Part shown: positions 1 through 64,000 of the stretch, in pieces
Layout: every line of letters starts with the position of its first letter
Position numbering within the stretch: the stretch's first letter is position 1
IMG/VR virus record: IMGVR_UViG_3300037455_000543
Coordinates: 360,164 to 424,163 of that record
Length of the DNA stretch: 64,000 nt
Direction: 5' to 3' (one strand)
From: a virus
Taxonomy: Duplodnaviria > Heunggongvirae > Uroviricota > Caudoviricetes
Notes under the pieces: model-generated
What the model saw: only the letters and a program-made list of their open reading frames with translations
Database searches by the model: none
What the model was told of the DNA's origin: nothing
Program-made: the position numbers and the translations under genes

Positions 1-945
1 GAATTCGAAGATGTCGAAGATGTTAAGACTGTAGAACCTGAAGTTATCGAAAACGTTGAAGTCGTATCGAACGTCAAGGAAGAAGTCGAAGACAATCCGT
101 ATTCTGTTGAAAGCGATGAAGATCTTGCATCTCAGTTAATTGCGGATCCTCTTCCGGTTTTCCGTCAACTCAATACCTATGCACTCATGGTTGCACGTGG
201 TCTCAACAATGCACTGTTGATTACTGGACAGGGTGGTGTTGGTAAGTCCTATAATGTGAACAAAATTCTTTCCACTTATGGTAAGAAGGGCGTTGACTAT
301 GTTATCATGAAGGGTAAGAGCTCTGTTTCCGCTATGTATAAATTCCTTTACGACAATTATGACAAGATTGTTGTATTCGACGATTGCGATAGTGTGCTTC
401 AGAATAATGACGGTCTGAATATTCTTAAGGGCGTTTTGGATAGCGGTGACGTTCGTGAAGTAAGCTGGAATACTTCTGGTAGCTGCATGGTTGATACATT
501 CGGTTGTGAAACTCACGAAGAAATCGAACAAAAACTCAAGGCTTGGGAAGAAACTCATAAGAATAAAGTTGGCATTCCTAACTATTTCCGTTTCATGGGT
601 GCTTGTATCTTTATTAGCAACTTGAGTCGTTCTGACCTTGAAAAGTCTCCGTCTATGCAGGCTCTTCTTGGAAGATGCACGGCTGTTGATATTCAGTTGA
701 TGGCTTCTGATATCATTCTTAGAATTGAGTCGGTTCTTCCGCAGAAGAAAATTTACAATACTCGTGGCCAGGATATTTCGGATCCGGCCATCAAGGAAGA
801 AGTTTTCGAATTCATGAAATCTCCGGAATTCATGGAAGATCCGAGAATCAAGAATGCTAACATTAGCTTCAGACTTTTCGACAAAATCTATATGTTCAGA
901 TATGCTGGCCTTCCGAACTGGAAAGAAATGGCTTACTGTGTCTAA
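1..945 (+). CDS. AAA+/P-loop ATPase, 5'-truncated by window edge
   Basis: Frame open from base 1; Walker A GQGGVGKS, Walker B VVFDDCD. Confidence 0.8.
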   Translation, partial: EFEDVEDVKTVEPEVIENVEVVSNVKEEVEDNPYSVESDEDLASQLIADPLPVFRQLNTYALMVARGLNNALLITGQGGVGKSYNVNKILSTYGKKGVDYVIMKGKSSVSAMYKFLYDNYDKIVVFDDCDSVLQNNDGLNILKGVLDSGDVREVSWNTSGSCMVDTFGCETHEEIEQKLKAWEETHKNKVGIPNYFRFMGACIFISNLSRSDLEKSPSMQALLGRCTAVDIQLMASDIILRIESVLPQKKIYNTRGQDISDPAIKEEVFEFMKSPEFMEDPRIKNANISFRLFDKIYMFRYAGLPNWKEMAYCV

Positions 946-969
946 TTAGACGACTGAATAAATAAATTT

Positions 970-1010
970 AAGACTTACGGGTTTAAACTTGTAAGTCTTT
1001 TTTCTATATT
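970..1010 (+). promoter_or_regulatory. terminator hairpin fused to sigma70-type promoter
   Basis: AAGACTTACGGG/CTTGTAAGTCTT stem + T-run; TTTAAA-17nt-TATATT. Confidence 0.75.
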
Positions 1011-1036
1011 ATAAAGGTAATCAAAAGGAGTTTAAC

Positions 1037-1429
1037 ATGTCTACTGCAAAGTTTATTACTTTAAAAGAATTTAAAAAATTCATTAAAGAAACATGTCCGA
1101 ATCTTTATGTGAATAAGGACGGTAGTATTTTTATCAAGAATACATGTTATCTTACTTCGATTGCTGATTTAGGCTTATACGAAGAATACCATGCTGATGG
1201 TGATAATCGTATTAAGATTGGTCAATTTGATGAATGTGTAGGCACTAGTATTTTTTATTATGGTCATAAGAAAAATATTTTTGCTGTATATAATACTGAT
1301 AAAGAAAAAGCTAAGATGTTTGAAAAAATTTATAATATCTTATTTTCTGAAAAAGAGAAAATTAGAAAGATAATATTAGACGAAGCAAATCGTCTTCATG
1401 CAATAGCAAACAAAATTTGGATTGGTTAA
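1037..1429 (+). CDS. hypothetical protein
   Basis: ORF with AAGGAG SD after promoter. Confidence 0.7.
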   Translation: MSTAKFITLKEFKKFIKETCPNLYVNKDGSIFIKNTCYLTSIADLGLYEEYHADGDNRIKIGQFDECVGTSIFYYGHKKNIFAVYNTDKEKAKMFEKIYNILFSEKEKIRKIILDEANRLHAIANKIWIG

Positions 1430-1632
1430 GGAGACCATGTTTCGTGAATTTTATGAATGTTACGTGGGATAATCGAGCGGAGCGTCAAAAAGCACTTAAT
1501 GATCCGGTTAAATATAGTGGTTATTCTGTAATTGTTGATACTGTCTATAATCATGAATCTAATTACACTCCGAAAAAACCGAAGACTCAAGAGACAATGA
1601 TAATTAATGGTAAAGAATATATTTTGAGGTAA
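1417..1632 (+). CDS. hypothetical protein (true start probably ~1437); paralog of 4209-4511
   Basis: Shared C-terminus KYSGYSxIVDTV...TMxxNGKEYIL. Confidence 0.6.
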   Translation: MDWLRRPCFVNFMNVTWDNRAERQKALNDPVKYSGYSVIVDTVYNHESNYTPKKPKTQETMIINGKEYILR

Positions 1633-1665
1633 ATCAACTAGACGACTGAAAGAATATAATGGAGT

Positions 1666-1702
1666 AAGTAAGGTTTAAGATTGACCTTACTTTTTCTATA
1701 TT
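1666..1702 (+). promoter_or_regulatory. terminator-promoter cassette
   Basis: AAGTAAGGTT/GACCTTACTT stem; TTTAAG-17-TATATT. Confidence 0.75.
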
Positions 1703-1708
1703 ATAATC

Positions 1709-2434
1709 ATGTTTGATTGTTGTGTAATGAATCCGCCTTATGAGAAAAGTCTTCACTTGAAGATTATTGCAGAACTATTACCAAAATGTGAAACAGTAGT
1801 TAATATCAGTCCATGCAGATGGCTAGAAGACCCTTTAGCCAGATATAAGAATAATTCTGATTATAAGAAGTTTGAGGATTCTGTTTCTAAAAAAATCGAT
1901 GAACTTGATATTATCAAATGTGATAATGCTAATGAATTATTTGATATTGAGCACAGTGATTTGGCAATATATAAATTTGGCAATGGCGGATATGATTATG
2001 CTAGTCTATCTAAGATGGATAGCATATCGCAAAAGATTTTTGACAAATGTAAATCTTGTAAGACAATGATGGATATTTCTACAGAAGAAGGCTATCGTGG
2101 AAAACACGATGGAATAATCGGAGTTATTGGTTCTCATCGCCATCCTGGCCCTAAGATTATTTCTGACGATTATAATTTGTTCATTACTTATCGAGAAACT
2201 TGTGGCAACAAATTAATTTTCTTTAAGAACGAAACTGAACGCCAAAATTGTTTTAAATATCTTACATCCAAGTTGATAAAGCATTATAGTAGTAAAGTAA
2301 GACAGAATCAACGAGTGCCATGGCAATTTATTCCCGTAATCGATTTTTCACAGGAATGTAATGACGGATATCTAAAAGAATTTTTCGGATTGACTGATAA
2401 AGAGTATAAAAATATTTTTATTGACAATTTGTAA
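1709..2434 (+). CDS. N6-adenine DNA methyltransferase, catalytic (NPPY) + TRD half
   Basis: Begins MFDCCVMNPPY (motif IV); no SAM-binding motif I. Confidence 0.7.
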   Translation: MFDCCVMNPPYEKSLHLKIIAELLPKCETVVNISPCRWLEDPLARYKNNSDYKKFEDSVSKKIDELDIIKCDNANELFDIEHSDLAIYKFGNGGYDYASLSKMDSISQKIFDKCKSCKTMMDISTEEGYRGKHDGIIGVIGSHRHPGPKIISDDYNLFITYRETCGNKLIFFKNETERQNCFKYLTSKLIKHYSSKVRQNQRVPWQFIPVIDFSQECNDGYLKEFFGLTDKEYKNIFIDNL

Positions 2435-2456
2435 AAAATTTTCTATATTATAAACC

Positions 2457-2918
2457 ATGCAAGATTTAACAACGAAGAATGATGGTATTGTTAGAAGTAA
2501 AGAAAGAATTACCAAGAATGGTGAAGTCTTTACTCCTAAGGCCTTAGTCGAAAAGATGATGGATAAAATTCCAGAAGAAAAATGGAAAGATCCTAAGGCT
2601 ACATTTCTTGAACCTACCTTCGGTTCGGGTAATATGTTGATTTGTATGTTGGAACGTCGTATATCTAGCGGTATTTCGCCCATAATCGCTCTACAGACTC
2701 TTTTTGGAGTCGAACTAATGCAAGACAACGTTGACTTGTGTAAAAGCCGTATACGCGACGTATTGCGTGTTAATAAGGTCAAGATAACGAAGAAGGTAAA
2801 CGATATTATTGACCATAATTTTGTATGTTCTGATTTTTTCAAATGGGATTTTGAAAACTGGTGCCCAAAAGAACAACCAGAATCTTCAGAATCAGAATTA
2901 TCAGAATTATTTACATAG
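2457..2918 (+). CDS. N6-adenine DNA methyltransferase, SAM-binding half
   Basis: GEVFTP (motif X), LEPTFGSGN (motif I), GVEL, CSDFF; no NPPY; own promoter TTGACA(2421)-17-TATATT. Confidence 0.75.
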   Translation: MQDLTTKNDGIVRSKERITKNGEVFTPKALVEKMMDKIPEEKWKDPKATFLEPTFGSGNMLICMLERRISSGISPIIALQTLFGVELMQDNVDLCKSRIRDVLRVNKVKITKKVNDIIDHNFVCSDFFKWDFENWCPKEQPESSESELSELFT

Positions 2919-2944
2919 TAAACTGAGATAAAAAGATTATAAAG

Positions 2945-2979
2945 AAAAGATTGACACTGGTCAGTCTTTTTTCTATATT
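2945..2979 (+). promoter_or_regulatory. terminator-promoter cassette
   Basis: AAAAGATTGAC/GTCAGTCTTTT stem containing TTGACA-17-TATATT. Confidence 0.8.
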
Positions 2980-3008
2980 ATAAAGGTAATCAACGAGGAG
3001 CATAAACA

Positions 3009-3419
3009 ATGTATCTGTTCAGAAGAATTAGCGAAGAAAAGAATTTGACCAAAGGTGGTCGTGGTCGTGTTGATATTTATCAGTCTGTGCATGCTGATTT
3101 GAATTATCTTATTGGCTGTGCAAAGAGTAATGTGCATAGTCTTGATGATAGTTTGCCGAATTGGCATGTTCATGTAAAGGAACCTGACCAGAAGTATCAT
3201 CCTGGCTGTGTATTCTGTTCTGAAGGCTTGACTACATTCTATAGTGGCTTCGGAACTAGGGAAGACGACAAGTATGAATGTAAGACAAAAGTTTTCATTT
3301 TCAATACAGACTATATTCCGAACAATATGATTAAGGAAATTGATGAACAGGATATTTCGTTCATTCCCTATTATGAACATGGCAAATCTCCAGATCAAAT
3401 TTATGCTGAAACAAATTAA
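3009..3419 (+). CDS. hypothetical protein
   Basis: ORF with GAGGAG SD. Confidence 0.7.
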   Translation: MYLFRRISEEKNLTKGGRGRVDIYQSVHADLNYLIGCAKSNVHSLDDSLPNWHVHVKEPDQKYHPGCVFCSEGLTTFYSGFGTREDDKYECKTKVFIFNTDYIPNNMIKEIDEQDISFIPYYEHGKSPDQIYAETN

Positions 3420-3441
3420 GGATTAGTAAAGGAAATCAGGA

Positions 3442-3828
3442 ATGAGAACTTATACTGATGAAACAATAGGCATTACAAAGATTATGCTTACAGAAGCAAT
3501 ATGTTCAATATTGGTAGGTATAATAGCTACAGTTATAGTAATGTATTTGCATAATGATAGTATTATCTGCACTGAGTTCTATTGTTATGCTCATCGTCAT
3601 TCTGTTTATTGTTATTTAGGCTGGAGTGGAATTAATGGTGTTGCAACATATGCTATCTGGACTATAATTTTGGGGTTTACCAGATATCCGCTATTTTATA
3701 ATATATTCTGTGTATGGCTTTATAATGTATTACATTTTTCTAGTAATTATTCTGCATGGAAAAGTAATATAAAGAAAAATACAATGAAAGAATTTTTGAA
3801 TTACGAAAAAAGTAGGCTTATACGATGA
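3442..3828 (+). CDS. membrane protein
   Basis: 2-3 hydrophobic segments. Confidence 0.65.
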   Translation: MRTYTDETIGITKIMLTEAICSILVGIIATVIVMYLHNDSIICTEFYCYAHRHSVYCYLGWSGINGVATYAIWTIILGFTRYPLFYNIFCVWLYNVLHFSSNYSAWKSNIKKNTMKEFLNYEKSRLIR

Positions 3829-4219
3829 AAAGAGAGTTTTTTTCTTATATTTAAGAGGTAAAGAAGAGGTCATAATGAATAGAATTATCCAGAAGATAAG
3901 TATACAATGGGTTCCATTTAAGGAAACTCTCCCGAAAGTCGGCTCATTTATAGTAGCTAAACGCTCTGACGAAACATTACGTTTTATGTTCGGAACGTTT
4001 ACTGACAATGGATTTGCATGCCCCGATGGAACATTTATTACTTCGTTACTACATGAACAGTTTGTGTGGTCGTATGTATCTGATGTTTTCTCTGAACAGA
4101 CAACAGTGGATTCAAAGACTGACAAAGTGGTCCAAGAAATTCTTGATTCTATTGTTCCGTGAGAATTTAAGGAGAATTTTTGAATTACGAAAAAAGTAGG
4201 CTTATACGATGAAAAGAGA
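3789..4219. repeat. 47-bp perfect direct repeat (3789-3835 and 4173-4219) flanking one gene
   Basis: AGAATTTTTGAATTACGAAAAAAGTAGGCTTATACGATGAAAAGAGA occurs twice. Confidence 0.9.
3875..4162 (+). CDS. hypothetical protein, DUF551-like
   Basis: WVPFKETLP N-terminal motif. Confidence 0.55.
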   Translation: MNRIIQKISIQWVPFKETLPKVGSFIVAKRSDETLRFMFGTFTDNGFACPDGTFITSLLHEQFVWSYVSDVFSEQTTVDSKTDKVVQEILDSIVP

Positions 4220-4511
4220 ATATGCTTTAATTACAAGGGCTTCTGTTTTTTGGAGTTCTATTGGTATTTTGATTGTATATATGCTAATCGGATTAGCTCC
4301 ATCTATTATGTTGGTATCTGCTAATCAACGTGGCCAATATGCATTAGGTCCATGCTTTTATTGTAGGAATTGTAATTCTCCTGAAACAGCTGGAAAATAT
4401 AGTGGTTATTCGACTATTGTAGATACTGTCTGGACAAATAAGGATTATAGTAATCTTGAAAATAAACCGCAAACTATGATGGTTAACGGCAAAGAATACA
4501 TCCTTAAATAA
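4209..4511 (+). CDS. membrane protein, paralog of 1417-1632
   Basis: N-terminal TM helix, shared C-terminus. Confidence 0.65.
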   Translation: MKREYALITRASVFWSSIGILIVYMLIGLAPSIMLVSANQRGQYALGPCFYCRNCNSPETAGKYSGYSTIVDTVWTNKDYSNLENKPQTMMVNGKEYILK

Positions 4512-4591
4512 GACAACTGATTAGATATTATTATATGAACAGGGTTTAAAAATGACCCTACTTTTTCTATATTATAAAGGTAATCAAAAAG

Positions 4592-6213
4592 GTGATAGTC
4601 ATGAACGCTGGTTTTAAAAAGACAAAAACTTATAAAGAATTAAAGAAACAAAATAAAGTTAAAAAAGATAAATTTGAAACAGAAAATGTCACAATACCTA
4701 CTCTTGTAGCATTTGTTGTTGGTATTGCTTTTTGTATCAATTTTTTAGGAAAGATCTGGGATTGGATCTATAAGCCACAGGAAACTGTTGGTTGGTTTTT
4801 CCTTGCGGCTGGTGGCTCTACTATTGCAATTTTACTTTTCTTTATTATTGCATTCATTATTGGCGAAATTATAAACCTAATTATTGGTGAAATTGTCTAT
4901 CCAATAATGCTTAAAATTGAAGTAAGTAGTGAAGATAATTTTAACAGAATAAAGCGCGAATATCGAGACTGGATGGACGAGATATATTGCGAATTCAATC
5001 ATTACTATCCAGCTGACTTATCATCAAAAAGGACAATCAACAATTCATGGAGGAATAATGCCTAAGAATGAAACTACAGTTGAACAATATGTAGAAGCTG
5101 TTAAGCTTTATAAGAAACTCGAAGATAAGGCTAAAGTATTCTTTGACTTGATTGCAAATTTTGGTGAACGTTTGCATAATGTATATCGTTCGCATAAAAA
5201 AGCAGAGGCAATTTTTGATGAACTAACAGATGAGCTTAGTATTGAATGGCTGGTCTATGATGATGTAATTGACGGAATATTGGAAGAAAGCTCAATAGAT
5301 ATTAATTATATTGAGGTGCCGGCTGGTATCAAGAAAATGACTGGGATTTATATCATAAATTGGTATAATGACAAGCATGACCATATTTGTATTCCGCTCA
5401 AGTATCTTATGGATTTATCGGAAGTAAGAGCTATCATTAAAAAATATGATAAGATTATTGATGCAGATGAAAAGAAATTTGCCGCATATAAAAGAGACGA
5501 TGTTGTTGGAAAAGTTCTTGAAGAGATGCTTGAACAGGGTTTTAATAAGTATAAGAGAAATCCGGCACTTATCGTAAAGAATTTTGACAGTATTGGCAAG
5601 TCTATATTTGATGATTACTGGGAAGAATTCGCTATCAAGATTGAAGGCGCAGATGTTCGGCATATTAATAATAAGTATGTTGTAAGTATCGCCTATACAG
5701 TAGACGAGGGCAATATCCAGGTATTTCTTGCAGAAATCTGATATAGATAACTGAGAAAATATAATATGACAAGTAAGGTTTAATAACGACCTTACTTTTT
5801 CTATATTATAAAGGTAGTCGTCGATTTATGATTACGCATCCAACATTAGTCAAGTAAAGGAGAAAACTATGTTTAATGAACAATGGGCGGAAAAAATGCT
5901 TAAACATTATTCAACTGTGCTAGGCATCAGTTCTGAAGATGTAATTGCATATTTTAGCGAGCAAATGCTAAATTTCGGTCTTCGTAGACAATTTGACCAT
6001 ATCAGGTTTGATAGCGGTAAAGAAAAGTTTGTTCCGATTGAACCGATTAATCTGAATGATTGTGATTTTAGTCGTAACCGTGTTATCAAGATTGATTCAC
6101 CGTCTAAAGATTTTCCGGTTGAAAAATTTAGCGATAAGCTAATTAAAGAATGGGAACAGCCAGATTATTATAAAGAAAGTTTGCATAAGCTTTTAAAAGA
6201 ACACGGTTATTAA
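4592..6213 (+). CDS. three hypothetical genes (4592-5065 membrane, 5058-5741, 5869-6213)
   Basis: Packed ORFs with SD; terminator-promoter cassettes at ~4540 and ~5771. Confidence 0.65.
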
Positions 6214-6234
6214 TCAACTAACGGAGCGGACTAA

Positions 6235-6852
6235 ATGAACTTGGGAAAAGATCCATTGTGCTATTCTAAAGCATACAGGCATAAGCTAAGAGAAATCTAT
6301 AAGTCTATTATTGATTATCGCAAAGCTAATCCTTGCAAAGACCAATATTTTGAAATCCATCATATTATTCCTAAGCATATATGCAAGAAACTTGGAATTG
6401 ATATGAATTCAATTAATAATAAGGTTCAACTGTCTGTAAAAGAACATGCGTTTGTCCATATGATTCTTGACAGAACACGTGGCTTTAAAGTTATTGGTAG
6501 TAAAAGCCTTAAGCGTATTGCGGAAAACAAGATTAATGGCTATAAACAAACTGGATTGGAAAAGGTAGGAAAGCCTATTCTTACTAGTGAAGATCGCCAT
6601 GTGATTAATCTTGGCCGTAAAGAAGTGCTTGCAAAATATAAAAAGAAAATCAATGACTATATTATTACCAAAGCATCGGCAACTGACTTTTATCATGCTA
6701 TTTGTGACGTTCTCAGAAAAAAGCTTAATATTCCAAACGAAATTGAATTTAACATGTCGAAAAATATTACAGGCCATTTGAGAAATAGCATTCCTACGGC
6801 ATTAACGTTAGGTTTATCGGTAAAAACATTGCTGCGAACTGAAGTAAAATAA
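6235..6852 (+). CDS. HNH-domain protein (homing endonuclease-like)
   Basis: EIHHIIPK...NNKVQLSVKEHAFVH. Confidence 0.7.
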   Translation: MNLGKDPLCYSKAYRHKLREIYKSIIDYRKANPCKDQYFEIHHIIPKHICKKLGIDMNSINNKVQLSVKEHAFVHMILDRTRGFKVIGSKSLKRIAENKINGYKQTGLEKVGKPILTSEDRHVINLGRKEVLAKYKKKINDYIITKASATDFYHAICDVLRKKLNIPNEIEFNMSKNITGHLRNSIPTALTLGLSVKTLLRTEVK

Positions 6853-6912
6853 GATTAAAATAAAGATTGACAATTAGTCAGTCTTTTTCTATATTATAAT
6901 TTAGAGGAAAAA

Positions 6913-9594
6913 ATGAAAAAAGAATTTATTAAGACCGAGCATATTACTCTTGATGGCCATGTATTAACAGAAGATGAAAAAGCTCGTGAAGATCGAATTG
7001 ACAAGGATCAATATTGGCTTGATCGTCATGAAAAATTATGGCAAGAGGGTGTTGAAGCTAAACCTGAGCATTATGCCTTAGGTGCTGTAGAATGCGCCCG
7101 TCGTGCTGATTATTGTGAAAGACGTCATTTGTGTGGATATAAACATGATGTCATTATCAAATGGTATTGGAAGAAGGATGATGGCACGACTGAAATCGAA
7201 GAAACTGAAAATTATTTAGCAAGCACATGGAATAAAATTAATTTGTTCAGATGCGCTGCCCAATATTGGTCAAGCATAGCTCGACAGGTTCAACGTAAAG
7301 AAGAACTTGAAAATCCGTTGCACATGCATGTTGAACATAAAGATATTATTATCACTGACCCATGCTACATTGCCAAGGAATGGGATAAATTTTATGATAA
7401 ATATGTAACTCGCCCAGTTAGCCGACTTGATGTTCCAGCTGATGAAAGATGTAACGGTGAAAATATCTTGATGAGAGATACGATTTATGGTGACTGGTCT
7501 TGTCATGTATTCAATGAAAAGAAAGAGTCTATCGGTCGTTTCTGTGCGGATGCGGGTATGGTTTGTATCGCAGTCCTGGGTGAGAATCCTGATATCGATC
7601 CGGAAAAGGTAAAAGAAATTTCAAAAAAAGACTGGTGTGCTACAATTCTTAAAGATTATACTGGCGATCTTTATATCAAACGTGCACCTACTGAAGGTTC
7701 GTATGATGAAATTTACGTTGAAGGCGTCGGTTCAATCAATTTCACGTCAAGGCAGACTGGCCTGTAATGGTTGACTGAACAAATATAATATGGTAAGTAA
7801 GGTTTAATATCGGTCTTATTTTTTCTATATTAAGGATATAAAAGGAATATTAATTATGTGTGCTACACTTGAAGAGTTTAAAAAGGCTAAAAAAATTACA
7901 GATGAAGTTGAAGATAAACTGTATTCGATGGTGTCTGACTTTAACAGATTCTATCCGCATAGCCGTTCATATGAAAATATTGAATTCCGAGAGGGGCAGG
8001 ACTATGCAATTATTCATTATGAAGAATATTGCATGGGCGAAAGTGATTCTTATGATGACTGGATTATTCCCACGTCAATTATTGAAGATTATATTGCTGG
8101 TAACAAGGAAAAGGCAATGAATGCCATGCGAGAATACAGGGCGGAAGAAAAACGCAGAATCGAAGAAGAAAGAAAGCGTCGTGAGGAAGAAGCTAAAAAG
8201 CAAAGGGAACGAGAACTCGCTTTGGCCGCAGAAAGAAAAGAAAAAGCAGATTATGAGCTTTGGAAAAAGTTAAATGAAAAATACGGGAGTAAAACAAATG
8301 CCTAGACAATATTGCGTTCAGCTACTTAATCTAACAACTGGAAAAACAAGCCTGTATATTTGTAAGGCGAATAACATTTATGAAGCTCTTAAAATCAGTG
8401 GTGTAATTCCAAAAGATGCTGATGTAACAGCAGACACTAAATGGGAAACGAACTACAAGTTGGAAACATTATATTCCGAGCCGGTTGACTAAAATCAAAA
8501 TATTATTTAAACGAAGATTGACGAAAGTCAGTCTTTTTTCTATATTATAAAGGTAATCAAAAGGAGTCAATAATGTTCAATTTCTTCAAAAAGAAAACGT
8601 TTGATATTGAAAGCGTCAATGAATTAATGGCACGAAACGATAAGTTTTATTTTGATACCAATTATGATCTCGTTCGTATTAAAGGAACCTCAATTTTTGG
8701 ATCTTTGCAGGATTTAACATTTAAGTCTGTCGAAGTTGACGGAGAAGATTTCAAAGTTCAAGAAAGTATTTCCAAGGGCGGATATAAGGTTGGCGATGAA
8801 ATTTTTTGGAAAATGCCATTTACTGAAATAGAACGTGAAATGCTTGTTTATAAGATTAACGGTAAAACAAGTATTTGCGAAGAAACTATTCAAAATGCAG
8901 TCAAAAAGTATGAATATAACAAAAAGTATGTATTCAATCCGACTTTGGCGACACAGAGGAATGGTTTGAACTGGTTCTTCCTCATTTGTCTTCGTCCGAC
9001 GGATATTAATCCTTATTTTGAATTCCTTGACCAGCAAGAAGCAACAGAATATATTGTCGAATACAGAAATTATGTATTAAAGGAATTTCAAAAACGTTCG
9101 GACGATGGAAAATATCAATTCGATATGGTCGTAACTGTTGAACCGTATTTGACTTGGCTTGATCAAAATAAGGAAAAGCTCGATGTCGAAAAACATCGCA
9201 GGGAAGAAAACGAAAAATGCAAAGACATTTTTGATATGATTAGGAGAGCTTAATGAAAACGAATTTTGCAAATTTTATGGAAGCTGAACGTTATCTTAGG
9301 AAACATCTGGATCTTCCTAAGAAAGTTCGAATCAAGACAGAATATAATTTGTTTACTGTTAAGGCAAATGATAAGCATCCTGATATTCGTGCATTACGTC
9401 AATATCTCGATTTTGAATATCATGGCAAGAATGCGGGTGTTGGTGTTGTCGAACAGTATAAGCCTGAAGTAAAGAAAGGTGAATGGGTTATGACTGTTGA
9501 TGGTAATAAGCCATGGATTTTCGTGGAAACTGAAAACTTTAAGGAAATTACTGAAGAGGAATTTATTTCTAAGATTAACGGAATTCTTGAATGA
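6913..9594 (+). CDS. five hypothetical genes (6913-7767, 7856-8305, ~8298-8492, 8573-9253, 9253-9594)
   Basis: Packed ORFs; 6913 has ITDPCY...GDW...DAGMV; cassettes at ~6863, ~7796, ~8513. Confidence 0.65.
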
Positions 9595-10487
9595 AAACAC
9601 TTTATAACTTTATAGAAGAAACATATCATATTGATTTGAGTCAAAGCAAGTTCACAATCAATGTGACTAATGTAAAGAATGGTTCACGACCCGATTACTG
9701 GACTATGAAGCTATGGGACGGAACAATCAAGGATTGGGAATTGTCTAATCTTATTGCTTGGACTGGTAAACGTGATATGGTTCTGTGGAAACCTGGAACA
9801 TATATTATCCAGATCTATAAGACTGATGCTGGTAGTTATCTTCTGGGTTCTCTGTTTAAAGTTATTAGTTGCACTAAGAATCCGAATTTTGGTAAACCTG
9901 TTGAAGAATGTGACAGAAGTCTTTATTCTGCGGAAACTGGTTGTAATGAGCCGAATACCAGATATACATATCGGTTTGAACAAATCGATCTGAATATGTA
10001 TCGTGGTTGGCCCATTAAGTTGGATTTCAAAATGAATCAGGCTTATCAGCTTGATTGCAAGACATGGAAAGATAAAATCTTAATGGAACCGATTTCGACT
10101 TATACAGCCCATAAATTTCCAGGTTATAAAAATGTCGATCACAGCTTAATAGATTTGAAAAGCTTAATAGATTTACCAGAATGGAAAATCGCTTTAGAAA
10201 ATCAAAAAGGCGTATATATGCATACTGATATGCTTAATGGAAAACATTATATTGGTAGTGCATATGGTAAAGCAAGATTGTGGAGTAGGCTAAAAGAATA
10301 TACAGTAACTGGGCATGGTGGTAATTTGGGCTTAATAGAATTAGGTGCAGATTATATTTTTAAAAATTTCAAAACTTGTATTCTTGAAGAATGCCCGGAT
10401 AATATGAGTGACGAAGAAATTATCCAACGTGAAAATATGTATAAGGATAAATTTATGACTCGCGAATTTGGCTATAACAAAAACTAA
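9591..10487 (+). CDS. GIY-YIG nuclease family protein
   Basis: C-terminal GVY...HYIGSA...RL..Y...ILE...RE...N. Confidence 0.75.
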   Translation: MKTLYNFIEETYHIDLSQSKFTINVTNVKNGSRPDYWTMKLWDGTIKDWELSNLIAWTGKRDMVLWKPGTYIIQIYKTDAGSYLLGSLFKVISCTKNPNFGKPVEECDRSLYSAETGCNEPNTRYTYRFEQIDLNMYRGWPIKLDFKMNQAYQLDCKTWKDKILMEPISTYTAHKFPGYKNVDHSLIDLKSLIDLPEWKIALENQKGVYMHTDMLNGKHYIGSAYGKARLWSRLKEYTVTGHGGNLGLIELGADYIFKNFKTCILEECPDNMSDEEIIQRENMYKDKFMTREFGYNKN

Positions 10488-10823
10488 TAAAAGGAAATCA
10501 GACAATGGCAGAATTTACAAAAACCGTATATGTTCCGATTGAAATTACGACAAGTAATAAACTTACGGATGAACAGGCGCTTAAAATCGCCGAGATTATT
10601 TTTGACGATACTTCGAATAGTGTAGAAGTAGTTAGTAAAGAGGCACAGATTAAAATTGAAGATTGGGCAGTACATAAGCCTGTTACCGGTTGGGATATCG
10701 GTAAGAATTATTTACCTAGAGCATAAATTTTAGCTTAATAAAAATTTTCAAAATAAAAAACTGTGTCGAGTCTCGATACAGTTTTTTTTCTATATTTGGA
10801 TTAAAGTTATAAGAGGTAAAAGA

Positions 10824-11573
10824 ATGAATTATAATATTGAAATGATTAATCTTCTTTCTGAACTTTATCCAATTCAACCACAATTGGCTTTTTATAAGGT
10901 CGATGACAAGATTGTTTTAAAGGCACAAGAAGTAAGACAGAAACTTGCATATAAGCTTGAAGCACCAACTGAATATTTTGATTTCCCAGCTGAAGCATTG
11001 AGATTCTATGACTTTAAGAAATTTATGGATTTCTTTAATACGTTCAATGTTGATTCCAAGGATGAACAGTTAAAAGATACTCCGATTCTTGACGCAACAT
11101 TACTTGAATCTGGTGAAATTTCAAATATTATCATTGAGTCGTCCAAGGGTAAGCAGAAGTTCTCTTACAGGGCTGCAATTCCTGGAACAGTCGATGAACC
11201 GCAATTTAATAATCTTGCGCTTCCTACTATTGGTGCAAAGGTAACATTGTCTGAAGCACAGATTAATCATTTGAAGAAGATGGTTAATTTGATTTATGAC
11301 AAGAGCACTCCGGGCGGAATTAAGATTGAATGTGCTGGCGATACTATGAAAGTTACTTTACACAATATTGTAACTTCTAATAGTTATGACATCGAATATA
11401 AGCTTAATGGAACAGCGGAAAAGGATTTCAACTTGACTATCAATAGAGAAGGCTTATTGTTGTTACCGTCTGCATCGTTTGACATCGACGTTGGTCCTAA
11501 AGGTTTGATTTTCCACATGCTCAGAGACGACAATATTAAGTTAACAATGGCAATTTCCTATATGAAGGCATAA
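10824..11573 (+). CDS. sliding clamp, T4 gp45-like
   Basis: 249 aa, FP...RFYDFKKF motif, adjacent to clamp loader. Confidence 0.65.
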   Translation: MNYNIEMINLLSELYPIQPQLAFYKVDDKIVLKAQEVRQKLAYKLEAPTEYFDFPAEALRFYDFKKFMDFFNTFNVDSKDEQLKDTPILDATLLESGEISNIIIESSKGKQKFSYRAAIPGTVDEPQFNNLALPTIGAKVTLSEAQINHLKKMVNLIYDKSTPGGIKIECAGDTMKVTLHNIVTSNSYDIEYKLNGTAEKDFNLTINREGLLLLPSASFDIDVGPKGLIFHMLRDDNIKLTMAISYMKA

Positions 11574-11575
11574 TT

Positions 11576-11872
11576 ATGGTTAAAGCAGAAGATTTTTTAC
11601 CAGAAGATAAGAAAGTAGATATTCGTTCAATGGATCCGTGGCAGGTCATTAAACAGGCTGCAGAGGCTGCAGGTATTAAGATTAAGAATCCTAAGCCAAA
11701 TTGTAAGCATTGTAATGGTCGCGGCTATGTAGGTCGTTATGCAGATACTGGTGAACCTATTGCATGTAAATGTATTTTTGAAAAGGAAGTAACTGACAGA
11801 GATACAACTATTGAACAGCAGTATCTTAGACCAAGAAACAGAGCAGAACGTAGAGCATTGAGAAGAGGTTAA
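11576..11872 (+). CDS. small zinc-finger protein
   Basis: CKHCNGRG...CKC; basic RPRNRAERR tail. Confidence 0.6.
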   Translation: MVKAEDFLPEDKKVDIRSMDPWQVIKQAAEAAGIKIKNPKPNCKHCNGRGYVGRYADTGEPIACKCIFEKEVTDRDTTIEQQYLRPRNRAERRALRRG

Positions 11873-11875
11873 TAA

Positions 11876-12814
11876 ATGGCTGAAGATACAAAAAGTTATG
11901 TCTGGGAACATTATTTTAGACCGAAGAGTGTAAAAGATGTTATCATGCCACAAGATTATCATAACTTCTTCAGTAAGATAATCAAGGGTGGTGCATCACA
12001 GAACTTGATTCTTTCCAGTACTACTCCAGGTTCTGGAAAAAGTACGACAGCTCTTGCATTGGCACATGATCTTGATGCAGAATTCTTGTTCTTAAATGCA
12101 TCTGATGATAATGGCATTGATACAATTAGAGAAATGGTTCCTAACTTTGCATCGACTGGTTCTCATAATGGTAATCCAAAAATTATCATTTTTGACGAAG
12201 CTGATGGTATGACTCCTAAGGGACAGGAAGCGTTAAGAAACTACATCGACAAGTATCAGGACAATTGTAGATTTATTTTGACCTGTAACCATATTGCAAG
12301 AATTATCAAGCCACTTAAGGAAGAAGGTGGCAGAACGATGGTTTTTGATTATGACTTAAAGAATCCTAAGTATATCGAAGAGCTTAGAGATAAAATCTAT
12401 AAGCGAATGGAAGGTATATTGAAGTTCGAAAAAGTTCCGTTCGAAGAAAAGGCAGTCAGAGACTTAATAAATCTAAAGTTCCCATCTATCCGTTCTATTG
12501 TCGCTACTTTACAAAAGTATGCTATGATGAAGGATAAGATTGATATGGATATTATTCCGTATGTTCAAATAGGTGACGAATTTACAAATATCGTCCTCAG
12601 CAAGAACTTAACGGATTGTAGAAAATATATCAATGAACATGGTTTATTCCCGGTCGATGTGTTCTGTTACTTAATGGATAATATCGTTCCTAAATGCACG
12701 AATAAAGGTGATGCTATTACACAGATTGCAAACTATGAATACCAGTCAAACTTGTCGTCTGACCCGTCTATTCAAATTGCAGCATGTTTGGTTAACCTGT
12801 TCCAATGTATCTAA
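11876..12814 (+). CDS. clamp loader large subunit, T4 gp44/RFC-like
   Basis: WEHYFRP, PGSGKST, LNASDDNGID, IIFDEAD, CRFILTCN. Confidence 0.9.
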   Translation: MAEDTKSYVWEHYFRPKSVKDVIMPQDYHNFFSKIIKGGASQNLILSSTTPGSGKSTTALALAHDLDAEFLFLNASDDNGIDTIREMVPNFASTGSHNGNPKIIIFDEADGMTPKGQEALRNYIDKYQDNCRFILTCNHIARIIKPLKEEGGRTMVFDYDLKNPKYIEELRDKIYKRMEGILKFEKVPFEEKAVRDLINLKFPSIRSIVATLQKYAMMKDKIDMDIIPYVQIGDEFTNIVLSKNLTDCRKYINEHGLFPVDVFCYLMDNIVPKCTNKGDAITQIANYEYQSNLSSDPSIQIAACLVNLFQCI

Positions 12815-13087
12815 TGTCTGAATTATTTAGATATGATTCCGATAAATTGAATCGTAAGCAGTTAATAATTGCTTACGGTTCTGATATTGAAAATATAGAA
12901 AAAGAAATTCAGAATTTAGAAAGTGTATTAAATAATAAAAAATATAAAAAACTAATGAGTAGGGACAAATATACTGAAGTCTACTCTAAATTAATGGATT
13001 TGAAAGCATTAAAGGACTTATTGCTATTTGAAAAAGATCTTTCATTAATTTAGGTTGACAATATAAAGTATATTTGCTATATTAATT

Positions 13088-13525
13088 ATGAAAAAGAAAA
13101 TACTTTATATATTGCGTGGTGTTCCAGGATCTGGAAAATCTACATATGCTAAGGAAATAATGACAAATCGGTGCGATAGCATTGGTGAGCATTATGAAGC
13201 GGATATGTATTTTATGGATAATGGAATGTATAATTGGAATGCTGATAAGCTTTACTATGCACATAAGTGGTGTTACTTTAGTGTGTGTAAGGCGATGGAT
13301 AAGCCGTCCAACGATTATGTAATTGTTTCTAATACATTCGTATTGAACAAGGACATAAAGCCTTATATAAAGGCTGCAGAAGAAAGAGGATGGGAAGTAA
13401 GCGTTTTAAGATTGTCTAACAATTTTAATAATGTCCATTCTGTTCCGGCTGAAGTTGTTCAGGGAATGTTGGATAAGTTCCAAGATTATCCTGGCGAAAT
13501 AAAGCTTGCTAAAGTTGAAGTATGA
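13088..13525 (+). CDS. P-loop kinase (AAA_33/polynucleotide-kinase-like)
   Basis: RGVPGSGKST, EADMYF, VSNTF, NVHSVP. Confidence 0.8.
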   Translation: MKKKILYILRGVPGSGKSTYAKEIMTNRCDSIGEHYEADMYFMDNGMYNWNADKLYYAHKWCYFSVCKAMDKPSNDYVIVSNTFVLNKDIKPYIKAAEERGWEVSVLRLSNNFNNVHSVPAEVVQGMLDKFQDYPGEIKLAKVEV

Positions 13526-14070
13526 CACAAGAAGACAAGAATAAATTCGATTGGTTAAATCAAACTTCGTATCTTTTACGATTGTTGCTTAACAAATATG
13601 GTTTTGAAATTGAAAAATTTACAATTACGAACAATGATGTTTGGCATGTCTTTTATGACAAGACAATCGTAGGAAGTATCACATTCAGAACAGACGAAGA
13701 TAATTTTACCTATTGTAATTTAAGACTTTATAAATATTTTTCTTTAAAGTTTCCTAAAATAAAAGACTTTATTATGTCTGAATATTTTGAATTCGAAGAC
13801 GGAAAACGTGTTCGGTTCAAGTTCGATGACTTTGAAGAATATATTGAAAAAGTATTGACTTGTGTAAATTCATTGATAGTAAAGCAGAAGGAAACGCCAG
13901 AAGAGCAAGATGATTTAAGCGATAGTATATCGAGGCTTAAAGAATATTGTGAAGAATATGACAGTAAGTTTTCGAATAATATAATGTTTAAGGATATTCG
14001 AAATATCCTTAACGAAAACCAAAGATTACTAAAAGAAATCGAAAAACTTAAAGCTTCTGCTGAAAGATAA
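13522..14070 (+). CDS. hypothetical protein
   Basis: ATGA-coupled ORF. Confidence 0.65.
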   Translation: MTQEDKNKFDWLNQTSYLLRLLLNKYGFEIEKFTITNNDVWHVFYDKTIVGSITFRTDEDNFTYCNLRLYKYFSLKFPKIKDFIMSEYFEFEDGKRVRFKFDDFEEYIEKVLTCVNSLIVKQKETPEEQDDLSDSISRLKEYCEEYDSKFSNNIMFKDIRNILNENQRLLKEIEKLKASAER

Positions 14071-14148
14071 CTGGTGAATATACTGGATTGAGAACGGGTT
14101 AACAAACCCGTTCTTTTTTATTATATTTGATATATCAAAGGATTTAAA

Positions 14149-16013
14149 ATGGCAAAGACTAAACAGAAATATCTTGTTTTAAAGGTTGTTCGCCTTGATG
14201 AAAAGAACGAACTGTATAAAAATATCTATCGTGTAACCGATGAAACTGGAACATTGAACCTGCTCGGTTATTATGACGAAAAGGAAACAGAACCTGTTGT
14301 AATCCTTACCAATAAGGCTGTTCTTGAATATGATTGGAATGGCATTGCTGCAAGAGTTCAGAAACTTAATAAAGATTTCTGCGAACAGTTTGTGGACAAG
14401 TCTAAGATCATCGTTATTACTGAAGAGGCTAAGACTGAAGAAGTCGGTCAGAATTTCCGTATTGTGGATAATGTCATGTTCATTACTGAACATCGATATA
14501 ATTCTCAGTTCAAGGAAGAAAATATCGTTGTCGAAAAGCCTAAGGTTGAAGTTGTTGAACCTAATCCTGGGTTCTTTACAAAGCTTAAGAGACAGCTTTT
14601 CCCAAATAAGGTTAAGCAAAAGGCTCCGGAAGAACAATACAAAACTTTTGTTGGCGATTTGACAGAAGATGAAAAAAGTGCAGTCAAGCATATTGGCTGG
14701 GGTGTAGCGTTTGTGCTTATCTTGGCTGTCGGTTTTGTTTGGCTTGATCAACATTATTCAGAAAGATATACGCCTACTGAGGTAACTGAAGAGTTCATGA
14801 AGAATATTACTCAGACTACTACTAAAACGGTGTTCGATTCTGTTCATGTTGATACTATTGCTATTCCTGATACGATTACTTTTAACCATGATTTCCAGCT
14901 TACTCAGGAACAACAGCGTATTGCTGATTCTTTAGCAAGAGAAAAGCGTTATGCTGACAGTGTTAATCTGTATCTTAGACTTCATAGAAAGGTAAAGGTT
15001 TCGTTGCATTCCGCCATTAACGATGGTCATACTGAAAGAACTGCTAAGACTGAAATGGTTGCTGATTCTCTTAGGGAACAGGATATTAAACAGCTTACTA
15101 CTGTTATTAACCAGATGACCAAGGAAATGAACAACGAAAGACTTGAAGAGCTTAAGCAAAATCGATTCATTACTCCTGGTAAAGAAAGTAATTTCATTAT
15201 TGGTATGAGCAAGAAGGATGACTAATGAGTAATGATGAATGGAAGAAATTCTGGGAAGATAGATTAATTAAAGGAGATGGCGGTTATTATCGAGACAACA
15301 ATGGTCAAATTAGAAAGCTAAAGTCTAATGAATACATTGATCAATATGGTAATTTACAAAAACGATATGGTTATTATAATGAAGAATATCATCCGCATTG
15401 TACTTTTGTAGAACCGGCTCAATATAAAGATGACCATTATGAAGGAGATGGTGTGGAAGATTTACCTTTGGTATTAAAACTCTTTATTTCTTGTTTTGTT
15501 CTTTTTGTTTTCTTGGGTGTACTTGTATTATTGCCCATTCATGACAATGTTCCACCTGTTGTTATTACAGAAAAGAAAACAACTGTCGTAGATTCTGTTT
15601 CTGCATTTGACATTAATCAAGAAAAAGACTTGACGACGCAGATGATAGATGAAAAGAAACAGCAGATGGCAGAAGTCAATGAAGAAATCAAGAAAATTCA
15701 AGAAAAGAAGGCTACTGCTGATACATTAAAGGCTAATAAGAAAGAACGTCTTACTATGACTGCCTTGGTTGACGATGGTTTTATTACCCGCGAAATTAAG
15801 GCTGAGGCTGAAGTTGATAGTGTTACTGATGATGCGATCGATATGCTATCTCAGTCATTACAGACAACAGTTGATAGTATTGCTTTACAGACTAAGTTAA
15901 AGACTTACATGAGAGCTCAGTTGGAAAACGGTGATACTGCTACGGTTGCATTGTTGATGCGTGCGAGAGACTGGAGTCTGGACGAGTTGATTGAGGTATT
16001 TGGTTTAGAGTAG
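14149..16013 (+). CDS. two paralogous single-pass membrane proteins (14149-15225, 15225-16013)
   Basis: Central TM helix; shared A-x-x-D-G...R..K.E...DS C-terminal domain. Confidence 0.7.
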
Positions 16014-16071
16014 TAAGTATTGACGAATTTAATCGTTTTTACTATATTTAAATCGATTAAAGGAGTAATTA

Positions 16072-17963
16072 ATGTTCAAAAGCAAACCGATTATCCATAT
16101 ATTATTCATGATTCTAACAGAGTTTGTTCTCTGTTATGGATTAACTTATGCAATTTCATATATTGCAAGTCGTCCTGATGGACATGTAAGATATGTATCT
16201 ACTATATCTGAAAATGGAGATCTTGAAGATGTTTTAGATATTGCAGGAATTAAGTATCGGGATGCTTTCGAACGTCTTAATTATGATACACAGTATAGGA
16301 TTAAGCATGAAGTGCTTAGGAAGATGACTATTCCATATCACTATACAGAAAAGGAATTCAAAAATACTGTATGGTTTTGGACATGGGTAGTATTTACTAT
16401 AAGTATGTTCTTGTTTTTCTTTATTGCTATGTTTGCACATGATACTGGAGATGTTGTGGCTTCACCTATATTTTGCAAAATATTGTGTTGTTTATTGACA
16501 ATTCTACCAGCATCAGTGAATGAACCTATTAAAACTAGAAGACTAAGACGACACGAAAAAATTACCAGTTTACTTAATAACTTTAACAACTACGGGGTAA
16601 AATAATATGATGATTGGATATGAACGATACGAACTTCGTGATACTGATCCGGATATTACTGGTATGATTATGCTTTTAACCGCAGTCATGTTTATTTTTG
16701 GTATTATCATGTCTATCACATGTGAAAGTCTCCCGTCTAAGGAAATTGAACAAGAATTGCTTAATAAAAAATGCGAATATGTTAAGGGTTATATTGACAG
16801 CCAGAATATGATCCCTAACTGGCAAAAGGGGTGGTAATGCCAGCACATAAAGTTCTTATTTATATTGCCATGCTTATTTTTGAAATTTGGGCATGGAATT
16901 TTATTGGAAATGGTATAGCGACTGCCGTTACTAGTAAAGATAAGCAATATGAAATTAGTAGTGATTGCAATTGTGAGCACGAAGTTTTACAACGTATTAA
17001 ACATGCAAATATTAGCGATAGTGATAAAGCAAAGTATTTAACAAAATATACTTTGATGAATCCTTTTGAAAAAGAATTCTTTGAAAAAGAGATTAAAAAT
17101 GCTCCTATTACTATTACTTATGATGAAAGAGTAATTATTCTGACAAGACGAATTTCTATACTTGGAATTACATTTAGTTTCTTATTTACAATGATATTTG
17201 TAATAGTACTAAATCAAAGTGGCGGTAATGGGCATCTTGCGCCACCGCTTTGTTGGGTTGTTATAGGTATTATTATGCTTGTTTATTATTTTACAGGCGG
17301 TAAGAAAGAACGAGATGCAAAAAAGAGAGAAAATCTTCATAAAAAAATTTCTGGATTGACTGAAAAATTTAAACAGTTTAATAGGATGGCATAATGTATA
17401 AATTTCTTAGTAAATTCTTAATTGACGACTATGAAGCATATGAAGCTGACGCATTTTGTGCAATACAGACTGGTGTATGTATTGTTATGCTTATTGCAGG
17501 TATTATTTTAAGTGTTATTCCTGAGATTATGATTTTTCCGAATGATATACAGCAACGTCTTGGTGAACATAAGCGTGAACTAATCTTTAATCGACTAGAT
17601 CAGGAAACTACATCTGTTAAGCCTCTTATATCTTCTGCACCAGCAAAGGCTGTAAAAGAAGCTCCTATGTCAATGGTTCCACTGGTTTTTGCAACAACAC
17701 CTACGCCTATGACTAAAAAGGATAGTGTTGTAAAGGAAGAAAAAGTAGAAGCTCAGCCAAAAGTAGCAGAACATAAAAATGTTCCTGCGAATTTGAAAGC
17801 AATTCCTAATAAGCCTTTGTCGGCAGCTCCTGCAAATGTTGAAGTGACTAAAGGACCGACATATACTTGGAGAAGTTCTGGAAATACTGTAAAGATTACA
17901 TATCCAGACGGAAGAGTTGAAATTGTAAGTAAATCTTTATTGCCATATCTATTGGGTAAGTAA
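16072..17963 (+). CDS. four membrane-protein genes (16072-16605, 16607-16837, ~16837-17394, 17394-17963)
   Basis: Coupled ORFs with TM segments behind TTGACG promoter at 16020. Confidence 0.65.
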
Positions 17964-18619
17964 TGAAAATAATGTTAGACATGGACGGTGTATTAACCGA
18001 TTATGATTCTTGGCTTGATTATCACAATGCAAGAAAAGAAAACGGTAAAACAAATTGGGGAAAAGTCGGAAAGATTGGTTCCTCATTTTGGTCTAATATG
18101 CCATGGAATTTAGAAGGTCATAAGCTTTATAATCTTATTCTTGATTATATAAAGGATAAACCTAATATTCAGTTAGGTATTCATTCAGCTATTGGAATGG
18201 AATGCGGTAAAGTTGGAAAACGTTACTGGTTAGAAAGAAATTGTCCTGAAATTTCTATGGATTTAGTAAAGCTGGATAATGACGGTCATTTTAAATATAG
18301 AACTGGTGCATTTGATGAAATTCTTGTCGATGATAGATTGCCAAATATTGAGTCTTATGTAGCTGCAGGATTTCCTGGAGTATTGTTTACCAATGCACAA
18401 GAAACGTTTGACGGTATTGTCAAGATTATCGATGATTATAAGAAACGACCTGATTATAAGGAAATTCTTAGATTATTGAAGAAAGAACGTGAATGTGTCA
18501 TTAGAGCAGAACATTGTGACAGGAATTGTGCTAAATGTGATTTAGTAGAAGACCCTGTAGCAGTTATTGCTATGTATGACAAGGTAATCGAAGCATATTC
18601 TAAATTGGTAGAAGTATGA
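17963..18619 (+). CDS. HAD-family 5'(3')-deoxyribonucleotidase-like
   Basis: LDMDGVL motif I, ILVDD motif IV. Confidence 0.8.
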   Translation: MKIMLDMDGVLTDYDSWLDYHNARKENGKTNWGKVGKIGSSFWSNMPWNLEGHKLYNLILDYIKDKPNIQLGIHSAIGMECGKVGKRYWLERNCPEISMDLVKLDNDGHFKYRTGAFDEILVDDRLPNIESYVAAGFPGVLFTNAQETFDGIVKIIDDYKKRPDYKEILRLLKKERECVIRAEHCDRNCAKCDLVEDPVAVIAMYDKVIEAYSKLVEV

Positions 18620-19122
18620 AATTAAAATATAAAGAACTTTATAAACATGTTTTAAAAGAATATCAGCAATTTAGTAAGTGTGCCAGATTACATGTAGCGG
18701 CATTGCTTGTCAATGACGGTAGAATTCTTTGTTGCGGTTATAATGGAACACCAGCAGGACAAATAAACTGTAATGAATTATTTAAAGGCGAAGTAATTAA
18801 TGGTGTATCACATTATTATTTGAGAGATAATCCATATGAAGAATGGCGTGAGACCGATGAACAAGATTGGCGAGCTGCGCATCATGAATTCGCTAACAAG
18901 AACGAATTGCATGCTGAACAAAACCTTCTTGGTCAATGCTTACAAAAGAATATTAATGTAACAGACTGTTCTATTGTAATATCTCATGAACCGTGTGAAA
19001 GTTGCGCAAGGTTAATTCTTGCGGCAGGTATTAAACATGTGCTATATGTTGACAAGTATGACCGAGGTTCACGGGGAATTGAGTTCCTCACGGCAAACGG
19101 GGTAAAAGTAGAGCAGTTCTAA
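18616..19122 (+). CDS. cd: dCMP deaminase
   Basis: GYNGTP, HAE, PCESC zinc motifs. Confidence 0.9.
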   Translation: MKLKYKELYKHVLKEYQQFSKCARLHVAALLVNDGRILCCGYNGTPAGQINCNELFKGEVINGVSHYYLRDNPYEEWRETDEQDWRAAHHEFANKNELHAEQNLLGQCLQKNINVTDCSIVISHEPCESCARLILAAGIKHVLYVDKYDRGSRGIEFLTANGVKVEQF

Positions 19123-19180
19123 GTATTGACGGTTATGACTGATTTTACTATATTAATGACATAAAATTAAGGAGTCATTA

Positions 19181-19831
19181 ATGAGTTATCACGACGACAG
19201 CAATACTGGTTGCACAATCATCTTTAGCATTGCAGCACTTGCTTTTTGCTTCTTGTTTGCAATGTGTCAAAACTCCTTGGTAGACAAGGACTTAAACAAA
19301 GTCTCTGCTACCGCGAAGAGTGAATATCTTGAGCATAATACCGAAAGCTGGGGAAATAAGCTTGTCGGCGGTAACAGCATGAAGAAGGCTGTTTATGCTA
19401 CTTATCAAGGTATTGCAAAGGAAAACAACATTTCTGTTTATGAAGCAGTAAAGCAAACAAGAGGAAAGTTTGCTGGTCAATTTAAGACTCATTTCCGCTC
19501 TCTTGGTTCTTTCTTAGCTTTGCCTAATATCAGGAATGCATATCGTTCTGATGATATGGGTAAGCAAGTAGTTGTCGTTCATTTCACCTGGCAAGAATGT
19601 AGCGGTAGTGGTGACAATCATCATTGTTGGACTGAACATGATGAAGTTATTATTCCTGAAATCGTTCAACCTAAGATGAACTATGATAAAGACAGGTATG
19701 AAAACCAATCTTATGATGAACCCGAAGAAACTGGCACTGTAGGTATTGACTATGAAGGTTTTGATATGCAGATAAACCATCAGCCTACTGTCGGTATCGA
19801 CTATGACAACTTTGATATGGTTGTCGAGTAA
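19181..19831 (+). CDS. exported/membrane-anchored protein
   Basis: N-terminal hydrophobic helix; duplicated TVGIDYxxFDM at C-terminus. Confidence 0.6.
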   Translation: MSYHDDSNTGCTIIFSIAALAFCFLFAMCQNSLVDKDLNKVSATAKSEYLEHNTESWGNKLVGGNSMKKAVYATYQGIAKENNISVYEAVKQTRGKFAGQFKTHFRSLGSFLALPNIRNAYRSDDMGKQVVVVHFTWQECSGSGDNHHCWTEHDEVIIPEIVQPKMNYDKDRYENQSYDEPEETGTVGIDYEGFDMQINHQPTVGIDYDNFDMVVE

Positions 19832-19912
19832 AAGGGGTTTACAACAGGACAAAAATTTACTATATTTAAATCAAACAAAACAATTAACACATTAAATTAA
19901 AAGGAATAAAAA

Positions 19913-20551
19913 ATGAAAACTAAGTTCAATATTTTCAAGATTTTCGGTAAGAAGATTTCTGATGGTCTCCAGAAGATGATCGACACGAAGGACAAGCTTG
20001 AATACATCCGTTCACATTATCAGGACGAAGTTGACAAGTATGTTGAATCCTCCGAAGGTTTGCTTGTTACTGAAAAGGCTCTCCGTGACAAGGTAAAGGA
20101 ACTGGAAGACAAGACCAAGGCTCTCGAAACTACCGCTAAGAATTATGTCAAGAACGGTGAACTTGAAAAGGCTAAGACTGCTTTCGTTAGCTTCACTGGA
20201 ACCAAGAATGCTCTTGACACCGCTAAGGAAAGCTACAAGGTTATTTCTGAACAGTGCCTCAAGGTTAAGGAAAATCTCAGTAAGGTCGAAATCAATAAGC
20301 TTATGCTCAATGCTAAGATTGATTCTCTCAAGGAACAGATTGAAGTTCTCAAGCTCTCTGACTTCGATGGCGTAAACTTCAGCCAGGAATGCGACGACAT
20401 GCTTAAGGAAGTCGAAGACGAAATCAAGATGACCAAGTACAAGGTCGAAGTTAAGAAGGACGTTAAGCAGATCATGAATGCTAGTGCTGAACCGGCTAAG
20501 ATGACTTCTGTCGATGCTGATTTCAATGCTTTCGTCGAAGCTAACCGCTAA
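19913..20551 (+). CDS. coiled-coil protein, PspA/IM30-like
   Basis: 212 aa all-helical heptads; strongly biased codon usage. Confidence 0.5.
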   Translation: MKTKFNIFKIFGKKISDGLQKMIDTKDKLEYIRSHYQDEVDKYVESSEGLLVTEKALRDKVKELEDKTKALETTAKNYVKNGELEKAKTAFVSFTGTKNALDTAKESYKVISEQCLKVKENLSKVEINKLMLNAKIDSLKEQIEVLKLSDFDGVNFSQECDDMLKEVEDEIKMTKYKVEVKKDVKQIMNASAEPAKMTSVDADFNAFVEANR

Positions 20552-20619
20552 TCTTTGAAGAAATTCAAATAAAAATTAAGGATGATCCACAGGGTCATCC
20601 TTTTTCTATATTTACTATT

Positions 20620-20757
20620 ATGAGATATATTTTACTTATAATAGGTTTATTTTTAATCGGGTGTGGAGAGACCGTCAATCAACCTCCTATTAATGATTGT
20701 TATTCTACAAGTGATTCTACAGTTGTTTGTAGCGATGTTCAGTATCAGAGGTATTAA
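20620..20757 (+). CDS. small putative lipoprotein (not in ORF track)
   Basis: MRYILLIIGLFLIG-C lipobox; ATG 7 nt after TATATT. Confidence 0.55.
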   Translation: MRYILLIIGLFLIGCGETVNQPPINDCYSTSDSTVVCSDVQYQRY

Positions 20758-20759
20758 TA

Positions 20760-23700
20760 ATGAGTGACCAGAATGAATTTTTAACTGATTTTTCAGTCAA
20801 TTTCTTTACAGATTTTTCGAAGTCATTCAGTGGGAATGATATTTCTGCATATAAGCCATATGAACCCGTTGAATCAAAATTTATCGAACCTTCATCGTAT
20901 AAAATGCCCGATGATGCTGACGAGATTATTCGAAAAGAATGGGACAAGAATCCTTCAGAACCTGAAGTTAAAGAACCTAGTTTTGAAGATGAGTATAAAA
21001 AATTTATTAAAAGTAATAAATTTAAAAAATTACATGACGATTTTCAGAACATGGAGAGAATGAATGAAGATTGGAATAAGAAATATAAAAATAAAGAAGA
21101 AGAAAAAATAATTAAGCAGCATAAGGCTAAGTATAAAGAATATATTGACGAATATGAAGAAGAACGTAAAAATTCTACAATAGAATATATTCCGAGTGGC
21201 ATTTCTAATTATCCGAGAGTCGATACAGCATTTGATTTATTATATAGAGGCATTGATAGGAATACAGAAGAAATTGCAAAGAGTATTGGCTGTGTAATTA
21301 AAGGCCAGACATTATATCCTATAGATTGGTCTAAAGAAGAAGTAGAAGAATTGAATAGGAGATTAAAGAGAAAATGATAGTTACTTTTATTAGATGGTTT
21401 ATATTTTCCGCAATCATTATTCTGTCATGCTGTTGTATGATGGAACCAATTCCAGGACATGAAGTAGTTTCTCAAAATATTGCATTTTTTATAGTTTGCG
21501 GTATTACAGGGTGGTTATTAGCAGATTATAATACTATTCGATTGTATAAGAAAGCTAATGAAGAATTAACTTACCATGTAGAATGGTTAATGGAAAAGAA
21601 TGGAATTACTGCTACACCTGAGCCAGTTAAGATAATTAGACTAACCAAACTAAATGAACATTTAGTTAATATGTATAATGGTTGGTTAAAACAATATAGA
21701 GAATTTCCTACTTTATGGGATGCTATTGAAACATATTACAAAGATTGTCAGATTAGCGGTGATAAGGGTTTCATTCTTGACGTTCAAGAACAACAAAAAG
21801 AAGAAGATCCAAAACCACATTCTGTATATTATACAGTAACTACTTATGGAATGAGAGTTACTGACGATATAAAGGCTCTTCGAGAAATTGGTGTTCCTTT
21901 ACAGATTAATGAATATACAAGAGAAGAAGATCCGAATAAGATTGTTAGAGTTTTATCTTGCACCATTCCTGAATGGATGCTTGGTTTAACAAAAGACGAA
22001 ATTTTAAAGGAGTATAAAAAAGCAAATGGATGAAGAATTAAAAGAATTCTTTGATGAAGATAAAGAATCTAAGTCGATTGACTGGAATATATGGCATAAC
22101 AAAGTTAAAGATGCTAAGACTGCATTTCAGATTGATGACATGATTCTAATTTGTGAAAAATTGAATATCGCATTTGGCGAAGATGACCCGATTTCATATG
22201 GTGGCATTAGTGAATTGCTTGATAGTGCGATGGAATGGTTAATTGTTCACTATAATAATAAGTGGGACGGCGTAATTAGAGACAGTGATAAAATACGCTG
22301 TTATGGATTTAATTATTACCGTGATGAAGGTGGATTTTTTACAATAGAGAACCATTTTAAAACCACCGGTAATACAAATACTGATTTGGATTATATAGAT
22401 CCGTATATTAGAATTTCTCTTGTTCCGACAAGTTTCGGTTTGATGGATGTTAAAGACCTTTATTTTAAAATTGAATTTATAGTAGCATCACAGATGTGGT
22501 GAAATGGAGTCAAAAATGAGACAAGTAATAGATTGGGAAAAAATTGAAGATATCGCTGGCGCAGATCCAGATTATATTTTCTACTGGAAGTATGATGGAA
22601 CCTACTCTAAGGGCGATATTATGACATTAAGTAAACTTTCAGACAATAAACTTGCAGAAGTTATTGGTTTTATGAAAGATAGAGAAAAGACTGAAGAAGA
22701 AAATCGTGGAATTGCTGAAGAAGAAGCAAGACAGGCAAAAGTTCTTTTTGAAGCATATTCAAAAATTGATTTCTGCACGCTTACAACATTGATTAATGAG
22801 CATTGGACAGAGGGCTTCGATGATGAATGTATTGATGTAAAATGTTCTGACTATATCGATATTACAAAGCATGAATATGATATGATTGACCTTCAGAAAA
22901 TTGTAAAGGCATTCTGTGATGAAGCATTGAAGCGTTATATGTCAGATTATGTTTCTTGGCTTACTTCTGAAAGAGATGATGAAAAGGCAGAAGAGCCATC
23001 AGGTCAGTTCTGTCATAACGGTATTTGTATTGACATTACTAAATGGGGCGTAAGTATTACATATAGTCCGATTTCTATCTATGCTGCTGCTGAGGATGAA
23101 GTTATAGGAGTTGTTGAATAACAATGAATATTATATTAAATGATGGAACAAAAATAACTGACGCTACTGTTAGTGACATTCAGGAACTTATAAGCAGAGG
23201 CATAATTCATTCTGATTCTGCTTCAGCTACTAATTCACTTATAGATGATAATTGGAAAGCATGTAAGGATCCTTTTGAATCTTTAGTCGGTGACACAAAT
23301 GACTTATTCGCTGCTTGCAAGGATTTATGCAAGGATAATGATAAAATTCCGCCTGAATATCATGATGGTGAGCCAGAAATAGATGGTAACAGTCCTGGTT
23401 TTGGTGCAATTCAAAACTTAATAGCTAAGGGTCAAGTAATTGATTGTCCAGATATTGACTTCCCGCAAGTCAACTTTAGTGATAAGCCACTTTCAGCTAA
23501 TATGCCATATGATTGTAAGCCATATACTGGTTTTACGGGTTTAACTGCTACAACAGCCTGTGAATCAACTGCATGTAATCCTGTATGTGTTAAAATCTAT
23601 GCAAATGATTCAGTAGCAAATGCACTTAGTGCTGTTTCAGAATATGGTAAATGGTAATTAAAAGATAACTGTTTGATTTTTAATAAGTATATTGGGTTGA

Positions 23701-26700
23701 CAACCAATATACTTTTTTCTATTATTATATCTGTATGAAAACTCTTTATTTCAAGAATCCTGAATTTAATCCTGCTACTATTACAGTAGCTGCTGAACTT
23801 CGTAATCTTATTCAGACTTGGAGAAAGGAAAATAAGCTTCCTATTGACTTCAGAGTTCCAACTTTGAATATCTGGTATAAGGATGAGATTATTACTGCTG
23901 CTATTCGTGAAGGACGAACTGAAGCACAGAATATGACTCATCTTTGTGAACTTTGTCAGATTGACAGACTTGTAAGATATGATGATCAGGATATCGTATT
24001 CAAGATGAACAATCTTAAATTTGATTTTGCTAAACTTCAAGATTATGATGTTATTGTCTGGTCTGATTTAGGTGGAACAATGAAATACGGTAATATTCTT
24101 GATGATTCACAAAATCTTGTTAAAACAGCAAGTGAAAAACGATATTATGAGAGGTATTAATAATGGATTTGATTTTCTTATTTGCCGCTATGCTTTTACC
24201 AATTATGATAATTTGTAAAGTATTTGAAGATAGTTATGACGAACGAGTAAATTCGAAAGAATTTTGCAATCGTAAGAAGCATGATTATTATATTAACAAA
24301 TTTTTAAACTATACCCCATTGGATATTAAAAATGACTAAAAGTGTTGAATTTCCTGAAGAACATCTCATTAAGACTTTCGATGAATTTGACCGTATCATC
24401 GAAATTGAATATCTTTTGTCAGGTAAGAAGTGCCAGATTGAATATACTGGCGCTTGTTGGGGCTGTAATGATATTAGACATATTACATGGTCTGATGGCT
24501 ATGAATATATGACTAATGAAGAAATCTCTGTTCTTAATTCAGATGGAACGGGCGTTAAGAAAGGTTGGAAATTAGTTGAAAAGAAAAATCCTAATTCTGA
24601 AGCAATTCTAATAATTGATTTCGATACTAATAACAAGATTGTTCGTATTGAAAAGTCATTACATGGAAAGACAATCTTCAAGCGTGAAATTGGCGATTGG
24701 GGATTTGATGGTAGAATTAGAGCAGACGAAATGTATATCACAATGAGGAAGTAATATGACGCCAGAACTGTTATTTTTTATCTGTTTTATTGGTATATTT
24801 TTAATTTATATCCTGCTTGGTCTTCGAGCACAGAATAAGAAAATCGAACAAATAAACAAGCGTGCTCTTTTACAAGACATTGTTTTTGCATTTAAAACTT
24901 ATAAACCAAAGAAATAATTATGAACAAGAATATAATTCCGATACCTGAAGAATGGAGACGTCATCGTTTACTTAGCTTCGTATATTGGTTTTTCCATTAT
25001 ATTTTTGTAAACTACATTGCAATCAAGCATTATCATCGCATTTTCCCGTTTCATGATATTGAAAAACCCTGGAAGCTGCTTTTCGGAATGAAATATGAAA
25101 AAATGAACGAACAACATCTTAAATGTGCACATCATATAAAGGGAAAGGCTGATAATGAAGTAAACTGGATTGAAGCTATCTGCGACTGGGAAGCAAGTGG
25201 ATATTCGAAACCGAAGTCGTTATTGAATGCATATGAAACTTGCAAGAAGTATCATCCAGATAAGTTGCATATCGTTGAACCATTATTAAAGAAAGGTCAC
25301 TTACTATGACGCCAGAAAAAATCCAAGATGTATTTTATACATTAGAAAAAATCATTACCGATAATTGGCCAGAAAATAAAGGCGATGCACCATATAAGTT
25401 TAATGAATATGGTGAAGAAAAAGATTGGCTGATTCGTTTTGATAATGTAAACTATATTACATATAGCGAAGATGCTGACGTGTTCACGCTTGACCTTAAT
25501 GCAACGTTCGAGGAAAGTGATGATTTCTGGGGTATTACTGATTATGAAGAAAAGGAAATTCCTGAACTTTATAAGAAAGTAGAAGAATTGGTTAAATTCA
25601 TTGCAAAAAGAACAGAAGAGGTCAAATAATGCCAGCTGTATTATATGTTGAAAGAGAAGATGAGTCATTCAGTGTTCCGTTAGATGAAGTAGCTATTCTT
25701 AATGTAGATAATAGTAAGATTTATATTAAGATTAAGAATTGCACTAATAGTGTTTCTTGGAGTGACCATGATAAAATTAAAAAAATTTATCTTATAACAG
25801 AAACAGAAATGAAATCTGTAAAACTTAATCAATTAGTTAAAGAAGCAGCTATGCTACAAGCTCATTATGTTAATACTAAAGTAGATAGCTCATTACCGTT
25901 TTAGGTTATAAAATGAATTATAACGATTTAGAACAAGAAGAAGTTTTATGCTGGTATGACGGTCCCTTGATTGAAACTGTAAGGGATAAGGAAAATAATG
26001 TCTATATCGCATATAACAATATCCCAGACGAGCTTTTATCGTTGGTCAGTGAAGAACTACTCATTAAGATGATTGAACACCAGATAACAGTTTATGATTG
26101 TTTTATGGCAGGTTCAAAAAAGTGGAAATGGGATAGGGATAAACTGGATTATGTTGAAATTTCAGAATTTGACCCGGATGATTTATTAGATCAGGGCGTT
26201 TATTTTAATGAAATTTGCTATTTTGAATATGATAAAAATTATCTTGAAACATTAAAGGAGAAATTAAATGGTAGACAGAAATCTTAAGACTGAATATGAT
26301 AAATATGGTAATCGTATTCATTACGTGACAAAAGACAATATTCATCCAGATAAATATATGGAGGTATGGTGTAAATATATTTATCCGGAAGGTTATCCAG
26401 ACGTTATTGGATATATTGACTGTAAAGTATATAAGATTAAATTTGATGATGACCATGTTCAGGAATGGGAATAATGACAGAAGTACAGAAGGAAATTGAC
26501 CGGTGGCATCATTTTGCTAATGGTGCCATTGGAAACAAGTATGCTTTGATGACTTTATTTGTTGCTACAGTAGCCCCAGAACTTAAAGAAGAAGTTCAGT
26601 GTAATATTGAAGATGAATTGGAAAGAGTAAAGAAAAAATGATAACATTATTTGCAATATGTGATATGATTAAAATGTTAGGTATAGCATTTTTCACTATT

Positions 26701-27896
26701 ATTGCATTAGCCGGTTCACTAGGTCTAGGATATTGGCTAGGTTGTAAAGTGTATGATAAATTTTTTGCTAACAAATAGAAAAAGGAAAATTAAATGCAAT
26801 TATTGACTATTTTATTGATAATCTGGATCTGCCTTTGCGGTCTTAGTTTTGTCGTAACTATCTTTTCAGAGGACGGAAAGATTTCCACGGTTGTTGAGGC
26901 CGTCTTATGGTGTACATTATGTGCATGTGGTATCGCATACGGCGGAACATTTGCTTTTGTAATTGGCATTATTCTTGCTTCGATGCTCGGCATTAACGTC
27001 TTGTATCAGGCTACATGTGATCCAAAACCGGTAATGGTAGTCCATTTGCCATTATGTATTTTGCTTATCATTGCGGTTTGCCAGTATACTTATTAAGGAA
27101 TAAAAATGATTAAGACAGATTTAACCATGCGTTATATGCCTAAAAAACTCCAGGCATTTAAGAAATATATCGAAGAATATATTTGCACTTATTTCGTAAC
27201 ATCTGAAGAGAATCATACAATTATCTTCTATACAGAGCATGAAGACCATTATGTTCCTTATGTCTTGCTCGTTTGCGATATGGACTCAGATTATGTCGAG
27301 ATTTACGTAAATAAGACATATGACGATATTAGCAGTGAAGACGCGCAACCTGTAATAACGAATCTCATTTCTAATGACATGGTTAAATTCCTAGAAGCAA
27401 TCAATAAGTGTATAAAAGAAAAGGCTGTGTAATGAATATCAAAATAATAGATGGTGGTATGATAAGTATCACATTCGAAAACTGTGAATGCATTCGTATT
27501 ATGGATAGGGCTATTGAACGTATGTGTTTTGATACGGATGGAGAACGTTATGAATATGATAATGAAACCGGCAAATTGAGAATTAGAAAGATATTAAAAA
27601 ATTTCTATATTAAGCTTAATTTACGTGAAGAAGATTACTTTTTCCATACCTATAATCGAACTAAGCCAACTTTTAAAGAAGAAGGTAGTTCATGTATAGA
27701 TCGATTACGATATTGTGATGATATTACATGTATAGAAATTAACGGTGAAAGTTTTTACGTTCCATTTGATGCGGAAAAAGTGATTTATGATAAAGAGTTA
27801 CCTATTCCGTGTTATAAGAATAAATTGCAAAAGAACGAAGAAGGCAAGAACAGTTACGGCCACAATACTCTGACAATTTCAATTAACTCAAAGTAA
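20760..27896 (+). CDS. run of ~20 hypothetical genes
   Basis: Tightly coupled + strand ORFs; 24920-25309 is His-rich with DWE motif. Confidence 0.6.
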
Positions 27897-27964
27897 CGAT
27901 TAAAAATAAAAATTTCAGAAAAACACGTTAAATTTTGTTAACGTGTTTTTTATTTTACTATATT

Positions 27965-28300
27965 TTGAACCACATATTAAAGTCTGATTCCTCGGAACGA
28001 AGACCAACTCAATGGAATTGTCGGTAGAGGGTTAGCCATTTTATATCTGGGTTCAAGGTATACTTGAACGGTTTTAGGCCGTTAAATGAATGAACAGTGA
28101 CGTATAGATTAGCAACCTATACATATAGCCGCCATGGCTTGACATGATATAGCCGAAGTACAGGATGACCGCCTCGTAAGCATGTCAGTAAGTCCCAAGA
28201 GATTGACACCATGAAGCTTTATGCCAAAAGTGACCAATCGCCTAGTTCCTGCTAGGCTTAGATCTCTCCCAATCGCATTATCCAAAAGAATGATGTTTAT
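27965..28300 (+). ncRNA. candidate structured non-coding RNA
   Basis: Follows hairpin-promoter; no credible ORF, raised GC, several hairpins. Confidence 0.4.
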
Positions 28301-28507
28301 AAATATCATATGAAATGTCAAATTGCTTATTACGATATGTTCGGAAACATCAGTGTTTCAAAAGAAGTCTATGTCGCTGATGATTGGTCAAAAGAAAAAA
28401 TAAAAAACTGGTATGAGGAACATGTAAGTTATTGTAAAGAAGTAATAAACATAATGTTTGATAAGTAAGGGTTGACATAAGTCAACCTTTTTTCTATACT
28501 TTATAAT

Positions 28508-31500
28508 ATGAAGTTTAGAATAATTAAAAAGACTTATTATTGCTATGATGGTAAAGCAATAGTTGATTATTATCCACAAGAAAAAGGATTATTTTTCTGG
28601 CATGATTTCGAAGAATGGCATGGAACTTGCCCATTATCTGTTCGATTTGATACTTTAGAGCAAGCAGAAGGTTATATTTTAGCTTATATTAAAAATCATA
28701 CTGAAGAAGGAAATTCAGAAGTAGTGGTTAAAGAATTTGAAGTAGATAATAAACTTTGGAATTAAAAGGAAAGATAAATGTTTACTTATATTAAAACTCA
28801 GTTTCAAAAATATTGGAATAATCCGTATCTTTATTATGACGTAGTTGACGCGGATGAAATGTCGTTTTTCGGAGTAGCTACATTGACATCAATGTTCATG
28901 ATGGCAGCATTGATAACAATAGGTATTATTACTCTTACTGGTGGTATACCGATGCCCAACCTTGTTGGAATTTTAATGATTGTTAGCGGAGTAATATCAG
29001 GTACTTTCGGTATAATCTATGGAGTTACATCTTCTAAAGTTCAAGAAGATTGGCCAGATGAATTTGACCAATATAATCCGAATAATATAATGGTCATGGT
29101 TTCTGTAATAAATGAATCATTATTTTCTGGATTTTTATTTGTCATGCTGGTTATTTGTATCGTCAGTTGGTTCTTTACTACGGTTTTTTATTCATTTCCT
29201 ATGTGGATAATTAAAATGATTACTAAACCTAAAAGACCTAAAAATGCAGACAAGAAAAATATTAAAAAGATAGTAGAACTTACAAGCCAGTTTACAAGAT
29301 ATAAAAAGGCTAGAATATAAAATTTAAATTATTTTTACGTGGGTTGACAATTCAACCCATTTTTATTATATTTAATATTATGAATATTCAATTACAAGGA
29401 AAGTTACCTGAAGAACTTCTTCAGAGTAAGGATATTAATTTACTCAGAAGTATACGTGAATGGGCTGATACTCAAGTTCAATCGTTAAAGAAAGAAAAAG
29501 AACAAAAAGAACTTGATAAATATAAGCCTGACATTGAAGGAAAGTTTATAAAGAAAATTCATAGATCTTGGAGAGGGTCAATTACTGTTCCTAATCCTAA
29601 TAATTTTGAAATCGCCTATATCAAGAAAATCGATTTTGTAGGAAATGGATTTGTTCGTTGTAAGGCTATAGTTATCAATATCGAGTATAGCGGTATCGAA
29701 CAGCAGATTGATAAAGGAGGGATATCAGCTAAAATGTTCGATGGTGTCCAGATTTCTTCATGGATTGATAACCAGTATGATATTTCTTTTGAATATATCA
29801 AGAATCCTATGATTCTTGCACAGCAGGAAGCTGAAAAGGAAATTGACGACGCTATTTCATGTGCAAATTTACAAAAGACCGTGTTTTGGTCAAATATAAA
29901 TCAGGAAAATAATAAAGATGAGTGATCAGAAGTGGAATAGTTTGACTGATAACCAGATGCCATTAGGTAAATGGGTTCTAGCTATTGTTAAATATGATAA
30001 TGTAGATGAATTAACGGTTGAATATGTAAGAAGAGTCAGTAATGACGAGTATTCAGTTAAGTTTGATGGTTATCATGTAAGACCTATTTCACAGATTAAA
30101 TTCTGGAAAGACGAAGAATTACCTAAAGCCACCGCGATTGACAATGAACCGATGGCAACAAATAGAGAACTTGCTGAATGGCTTGCTAAAGGTAATGGCC
30201 AACTATTACGTGATAATATGGTATGGATATCATGGGCATACAGTCCGGAAAAAGATAATGTACCAGTATCACAAGACATAAAAATCCGTTGGTTTAATAC
30301 AGATGGATGGATTATAGCGACAAAGAAAAACATTTATACCATTCCAACTGTTCCACCAGTCATGTCTGGTATTATAAAAAAAGATTAATATGATTTTTAC
30401 ATTAAAAAGTTATAACGACCTTGGTAGATGTAGCTATGCTACATTGAAGGATATTTTCGATACTGATAAGGATGAGATTTTTCTTGATTGTAAGAAAATA
30501 GAAATTAAGACAATCGAAGACTTATTCCCGTTTCTTTGGCAAAGTCCTGGAATAGCATTTAATTCTGGAGGTAAGTCCAAATCTTATTTTAATTCTACAG
30601 GAACACATTGGCATCATGATTATGATACATCTATTATAAACTGTAAAAATGAAATAAAGAAATTACAGGAGAAAATAGAAAAGAATCCTGAAAGTAAGTC
30701 AGTTGCGAGATGGACTGAAAATATCAAGTTTGAGAATGACCATATGACAAGTCTTATCAATATTCAAAAAAGACTTGACAAAGAAATGGAAGAACAAAAG
30801 AAAGAACTAATTAAGGAAAACACAAAGGAATAAAAAATGACATTATCAACATTAAGCTGGGTTGTATTAGCTGGAAGTGCTGCACATGGAATTACTTGTG
30901 TATGTGCAACATTTTCTGCACTATTATTAGTTGCATGTATAATCTTATTCATAGGCGGATATGATAGTAGCACATCAGATAGTTCTGCTAAACAGTTAAA
31001 AGCTGGCGGGGTTCTTTCTGTTATTTTCGGTATTATTTTCGGCCTTGTTGCTGCATTTATTCCGTCTGAAAAAGCAATTTATATGGTAGCAGGTATTGAA
31101 CTTGTTAATAAGTTTAGTCAGACAGAAGCAGCTAAGGAACTTGGTGAGAGTGGCATGAGTATTGTTAAAGATATTACTTATATTATTCATGATTATACGC
31201 GTGATTCTGATGATAGGGACCGCAGGAGATAAAATGATACCTAAAGAATGTTCTTTGGAATACCAAGCAAAGGAAGCACACTTCAAGCGAGTTCTAAATG
31301 ACTGCTGTGTTATGAATAACTTGATGGAACGATTGAAATGCGAAAAGGAAATCCACTTGATTGACAGCGAGCTTGAAGTCATAATGAGTTTTAGTCCGCT
31401 TTTCAATGACTTGCATATTGATGTTGAAGACGGCATATTGAGGAGAGCATAATATGAAGCATGAAGAATTATTTGTTCTCTATGATCGATTACCTAACGG

Positions 31501-34500
31501 TATTTGGGAACCTATTGACTGTAAGTATAAGTCTCAATTGTCAGAAAGAATGCAGCAGTATTACAAGGCAACAGAATTAGCATTTGCCAAAGAACATAAC
31601 GAGCGTATTAAACCATTGCTCATTAGTAAAAATAAAGCATAGGATATAATCATGAGTACAAGATGTCAGTTTATTATATGGGAATATAATCCCGAATATG
31701 ATGATTATTCAAGAAAGCTTAATTTTTATCATCATCATGATGGCTATCCATCATATATGGAAGAAGATATAAAGAAAGTTATCGAATCTGTTCCCGACTT
31801 CAAGATTGAAACATTAAAGAAAGCATTTCCTGAATATGATGATGAGTATGAACTTGAACGAATAAATAGTGAACATAGTGATATTGAATATGTTTGGCAT
31901 CTATTTATAAGCGATATAAAAGCTGAACTTAGATATGTAGATTTACGTGGCGCAGATACAGAGCAAGCTTTATATGCACCGCATAAATGCAAGAACAAGT
32001 TTAAAAAGTCATGGATTAAATATCTTACTCCTGGATCAAATATAGAAGTCGAAGTTGATAATGAGACTTATAAGAAAGCAGTAGAAGAAGCACAAAAAGT
32101 AAATATGACAGTAGACGAATATTGCACAAGAATAGTAAATGAAGCATATAAGTCTGGTGAACTGGGAAAGATATTAAATAAGCTTATGGAGAAGAGACAT
32201 GAAAATAATCTTTGAAAACGGCATTGAAGTCGAATGCACAGTAGAAGAGTTCAAGGAACTCTATAATTCTGGTTATTTTAATAATAAACAGGAATCTATT
32301 ACAAATGGCGATGATATCAGTTGGGACAAATTGATAAAGCAAATGCCAAAAATTCAGCCAGGATTAGATCCATATAAACCAGATCCGTTTAGGGATAATG
32401 TAGTTTTAATGTACGGTTGTAACATTCCAAATGATAGTATTAGATATTTAGATAATACGCCTATCGCTGGAACTTCTTCGGATTCTTTATCACCGTCACA
32501 GTTCAAAGCGCTTAATGATATTGTAGGCAATAATACTGATGAGCAATAAAGCTAAATTTCCAATTTCTGATATAGAAATGCAGGTACTTCTTAAGAAGTA
32601 CCCGTTTCTTCGCTATCGTAATGTCTGGTCTGGAAAACAGACATTTCATGGGAAGTCACAAAATTTGGAAACTAACTATTATAAATGTTTAGATGGTTCT
32701 GGATGGGAAGAACTTTGGAAAAAGAAGTATCTTCCTAGGCTTTTTAAAGAATATGATACCTGGTCCAAAACAGAAAAGAAAAATTTTATGTTTTTGGACG
32801 TTAAGGAAAAATTTGGTGAATTAAGGATATATACAACTCATTCTACTAACCTTGAATTCATCGCAGAAACGCTTTCTGGATGGACTTGTGAGTTCTGTGG
32901 TAAAACACCTAGGGAAGACGGAAAACGAGTCATATGGACCACTTCTGGATGGATAACGAACCTCTGTGAAGATTGTGCAAGGAAGCAGATTAAAGCGAAT
33001 TTCGATACTACGAAAATCGACGTAGAAAAGATGCTTGCAGAGATGAAGAATGTTCAAGAAAAGCCATTCGGATATACAAGATACAGTAAAGATACTCAGA
33101 CTACTGTTCTTTATAAGGAAACAGATGACGGCTGGCTTGAAAAGGACCAAGAAATAGAAGAACCAAGGATTAAAAATGAAACTTGAATATAAAGATTGGC
33201 TAAAGATGCAAGAAAAGTATAAAGGCTCTAAATGTTTTGTAGCGGGATGCAATAAAGAGGCACTTTATGAAGGTGGTGATGCAAGATATTGGTGCGGAAT
33301 GTGTGAAGAACATGCTGATATGAAGAAAAAGTACCAATGGTATCTTGAAGACGATAATTCAAAAGAACCTGTTATTGTAGGAACTTGGTAATTTAAAGGG
33401 TTTACAAAAACCCTTTTATTTTTTATATTGTTTAAAAATAACTTAAGGAATTATACAATGAGAAATTTTACAGATGTTCTCCAGAAACTTATTACTCTGT
33501 CCAAGGATAATGAACTTACCGAACAGTTCAATAAAATCTATGAAGATACGACGATGACAGCGCCAGAAGCACGATGGGAAATCAGAGGCCGTCAAGTATC
33601 TGATGCACTTTATAACTATTCCGTGTCTAACAGTAATGCTCTTGAAGACTGGTATGTTTCTCTTGTAGCCGAATTTACACAGAAATCTACTAATGAATGC
33701 AAAAAGTTTATTGAATCTGTAAATAGAAGCAAAAAGTAATATTTATGATGAATATAAAATATTATGTAATTCGTGAAGATAGAGCTACTAACCCATTAGC
33801 TGGTCCGAAATATTATTCATTTAATTGGAATACAGCTACTGGTTGTGATTATACTTTAACGGATTTTACTACAGCATCCAGATTTGATGTAGAAGCAACA
33901 GTAAAGGCGTTTGCAAAATCAAAATTGAATAATTATAAGATTTTTGAAATCCAAGTCAGAGAAGTAGAAAAGGAGCAATAATGTTTCCGTTAACTAAATA
34001 TGAAACATTTTTAAAGTTTTTCAATGAAGATGCAGCATATAAACATGCTGCAACTAGAATATCGAAAGTAGTTTCTTCGATGTCTATTCCTGTCAATATT
34101 AATGTAAAAATAGAACCAGGATTTTTTAAACTGCCTAATTATATTGATTGTTCAAGAACAGGTATAGATATTACATTGAGTTATGATGTAAGAAAATTTG
34201 GTTTATTAGAACAGTTTTATAATGGTAGTGTAAAAGAAGATTATAAATTTGCTGATCCTTATGACATTCTTTTAAATTCGAAAGAAGTATATATAAATGA
34301 ATGTAAAAGCTTATTTGATGTTTGTCAGAAAATCACTGAAACAGCGAATGAAATTAAAAAAGAAGTTGAACTTATTACCGATAATATATATCAGTATCTG
34401 CCATTAATTGATCATGGCTATATATTTAATAATATTATAGATAAATTTTCATCTACTACTGCTGAAGTTTATTTATCAGTTAATACATTGGATGATTTTA

Positions 34501-35068
34501 TTACGAAATGTGTCGAGCAGAATATTAAAGTAGACGCTGATTATCGTAATTATGTTATTGAGGAATTTAAGAAAGCTGCAAAAGGTGAAAAAGTAAATTA
34601 TGATTTCGGTGCATGGGTTTGTACACCGCAAGCATTTGATACTAACAAAAGCGATATAGTTGAAACAAATGATATTATTAATAAAGAAAATGAAAGATTT
34701 TCTGAAATTTTAAATAGAATTAATAATGATATTGTTCCATGTAAGACTTTTGAAGAAGTTATACAAAGAGAAGGATAATTATGACATCAGAAGAGATGCA
34801 TGATTTAATTGATGATAATCTTGCTACGTGGAAGCAATTTATTGGCGCTTGTGTATATCAAAACAAAGCTGATGAAAAAGTAATAATTAAATTACCGTGT
34901 AAGCTTACGTTACAAAGTGGTATGGAAGTTAATGCTATTACTTTTGTGAAAACCGGCGATACAATGCATACCATATTTGCTAATTTTGAAGATGGAAAAG
35001 TTCCATCATTTTGTTGTTCAAAAAATGTAGAAGATTTAGTTATTTCACAATGTTTTAAAAAGGAATAA
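28508..35068 (+). CDS. run of ~17 hypothetical genes
   Basis: Coupled ORFs; promoters at ~28470, ~29344, ~33401. Confidence 0.6.
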
Positions 35069-35069
35069 A

Positions 35070-35603
35070 ATGACTATTACTGAAAAGCATATTTTATTTT
35101 GGGGTGACTGGCCGAGCAATTTTGCATGGGCTCCGATACAAATTAAATGTTCAGACGATATTACACGAAAGTTTTTTGCATCTGAACAATATTACATGTT
35201 TGAAAAGGCATTACATTTTAATGATCTTGCTATTGCTGATGCAATCATTCATTTGCCGTTTGATGATGACAGTTCTTATCAAGCAAAGAAACTTGGTCGT
35301 CATGTAAAAGATTTTGACCAAGAAAAGTGGAATGAAGTTTCTTATGATATTATGCTCCGTGCATGTCTTGCAAAATATGGTCAGAATAAAGTGCTATTTG
35401 ACAAGATTACTGATCCGGCTTTGGAAGGAAAGAAATTTGTTGAAGCTAGTCCTTATGATAAAATCTGGGGAATTGGTTTAGGCGAAGCTGATCCTAAGGC
35501 TGACGATGAAACTCAATGGCTTGGTGAAAATCGTCTCGGTAAAGTTCTCGATGAGGTCAGAGCAAAGCTTCTTGCTGGATATAAAGAGGAAATTCAGTAT
35601 TAA
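35070..35603 (+). CDS. NADAR (YbiA-like) hydrolase
   Basis: SNF, SEQYYM..KA, AKKLGR.V, EASPYDKIWGIG, GENRLG. Confidence 0.9.
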   Translation: MTITEKHILFWGDWPSNFAWAPIQIKCSDDITRKFFASEQYYMFEKALHFNDLAIADAIIHLPFDDDSSYQAKKLGRHVKDFDQEKWNEVSYDIMLRACLAKYGQNKVLFDKITDPALEGKKFVEASPYDKIWGIGLGEADPKADDETQWLGENRLGKVLDEVRAKLLAGYKEEIQY

Positions 35604-37366
35604 TGGGTGAATATATCGGAAATACAATAGAATCGTTAAGAAAAGCCTGTTCAGTCAAGGACTGGGATGGTTATGATGCTGATCCTATTTCTGAGGAAGT
35701 ATTTCAGAAAGCAGAAGCAATCGAGAAATATCTTCCATTAGATGAAACTTGGGATTTGTTTCCAGGTGGTGATGGTTCTTTACAGTATGAAAATCGATAC
35801 GATGACGATATGTTCTATGTAGAGATATATCCAGATGGGTATTATGTTGAAGAACTTGACACTCATGCAGATATATCGTTTAATTATCCAGAAACAGTAA
35901 AAATTCTGTTTGATATGTATAAGAAACGAAAAGCGAAGCGTAAAAATAAGGACCTAATGGATGCATTATCAAATTTTGCAACAAAATTATATGAGTCGCA
36001 AAAACCTTTAGATCCTGATGATGCAGCAATTTTAGAAGAAGCGGTTCAAACAGAATTTGATGCAAATAATAAATAGGTATTGACGAAATACCTATTTTTT
36101 ATTATATTTGATTTTATGAAAAAGTTATTTCTTGACATAGAAAATACGGTTATAGATGACTTGGTAAATTGTAACTTTCTTGAAGATAATTGCAAGAAGA
36201 TTTCAAACATTATTAAAGAAATTGAACCGCGAAGTATAGATTTCTTTACTTGGGGATGGAAAACATGCGACGATATTAATATTAATATCGTAAATTCTAT
36301 TCTTATTAAACTCGGTAAAGATCCATTAAATATAGGTTGTGGTTGTCGTGTTTTTCCAAAAGCTTTTTCTGTCGAGAGTGCGATTGAAACCGGTTGGTTA
36401 GCAAAAGAAGATTTTGACAGGGCAATTGAGCCTGGAATGATGGCAGAATTTGGAATATCAAAAATTAGTTGCTTTATTGATATTGTTTTAAGGTCCACAA
36501 CAGAAACCATGTTACAAAAATGCGATGCAACAATTAAGAATCCGTTAGAATTTTGGCTTATCGATGATTTGGTCGAACAGAAAGAAGAATTAGCATTTCA
36601 TGGTGGAATTTTAAAAATCGTATTGCTTAATCCAAAGGATTTAAAATAATGGAAAATAAAATAGATTCATATAAAATTAAAAACGTGAATTTTTCTCTTA
36701 TTGATGAGGACGATGACCGTTTTGAAGATTTTAAGAAACAGAGACTCGAACGTGGTTTTGACAGTTCCGAGCTTTGGAGCCTTGATTGTACTATTGCTAA
36801 ATTTATTGCTCCTCGACTTAAAGCCTTCCGTGAAAATAGTGGTGATTCGCCAATCGGTAAGTCTAGAACTGAATGGGAAAAGATCCTTGATGAAATGATT
36901 GAAGGATTTGAAATCTATCCAAACCATTTTAATTGGCCATCTGAAGAATCTAACCAGAATTGGTCAAAAGTCTATAAGGCATTGGAACATTTCCGTAAAT
37001 ATTTCTTCCAACTGTGGTATTAATATGAATACAGTAGCAAAATTAGATAAAAATGACATGTCAATTATTCAAAGAGAAGCAAATCTTGAAAAGGTTGCTG
37101 ATTTTTGTAATATTTTTAATATGATAAAAATCTATTACAAGGATATGCTTGACTGGAAAGAAGGTGATGAGATAGATATTGCAGAAGCGGAAGAAATGAA
37201 GCAAATGTGTTATAATCTTTCTTATAAGCTTCGGGATATTCAAGAAGTTCTTGGATTTGCTGTCATTGACCAGAAGTGGACTGTTAAGGATAAACAAGAG
37301 TGGTTTGATAAGTTTATAAAAGCAAGAAATAGTGGTGAACCAGTAATGGTCATGGAAAAGGATTAA
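35603..37366 (+). CDS. four hypothetical genes (36116-36649 HAD-like)
   Basis: Coupled ORFs; LFLDIENT and LIDD in 36116 ORF. Confidence 0.55.
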
Positions 37367-37368
37367 GT

Positions 37369-37923
37369 ATGATTGTTTTTGTTTCGGGTAGTTCTAAAAT
37401 AAAGAAACTTACAGAAGACATGCAAAAATGTCTTGATAAGTATATTGAGCAAAAAGCTTCATTTATTGTCGGTGATTGTTATGGTGCTGATGAACTTGCA
37501 CAAAAATATCTAAAATCTAAGAATTATGAAGATGTAACTGTTTATTGTTCTCAAGAAAAACCGCATCAGAAAAGATGTAAGTATGATAAATATGTTTCTT
37601 TATGGGAACAAGCACAAGGCAAAGAAGGCGAAGAGTTTTATCAAGTAAAAGATAAAGCTATGTGTGAAGCATGTGATGTAGCAGTTGCATTTTGGAATGG
37701 TTCAAGCTACGGTGTAAAGTGTAATATTCTTCGTTGTATCGATGCAGGTAAAGAATGTGAAATCTATATTAGCGATACATTTGACACTTTAGATTTATCA
37801 GAAATTGTAGCGAAAAGTAATGAAAAGGTTCATATTAATTTGTATAAAGTTCCAAATACAGGTCTTCCAATAGATATTATTACTGGAGCACCGCATAAAA
37901 TAGATTGGTTGCAGGAGAAGTAA
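37369..37923 (+). CDS. SLOG/DprA-like Rossmann-fold protein
   Basis: VFVSGS, GDCYGAD, KDKAM...D...AFWNG.S.G. Confidence 0.65.
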   Translation: MIVFVSGSSKIKKLTEDMQKCLDKYIEQKASFIVGDCYGADELAQKYLKSKNYEDVTVYCSQEKPHQKRCKYDKYVSLWEQAQGKEGEEFYQVKDKAMCEACDVAVAFWNGSSYGVKCNILRCIDAGKECEIYISDTFDTLDLSEIVAKSNEKVHINLYKVPNTGLPIDIITGAPHKIDWLQEK

Positions 37924-37926
37924 ATT

Positions 37927-39049
37927 ATGGGTCTTGATGTATGGTGTTATAAAGTAAAAGATAAAGAAGCATGGCGTAAAAGCGTTGCTGCAAAGGAAGT
38001 ATTTGAAAAATATTCTAATGAGCTTTGGGATAGATATTATGAAGAAGCTAGTGCAGCATATAAAAAGTGGAATAGATGGCATAATGACCTAACTGAAAAA
38101 GTTAGTCAAGATATTATTACCGATGAAGAATATAATGCTGAATTAGAAAAGGATCCATATAAGTATACAGTTACTGATTTTGCAACTTCAGATGAAAAAT
38201 TAAAATATCAGCTTCTTAAGAATGACTCAGATATTGCATTATATGAACCTGAAGAAATTGAAGACCTTTATATGAGAAAACAATATTGGTTTATTCAATA
38301 CTGTTATCATAAGTATGACCAATATATGATTAAGGAAGAAAGGTTTAATGGTAGAGTATTAGACAGTGAAAATCATTATTATGATATAGTCTTAAATAAA
38401 GATGACGTAGCTGATATTATTTCCAGATTGACTAAGATTGTAGATAATTGTAATGAGCTAATGAATAATGAAGATGTAAAAAAATTTATTGCATCGTTGA
38501 ATTTAAAACAAATTGACTATGACAATGTTATAGAATCTACAGATCTTAAAATATGTGGTAAATTAGCAGTTAATCTCGAAGGCGAAGACAAACATTTAGC
38601 CGGATTGGTTAATACTGACTATGTTGACAGTATTTTCCCGGTTTATGAAGAATATGTCCATAGTTATCGTCCGCCTTGGAATTATAATTTAGAAAGTTTC
38701 AAACATTATCTTGATAAATGGAAAGATGTTTATAAAGATATGACTGAAGATGAACTTATTTGGGTTCATGAATGGTGGTAATATGTTAAAAAAATTTCTA
38801 TCTTTGTTTACACGTGAAAAGATAATGGCTATCAGTACCGATAGTAGTTGGGGAGGAGTACGAAAATATCCCCAATGGTGGTTTATCTGGTGGCATTTTT
38901 ATTGGCAACAAGATGGATATGAGCATTATTCACCTATTAGTTATTCAATTACCGATGAAGAAAGATTAAGAAGTATAAATAAGACGAAATATATAATAGA
39001 CCAATTTAATAAATTACGGATAGATAATGAAAATATTAAAGCCAATTAA
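37927..39049 (+). CDS. two hypothetical genes
   Basis: MGLD...RK..W phage-type ORF and a Trp-rich ORF. Confidence 0.55.
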
Positions 39050-40112
39050 AGACGGAAAGTTTACTGAAACCAATGACCTTAGGAATTCTATATTCTTAGC
39101 TGGTCCGTGTCCGAGAGAAAAGGATGATTTTAAAAATGACTGGCGTTTTCAGGCATTTGAAATTTTGAAGGACCTTGGTTTTGACGGAACTGTAATTACT
39201 CCGACTAATCAGGATTATCAGGATTACCGCAAGCATGACCATAATGCCTTGACAGTACAGACGAAGTGGGAATTTGAGACCATGAAGAAATGTTCTGCAT
39301 TGGTTTTCTGGATTGACCGTTCTGATAAACATCCGGCAATGACTACCAATATTGAGATCGGTGATTGGTATGATAAGGAAGGTGTGTATGTAGGTTGGCC
39401 TAAGGATGCACCGAAGAACGACTATATCGAAATTCGTCTCAAGATGAGAAAAGAAAAGAAAATCTATAATGATTTGAGAGAAATGTTGAAACAGGTCGTT
39501 GATGACTTTAAGAGACCTGCACAGATGTTCTTTACTAGTGATACGCATTTTGGTCAAGAAGCTACACGTAAGCATTCCAGACGTCCGTTTGTCGATGTTG
39601 ATGATATGGATTTGTCCCTTATTTCTAACTGGAATAAGAGAATTACAATGAATGATACTGTTGTACATGCTGGTGACTTTGGCGATATCAAGAAGATAAA
39701 GGAAGTCATCGGAAATCTTAATTTCGGTAAACTGATCTGGGTCATGGGTAACTATGACAGAACTGAGGCATTATTTATCAGACAGATTATTAAGGAAACT
39801 AAGAGAGATATTGAACTTCGTGACGACTATTCGTTTACACAGAAAGATAAGAATGGTAAGCCAGTAACATTTTATGTAGTTCATGAACCTAAAACATTTA
39901 CTATTATTAAATCTGGACATGAACCGACTTATCCTAGCGAATTTGTCTTGTTTGGCCATATCCATGGTAGAGGTCAAGGAAAAGAAAACGGCACAGATGT
40001 CGGAACTGATTGCCATGGATATACGCCTATGTCTATGGATGATGTATGGTGGTTCCATAATGCATGTCAATATTGGGATGATAACGTATTCTATCCAAGG
40101 GCAATAGTATGA
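39027..40112 (+). CDS. nucleoside 2-deoxyribosyltransferase-like domain fused to calcineurin-like phosphoesterase
   Basis: N: IFLAGP...WR...WE...FW...TNIEIG; C: DTHFG, GDF, GNYD, HEP, GHIHG. Confidence 0.8.
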   Translation: MKILKPIKDGKFTETNDLRNSIFLAGPCPREKDDFKNDWRFQAFEILKDLGFDGTVITPTNQDYQDYRKHDHNALTVQTKWEFETMKKCSALVFWIDRSDKHPAMTTNIEIGDWYDKEGVYVGWPKDAPKNDYIEIRLKMRKEKKIYNDLREMLKQVVDDFKRPAQMFFTSDTHFGQEATRKHSRRPFVDVDDMDLSLISNWNKRITMNDTVVHAGDFGDIKKIKEVIGNLNFGKLIWVMGNYDRTEALFIRQIIKETKRDIELRDDYSFTQKDKNGKPVTFYVVHEPKTFTIIKSGHEPTYPSEFVLFGHIHGRGQGKENGTDVGTDCHGYTPMSMDDVWWFHNACQYWDDNVFYPRAIV

Positions 40113-43100
40113 GTGAATATGAAAAAACATACAATCATATTAAAGCAGTAGTAAAAAAGTTGTTAGATAACGGAACAACTTTCGTTGTTGCAACTCAGTC
40201 ATTTAGATATAATAGTGACGGTATACCAGAACCACGACTTCCTATGCCATCAAATGAAAACGTCTTTTTTATTGATTATGATAGTTCATTTAGATAGTTA
40301 AGTTTAATATAGGGTTTACAAAAACCCTATATTTTTTTATATTGTATATTATGCGTGTATTCAAAATCGAAACATTTGATAGTGCAAGCAGAATGGCTAA
40401 GTTTATCAACGAAATGGAAGAAGATAAAGCAAAAGACATTCAGATTGTTCAAATTGTAAGTAGAAGAATCGCAGATATATGTAATGTTTATGATTTATGT
40501 TATTGGGAAATTACTAAAAAGAGAACTAAAAGATGCAAATAATCAAGAAAATTTTAGCTTTTTTCTATAACAAGGAATATAAGCAATTAAAAAAGTTTAT
40601 CCGTGTAATCGGACCTCATGTTGTTACATTCTATATTGTAAGAAAGACAAAGAAATATCTTGGTGGTCTTATAGAGTTGAATGCAAATGTTTTATGGGAC
40701 GATTACGATTCTAAAAAAGTGTCTGATGAAGAAAAGTATTATATGGACATGAGCGTTCATGCTGCTGCATTTACGATTCTTGCAACGGAATGGAAAACTA
40801 TGATAAATCATATTGAACCGGAGGCGGTTAATGACTAAAGAAGAACTTATTGCTGAATTACAGAAAATTGAAGGAAATCCGACCATTGGTATTGGGTTAA
40901 ATAAAGCATGGGGTAAGTATTGTCTAGCTATTAGTGGCATTACTCCATTATATAATCATGATGGCCATAAGGTAGAAGGCGTATCAGTTTTAGAAATTAA
41001 CGCTGAAGATGCTCATCCAATGACACAAGAACAGCTTATGGTTCGTAAGCAAATTTCTCTTAGTAAGAAATATGGACCGTTAGTTAATTGTAGTATTGAT
41101 GAACGATTCTGGGCGGTAAATGGTCCATGGCTAGATAAATGGAACAAAGAAAAAATTGAAATGCTAGAAAACAAGATAAAGCAGTTAGAAAATAAGTAAT
41201 ATCAATAGGGTTTACAAAAACCCTATATTTTTTTATATTATATTATATGAGTATTTCCGTATTTAATACCAAAAAATTCAAAGAAAATTTATTTTATGTT
41301 CGTTCATTGAACGCAGTTGTCGTTGCAATGATACTTTTACCAGTTCTTATATATTTTTGTGCAGAGTGCCCAATACAAGGAGTTGGTGAACTTCTTTGCT
41401 TCTTTGGTCTAAGTTTAATGATTTTTGGAATGCCTATTATAGGTATTGTTGCTTTTATAAATGATACTACTGGTCCGACAAATAGCACAGTAAGAATTAT
41501 ATTATCAATTTTATTAGCGCCCACAATTATTGTTGTGGAACCAATATACAGGCTGATTTATAAATGTTTATACGGTAGAGCTTACAAACGACAAGAACTT
41601 TATAGAATGGTAGGAGAATTTAAAGGTGTTTAGTATTTTTGGTCATAAGAAAGATAAATATCCTTTACATGATGAAGCACATATTGTCCATAATACTGGG
41701 TGGTTTAGTTCATTTAAAGGCGAAAAAGACGAATTTCATCAGAAAATTAAAAAAGCTCTTAATTTTATAAATGTCAATAAGCTTGAACAGACTAAAAAAC
41801 AATATGCTATTATTGAATTTGAAAAAGAAGATGTAGTTTTAGTTCTTGGTAATTATCGTGGAATGGCTATGGTTAAGAAATACAATAATCCTGGTCATCC
41901 ATTAGAAAAAATGCTTGATTATACATGGGAAACATGTTGGTTAAGTTATGGCTTTGATTATAAAGAAAGCACTATCTATAAATGGTATATCACTCCGTTG
42001 CCTGAAGTTATTGTAAAAGGTGTATTTGAAGATATGTATGCAGTAATGCATAATGTAAATGACATAATGGGTAATAAGCTTACTTATATGTTTGACAAAT
42101 ATACTATAAAAGATAATGTATAGATAACTGGAAATTTATGTAACTATTAAACCGTTTACAAAAAACGGTTTTTTTATTATATTTTAAACCATGAGAGAAT
42201 CTAAGAAAGATAAGCGTGAGCATGATTATGGCAAAGTTCATCGTTTTGCCCGTCATATTCATAATGACCCTAATATTAAGTCTTATGATATAAAGTCTGA
42301 TTTAATTGATGAACTTTATGAGAAACTTCATGTCGACGAAAAGCTAGATTATGTTGAATTCTGCCGTTATCTTCGTCATATTGGCGTTAATAACCATGGG
42401 CGTGCTAATATTAAACATGACCGTGCCCGTAGAACTCTTGGTATTCGTAAAATGATTCAAAAGAAACGTGAACGTTCTATTAAAAAGACAGAATATAAAG
42501 AAAGTAAAGATGAGTAAGCACCATTATTATATTTCAGTAAAGAATCAATTTAATGCAGATTGCACCATTTATTGTGGAACTAATCTTCCCAAGATGGCTA
42601 AAGCCTATGCAAAGCTTGAAAAATTCCGAGATTACGGTTATGACATCAAGCTTGATGAAGATTTGAATTACGATCCTGACTGTGGTGCATTTACCTATTA
42701 TAAGGATATTTTTGGCAAAGAACCTGAAGAAGGGCTTAACGGAATAGATTTTCAAAATTGTTTACTTGAAATTAAACGAGAATTCGGAAAAGAAGCGGAC
42801 TAATGAACGATAAAGATACTATTACTCTTGAAGCTAAGTCTATCGATGACATCAAGTTTGAAATTTCCGGTAATGATTTTATTTCCGGGAAGTATAACAA
42901 GATTCGTTGGGAGCCGAAACATAGAACACCTGATGATGGTAGTTTGACTTTTCATGGCATCTATAAAGATGATTTTCTTTATTTGTCTATTCGTAAGCAT
43001 GGCTTTATTGAAACAATTGATGCCCATAATAGAATTCCCAAGGATATTCTTGAAGGACGTAAATTTTTGGTTTATGTAACGCCTTATTTAGGTTTTCACA

Positions 43101-43126
43101 ATGTTGAGTATGAAGAATTAATGTAA
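40109..43126 (+). CDS. run of ~9 hypothetical genes
   Basis: Coupled ORFs; hairpin-promoters at ~40310, ~41205, ~42148. Confidence 0.6.
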
Positions 43127-43209
43127 TGGAGTATTTAAGTTGAAAGAATATATTGTTGTCATTTCCATAGCAATAATCGTTATTGCACTTGCAATTATTA
43201 AGGTTTAAT

Positions 43210-43701
43210 ATGCAGAAACTCTATTGTTTTAGTCGAAAAGGTTTTAATTCCTTTATGTTTGGCAAAGGATGGACAGACGAAACTCTGCCCGATAATGTTG
43301 CTGTTATCTCTATTTGTTGTACAGAACCGGTTAAGAACAATCTTTTCACTAACCATTATGATGGTAGTGATGATACACATCGTTTTTCGTCCAGAAACAA
43401 CGTTCTGAACCTCGATTTCGATGACATTAATGAAGAAGTAAGACATTGTGACGAAGGTTATATTGCGACCAATATAACGAAAGAACAAGCAGATGAAGCG
43501 GTCAAGTTTATTGAAGCTCATAAGGATTGTGATTTTTACATCCATTGCAATGCAGGAAAATCCAGAAGTCAGGCTTTCGTAAAGTATATCATGGAACAAT
43601 ATCCGGATATTGAATGGGAAACGAATCCGTTTAATCTGTGTCTTTATCCGAATGTCTATGTTTCTAATATGCTTAAGCGTTCTGCAAGGGAAGTATTATG
43701 A
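43210..43701 (+). CDS. protein-tyrosine/dual-specificity phosphatase-like
   Basis: FDD acid loop and HCNAGKSRS (CX5R). Confidence 0.85.
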   Translation: MQKLYCFSRKGFNSFMFGKGWTDETLPDNVAVISICCTEPVKNNLFTNHYDGSDDTHRFSSRNNVLNLDFDDINEEVRHCDEGYIATNITKEQADEAVKFIEAHKDCDFYIHCNAGKSRSQAFVKYIMEQYPDIEWETNPFNLCLYPNVYVSNMLKRSAREVL

Positions 43702-46700
43702 TAGCTGATGAACTTAGAGAGATTCAAAATAAAAGATACAGCTTAAATCCTGACTATTTTAATGACTGCGTTAGATATATTAATAGAGATTTAAGAGCGT
43801 TTGCAAAAGAGCATAGAGAAACGACTCTTCAATATCCTATTCTTAAGGGCGAATTTATATTATACAGGCAAGATTCAAACTATCTGCCTGGTGATACTGG
43901 AATTTGTAAAGTTTCTATTGATATGTTTGACGCATTATCTGAATATTATCATAAAGAAGGCATTACTGTTACGTGGATATATGATCGATATCAGAAAAAC
44001 GGTAGTATAGCATTTACATGGTAATTTAAGGAGAAAATATGGGTTTAAAGAATTTTTTATTCGGAACATATTGGTTTGTTCATTATAAGGCATATAAGGA
44101 AAATAGTGGTCTAGGACCACGTATAGAAGGTTATATAACGGTCAATACTTCTGCGACTGGTCATAATCTAGTTAAATATATTAAATCGCAAGTAATGTTA
44201 GAATTAGAAGACGAAAGTTGTAAAAAAGTTATTATTACTAATATATCAAAGCTGGAGTAAAAATGGCTATATATGTTCCTGAAGGTAGAGAACCGCCATA
44301 CTATGTTGATTCTCGTGGCTGGCGAGAATCTAAAAATGGACCTATATATCCAACCTTAGAAGAAGCTAATCGAGCTAGACGAATGAAAGGTAATCCATAT
44401 TACAGTTCATTAACAAAAGAAGCAAATATATCTGCAATATGGATTATTATTTTTATGCTAGTTCTTATTATATTTGCTGTAATAGTAATTTAAATAAAGG
44501 AAATAAAAATGGCTGAATTGTTTAAAAACCAGGATTATACAAGTCGTGGATTTCCATATAAGGAGTTTACGGATAGGTATGGTGCAACTTGTTCTATGCA
44601 GATGAGTTCTATTGCAACTGAACCATGTCTTTGGTTAGGCGTGAATCAAGAACAGTCTGAGCAGTTTAAAGAAAGGTTTAAATCTTGTCCTTATACAAGA
44701 ATGCACTTGACATATGAGCAAGTTCAAAAATTGGTTGAAGATTTACAAATGTGGTTGGATAATGTCGAATAAAACTTTAAAAGAACTATATGGCGATTTT
44801 TGGAAAGAGTTTCAGAAGTTCATTACAGAAGTGTCTTTTGGAATTTTATGCTTATTTCCAATACTTTTATTCTTTGCATATTTGTTTGTTTTAGGTGAAG
44901 AAGTACCTGCAACATTAGACTGTATATTGGCAGTTGTATTTAATCTTGTATATGTGCCATTGCCTGCATGGCTATGGGTGCATCGACATTATAGTTATAC
45001 TGTTCCAGAGTATGTATTAGCAGTTTTAAAGTTTTATTTTTGCACATGTCCACTACTCATGGTGATGATATGCGTTCCATTCTTGGTGCTATTTTTACCA
45101 ATCTGGGTATCTATATTGATGGTATTTTTATTAGGCTGTTCAAAGACTGTAGGCGCAATAGTTATAGTGAGCGGAATTGTGCTTAATGTGCCTTGGGGAC
45201 CTTTTGGGACATGGCTAATGAATAAGATATTCGATCTTTGTCCAAATTAAGTTTACAAAACAATAAAAAATTACTATATTTAATAAAGAGGTAAATAAAA
45301 TGAAAGAAATGGGTGAAGTTGTAATATTTATTGCTATTTTATGTGCATTACTTATTGCTGGTTTAAAGATTGCTGGTACTTATAGTGCTAGTTATTTTAC
45401 AGAACAAACTGGATTGGAAGCAAAGTGTAATGTTCTTTCTGAATGCTATGTAAAGCAAGATTCATCTTGGATTCCATATAAGGTTTGGGCCTTGCAGCAG
45501 CAGGGAAATAAGGTTCAGCTTATTGACTCGAATAAGTAATATGATAAATATTCTTAAAAAGATAAATGTATTTGATTGCGATTCTTTTGCAAAATATATA
45601 TTCTGGTTAATCTGGGATCTAGGTTTTGCAATATTCGATTTTATAGTAACGCAGGGTATAATAGGATATAGTTGTGGTATATTGATGTGTGGATGCTTTA
45701 TAATACATTTAAAACGTTTCATTGAATTTAGACGAGAACAAAAAGAAAAAGTTAGACAGTTAGTTAATGATTTTATGGATTGGTTTCCAGAACATTATAA
45801 GAAAATGAAAGAACAGGAAAATAATGTCTGATTTTCTATCAAAAAATGAAATGAAAAAACATAAAATTAGGGAATTGGAAAAACGATTCCTTAATTTTGA
45901 TTTATCGGGTTCTGACAATGATGGGATATTAGAATCTTCTTGGTGTAATTGTAAAATTACAGAACCTAATAATCAGAAGCTGTATATTCATATTTCTAAT
46001 CTTTTTGCAAATACCGTATATCCTGAAGGATATAAAATAATGAGCATATCTCCTGATAAGGAATCAGCGGTTCATTTAGCAAATAGTTTGGTTTTACCTA
46101 AACCGATTTATGTTACAAAGGTTTTGTTGCCAAATAATAAAGAAATATGCAAAGGTGATTTGTTATTCAAGTATAAGGAGTTACCAAAGACTATATTTTC
46201 TAAAATGTTCAATAGCCAGTCTTGTTATATATCGTATAATACATATAGAGAACTTGACTATTTTGTAAATTGGTTTAGAAACGATTTTAAGTGTGGTGAT
46301 AATATTCCAATGGGTAAATTATTCGCGGCACATAGACGTTATCGAGAAGAAAGAAAAACAGTAAAATTTATGCCTTATGATTTTTTAAATGTATATGAAA
46401 AAACAGATACATATTTGTATGTATAAATAAATATCTTATGTTATTTTGGTTTTTAATAATTTGTTGGATTGTAATGATTATCACGACTATCGTGGGTGTT
46501 TATAATATTGCAAAGTTGAAAATGGAGTTTATTGAGAAATCTGCATACATTTTACCGGTTGTAGTTTTATTCTGTGCAGGTTCTTACTGTTTTTATAGGC
46601 TTATAATAGGTAGTGTATGAGGAAAAATCAAAAGTTTACACCGATTAGCATTGCAGCAGTAAAAAAGATTTGTGAGGAAGCAGGTCTTTTATCAGCGGTC

Positions 46701-47280
46701 TCTGAATTTGCTAAAGGTATTGTAGGAGATTTTGAAAGCGAATGCTCAGCAACTATTGGCTACGGTTTAGATAAAAGAACTGCGGCCGATGCACCTGTTG
46801 TCTTGATTTATGAAGACAATACATTTGAATTGAATCAAGATCCTCATATTTGTAAAGATACATATAGAGACGGGACAACTGAAATATTCTATGAATGCGG
46901 AAGTCAGAATAATTATATAGGAAGTGTCGAAAGATTTAAAAAGTTTTTCTATATTGCATTAGAGAAACACAAAAAAGTTTACGAAGAATATAAAAGGTTG
47001 GTTAAACATGGATAATTGTAGATGCCCGACTTGTAGGCATATTAAAGGCGAGATTTCTAATGAAGAATATGCTTGGTATCTTAAAGGTTGTATCGAGACA
47101 GCAACAAGAATTTTAAAGACTTATGATAATAAGAATGAGAATCAGACAATCTCATGGAGAACTGCAGCACAATATGAGCTAGATAACCAAGTGTTATCGT
47201 TAGACCAACTAGTTGAAGCTATGGATAATCCGGATCCAGCATTATTACATCCGGAAGATTACGTTTTAAAAACAGAATAA
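43698..47280 (+). CDS. run of ~11 hypothetical/membrane genes
   Basis: Coupled ORFs. Confidence 0.6.
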
Positions 47281-48191
47281 TGAAATACTTTGTAATATCA
47301 GATTTACATTTTGACTTTTATGAAGCGTATGCCGTAGAACCGGCACGTTTGAAGAAAGCTGATCCTCCAGAAGATGTAACAATCGACACTCTGGAGTATA
47401 TTTGGAATACTCATTTCCTTCCTGAAACAGAAGGTATTATTCTCGGCGGTGATTATTCAAACGATTATTTGCGTTTCTCTCGATTTATTCCTTGGATTGC
47501 TAAAAAATACAAGGAAGTTTATCTCGTATTGGGAAATCATGATTTAACATGTCGTGGACTCGCCACTAGTTCTAAGTCAAACTTGCAATTTACTTGTACT
47601 GAACAAAAAATTGCAAAGATGAAAGAAATTTGCGACGCTATTCCTAATATACATTTCCTTGAAGGTAATGTAGTCAATGGAATTGGCGGTTGTATGGGCA
47701 TGTGTGATTTCAAGTGTGAAATTCCACATTATGGCTTAGATCCATTCACTAACTGGAAGCGGAATTGGTATGACGGTAAATATTGGCGTTATTTCCGTCA
47801 AGAACCTGGTGCAATCTGGAACCATTATGAAAAGATGATGATGGACATTGTTCAACAGAAGCCAAAAGTAATGGTAACTCACTTTATGCCTATTCAGTTG
47901 GGAATTCCTCATGAGTATCGCAATGACCCATGGAATTATGTTTTCTATTTCAATGCTGAAAAGTTCCTTGATGAACTTGATGATGAAACATATTGGATAT
48001 GTGGTCATACTCATGGCAAGAGGATGGCTGAATATGTAAATGCTAAAGGAAATTTAATTCATATCATGTGTAATCCTTTTGGATATCCAAACGATTATAT
48101 GCCATACTGTGATATTCTTGATTATACCGGAGAAAAATTACAACGGCTTGAAACTCGCAAGACACATGAAGATTTTATTATAGAATTTTAA
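47280..48191 (+). CDS. calcineurin-like metallophosphoesterase
   Basis: SDLH, GGD, GNHD, THF, GHTH, NPFGY. Confidence 0.9.
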   Translation: MKYFVISDLHFDFYEAYAVEPARLKKADPPEDVTIDTLEYIWNTHFLPETEGIILGGDYSNDYLRFSRFIPWIAKKYKEVYLVLGNHDLTCRGLATSSKSNLQFTCTEQKIAKMKEICDAIPNIHFLEGNVVNGIGGCMGMCDFKCEIPHYGLDPFTNWKRNWYDGKYWRYFRQEPGAIWNHYEKMMMDIVQQKPKVMVTHFMPIQLGIPHEYRNDPWNYVFYFNAEKFLDELDDETYWICGHTHGKRMAEYVNAKGNLIHIMCNPFGYPNDYMPYCDILDYTGEKLQRLETRKTHEDFIIEF

Positions 48192-48204
48192 TTTAAGGTG
48201 AATT

Positions 48205-48783
48205 ATGAATACAGAATGTTTAAAACTTTTAGGTAATTTTACAGGTGAGGATGAAGTTAAGTTCTTACGATATGTTTCTGTAATGGGCGTAGAAAATAAG
48301 TTTGAACTCGGATGGGTTTGGGGTGGTTTGTCAACTTTTAAGAATGATTTTAATGAATCGAATGAAAACGAACTCAATCAGTTCATATGGGATAATGTTA
48401 AAAAGATTGCAGTAAAATCGGTCTTTAATGAAAAAGACTATAAGGATAGTAGAATATTAAGTCCGTTTATATTTACCCAATGTAATACATTAGCAACGAC
48501 AACTAGAAGAACCTCTGGAAATACAATTGTATATAATAACCAGTTCAAACCATATCTTGAAAAATTAGCACCTGTTTATAATAGCGAGCTAGATTCTTTT
48601 AACAATGTCATAAACTGCTATAATTCGCATCTGGACGGAGAAAAACCTGAAGCTATAATTACATATGTCGGAGCCAAAAATACTGATTCTGGACTAGGTT
48701 ATGTGCAACAGGGGAAAGGTTATGAATTTTTCTTCGATGTTCCAGGTGCAGACAAATATTATAGGTTAATTACTATTGAGTAG
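48205..48783 (+). CDS. short protein resembling C-terminal part of T4-type major capsid gp23
   Basis: NTLATTTRRTSGNTIV, YVGAKNTDSGLGY, KYYRLI recall gp23 motifs. Confidence 0.45.
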   Translation: MNTECLKLLGNFTGEDEVKFLRYVSVMGVENKFELGWVWGGLSTFKNDFNESNENELNQFIWDNVKKIAVKSVFNEKDYKDSRILSPFIFTQCNTLATTTRRTSGNTIVYNNQFKPYLEKLAPVYNSELDSFNNVINCYNSHLDGEKPEAIITYVGAKNTDSGLGYVQQGKGYEFFFDVPGADKYYRLITIE

Positions 48784-48792
48784 GAGGATAAA

Positions 48793-50117
48793 ATGGCTAA
48801 TGAAACAAAACCAACAGTAAGAATCAATTGTTGCAGTCTACCGTTATTGATTGGTATAACGGGCGCAGTCTGTGTAAGCTGGATTTTTAATCATTCTGTC
48901 TTATGGGCAATTTTACACGGTTGTCTTAACTGGTTCTATCTTGCTTATAAGGCTATTTGGTACGTTGTGACCAATTTTTAATTGTAAAAGGTTATGAAAT
49001 GATAACTAAAGAAGAAGTTGAACAGACTCTGGACAGCTATAAAAAGCTTGTTACACGTGCCCAGCATGTGTATAATCGTCTTTATACTGAGTTATACAGT
49101 AAGTATGGTAGAAATCAATATGATGCTGAGCCTGAGCTTTTCCTCGGTATCGAAAGCGGATATGATCTGCAAGTCAAGCCTTCGGATTATCCGGAAAATA
49201 TTGATTTCGGTACTCCTGACCATGATCGCGACGGTGATTATATCGGTTTTTGCACCTTTAAAAAGGAATTCCTTTATAACGATGAAGCACTAACTGAATA
49301 TATCAAGTCTGAAATTGAAAAGCATGAAGAAGTACAGAAGCGTCAGCGTGCAGCGGAAGCAGAGAAACGTAAGCGTGCTGCAGAAAAGAAAGAAGCTGAA
49401 GAACGAGCGCTTTATGAAAAATTAAAAGCTAAATATGAAGCTAACTAAGATAGTCTTATGAAAAAGAACAAATGGATTTCTGTAAAAGATAAATTGCCAG
49501 ATACGAATAGAAATGTTCTTGTCGTATCTTGTGGAAAGGTATGTATTGGTGATTTTGAATCAGTAATAAATAAGCAGTGGTGGGTAAACGATAGCGAAGG
49601 TTATCATAAGACCATGGCTGTTACTTACTGGATGGAATTACCAGAACTACCAGAAGATTAACATGTATAAAATTAAAAAACATAAAGTGAGGAAAAATAA
49701 AATGGGTGTAATCGAAATTTGGTCGATTCTAGCAGTAGTATTGCATTTCTGTGGCGTTGGCGCCTTCGCGGAATGGCCTGTAATCGCAGGTCCGTTAACT
49801 TGGAGTTGCCTCTGCCTTGAAATATGGGTATTTATTGTTTATTTCGTAATACTTGCCCTTGTATTCTTAGGCGCAGTATTCTCGAAAAAGTAATCAAAAA
49901 TTTACAAATTAAAAAATGACCGTTGACAAGACGGTTATTTTTTATTATATTTTATAATATGGGTAAAAAGAAAGAAAAAGAGCCTGTAACGCCAGATTAT
50001 ACAGTCTATATCGAGGTTTGGGATTCTGACAGGAAACCTCATAGATATAAAATCGATAAAGACGGCGAATTTACAATTCGTGGCGGAAATGCTGTTGAAC
50101 CTAAGCAGGGAGAATAA
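48793..50117 (+). CDS. five small genes (49458-49661 DUF551-like)
   Basis: WISVKDKLP...VTYWMELPELP in 49458 ORF. Confidence 0.6.
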
Positions 50118-50118
50118 T

Positions 50119-50622
50119 ATGTCAAGGACAAACGGATTATATGTTGGTTCATTTGACCCGCTTACTGTTGGTCATATGGATATTATTAAAAGAGCTGCAA
50201 AACTATTTGATTTGCTTTATGTAGGTATTGCCACCAATTCTACAAAGAACTATTTATTTACCGAACCCGAACGTTATAAGATGGTTCAAGAAGCAATAAG
50301 ATATCAAGGAATAGGCAATGCTTCAATTATTAGTGTTCCTGATCAAATGACGACAGATGTAATGATTAACTATAATATTCAGACATTGGTCAGAGGAGTT
50401 CGTAATTCTAAAGACATGGAAGATGAATATATATTGAATCAATATTATACGAATCTTAAGTATGATATGGAAGAAATTATATTGTTTAGTAGATTTCCAG
50501 CTGTTAGTTCGACATTTGTAAAAGAATGCATTAAGTATGGTAAATTTGAACGCCTTGATGAAAAATCGCTATTTGTACCAGCTAATGTGTCAAGTATGAT
50601 TTTAGATAGATTTAAGAGATAG
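50119..50622 (+). CDS. coaD: phosphopantetheine adenylyltransferase
   Basis: YVGSFDPLTVGHMDII.RA..LFD, LVRGVR, VSSTFVKE. Confidence 0.85.
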   Translation: MSRTNGLYVGSFDPLTVGHMDIIKRAAKLFDLLYVGIATNSTKNYLFTEPERYKMVQEAIRYQGIGNASIISVPDQMTTDVMINYNIQTLVRGVRNSKDMEDEYILNQYYTNLKYDMEEIILFSRFPAVSSTFVKECIKYGKFERLDEKSLFVPANVSSMILDRFKR

Positions 50623-50626
50623 TAGT

Positions 50627-51256
50627 ATGGCAAGAAAGAAAAGCGAAAATTGTTCTGATGTTATTCAGATTCTTGGCGGTGCAAATCATGATACCGTTCG
50701 AGAAGATGAAGATTTCTATGCCACTCCTACAATGGCAGTTCAAAAACTTATCGATTCTTTCGGTCCTGTATTGAAAATCGATAATGCAACGATATTTGAT
50801 CCGTGTGTAGGTAAAGGTCATATCTTAAAACCGTTCAGGGACCAGAAATACAATGTTGCTGGAACAGATTTAATATCAAGAACTGATTTATGGGATTCAC
50901 ATATTGAATATCAAGGCGGTCAGGATTTTTTGAGTAGAATAGAACCTTTTCATGGTTGTAATATCGTAACAAATCCGCCATATAAGATTTGTCTTGATTT
51001 CGCTAAGAAAGGCATAGAACTTATTGACGATAATCGTTACATGTGTATGCTTCTTAAGATTCAGTTCCTTGAAACCAAAGCAAGATATGAATTCTTCAAG
51101 AAATTTCCACCAAAGTATATCTACGTATTTGTAAATCGAATTGGTTGTATTCCAGGTGGAGAAAGCGATGTCAATAAGCCTTCTGCAATTTGTTATGCTT
51201 GGTATATCTGGCAGAAAGGTTATATTGGAGATCCAATGGTAAGGTGGATTGCCTAA
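50627..51256 (+). CDS. DNA N6-adenine methyltransferase
   Basis: DFYATP, DPCVGKG, DFL, IVTNPPY. Confidence 0.85.
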   Translation: MARKKSENCSDVIQILGGANHDTVREDEDFYATPTMAVQKLIDSFGPVLKIDNATIFDPCVGKGHILKPFRDQKYNVAGTDLISRTDLWDSHIEYQGGQDFLSRIEPFHGCNIVTNPPYKICLDFAKKGIELIDDNRYMCMLLKIQFLETKARYEFFKKFPPKYIYVFVNRIGCIPGGESDVNKPSAICYAWYIWQKGYIGDPMVRWIA

Positions 51257-52151
51257 TGAAAAAACTTATATTTCCTGAACCTGAAAAATTTAAACAGATT
51301 TGTCAAGAAGTAATTCAGACAACGCCGAAAATTGATGAAGGTGGTGCATGGTATATTGATAATTATAAATTGAAAAACGGATTATTGATGGATATTGAGT
51401 TTTATCCACCAATGGCTTATAGTGTAGTAGATCGAGATTATAATGGCGTATTTTTTGTAAGTGTAGGACCGGAAGGTGCATGGTCTGATAAAAAAGTACT
51501 TAAACAAAAACACACAAATACATTTAAAAAGTTTAAATCGATTTTACAAAAGGTAATAAAAGAAAATGTGTGAATTCTGTACAAAAGTAGTTCATGAAAG
51601 AATAGATGAATTTGAAGAACCTAATTGTGTAATGATTAGGCGATGGTATAAGTCTGAATTTGTATATGATGAATTAGACCGAGACCGTCGTGATGAATTT
51701 TATCTATTTGAACGTAGACATGAACCCATGAGTGTTCAAAAATCACCAATATGGTATTTATCAACACCTGGTAAACTTTTATTTCCTGTCAGCAACTGTC
51801 CAAAATGCGGAAGGGACTTGGTATAATTATATGAGAAACGATATTGGATATGTAAGTTTTACGAATGATGATTTTGAATTGCAAGCATCATTTAGCAATG
51901 AAAGATCTGCACAGTTTTTTGCCGAATACTTGAAAACTAAATATGGCGAAAATAACCAGACTAAAACTGATTTTCGTGGAATGCCATTCATGAAATTCAA
52001 GATGGATGACAAGAATGAAATTGTATTATGTGGAAACCTAGTTGCCAGCCTTCAATGCATTTTGTCAGACTATATAAATGTATTGATGAATCCGATTCCT
52101 GACTATAAGTATAATCCGGATAATAATATTATTAAAACGATAACATGGTAG
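51256..52151 (+). CDS. three hypothetical genes
   Basis: Coupled ORFs; 51566 has CxxC...CPKCG. Confidence 0.55.
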
Positions 52152-52180
52152 ACTGATAAAAATAATTTTATTTTTAAGGG

Positions 52181-52350
52181 TTTACAAGACGAGAATAATT
52201 TACTATATTATACATCGTTAAATGATTGAGTGTCTGATAGACGATCAATAAAATGACATAGACACAGTGGTTGCAGGTTGAGGCTGGATATTCCTTCCAG
52301 ATCTGGGTCTATTTGAGGGTGACGAATCGGTATTCCTTCAAGACACTTTA
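52181..52350 (+). ncRNA. promoter and candidate small structured RNA
   Basis: TTTACA-17-TATATT, then AGTGTCT...AGACACT-closed non-coding segment. Confidence 0.35.
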
Positions 52351-52488
52351 AAAATAGGGTTTACAAAACAAAAGTAAATTACTATATTTAACAACACAAA
52401 ATGATTGACTTTCAAAGTCGATTAGCAGATTTGAAAAAAGCGAGAATTAAGAAAAAAGTTTTATATATAATATAAAACGAGGATTGAA

Positions 52489-52551
52489 ATGCAATTAGTA
52501 GTAACAACAAACGTAACACCAGTCAATAATCCAAAGGTAACTTTCGATTAG
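52489..52551 (+). CDS. leader peptide 1 MQLVVTTNVTPVNNPKVTFD
   Basis: GAGG SD; V5 T4 N3 P2; precedes terminator and Asn/Pro/Thr/Met/Val tRNAs. Confidence 0.85.
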   Translation: MQLVVTTNVTPVNNPKVTFD

Positions 52552-52577
52552 TTTGTTTCATTACTCTGATTCTAATC

Positions 52578-52612
52578 AATCCTGTATGAGACAAACTCAA
52601 ACAGGATTTTTT
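52578..52612 (+). terminator. attenuator terminator 1
   Basis: AATCCTGT..TGAG/CTCA..ACAGGATT + T-run; competitor 52550-52561 pairs with 52586-52597. Confidence 0.85.
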
Positions 52613-52626
52613 AATTCTCCTATTAT

Positions 52627-52699
52627 TGTTCCATAGCTCAGTTGGTAGAGCCCTCGACTGTTAATCGAGTTGTCCCTGGTTCGAGTCCAGGTGGAACAG
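52627..52699 (+). tRNA. tRNA-Asn(GTT)
   Basis: Cloverleaf; CTCGA-CTGTTAA-TCGAG; G73. Confidence 0.9.
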
Positions 52700-52980
52700 C
52701 TAAGGTATCGTATTATTAAATACCGGGAAGGTCGGGGCGGCGGGTAATCCGCAGCCAAAGCAGGGAATGGTAGATCCCCGATATCGTTTTGCAAAACAAA
52801 GCAAGATAGTTAACACCGACGTCAACGTGCCCTCATTGGAGTTGATCACCAGACTTGTGGCGCCAACCGGTTAATGTAGCTAAAATTCGAAAGATATAGC
52901 AAACAACGTTACTATTTTGTTAGAAACTAAAAAACGTTATGCTGGTAGTCCAGTGGTGGTGGAACCACCTAAAAAACTTG

Positions 52981-53055
52981 CGGGGTGTAGCTCAGTCTGG
53001 CTAGAGCATCTGCTTTGGGAGCAGAGGGTCGTAGGTTCGAATCCTGTCACCCCGA
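52981..53055 (+). tRNA. tRNA-Pro(TGG)
   Basis: Canonical cloverleaf. Confidence 0.95.
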
Positions 53056-53059
53056 CGAA

Positions 53060-53705
53060 CATGGTGAGGGGCGTGCTCTGTCGAAAGGCAACACGAGCAA
53101 GGAACTAAATTCTTTACCCAAGCGGAAAGTAATTTCCGCCGGAGACTGTGCTTAAGTCGATTAATAATCGATATGGCGTCGGTAAAGTTGTCAGGAATAA
53201 ATACGCCAAGAGATTGGGTACCTGACATTAGTACGTTCTGGCGGTGAGGCTCACCAGCCCTGTAGAATGGGGTTGCGACAAAACCGAGGCGTGAGCTAAG
53301 GCACGACGCGGAAATACAGGTGCTTATCTTCATCGAGATTAGCATTATGATCTGGGCAAGACCTATAGCGATAATCGTACAGTGCATGTCACGAATACAT
53401 CTACAACTTTCACCCTGTGGGCCGATAGCAATGTGACCCTCCAAGTTGCTTACTTACTTGTTCCGAAAGTAAAACTCTGGAAATATTCCGCCAGTTGTCC
53501 AAAAGGAAACATGAGTTCCAACGCGGTGTATAGAGAAATCTATGAAACTTAGGCGCAGGAGGTTCGTTACCTGGTTACGAAAGTACGGAAATAACGTAAC
53601 GCTTTGTAATTGAAGCGAATTATTTGTTAGCGAGTGTAAAATGCGATTTATAAGATCTATCGCTTACATGAGTTAATAAATTAAGTTTGACAAACACAAT
53701 TACAT
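53060..53705 (+). ncRNA. candidate large structured ncRNA (~630 nt)
   Basis: GC-richer, no credible ORF, many hairpins, between tRNAs. Confidence 0.55.
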
Positions 53706-53710
53706 TTTTT

Positions 53711-53783
53711 GCTGGTGTAGCTCAATTGGCAGAGCAGCTGATTTGTAATCAGCAGGTTGTAGGTTCGATTCCTATCACCAGCT
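53711..53783 (+). tRNA. tRNA-Thr(TGT)
   Basis: Canonical cloverleaf. Confidence 0.95.
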
Positions 53784-53918
53784 CTAATAAATACTGTTAG
53801 GCGTTATTTAGAAGCTGCAGACTCTTTATAGTGCTAAATCGGGTGTAACACGTAAGATCAGTTACAGTAAGAGCTGGTATAATCAAAGACCTCCAGTAAC
53901 AGTAAATTTTGAATTTGA

Positions 53919-53993
53919 TGCGGCCGAGTGAAACGGAAAATCATTCAAGGCTCATAACCTTCGAGATACTGGGTTCGACTCCCTGGACCGCGA
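53919..53993 (+). tRNA. tRNA-Met(CAT), initiator-like, atypical
   Basis: AAGG-CTCATAA-CCTT; weak 1:72 pair; some stem mismatches. Confidence 0.7.
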
Positions 53994-54204
53994 CTAAAAT
54001 ATACTTAAGCGCAAGTGCCTTTTAACGGACGCACCATTTTAAGGACTGAGAGCTGGGATAACGTTCGGGAATGCGTAAACGCCCTAGTTCGACAACGTAT
54101 AGAGCTAAACCTCTTGTATAGGGTAAAACCGATGTATACTACGTTTAGTGAGCGCTGAATTCACATAAGGGACGTGGTGTGAAGAGTATATCTTTTGAAT
54201 TTAT

Positions 54205-54276
54205 CGCGGGTTGATGCAGTGGTAGCAAGCAAGGCTCATAACCTTGAAGTCCCTGGTTCGAGTCCAGGACCCGCTA
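54205..54276 (+). tRNA. tRNA-fMet(CAT)
   Basis: CGCGGG start, C1xU72 mismatch, CTCATAA loop. Confidence 0.85.
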
Positions 54277-54364
54277 CGAATACGGTGAAAAGATACTAGG
54301 CGAGTATCATTTGATTAAGTTCAAATCGGGCTGTAGTCATTAGAGTCGCACCACTTAAAAATTA

Positions 54365-54423
54365 TGGCATAGGAAGTTCCTATTTTTAAAATTAAATGGG
54401 TTAATTAGTATTACTTCCCGCCA
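54365..54423 (+). ncRNA. GC-AHA-N5-UUCCUA motif copy
   Basis: TGGC ATA GGAAG TTCCTA...TA CTTCC C GCCA. Confidence 0.7.
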
Positions 54424-54514
54424 AACTTTTAAAAGCCAGTCTACGGGAAAATAAAGAGTAGACCGTTACCCAGAAGCCTGACCACGAGCTGGGACTGTAT
54501 CAAAGTGGTCATAA

Positions 54515-54590
54515 CTCTCCTTCGCCTAGCTGGTTTATGGCACCTGTCTTACAAACAGGAACAACCTTGGTTCAAATCCAAGAGGGGAGA
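54515..54590 (+). tRNA. tRNA-Val(TAC)
   Basis: CCTGT-CTTACAA-ACAGG; full cloverleaf. Confidence 0.85.
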
Positions 54591-54597
54591 TAAAAAT

Positions 54598-54710
54598 AGC
54601 ATAGGTAGTTCCTATTATCAAACGTGTAGCTCAGTGGTTAGAGCGTCGGGAGCAATCTCGGAGATCGTTGGTTCGAGTCCAATCATGTTTACCAGAAGTA
54701 CTACCCGCTA
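54598..54710 (+). ncRNA. UUCCUA motif enclosing an anticodon-less tRNA-like RNA (54620-54694)
   Basis: Acceptor, D and T arms canonical; anticodon loop replaced by GCAA tetraloop; ends ACCA. Confidence 0.75.
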
Positions 54711-54722
54711 TAAAGTTTACAT

Positions 54723-54837
54723 GCGGAAAGTAGCTCAATTGGTAGAGCAGAAGTATTATGTTACTACCCGCTACACGCAAAGGTTGTTCCTATTAATGGG
54801 GAACTTTGGGTTGTAGGTTCGAATCCTGCCTTTCCGC
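54723..54837 (+). tRNA. tRNA body (Pro/His-like) with permuted UUCCUA motif inserted in anticodon loop
   Basis: Acceptor, D and T arms intact; ~48-nt insert between GAAGT and ACTTT. Confidence 0.7.
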
Positions 54838-54843
54838 CGAAAC

Positions 54844-54930
54844 TGGCATATGAAGTTCCTATTTTTGGAAATCCTAGTATTATCTTCGGATAAGAAGGGA
54901 TAAGGTTCAAATCCTTTTTACTTCTCGCCA
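54844..54930 (+). ncRNA. UUCCUA motif copy enclosing a T-arm
   Basis: TGGC ATA TGAAG TTCCTA...AAGG-TTCAAAT-CCTT...TA CTTCT C GCCA. Confidence 0.7.
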
Positions 54931-54990
54931 AATTAAAATTTAACAAAAACGGAAAAACAAAAAACATAAATAAACAAAAGAGAAAATAAA

Positions 54991-55056
54991 ATGACTTACG
55001 TTATGAACACAAATAATACCAACCCTAATAATAACCCTGAGGTGCTACAGGATTAG
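54991..55056 (+). CDS. leader peptide 2 MTYVMNTNNTNPNNNPEVLQD
   Basis: N7 T3 P2; precedes terminator and Asn/Pro/Thr tRNAs. Confidence 0.85.
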   Translation: MTYVMNTNNTNPNNNPEVLQD

Positions 55057-55089
55057 TTTTGTTTCATAACTAGATGAATTTTTAAACTG

Positions 55090-55131
55090 AATCCTGTAAG
55101 ACCTTTGAGACTTACAGGATTTTTTATTTTT
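55090..55131 (+). terminator. attenuator terminator 2
   Basis: AATCCTGTAAG/CTTACAGGATT + T-run; competitor TACAGGATTAGTTT (55046-55059) pairs with 55084-55098. Confidence 0.9.
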
Positions 55132-55207
55132 GTTTACTAGCTTAACTGGCAGAGCGCTTCCCGTGGCCACGGGTGAGAGATATTCGGTTCGACTCCATTG
55201 TAAACAG
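55131..55207 (+). tRNA. tRNA-like RNA with Asn-type acceptor and no anticodon loop
   Basis: TGTTTAC/GTAAACA-G; arm CCCGT-GGCC-ACGGG; weak T-stem. Confidence 0.6.
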
Positions 55208-55215
55208 CTACTTAT

Positions 55216-55303
55216 TCCACGGTACTCTAACTGGTAAGAGGCCTGGCTGTTAACCAGGTGTATGGTGTAAAAACCTATGGAGGTTCGAATCCTTCCCGTG
55301 GAG
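55216..55303 (+). tRNA. tRNA-Asn(GTT) with long variable arm
   Basis: CCTGG-CTGTTAA-CCAGG; U1-A72, G73; ~20-nt variable arm. Confidence 0.85.
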
Positions 55304-55311
55304 CTAAATAT

Positions 55312-55395
55312 TGGTAGGTACCCGAGTGGTAGCAGGGGGGAGACTGTTAATCTCTTGACGAAAGTCCGCCGCAGGTTCGAATCCTGCCCTATCAG
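55312..55395 (+). tRNA. tRNA-Asn(GTT) with Tyr-like class II body
   Basis: GGAGA-CTGTTAA-TCTCT; GAC-GAAA-GTC variable arm; G73. Confidence 0.85.
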
Positions 55396-55404
55396 CTAAA
55401 ATAA

Positions 55405-55478
55405 CGGAGTGTAGCGCAGATGGTCAGCGTGTTTGCTTTGGAAGCATAAGGTCGTTGGTTCGAATCCAACCACTCCGA
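55405..55478 (+). tRNA. tRNA-Pro(TGG)
   Basis: Cloverleaf, TTTGGAA loop. Confidence 0.9.
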
Positions 55479-55486
55479 TAAATTAA

Positions 55487-55560
55487 CAGGGTGTAACTCA
55501 GTTGGTTAGAGAGCTCGCCTCGGATGCGAGGGGTCGCTGGTTCGAGTCCAGCCATCCTGA
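55487..55560 (+). tRNA. tRNA-Pro(CGG)
   Basis: CTCGC-CTCGGAT-GCGAG. Confidence 0.9.
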
Positions 55561-55653
55561 TAAAATATAAAGTGCGCAGGAGACATACTAGCCGTAGGGG
55601 CTAGAGAAGTTATATCCAGACGGAGGTCGGATAGATGGTGGAATTGCGATAAT

Positions 55654-55726
55654 CAGAATGTAGCTCAGCTGGCAGAGCGCACCGTTCGGGGCGGTGAGGT
55701 CGGAGGATCATAACCTCTCATTCTGA
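55654..55726 (+). tRNA. tRNA-Pro(CGG), atypical T-loop
   Basis: CACCG-TTCGGGG-CGGTG; T-loop ATCATAA. Confidence 0.8.
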
Positions 55727-55737
55727 CTAAAATTTTT

Positions 55738-55803
55738 GGCACAGGTCGTTCCTATGAGCTCGTAGAGCAGCAAATTGTTAATTTGAAGTATTTACGACCC
55801 GCC
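55738..55803 (+). ncRNA. UUCCUA motif enclosing D-arm-like hairpin + Asn anticodon stem-loop
   Basis: GGC ACA GGTCG TTCCTA...CAAA-TTGTTAA-TTTG...TA CGACC C GCC. Confidence 0.75.
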
Positions 55804-55806
55804 TTT

Positions 55807-55879
55807 GCTGGAGTAATTCAACTGGTAGAATAGCGGTTTAGTAATCCGCAAGTTGTAGGTTCGAGTCCTATCTCCAGCT
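55807..55879 (+). tRNA. tRNA-Thr(AGT)
   Basis: GCGGT-TTAGTAA-TCCGC; Thr-type acceptor. Confidence 0.85.
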
Positions 55880-55886
55880 CTATAAT

Positions 55887-55959
55887 GCCGGAATGGCGCA
55901 ATTGGTAGCGCAGCTCTTCCGTAATGAGATGGTTGGGTGTTCGAGTCACTCTTTCGGCG
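55887..55959 (+). tRNA. tRNA-Thr(CGT), atypical (C33)
   Basis: Loop TCCGTAA; weak anticodon stem. Confidence 0.7.
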
Positions 55960-56010
55960 TATCATTAGAAAGGATTGACAATAGTCAATTCTTTTTCTAT
56001 ATTATAAATC

Positions 56011-56613
56011 ATGATGCAATTAATAGTTATATCGAGTTTCGCTACAGCTGCAATAATTGCTGCATATTATTTCGGCATAGGTTTACTTTATAAGTATAGA
56101 GCAGGAGTATCAAAAATTCTAGCCTTTATAGTCTTTTTCTCGATTATAGGTTATAGAATGTATAGGGATTATCAAGATGAAAAGATTGTGGAATCAGCAT
56201 TGACTGAAATAACTACCGAAATAGATAATGCTGAAAAGAACATGATGTCAGATAAGGATTTTCATGAGTTCGTAGCAAAATCAATATCTCAGAAAGATGG
56301 CGTAAGTTTAAATATTATTCCGCAAATCGATACGGCAATCTTGAAAATTAATAAGATTTATCAGAATGTATTAAATGATCCGGATTTTAAGATTATGATA
56401 ACGAGCGCAAATGATTCTAAGTCACATTCAAAGAATTCGGCACATTATCGAGGACAAGCAGTAGATATAAGGATAAAGAATATTAACCATAGACATAAGA
56501 ATGAAATTATTGCAGCGATTAAGGAAATCTTAGGTGATAGGTTTTTGGTTCTCCATGAAGACAAGGGAAAACCAAATGAGCATTTGCATGTTCAGTTGAA
56601 GAACAATGGTTGA
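56011..56613 (+). CDS. membrane-anchored peptidase M15-family (endolysin-like)
   Basis: Two N-terminal TM helices; ITS...SAHYRGQAVDI...EHLHVQ zinc motifs. Confidence 0.8.
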   Translation: MMQLIVISSFATAAIIAAYYFGIGLLYKYRAGVSKILAFIVFFSIIGYRMYRDYQDEKIVESALTEITTEIDNAEKNMMSDKDFHEFVAKSISQKDGVSLNIIPQIDTAILKINKIYQNVLNDPDFKIMITSANDSKSHSKNSAHYRGQAVDIRIKNINHRHKNEIIAAIKEILGDRFLVLHEDKGKPNEHLHVQLKNNG

Positions 56614-56683
56614 TGGAAAGGGTTGACGAATGTCAGTCCTTTTTTTATATTATACGTATTAACAACAAATAACAGAGGAAAAA

Positions 56684-57586
56684 ATGAAAAAAATTATCAA
56701 CTTCTTGTTTAACTATCTCACTAAGCGTGCGCAGAAAGCAAAACCTAAAGAAAAAAATATCTATAATGCAGCAGGTAAGGTAATTTTAAATTTCCATAAT
56801 CTTATCAATCCAGCTATAACTACATATGAATATGATGAGGAAGGCCGTGAGATTTCAAATAAGTACATGTATAATGGTCATTTAAGTTCCATGACCAAGG
56901 GTGAAGTTATGGAAGACGGCCGGTTTAAAGAAACACGTATTACTTTCCCTGATAAGTCTAATAAACTTGAAGAAAAAGAAGTCGTTGTTTATTATACTTC
57001 TCCTGATAGGTCTACTCTTTATGATGAAAATTATCAGACTGTTCGAATGGAAGAAGTTGAAAATGATGAAAATGGTCGTGCTATTAAAAATGAAACGCGG
57101 TTGTATGATGACGGTAAGCTTCGTGCAACAGAAGTTCATCACTACCAATATGACGAACGTGGAAATCGAACTAAGATCGATGGTAAGACTACTGAAGCTG
57201 ATGACAGCATTAAATATATTTCTTCCTCCGAATATAATTATGATGAAAATAATTTAATGGTTCATAGAATTGAAACATTCAAAGCTATGACTAAAGACCA
57301 CATCTCTGATGATGAAACTCAATATCATTGTCAATATGATGAACAAGGTCGTGAAATTAGATGTTTAACTTATGAATGGGACCGTATTCGTGCAAGGTCT
57401 GACAGGTCTTGTCGTGATCATTTCTATTTCGGTGATGATGAAATTGAAGTATATAATCACATTACTTTGAATTTCATGATTACTACTTATGTTAAGAAAG
57501 TAACTAGGTCTGATGGTTCTAGGGTTGAAACTGAATGGTATTTGCCTAACTGGTTTGGTAAACTGCTGGTTTGGTGCTTACGTTAA
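56684..57586 (+). CDS. YD-repeat-like protein
   Basis: Repeated YEYDEEGR / YQYDERGN / YNYDENN / QYDEQGR. Confidence 0.7.
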   Translation: MKKIINFLFNYLTKRAQKAKPKEKNIYNAAGKVILNFHNLINPAITTYEYDEEGREISNKYMYNGHLSSMTKGEVMEDGRFKETRITFPDKSNKLEEKEVVVYYTSPDRSTLYDENYQTVRMEEVENDENGRAIKNETRLYDDGKLRATEVHHYQYDERGNRTKIDGKTTEADDSIKYISSSEYNYDENNLMVHRIETFKAMTKDHISDDETQYHCQYDEQGREIRCLTYEWDRIRARSDRSCRDHFYFGDDEIEVYNHITLNFMITTYVKKVTRSDGSRVETEWYLPNWFGKLLVWCLR

Positions 57587-57604
57587 TTTAAAAAGGAATA
57601 TAAT

Positions 57605-59738
57605 ATGACATACGAAGAATTAGTCAGTGATGAACGTTATGGTAAAATCTTGAAGCGTTGCCAAGAATTACCTATTGGAAAAGTTCTTGCATCTAATATC
57701 GATGATGCTTGGCCAGATTTGCCTGAAGAACTGCGCGAAGTACATGATGCTTATTACAATCCTAATGAACATTATTATGACTCTATTATCGATGTTATCG
57801 ATGACTATTTCTTGTATGTTGAAGAAGATATTACAGAAGAAAGTAAGAATAAAGTCCTCGATTATGCAATGAATCTTAAGGATATTAATCTTGTCTTCTT
57901 TGATGAATCTACGAAGGAATAAATTATGAATTATAATCTTTCAAGACTTCCGGGAACATACGAATTTGACCGGGAACAATTCGGCTTCAAGATAAATTCA
58001 AAGGTTTACAATGCACAAGAATACAGTTCTATTACGAACTGTTTTAGAGTTGTAGATATTAAGAAGAAAGACAAGTATATTGAAGCAGTGGATGTTATTG
58101 AAAATGGTAAAATGCATTCTGATAAGGATGACAAGTATTTTCATAAATGTGCAGACTATATGGTTAATTCGCCATTATATTATGATACTACGATTGGACT
58201 TTATAAGCCTACCCAGAATTATATTCATCTTATGACAAAGCTTGTTTTTAGAAAGATGATTATTGCATACCTTAAGAAAGAAGAAGATGTAGAAGTAGTT
58301 GAAAAATTGACAAATGAAAAACAGTTTAAAACTACATTTGTAATTAAGAATACTGAAGTTTTTAATGACCTTCATGAATATTTCTATGACTGGTATGTTA
58401 ATAAGACTTGTTCATATGAAGATTTTTTGAATAAAAATATAAGCAAGATTGGAAAAACCAATTATTTGATGCCTAGCACTGATAAGTATAAGATTGATCC
58501 TAATCATCCTGTAGAATTTTCAAATATAGCAGACGGACTTGATTGTGCAGATGTATATACTGCTTATCTTAATTTAATTAATCGTATTAAACAAATCTAT
58601 AATCAAATTGAATGGAAAGAACAAGAAAAGAATAAAAAGTTCAAAGCTGTAGTAATTTTAACTGTTTAAGGAAATAATTATGCCAAGATATGCGAAGAAA
58701 GGATGTACAAGAGCAGATATTATTGAAAAGATGCTTGACCAGCTTAAAGCAGATGGCGGGTATGATGAGGATATGGATGAAACCGACTCTGAACAAGTAA
58801 TTCAGCAGTGGCTTTATAATTGTGTTGCATATAGTGACATGAATCCTCAGATAGAAAAAGACTTGTCAAAGCTCGAATTTGATTGGGAAAATTCAGAAGA
58901 AGATTTTGAAAGTCAAAAATATGGAAAGCTTCCGGATGGAACATCGATTATCTGGTGTTTTGCAGGTGGAGATTGGGAGTTCCCTATTCATTTTGCCGTT
59001 TATATTGACGATAAGGACCATCTGAGAGCTTATATGCCGTTAGACGGTAATGTATATTGTCCAAAGTGTAAATGTGCTTACGGCTCATGCGAGGACGAAG
59101 AACATGAGCCTGAGGAAGAGCCTACGCCAGATTGGGAAAAGATGTATGCTGCGGCATGCAAACGAATTGAAACACGATAAGGTATAAAATATGAAATGTG
59201 CGATTTGTCAAGATCGATATGATACATTAAGTTGTCGTATTACAATGAGTAATGATAATCAAAGGCGTGATCCACAATATGATATGATTGTGTGCGAGAA
59301 CTGTTATTATAAGATTCTTGAAAAAATTATATTGATGGACCCAATAAATAAACGCTTAAATAAAGAAGAACACGTATGATGTCAACAATAAATACAGTTG
59401 TATTAATTTTAAGTATAATTGATATTCTGATTTTTTTATTTGCTCTTTTTAATTTCTTCTGTGCATTTTTCTGCAAAGGCGCAGATCGATTTGGGGTAAT
59501 TTTTCTCGGTATAGTAGCTACAATTTCCGCAATTGCTGGTTATGTAAGATTGCCAGACAAAGATGAACGTGTAGCATTATTTATGCAGATGAAGCCAAAA
59601 TGTGAGCATGAAACAGTTAAATGTTTAGAAGCAAAAGCAAGATGGTATAAAGACTCAATAGAATATAATATACGAGATACTACAGAAATTATAGATTCTA
59701 TTAAACAGGTTATAGATAAATATAAAACTGAGAAATAG
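57605..59738 (+). CDS. five hypothetical genes
   Basis: Coupled ORFs with SD. Confidence 0.6.
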
Positions 59739-59776
59739 GGTTTACAAAAGTAAAACAATTTACTATATTTAACATC

Positions 59777-59837
59777 GTTAAAGCAAAAAATGTTCCTATG
59801 ATGATATTTGCAAAATAGTTTTACATTTCGCTTTAAC
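59777..59837 (+). ncRNA. UUCCUA motif copy with TAT-TTGCAAA-ATA anticodon-like loop
   Basis: GTTAAAGC AAA AAATG TTCCTA...TA CATTT C GCTTTAAC directly after a promoter. Confidence 0.7.
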
Positions 59838-59842
59838 ACATC

Positions 59843-59953
59843 GGGGAAATAGCTCAGTGGTAGAGCAACGGTATTACGTTACGTAGTGATGCATATAACG
59901 TTCCTATTTCCATTTCAAGGCGTGTGTCGTAGGTTCGAGTCCTACTTTCCCCA
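59843..59953 (+). tRNA. tRNA body with permuted UUCCUA motif inserted in anticodon loop
   Basis: Perfect acceptor/D/T arms; insert TA CGTTA C GTA-GTGA-TGC ATA TAACG TTCCTA. Confidence 0.75.
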
Positions 59954-60067
59954 CTAAAAAATATTTTAAAAAGGGGTTGACAAACCAAAAACTTTTTACT
60001 ATATTTAACAACGTAAAATAACAAAAAACAGGAAAAATTTTTTATATATAATATAAAGGTAACGAAA

Positions 60068-60181
60068 ATGACTATGAACGTATTTGAACATGAATTTTTT
60101 GCAGCAGAACGTGCCGCAGCTGAATTCGCAGCTGCAGCGTTTGAAGCATTTTGTTCAGATACAGTGCATAGGATTAGGTAG
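60068..60181 (+). CDS. leader peptide 3 MTMNVFEHEFFAAERAAAEFAAAAFEAFCSDTVHRIR
   Basis: A10 F6 E5; precedes terminator and Glu/Ala/Phe tRNAs. Confidence 0.9.
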   Translation: MTMNVFEHEFFAAERAAAEFAAAAFEAFCSDTVHRIR

Positions 60182-60206
60182 TTAACCTAAATAAGTTTGA
60201 AAAAAC

Positions 60207-60241
60207 GGTTCCTGTGCACAAAGCGCAGGAACTTTTCTTTT
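60207..60241 (+). terminator. attenuator terminator 3
   Basis: GGTTCCTGTGC/GCGCAGGAACT + T-run; competitor GTGCATAGGA (60164-60173) pairs with 60210-60219. Confidence 0.9.
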
Positions 60242-60292
60242 ATACTTTGCTGGTAGTCCAGTAGTGGAGACACCACTTAAAAAACAACATTT

Positions 60293-60365
60293 GCTCCGTT
60301 CGGCCAGCGGTTCAAGCCAACCGACTTTCTATCGGTTAACCCCAGTTCGAATCTGGGACGGAGTA
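60293..60365 (+). tRNA. tRNA-Glu(TTC)
   Basis: ACCGA-CTTTCTA-TCGGT. Confidence 0.85.
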
Positions 60366-60375
60366 CTAAAAATTT

Positions 60376-60447
60376 GGGTCATTAGTATAATGGTAGTATC
60401 TCTGATTTGCACTCAGAGGGCATCGGTTCGAATCCGATATGTATCCA
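60376..60447 (+). tRNA. tRNA-Ala(TGC), bulged acceptor
   Basis: TCTGA-TTTGCAC-TCAGA; G3.U70. Confidence 0.8.
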
Positions 60448-60456
60448 CGAAAATTT

Positions 60457-60529
60457 GGGACTGTAGCTCAGTAGGTAGAGCGTTGGCCTGAAGAGCCAAG
60501 CGTCGTAGGTTCGATTCCTACCGGTCCCG
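60457..60529 (+). tRNA. tRNA-Phe(GAA)
   Basis: TTGGC-CTGAAGA-GCCAA. Confidence 0.9.
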
Positions 60530-60537
60530 CTAAATAT

Positions 60538-60611
60538 GGGCTTGTGGCGCAATTTGGTAGCGCAGTAGCTTTGCAAGCTAAAGGTTACGGGATCGTTCCC
60601 CGTCAGGTCCA
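60538..60611 (+). tRNA. tRNA-Ala(TGC)
   Basis: TAGC-TTTGCAA-GCTA; G3.U70. Confidence 0.85.
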
Positions 60612-60620
60612 CTACATTAT

Positions 60621-60693
60621 GCCTCGGCATCCAATCGTGGGAATGGACGGGACTGAAAATCCCAGAAATCCGGTTCGACTCCGGAACCTGGCA
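60621..60693 (+). tRNA. tRNA-Phe(GAA), atypical acceptor
   Basis: GGGA-CTGAAAA-TCCC; good T-arm, poor acceptor pairing. Confidence 0.65.
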
Positions 60694-60704
60694 CTAAACA
60701 TTAT

Positions 60705-60777
60705 GGGCTCGCATGATCCAAGGAGGCGACCGGTCCTTGCAAGACTAGTGTGGTGAGTTCGATTCTCATCGGGTCCA
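60705..60777 (+). tRNA. tRNA-Ala(TGC), atypical D-arm
   Basis: GGTC-CTTGCAA-GACT; G3.U70. Confidence 0.8.
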
Positions 60778-60789
60778 CTAAAATTTTTC

Positions 60790-60863
60790 GGCGCTGTCGA
60801 ATAACTGGTTCAGTTCACCGGCCTTTCAAGTCGGAAATTCGGGTTCGAGTCCCGACAGCGCTA
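60790..60863 (+). tRNA. tRNA-Glu(TTC)
   Basis: CCGGC-CTTTCAA-GTCGG. Confidence 0.9.
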
Positions 60864-60874
60864 CTAAAATATAT

Positions 60875-60947
60875 GGGTTCGCATGATCCAAGGAGGCGAG
60901 CTGGCTTTGCAAGCCGGCTGAGGTGGATTCGATTTCCACCGGATCCA
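60875..60947 (+). tRNA. tRNA-Ala(TGC), atypical D-arm
   Basis: CTGGC-TTTGCAA-GCCGG; G3.U70; D region identical to 60705 copy. Confidence 0.8.
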
Positions 60948-61114
60948 CGAAAGTCTACGGGTGGTGCCATTACTGTAGGCAAAGCATAGAAATATGCTGG
61001 TGATGAAGGAACAATACAACATAGGTTTAAATGCGCCTTGAGTATCAAGACCTAAAATTGGCTGAGAATCACGACGAAGTTTTGTGTCTTCGTAGGAATA
61101 AAAAACACATTTAT

Positions 61115-61188
61115 GGCTCTATCGTCTACGCTGGTTAGGACGCTAGGTTTTCAACCTGGTAAATTTGGTTCGACACCAAATAGGGCTA
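61115..61188 (+). tRNA. tRNA-Glu(TTC)
   Basis: CTAGG-TTTTCAA-CCTGG. Confidence 0.9.
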
Positions 61189-61193
61189 CTAAT

Positions 61194-61269
61194 GGGGGCT
61201 ATGGTTTAATTACCGCTCTTGGGCATAGTGATTTCCTACTTTTAATTGGTTCGAATCCAATTGCCTCCA
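61194..61269 (+). ncRNA. Ala-type acceptor+T-arm minihelix fused to permuted UUCCUA motif
   Basis: GGGGGC/GCCTCC-A with G3.U70; AATTGG-TTCGAAT-CCAATT; TA ATTAC C GC..GC ATA GTGAT TTCCTA. Confidence 0.7.
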
Positions 61270-61367
61270 CTAAAAATCTTGAGGGTCTAAAGTGAAGCCT
61301 GCTTAGACACGTATCAAAGAGATGATAAAAGACTGGTTGGATTCCAGTTGGATCCTTAAGAAATCAT

Positions 61368-61440
61368 GGTTCTATCGTCTAGTGGCCAAGGACAGTCGGT
61401 TCTCAGCCGCCTTACTTCAGTTCGAATCTGAATAGAACTA
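61368..61440 (+). tRNA. tRNA-Glu(CTC)
   Basis: CGG-TTCTCAG-CCG; Glu-type D arm. Confidence 0.8.
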
Positions 61441-61464
61441 CTATTCCATTAAAGGAAGTATTAT

Positions 61465-61794
61465 ATGATAACAGTGACACAAATTAACGATTTAAGAAAA
61501 GAGACTCAGGTTAGCATGCTTCTTTGTAAGCAAGCTCTTGAAGCAACAGGTGGTGATTTCGATGCTGCAAAAAAGTGGCTTCGTGAACAAGGTAAAGAAG
61601 TTGCTGGGGATTCATCTGCTTTTGGATTCACATTGATTAAAAATGGACAAGTTTCTGAACAGAGTACAGATAATAAGTTCACTTATTCCGACGGCCATAC
61701 AAGTATAGATATTCGCAATTATGGAGGTTCTACACCTTATACCATATGGGGCGGAATAACTGGACAGATAGTCCTTAATCCCGTAAAAGTATAA
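61465..61794 (+). CDS. protein with EF-Ts N-terminal (UBA-like) domain
   Basis: ITVTQINDLRKETQVSMLLCKQALEATGGDFDAAKKWLREQG. Confidence 0.8.
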   Translation: MITVTQINDLRKETQVSMLLCKQALEATGGDFDAAKKWLREQGKEVAGDSSAFGFTLIKNGQVSEQSTDNKFTYSDGHTSIDIRNYGGSTPYTIWGGITGQIVLNPVKV

Positions 61795-61869
61795 TATATA
61801 ATTAATTCTATTAAAAAGGGTTGACAAATGTCAACCTTTTTCTATATTATATAAAAAATATCATAAAGG

Positions 61870-62406
61870 ATGGTTAGACGCAGAATGATTAAACCATGTG
61901 ATTTTATACGTTGTTGTAAAAAGGTTTTTGGCGAGGCAAATTGTACATTTACAAATACGGTAGGAACGTCAGAACCATATTATATAACTTGTATTGTAGA
62001 GAATAAGGAAGTTGCACATTTAGCTGTATATAGTAATATTTTGTCATCTTTATGCCGTGTATACATAGATAATTGTGAAAATATTGTAAATTATAAAATT
62101 ACATTATATTATTATCTTTTAAAAGCAAATAAGGCATTAAAGTCAGTTCGACAAAAATTATTTAAAATTTATAGGACTATTGATTCTGAATTTCCAGATG
62201 AAAATTTAAATGATACTGTGAAATTAACAATTCAATATCTTACTAATGTTGAATTTGAGACAGAAGAAAAAGTTCAAAAATTATTTAAAGATTTATTTGA
62301 TAGCACATGTCACAACAATCCTAAAATTAGAGAAAAACTTATTTTAGATATGTTCGAATTTTATGCTAATATGGTAAAGATTAATAAGATTAAAGAAGTT
62401 GAATAA
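61870..62406 (+). CDS. hypothetical protein
   Basis: ORF behind hairpin-promoter at ~61815-61848. Confidence 0.6.
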   Translation: MVRRRMIKPCDFIRCCKKVFGEANCTFTNTVGTSEPYYITCIVENKEVAHLAVYSNILSSLCRVYIDNCENIVNYKITLYYYLLKANKALKSVRQKLFKIYRTIDSEFPDENLNDTVKLTIQYLTNVEFETEEKVQKLFKDLFDSTCHNNPKIREKLILDMFEFYANMVKINKIKEVE

Positions 62407-62407
62407 T

Positions 62408-62440
62408 AAAAAAACCAGGTCATTAACCTGGTTTTATTTT
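62408..62440. terminator. bidirectional intrinsic terminator
   Basis: AAAACCAGGT/ACCTGGTTTT between convergent genes. Confidence 0.8.
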
Positions 62441-62454
62441 TAAATTCAATTTAA

Positions 62455-62790
62455 TTAATAAAACTCATCTACTGTTTTATCTGCAAGTTTATTTTGAACA
62501 CAGGCATCAGTCGTGCACTTAGCAAACTCAATACCATCTTCGTATACAATATCTGCCGTTTTTATGCTAGTATTATATTTTATAGCAAGGTCATTAGGCA
62601 ATTCTAAATTTTTATAACCATTGATAAAGAGTAGACGAAAATCATTATAATCGCTATCATCCCAATATTTATAATTACGGTCCCAAAGTTCATCAAAAAT
62701 GTCTTGCGGCGTATATGTAAAACCTCTGGTTTCGTTTATAACTTGATATCCATATTTATTAAGTATTTTTTTGGCTTCATTTAAATTCAT
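62455..62790 (-). CDS. hypothetical late-expressed protein
   Basis: AAGGAG SD and TATAAATA (minus strand 62816-62823), the T4 late promoter consensus. Confidence 0.75.
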   Translation of the reverse strand: MNLNEAKKILNKYGYQVINETRGFTYTPQDIFDELWDRNYKYWDDSDYNDFRLLFINGYKNLELPNDLAIKYNTSIKTADIVYEDGIEFAKCTTDACVQNKLADKTVDEFY

Positions 62791-62938
62791 TTGGTGTTCT
62801 CCTTAAATTATATATTATTTATAAAAAATTAATTTAAGGGGTTTACAAAAAGAAAATAAATTACTATATTTAACATCGTTAAAACAAAAAACAAAAACAG
62901 GAAAAAATTTTTTATATATAATATAAAGGTTAAGAAAA

Positions 62939-63040
62939 ATGACTAAGTTTGTAGTTGACACTCATGATTGCAAGACTCGCCGCGACGGACGAGGTTTCGG
63001 CAAGCATGATAAGGATCGTTACCTACACAGGGTCATCTAG
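62939..63040 (+). CDS. leader peptide 4 MTKFVVDTHDCKTRRDGRGFGKHDKDRYLHRVI
   Basis: D5 R5 K4 G3 H3; precedes terminator and Asp/Arg/Lys/Gly tRNAs. Confidence 0.85.
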   Translation: MTKFVVDTHDCKTRRDGRGFGKHDKDRYLHRVI

Positions 63041-63065
63041 TATTAAACTGTATAAAGTTTTAAAG

Positions 63066-63103
63066 AATGATTCCTGTGTAAAAACGGGAATCATTTTTTA
63101 TTT
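63066..63103 (+). terminator. attenuator terminator 4
   Basis: AATGATTCCTGT/ACGGGAATCATT + T-run; competitor TACACAGGGTCAT (63024-63036) pairs with 63067-63080. Confidence 0.85.
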
Positions 63104-63177
63104 GGTCTCATTGCCTAGTGGTCTAAGGCGCTGGTCTGTCTAACCAGTTTTCGTGAGTTCGAATCTCACTGGGATCG
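63104..63177 (+). tRNA. tRNA-Asp(GTC)
   Basis: CTGGT-CTGTCTA-ACCAG; G73. Confidence 0.85.
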
Positions 63178-63188
63178 CTACAAACAAA

Positions 63189-63251
63189 ATAGCATAAGAA
63201 GTTCCTATTAAAAAATACAGACTGCAAATCCGTTAATATACTTCTCGCTAT
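63189..63251 (+). ncRNA. UUCCUA motif copy with Cys-type (CTGCAAA) anticodon loop
   Basis: ATAGC ATA AGAAG TTCCTA...ACAGA-CTGCAAA-TCCGT...TA CTTCT C GCTAT. Confidence 0.7.
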
Positions 63252-63255
63252 ACTT

Positions 63256-63331
63256 GGGGCCGTAGCTCAATTTTGGTTAGAGCACCGGACTGTCACTTCG
63301 GAGGTTGAGGGTTCAAGTCCCTTCGGTCCCG
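63256..63331 (+). tRNA. tRNA-Asp(GTC)
   Basis: CCGGA-CTGTCAC-TTCGG. Confidence 0.9.
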
Positions 63332-63339
63332 TTAAATAT

Positions 63340-63419
63340 ACACCAGTAGCCGAGCCTGACTACGAATCAGGTACACGTAACTGGAGCTGAAAATGCAGGT
63401 TCGAACCCTGTCTGGTGTA
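63340..63419 (+). tRNA. tRNA-Arg(ACG) with rearranged D region
   Basis: Perfect acceptor, CCTGA-CTACGAA-TCAGG and T-arm; only 8 nt before anticodon arm, 23 nt after. Confidence 0.7.
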
Positions 63420-63430
63420 CTAAAAAATAT

Positions 63431-63485
63431 GCGGTGGGAGTTTTACTAATTTCTCGTGTCCGACACCGGGAAGATAAAAAATTAG
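63431..63485 (+). ncRNA. repeated pseudoknot element, copy 1
   Basis: GCGGTG GGAG TTTT ACTAAT TTCTC GTGTCCGACACCGGG..ATAAAAA ATTAG. Confidence 0.6.
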
Positions 63486-63568
63486 ATTCGCCAGCTCAGC
63501 GAATTCAAACAAATGAGTTTCTGGAGTTTGTAGGTAGCTTCTGTCCAAAACCAAAAACCTTCGCCTAT

Positions 63569-63643
63569 GCCTCACTAACTCAATTTGGTTAGAGTACCTG
63601 CCTCTTAAGCAGGGAGTTCAAGGTTCAAGTCCTTGGTGGGGTA
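63569..63643 (+). tRNA. tRNA-Lys(CTT)
   Basis: CCTGC-CTCTTAA-GCAGG. Confidence 0.9.
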
Positions 63644-63647
63644 CTAT

Positions 63648-63704
63648 GCGGTGAGAGTTTTGCTGGCTTCTCGTGTCCGACACCGGGCAGATAAAAAACC
63701 AGCA
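63648..63704 (+). ncRNA. repeated pseudoknot element, copy 2
   Basis: Same core with covarying TGCTGG/CCAGCA. Confidence 0.6.
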
Positions 63705-63709
63705 TTTAT

Positions 63710-63783
63710 GCGGTAGTAGCTCAACTGGTAGAGCACCGGATTGCCATTTCGGAGGTTTGTGGGTTCGAGACCCATCTACCGCT
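63710..63783 (+). tRNA. tRNA-Gly(GCC)
   Basis: CCGGA-TTGCCAT-TTCGG; U73. Confidence 0.9.
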
Positions 63784-63792
63784 TTAAAATTT

Positions 63793-63865
63793 GGATCTAT
63801 ATGTCAATGGTTCAGACGAGGAAACTCTTAATTTCCGGATTCCCGTTCGACTCGGGATAGGTCCA
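63793..63865 (+). tRNA. tRNA-Lys(CTT)
   Basis: GGAAA-CTCTTAA-TTTCC. Confidence 0.85.
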
Positions 63866-63876
63866 CTAAAATATAA

Positions 63877-63947
63877 GCACCTATGGTGTACAAGTAGCAA
63901 GTCGCATTGCCTGTGCGAAGGAGACGGGGCAGTACCGTCTAGGTGCT
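63877..63947 (+). tRNA. tRNA-Gly(GCC), atypical T-loop
   Basis: TCGCA-TTGCCTG-TGCGA; T-loop GGCAGTA; U73. Confidence 0.75.
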
Positions 63948-63956
63948 CTAAAAATT

Positions 63957-64000
63957 GCCTTATTGTTGTATTGGCTTAGCAAGCGATCCTTCCAAGTTCG
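63957..64000 (+). tRNA. tRNA-Gly(TCC), cut by window end
   Basis: CGATC-CTTCCAA-GTTCG. Confidence 0.6.

Follow-up and report, generated by a model that had tools for sequence, protein, structure and literature searches.

At the end of the window (the whole 64,000-nucleotide stretch of phage DNA that was analysed), a 33-codon open reading frame precedes a hairpin and a run of tRNA genes, and the locus raises the question of whether the translation of this frame could decide whether the tRNA genes behind it are transcribed. Phage tRNA genes are usually viewed as constitutive codon-usage helpers or as spares against tRNA-cleaving defences, and to our knowledge the control of their expression is largely uncharted. 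We consider it probable that positions 62842-64000 of the window and approximately the first 275 bases of the record constitute one tRNA operon (operon 4) that is gated by a leader-peptide transcription attenuator.

Organization of operon 4 and its continuation past base 64000

The window is the terminal part of a 424,163-bp phage record, the final 127 nt of which are identical to its initial 127 nt, and the tRNA array therefore resumes at the start of the record; the record ends are direct terminal repeats according to IMG/VR, and CheckV completeness is 100%. The source is a giant, T4-like phage from the rumen. The features of the operon are as follows, with window-equivalent coordinates where they run past base 64000.

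62842..62870, +, sigma-70-like promoter, TTTACA, 17-nt spacer, TATATT (10/12 in a consensus scan)
62925..62929, +, Shine-Dalgarno-like AAAGG, 9 nt 5' of the ATG (read from the sequence)
62939..63040, +, 33-codon leader ORF closed by TAG, MTKFVVDTHDCKTRRDGRGFGKHDKDRYLHRVI (sequence reading)
62942..63013, +, candidate sensor codons 2-25 (blocked-footprint folds of the truncated transcript)
63024..63038, +, 5' strand of the predicted antiterminator, UACACAGGGUCAUCU, leader codons 29-33, reaching the stop codon (folding)
63061..63100, +, intrinsic terminator with a 17-bp stem, 6-nt loop and U6 tail (fold, terminator scan)
63104..63178, +, tRNA-Asp (GTC) (ARAGORN; Rfam 55.9 bits)
63179..63254, +, conserved non-tRNA module, GCAUAAGAAGUUCCUA ... 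UACUUCUCGC (comparison with relatives)
63255..63332, +, tRNA-Asp (GTC) (ARAGORN; Rfam 66.3 bits)
63340..63420, +, non-canonical tRNA-Arg(ACG)-like gene (ARAGORN only at relaxed -ps80)
63569..63644, +, tRNA-Lys (CTT) (ARAGORN; Rfam 61.1 bits)
63710..63783, +, tRNA-Gly (GCC) (ARAGORN; Rfam 61.7 bits)
63793..63866, +, tRNA-Lys (CTT) (ARAGORN; Rfam 51.5 bits)
63877..63948, +, non-canonical tRNA-Gly(GCC)-like gene (ARAGORN mitochondrial mode only)
63957-64030 (window-equivalent, straddling base 64000, with 63957..64000 inside the window), +, tRNA-Gly (TCC) (circular closure, sequence, Rfam 50.8 bits)
64041-64112 (window-equivalent; L001:168-239), +, tRNA-His(GTG) (circular closure, sequence, Rfam 51.9 bits)
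L001:240-275, operon-end hairpin with a U-run, after tRNA-His (fold -12.4 kcal/mol, z -5.0)

Operon 4 thus runs from the promoter, leader and terminator through Asp, Asp, Arg(ACG)-like, Lys(CTT), Gly(GCC), Lys(CTT), Gly(GCC)-like and Gly(TCC) to His, and up to its end hairpin it contains only tRNA and tRNA-like genes; the amino-acid biosynthesis or synthetase genes that are the classical scope of attenuators are absent from it. The promoter motif GGGTTTACAA..TTACTATATT stands at the head of 13 genomic sites and precedes five of the six other tRNA-array leaders, array E being the one without it. The leader ORF starts 69 nt downstream of the promoter -10 element and is conserved in 11 relatives, all 11 of which, when aligned, also carry the AAAGG motif and the ATG, and AAAGG would be expected to act as the ribosome-binding site.

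The first-pass annotation had predicted, from the leader, a tRNA-His just beyond base 64000, and this gene begins 41 nt past the end of the window, where it is the sole tRNA-His of the genome and the last gene of the operon. The continuation is made up of Gly and His alone rather than of tRNAs for amino acids that the leader lacks, and Gly(TCC) and His(GTG) close all 14 related same-type arrays that extend to the array end (14/14). The same annotation had hedged that Cys or more Arg might follow as well, and here it missed, as the continuation beyond base 64000 holds no tRNA-Cys and no additional tRNA-Arg.

Two genes of the array deviate from the canonical form, and both may be non-functional. 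The gene at 63340..63420, which had been read as a tRNA with anticodon ACG, is Arg(ACG)-like in that its CCUGA-CUACGAA-UCAGG arm pairs perfectly and both an acceptor stem and a T-arm are present, but it is not a canonical tRNA, with an aberrant D region and no Rfam match even at E ≤ 5; canonical Arg(ACG) orthologues occupy the same array position in relatives. In the second Gly(GCC) gene, a 7-bp acceptor stem and an anticodon loop reading UUGCCUG are accompanied by an odd T-loop. Between the two tRNA-Asp genes, the frame of the conserved module (63179..63254) is retained among relatives while its insert varies, and the module includes an imperfect 5-bp stem capped by a CUGCAAA loop (about 63215-63231). 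This loop had been described as Cys-type; the loop itself is real, but neither a tRNA identity nor a connection with Cys survives, given that it is not a tRNA, that the insert varies among relatives and that the leader Cys11 is unconserved.

Leader codons and array anticodons

The codons of the leader correspond closely to the tRNAs of the operon, much as the first reading of the sequence had described them. The Lys codons are AAG in all four cases and both tRNA-Lys genes are CTT (ARAGORN, Rfam); the Arg codons are mostly CGN (CGC, CGC, CGA and CGT, plus a single AGG); the Gly codons GGA, GGT and GGC stand against tRNA-Gly(GCC) inside the window and Gly(TCC) straddling its end; five Asp codons are matched by two tRNA-Asp(GTC) genes (ARAGORN, Rfam); and the leader also has three His codons (CAT, CAT, CAC) and one Cys codon (TGC). 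D, K, R, G and H account for 20/32 leader residues (proteome background 0.263, binomial P = 1.9e-5), an enrichment beyond chance, and for 16 of the 24 codons of the sensor region (codons 2-25). In frame, 15/32 codons match the leader's own array (19/32 when Arg-ACG is counted), compared with 2/31 and 5/31 when the two alternative frames are read. For the remaining 12 of 32 residues (T3, V3, F2, C, Y, L, I), the array of operon 4 carries no tRNA. Cys11 is C, F or V among relatives and is probably not a sensor codon because it is not conserved.

The correspondence extends across the genome, which has seven tRNA arrays, each with its own leader, and 50 tRNAs called by ARAGORN. The true pairing of leaders and arrays ranks best of 5,040, at both the amino-acid and the codon level, and where an amino acid occurs at least three times in a leader its tRNA is found in that array in 21/26 cases (Fisher P = 4e-13). 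For amino acids whose isoacceptors are divided among arrays (Lys AAG/AAA, Arg CGN/AGA, Gln CAG/CAA, Ile ATT/ATA, Ser AGY/TCN), 37/38 synonymous leader codons are readable by the leader's own array against 21.3 expected, and none of 2,000,000 simulations matched this count. The sole exception, AGG31, is located in the antiterminator strand.

Relatives of the promoter-leader-terminator stretch all come from IMG/VR, and a BLAST search with this stretch found nothing among GenBank phages. The leader core RRDGRGFGKHDKDR is retained in 8/10 relatives; L086 and L113 have G for D, and L055 is diverged and Ala-rich. Leaders also change with their arrays: in relatives where tRNA-Gln and tRNA-Cys are found in the Trp/Leu array, the leader of that array has gained two Gln and two Cys codons, while the leader of the Tyr array in the same relatives lacks Cys codons and has one Gln left, and a G-type array carrying two tRNA-Ala genes has a G-type leader with eight Ala codons. 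A counterexample is L055, whose leader has three His and three Gly codons with no His or Gly tRNA detected in its array.

Terminator, antiterminator and the proposed switch

The hairpin between the leader and the first tRNA gene folds at -20.5 kcal/mol (z -9.0) and is also detected by a terminator scan, and its inner ~10 bp are retained in relatives. The UACACAGGGUCAUCU strand at 63024-63038 is complementary to 63064-63080 (fold -17.5 kcal/mol, z -4.25), which is the 5' arm of the terminator, so that the two helices are mutually exclusive. In 11 distinct orthologues, the antiterminator pairing is kept at 98.1%, against 32-52% with slid partners, and two base pairs are altered on both sides (compensatory); the covariation support for the antiterminator is modest because of how closely the orthologues are related (mean column identity 82%). 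Of the six other paralogues, four likewise show significant complementarity between the leader end and the terminator arm; arrays C and D do not reach significance in this duplex test, and their antiterminators, if any, would lie elsewhere.

Folding with the ribosome modelled as a blocked footprint (assumed to be 28 nt) suggests how the two helices may be selected. When the transcript is cut at the terminator loop, the antiterminator folds if the ribosome stands at codons 16-25, and it is abolished if the ribosome occupies codon 30 or the stop codon. The antiterminator is also predicted to form in the truncated transcript without a ribosome, so that the untranslated default would be read-through, unlike the super-attenuation of trp-type leaders. 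In the whole-leader equilibrium (minimum-energy) fold, by contrast, the terminator persists at every ribosome position tried, and the alternative structure appears only in the co-transcriptional (truncated) folds. A purely thermodynamic switch is ruled out by the complete-leader fold, and the switch must therefore be kinetic, like that of classical attenuators.

The anatomy of the operon, the codon-anticodon match and the mutually exclusive helices, together with their conservation and co-variation, are shown here. We infer that the leader is translated, that transcripts terminate at the hairpin and that ribosome stalling drives the switch. A host-type RNA polymerase would initiate at TTTACA/TATATT, and a ribosome would then translate the 33-codon leader. 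With fast decoding of Asp, Lys(AAG), Arg(CGN), Gly and His, the ribosome would reach the last codons or the stop and mask UACACAGGGUCAUCU, the 17-bp terminator would fold, and the transcript would end 3-6 nt 5' of the first tRNA. Slow decoding anywhere in codons 2-25 would leave UACACAGGGUCAUCU free to pair with the nascent 5' arm of the terminator, which would block termination and allow the polymerase to proceed into the tRNA genes from Asp to His(GTG). The operon would thereby act as a negative-feedback control of supply, because the tRNAs it yields are those that decode its sensor codons. The likely trigger is a shortage of usable host tRNA in infection. Attenuators of the leader-peptide type are known to report how fast chosen codons are decoded and to respond to the dosage of tRNA genes; a hisL speed assay has been described (PMC4046918), and the loss of one tRNA-Phe gene de-represses pheA 6-7-fold (PMC3082878). 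The attenuator model of the first-pass annotation is backed, at the level of sequence, by the codon statistics, the conserved antiterminator and the leader/array co-variation in relatives.

Alternative readings, known systems and significance

Should the attenuator be real, its signal might still be something other than tRNA shortage, such as amino-acid starvation, the general state of host translation or an infection timer, with the codon match merely tuning which operon is chosen. All leader-peptide attenuators respond to the supply of charged tRNA, whatever limits it (PMC3082878), and the structural evidence is equally compatible with such a signal. Under amino-acid starvation, however, extra tRNA would give no relief and the feedback would be purposeless; the split of AAG from AAA and of CGN from AGA follows isoacceptors and not amino acids, and the leaders track tRNA genes that move between arrays, which makes a signal of this kind unlikely. 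An RNA-only switch that binds tRNAs directly, with the open frame incidental, would resemble the T-box riboswitches (Rfam RF00230), which likewise sense tRNA status and choose between terminator and antiterminator upstream of translation-related genes. T-boxes are ribosome-free and read a single specifier codon, whereas the signal here is frame-specific, spread over many codons for five amino acids in a multi-codon leader that appears to be translated, and its ATG and the AAAGG 9 nt upstream are retained in all relatives. Within the window, nothing reaches the gathering threshold for RF00230, and neither it nor any other riboswitch family matches 62800-64000 even at E ≤ 5. A T-box-like element is very improbable.

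The conservation of the core RRDGRGFGKHDKDR in most relatives could also be expected of a functional basic micropeptide, or of a frame translated for 5' leader stability or Rho protection, in which case the codon match would be a by-product and the hairpin, which adjoins the 5' end of a tRNA and hence an RNase P cut site, a constitutive, leaky terminator or a processing structure. This we hold to be improbable, since seven unrelated peptides all mirror the anticodons of their own arrays, even in synonymous codons, and a conserved antiterminator overlaps the end of the ORF; the substitutions among relatives (K12D, D16G, L29K/R and the gain of Ala in L055), which stay within D/K/R/G/H or follow array content, fit selection on composition and not on fold. 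Short ORFs are common, and the 12 residues unmatched by the array might suggest a chance ORF in a G+C-richer patch beside tRNA genes, but this explanation is rejected at the statistical level by the enrichment, the pairing and the synonymous-codon counts, and with conservation in relatives and the successful advance prediction of tRNA-His also against it, its probability is close to nil.

The preferred reading, a leader-peptide attenuator that senses tRNA shortage, places operon 4 beside the attenuators of amino-acid operons in enterobacteria (thrL for Thr/Ile, the ilvGMEDA leader for Ile/Leu/Val, hisL, trpL and pheL), which likewise have a short codon-enriched leader, a terminator before the genes and an antiterminator that overlaps the ORF end and is masked by a ribosome at the stop codon. 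As in thrL and ilvGMEDA, several amino acids would be sensed by a single leader. The phage leader differs in covering five amino acids with isoacceptor (synonymous-codon) resolution, in preceding tRNA genes instead of genes for biosynthetic enzymes, in existing as seven paralogous, phage-borne copies that partition the code, and in having no predicted 1:2-type anti-antiterminator, so that its untranslated state, unlike theirs, is predicted to read through. Another known case is the pheM leader, which controls the Phe-tRNA synthetase operon pheST in E. coli through one amino acid; this too is leader-peptide attenuation of a translation component serving the sensed codons, but its output is a synthetase, whereas that of the phage operon would be the tRNA itself, a direct decoding feedback. 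The phage resembles T4 in its Gp23 capsid protein and Rnl1-type ligase, and T4 likewise has clustered tRNAs that are interspersed with small non-tRNA RNAs and inserts of the homing-endonuclease type. T4 has one ungated cluster of eight tRNAs, whose first gene (Gln) is preceded by 97 nt with neither leader ORF nor terminator, as against the seven arrays here that would be gated. Attenuator-like leaders are possible for E. coli pheU/pheV; a text search on these found nothing relevant, and a full-text literature search found no published leader-peptide attenuation of tRNA genes.

If the model is true, the operon would be a direct feedback controller of decoding capacity, and a textbook mechanism would apply to genes of a class that is new to it. 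The model is also predictive: an unseen gene, tRNA-His, was identified from the leader alone, and leaders may therefore help in annotating tRNA genes that are odd or split and are missed by standard finders. In synthetic biology, such leaders could serve as compact codon-specific sensors of translation speed. More tentatively, the seven attenuators together could form an isoacceptor-resolved monitor of host decoding capacity, with each operon an on-demand replacement set that would turn on only when its own codons are slowly read. The trigger might then be host anticodon nucleases that cleave tRNA-Lys, the Asp/His/Asn/Tyr group or tRNA-Arg, or else the decay of host tRNA following shut-off. 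The phage encodes Rnl1-type and RtcB-type ligases, and such a monitor, if it exists, would unite sensing with the replacement and repair of tRNAs in a counter-defence logic that has not previously been described.

The tRNA array across the record closure

The window is the final 64 kb of a 424,163-bp IMG/VR record (G000:C1:360164-424163) whose ends are classed by IMG/VR as direct terminal repeats (CheckV completeness 100%); the first 127 nt of the record are identical to the last 127 nt, and the record therefore closes on itself. The phage is a giant, T4-like one with a G+C content of 35%, a major capsid protein of T4 type (228.6 bits to Pfam Gp23), an encoded terminase and 50 tRNA genes called by ARAGORN, and its relatives are IMG/VR contigs of sizes up to 415 kb. 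The operon at the end of the window carries a 33-codon leader open reading frame (ORF, 62939-63040), whose conceptual translation is MTKFVVDTHDCKTRRDGRGFGKHDKDRYLHRVI, and is laid out as follows, with positions beyond 64000 (window-equivalent) continuing at the start of the record.

62842-62870: predicted promoter, TTTACA, 17 nt, TATATT
9 nt upstream of the ATG: putative ribosome-binding site, AAAGG
63024-63038: antiterminator strand, UACACAGGGUCAUCU, spanning leader codons 29-33 plus the first stop-codon base and predicted to pair with the 5' arm of the terminator
63040: end of the leader ORF
63061-63100: predicted terminator, 17-bp stem and U6 tail (-20.5 kcal/mol, z -9.0)
63104: start of the first tRNA
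63957 to window-equivalent 64030: tRNA-Gly(TCC) (Rfam 50.8 bits)
3' of tRNA-His: operon-end hairpin, 12 bp and U-run (-12.4 kcal/mol, z -5.0)

From the codons of the leader, the first-pass annotation had predicted tRNA-His, perhaps with tRNA-Cys or further tRNA-Arg, just past base 64000. The observation is confirmed, as is the prediction for His but not for Cys or extra Arg: tRNA-His(GTG), the sole tRNA-His of the genome, lies across the closure at window-equivalent 64041-64112 (Rfam 51.9 bits), tRNA-Cys and further tRNA-Arg are absent from the continuation, which is not dominated by tRNAs for amino acids missing from the leader, and a protein gene comes after the operon-end hairpin. The Gly(TCC)-His junction does not depend on closure alone, because Gly(TCC) and His(GTG), in either order, are the final two genes in 14/14 related contigs extending to the end of such an array. 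An amino acid used at least three times in a leader had its tRNA in the same array in 21/26 cases (Fisher P = 4e-13), so from three His codons the model would have put the odds of tRNA-His at ~80%, compared with a base rate of ~22%.

Within the window, Asp(GTC) and Lys(CTT), each present twice, and Gly(GCC) were found by ARAGORN and Rfam, as annotated. The tRNA with anticodon ACG at 63340-63420 was called solely at a relaxed ARAGORN threshold and missed by Rfam. In this Arg(ACG)-like gene the CCUGA-CUACGAA-UCAGG arm is perfect and both T-arm and acceptor stem are present, but the D region is aberrant, with a D-loop-like sequence shifted 3' of the anticodon arm; canonical Arg(ACG) genes occupy its position in relatives. 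A second Gly(GCC)-like gene (63877-63948) was seen solely in ARAGORN mitochondrial mode, and both tRNA-like genes lie below the standard detection level. What had been noted as a Cys-type loop is not a tRNA: it consists of the loop CUGCAAA closed by an imperfect stem, within a conserved module whose insert varies among relatives. This module (63179-63254, between both tRNA-Asp genes) has the conserved frame UAGCAUAAGAAGUUCCUAU ... UACUUCUCGCUAU, and its insert is a Cys-type anticodon stem-loop in 5/10 distinct versions (window included), an unrelated 22-nt stretch in 3/10 and a T-arm-like hairpin in 1/10; it looks like a cassette carrying tRNA pieces.

A ~60-nt element also occurs twice (63425-63500 and 63647-63709), with the exact 19-mer UCUCGUGUCCGACACCGGG common to both copies; the window contains no third one. 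Between the copies the flanking stem shows compensatory differences (CUAAUU/AAUUAG vs GCUGG/CCAGC), and the second copy opens with a sequence that nearly repeats the start of the next tRNA-Gly. Two Rfam tRNA matches, one of 114 nt (54724-54837) and one of 111 nt (59843-59953), cover the whole model and are tRNA genes with ~40-nt inserts, which are too short to be group I introns. Between tRNA arrays 3 and 4, a 109-aa ORF (61465-61794, + strand) has an N-terminus resembling the N-terminal domain with which elongation factor Ts binds EF-Tu (29.6 bits to Pfam EF-Ts_N, slightly short of the 33.2-bit cut-off), and the Rfam cow-rumen-2 RNA motif is matched at full length at 28096-28200 (+ strand, 108.5 bits). 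Outside the window, a T4 Rnl1-type RNA ligase (G000:C1:100082-100684, 67.4 bits), an RtcB-type RNA ligase (G000:C1:127380-128444, 184.5 bits) and a tmRNA with the tag ANTYAMAA (G000:C1:123310-123660) are encoded, which could have a role in tRNA repair or in joining the odd tRNA pieces of the arrays.

Leader codons and the predicted switch

All codon claims of the first-pass annotation hold on reading the sequence: the leader has four Lys (all AAG), five Asp, three His and one Cys codon, its Arg codons are CGC, CGC, CGA, CGT and one AGG (mostly CGN, as had been stated), and its Gly codons are GGA, GGT and GGC. Asp, Lys, Arg, Gly and His account for 20/32 leader residues, vs 26.3% in the long ORFs of the phage (P = 1.9e-5), and for 16/24 of codons 2-25. 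The ARAGORN-default tRNAs of the array can read 15/32 leader codons, or 19/32 counting Arg-ACG, and the codon match is 2/31 and 5/31 in the remaining two reading frames. AGG31, the sole synonymous mismatch, falls within the antiterminator strand and is structural, as is the preceding CAC.

In a transcript ending at the terminator loop, the antiterminator folds at -17.5 kcal/mol (z -4.25); the full-length fold always retains the terminator, so any switch must be kinetic. When a ribosome with a 28-nt footprint was imposed on the truncated transcript, the antiterminator helix was intact with the A site at codons 16-25 and lost with the ribosome at codon 30 or the stop; because ribosome position decides the antiterminator in these folds, codons 2-25 would be the sensors. 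Since the antiterminator forms also without any ribosome, read-through is the predicted outcome for an untranslated leader, in contrast to trp.

Leader-array matching in the genome and its relatives

In the genome, 7/7 tRNA arrays are headed by a small ORF plus a hairpin ending in a U-run, and 6/7 also have the conserved promoter ahead of the leader. When the seven leaders are tabulated against the seven arrays, the true pairing ranks top among all 5,040 permutations at both the amino-acid and the codon level, and 30/31 array-by-amino-acid combinations are contained in the array's own leader. For isoacceptors divided among arrays, 37/38 leader codons are readable by the own array, vs 21.3 expected from phage codon usage, and 37 was reached in 0/2,000,000 simulations. 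Synonymous choice is the sharpest test of the match: Lys is split between AAG (window-end leader) and AAA (array C), and Arg (CGN vs AGA), Gln (CAG vs CAA), Ile (ATT vs ATA) and Ser (AGY vs TCN) are likewise divided between arrays.

A promoter-motif scan of IMG/VR yielded 114 loci, and 11 distinct orthologues of the window-end leader were aligned. The antiterminator is 98.1% paired in these orthologues, vs 32-52% with the partners slid by 1-3 columns, two pairs are altered on both sides (AU/GC and CG/UA, 7 cells), and the observed values were reached by 1/500 shuffles; conservation of the terminator is limited to the inner ~10 bp. The peptide core RRDGRGFGKHDKDR is retained in 8/10 relatives (G replaces D in L086 and L113; L055 has diverged), other leader changes fall mostly within the sensor set (K12D, D16G, Y28H, L29K/R), and Cys11 is replaced by F or V.

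Leaders follow array content in the relatives. For example, where tRNA-Gln(CTG) and tRNA-Cys are present in the Trp/Leu array, the Trp/Leu leader reads MKSLSLQCQLLSSSLLSWCLL..., with two Gln and two Cys codons, and that of the window's genome has neither; the Tyr-array leader of the same relatives has no Cys and one Gln (codon 2). Similarly, the L055 array matching the window-end operon (G-type) opens with two tRNA-Ala, and its leader has eight Ala codons. L055 is a partial counter-example, as His or Gly tRNA was not detected in its array though the leader retains three His and three Gly codons.

The L055 leader lies at 3044-3157 of the reversed locus (reverse strand) in a divergent operon, a ~0.8-kb protein-coding insert separates the first and second tRNA-Ala, recalling segB within the T4 tRNA cluster, and tRNA-like fragments occur 3' of tRNA-Lys. 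In L039, L041, L052, L062, L068, L071, L077, L086 and L113, a tRNA-like gene whose anticodon loop has 4 nt (ARAGORN '???', anticodon ca or aa) lies ~70-150 nt 5' of the G-type leader; most relatives have such a gene, not a promoter, ahead of this leader, and the attenuator in those relatives is inside a longer transcript. At L034:4197-4292 (identical in L053 and L035), codon 9 of the Tyr-array leader is an in-frame TAA, MTHQLYTY*CSSICGCSTSSIYGMYIIKTGG. The model predicts that ribosomes released this early would not mask the antiterminator, and the operon would be naturally de-repressed; alternatively, the stop may be read through.

Probable attenuation of tRNA genes and rival readings

The attenuator interpretation is supported in silico, and the best reading, which we regard as probable, is classical ribosome-mediated attenuation applied to tRNA genes. 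Leader-peptide attenuators are established gauges of tRNA dosage (PMC3082878) and decoding speed (PMC4046918), and the phage locus has every one of their structural features as predicted from sequence and folds. Classical attenuators gate biosynthetic or synthetase genes, whereas the phage locus does not, and T4, the model relative, differs in having no leader and no terminator ahead of its tRNA cluster. Full-text literature searches turned up no account of tRNA genes controlled by leader-peptide attenuation. Attenuator-like sequences may occur near E. coli pheU/pheV.

It is unlikely that the switch operates as proposed on a different natural signal, for example starvation or timing, and a functional micropeptide or mere stabiliser is distinctly improbable. 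An RNA-only, T-box-like switch, for which Rfam gave no match, is still harder to credit, and chance is barely conceivable. Under ribosome-mediated attenuation, slow decoding of the sensor codons would open the operon that supplies the tRNAs decoding them, and the loop would be one of negative feedback.
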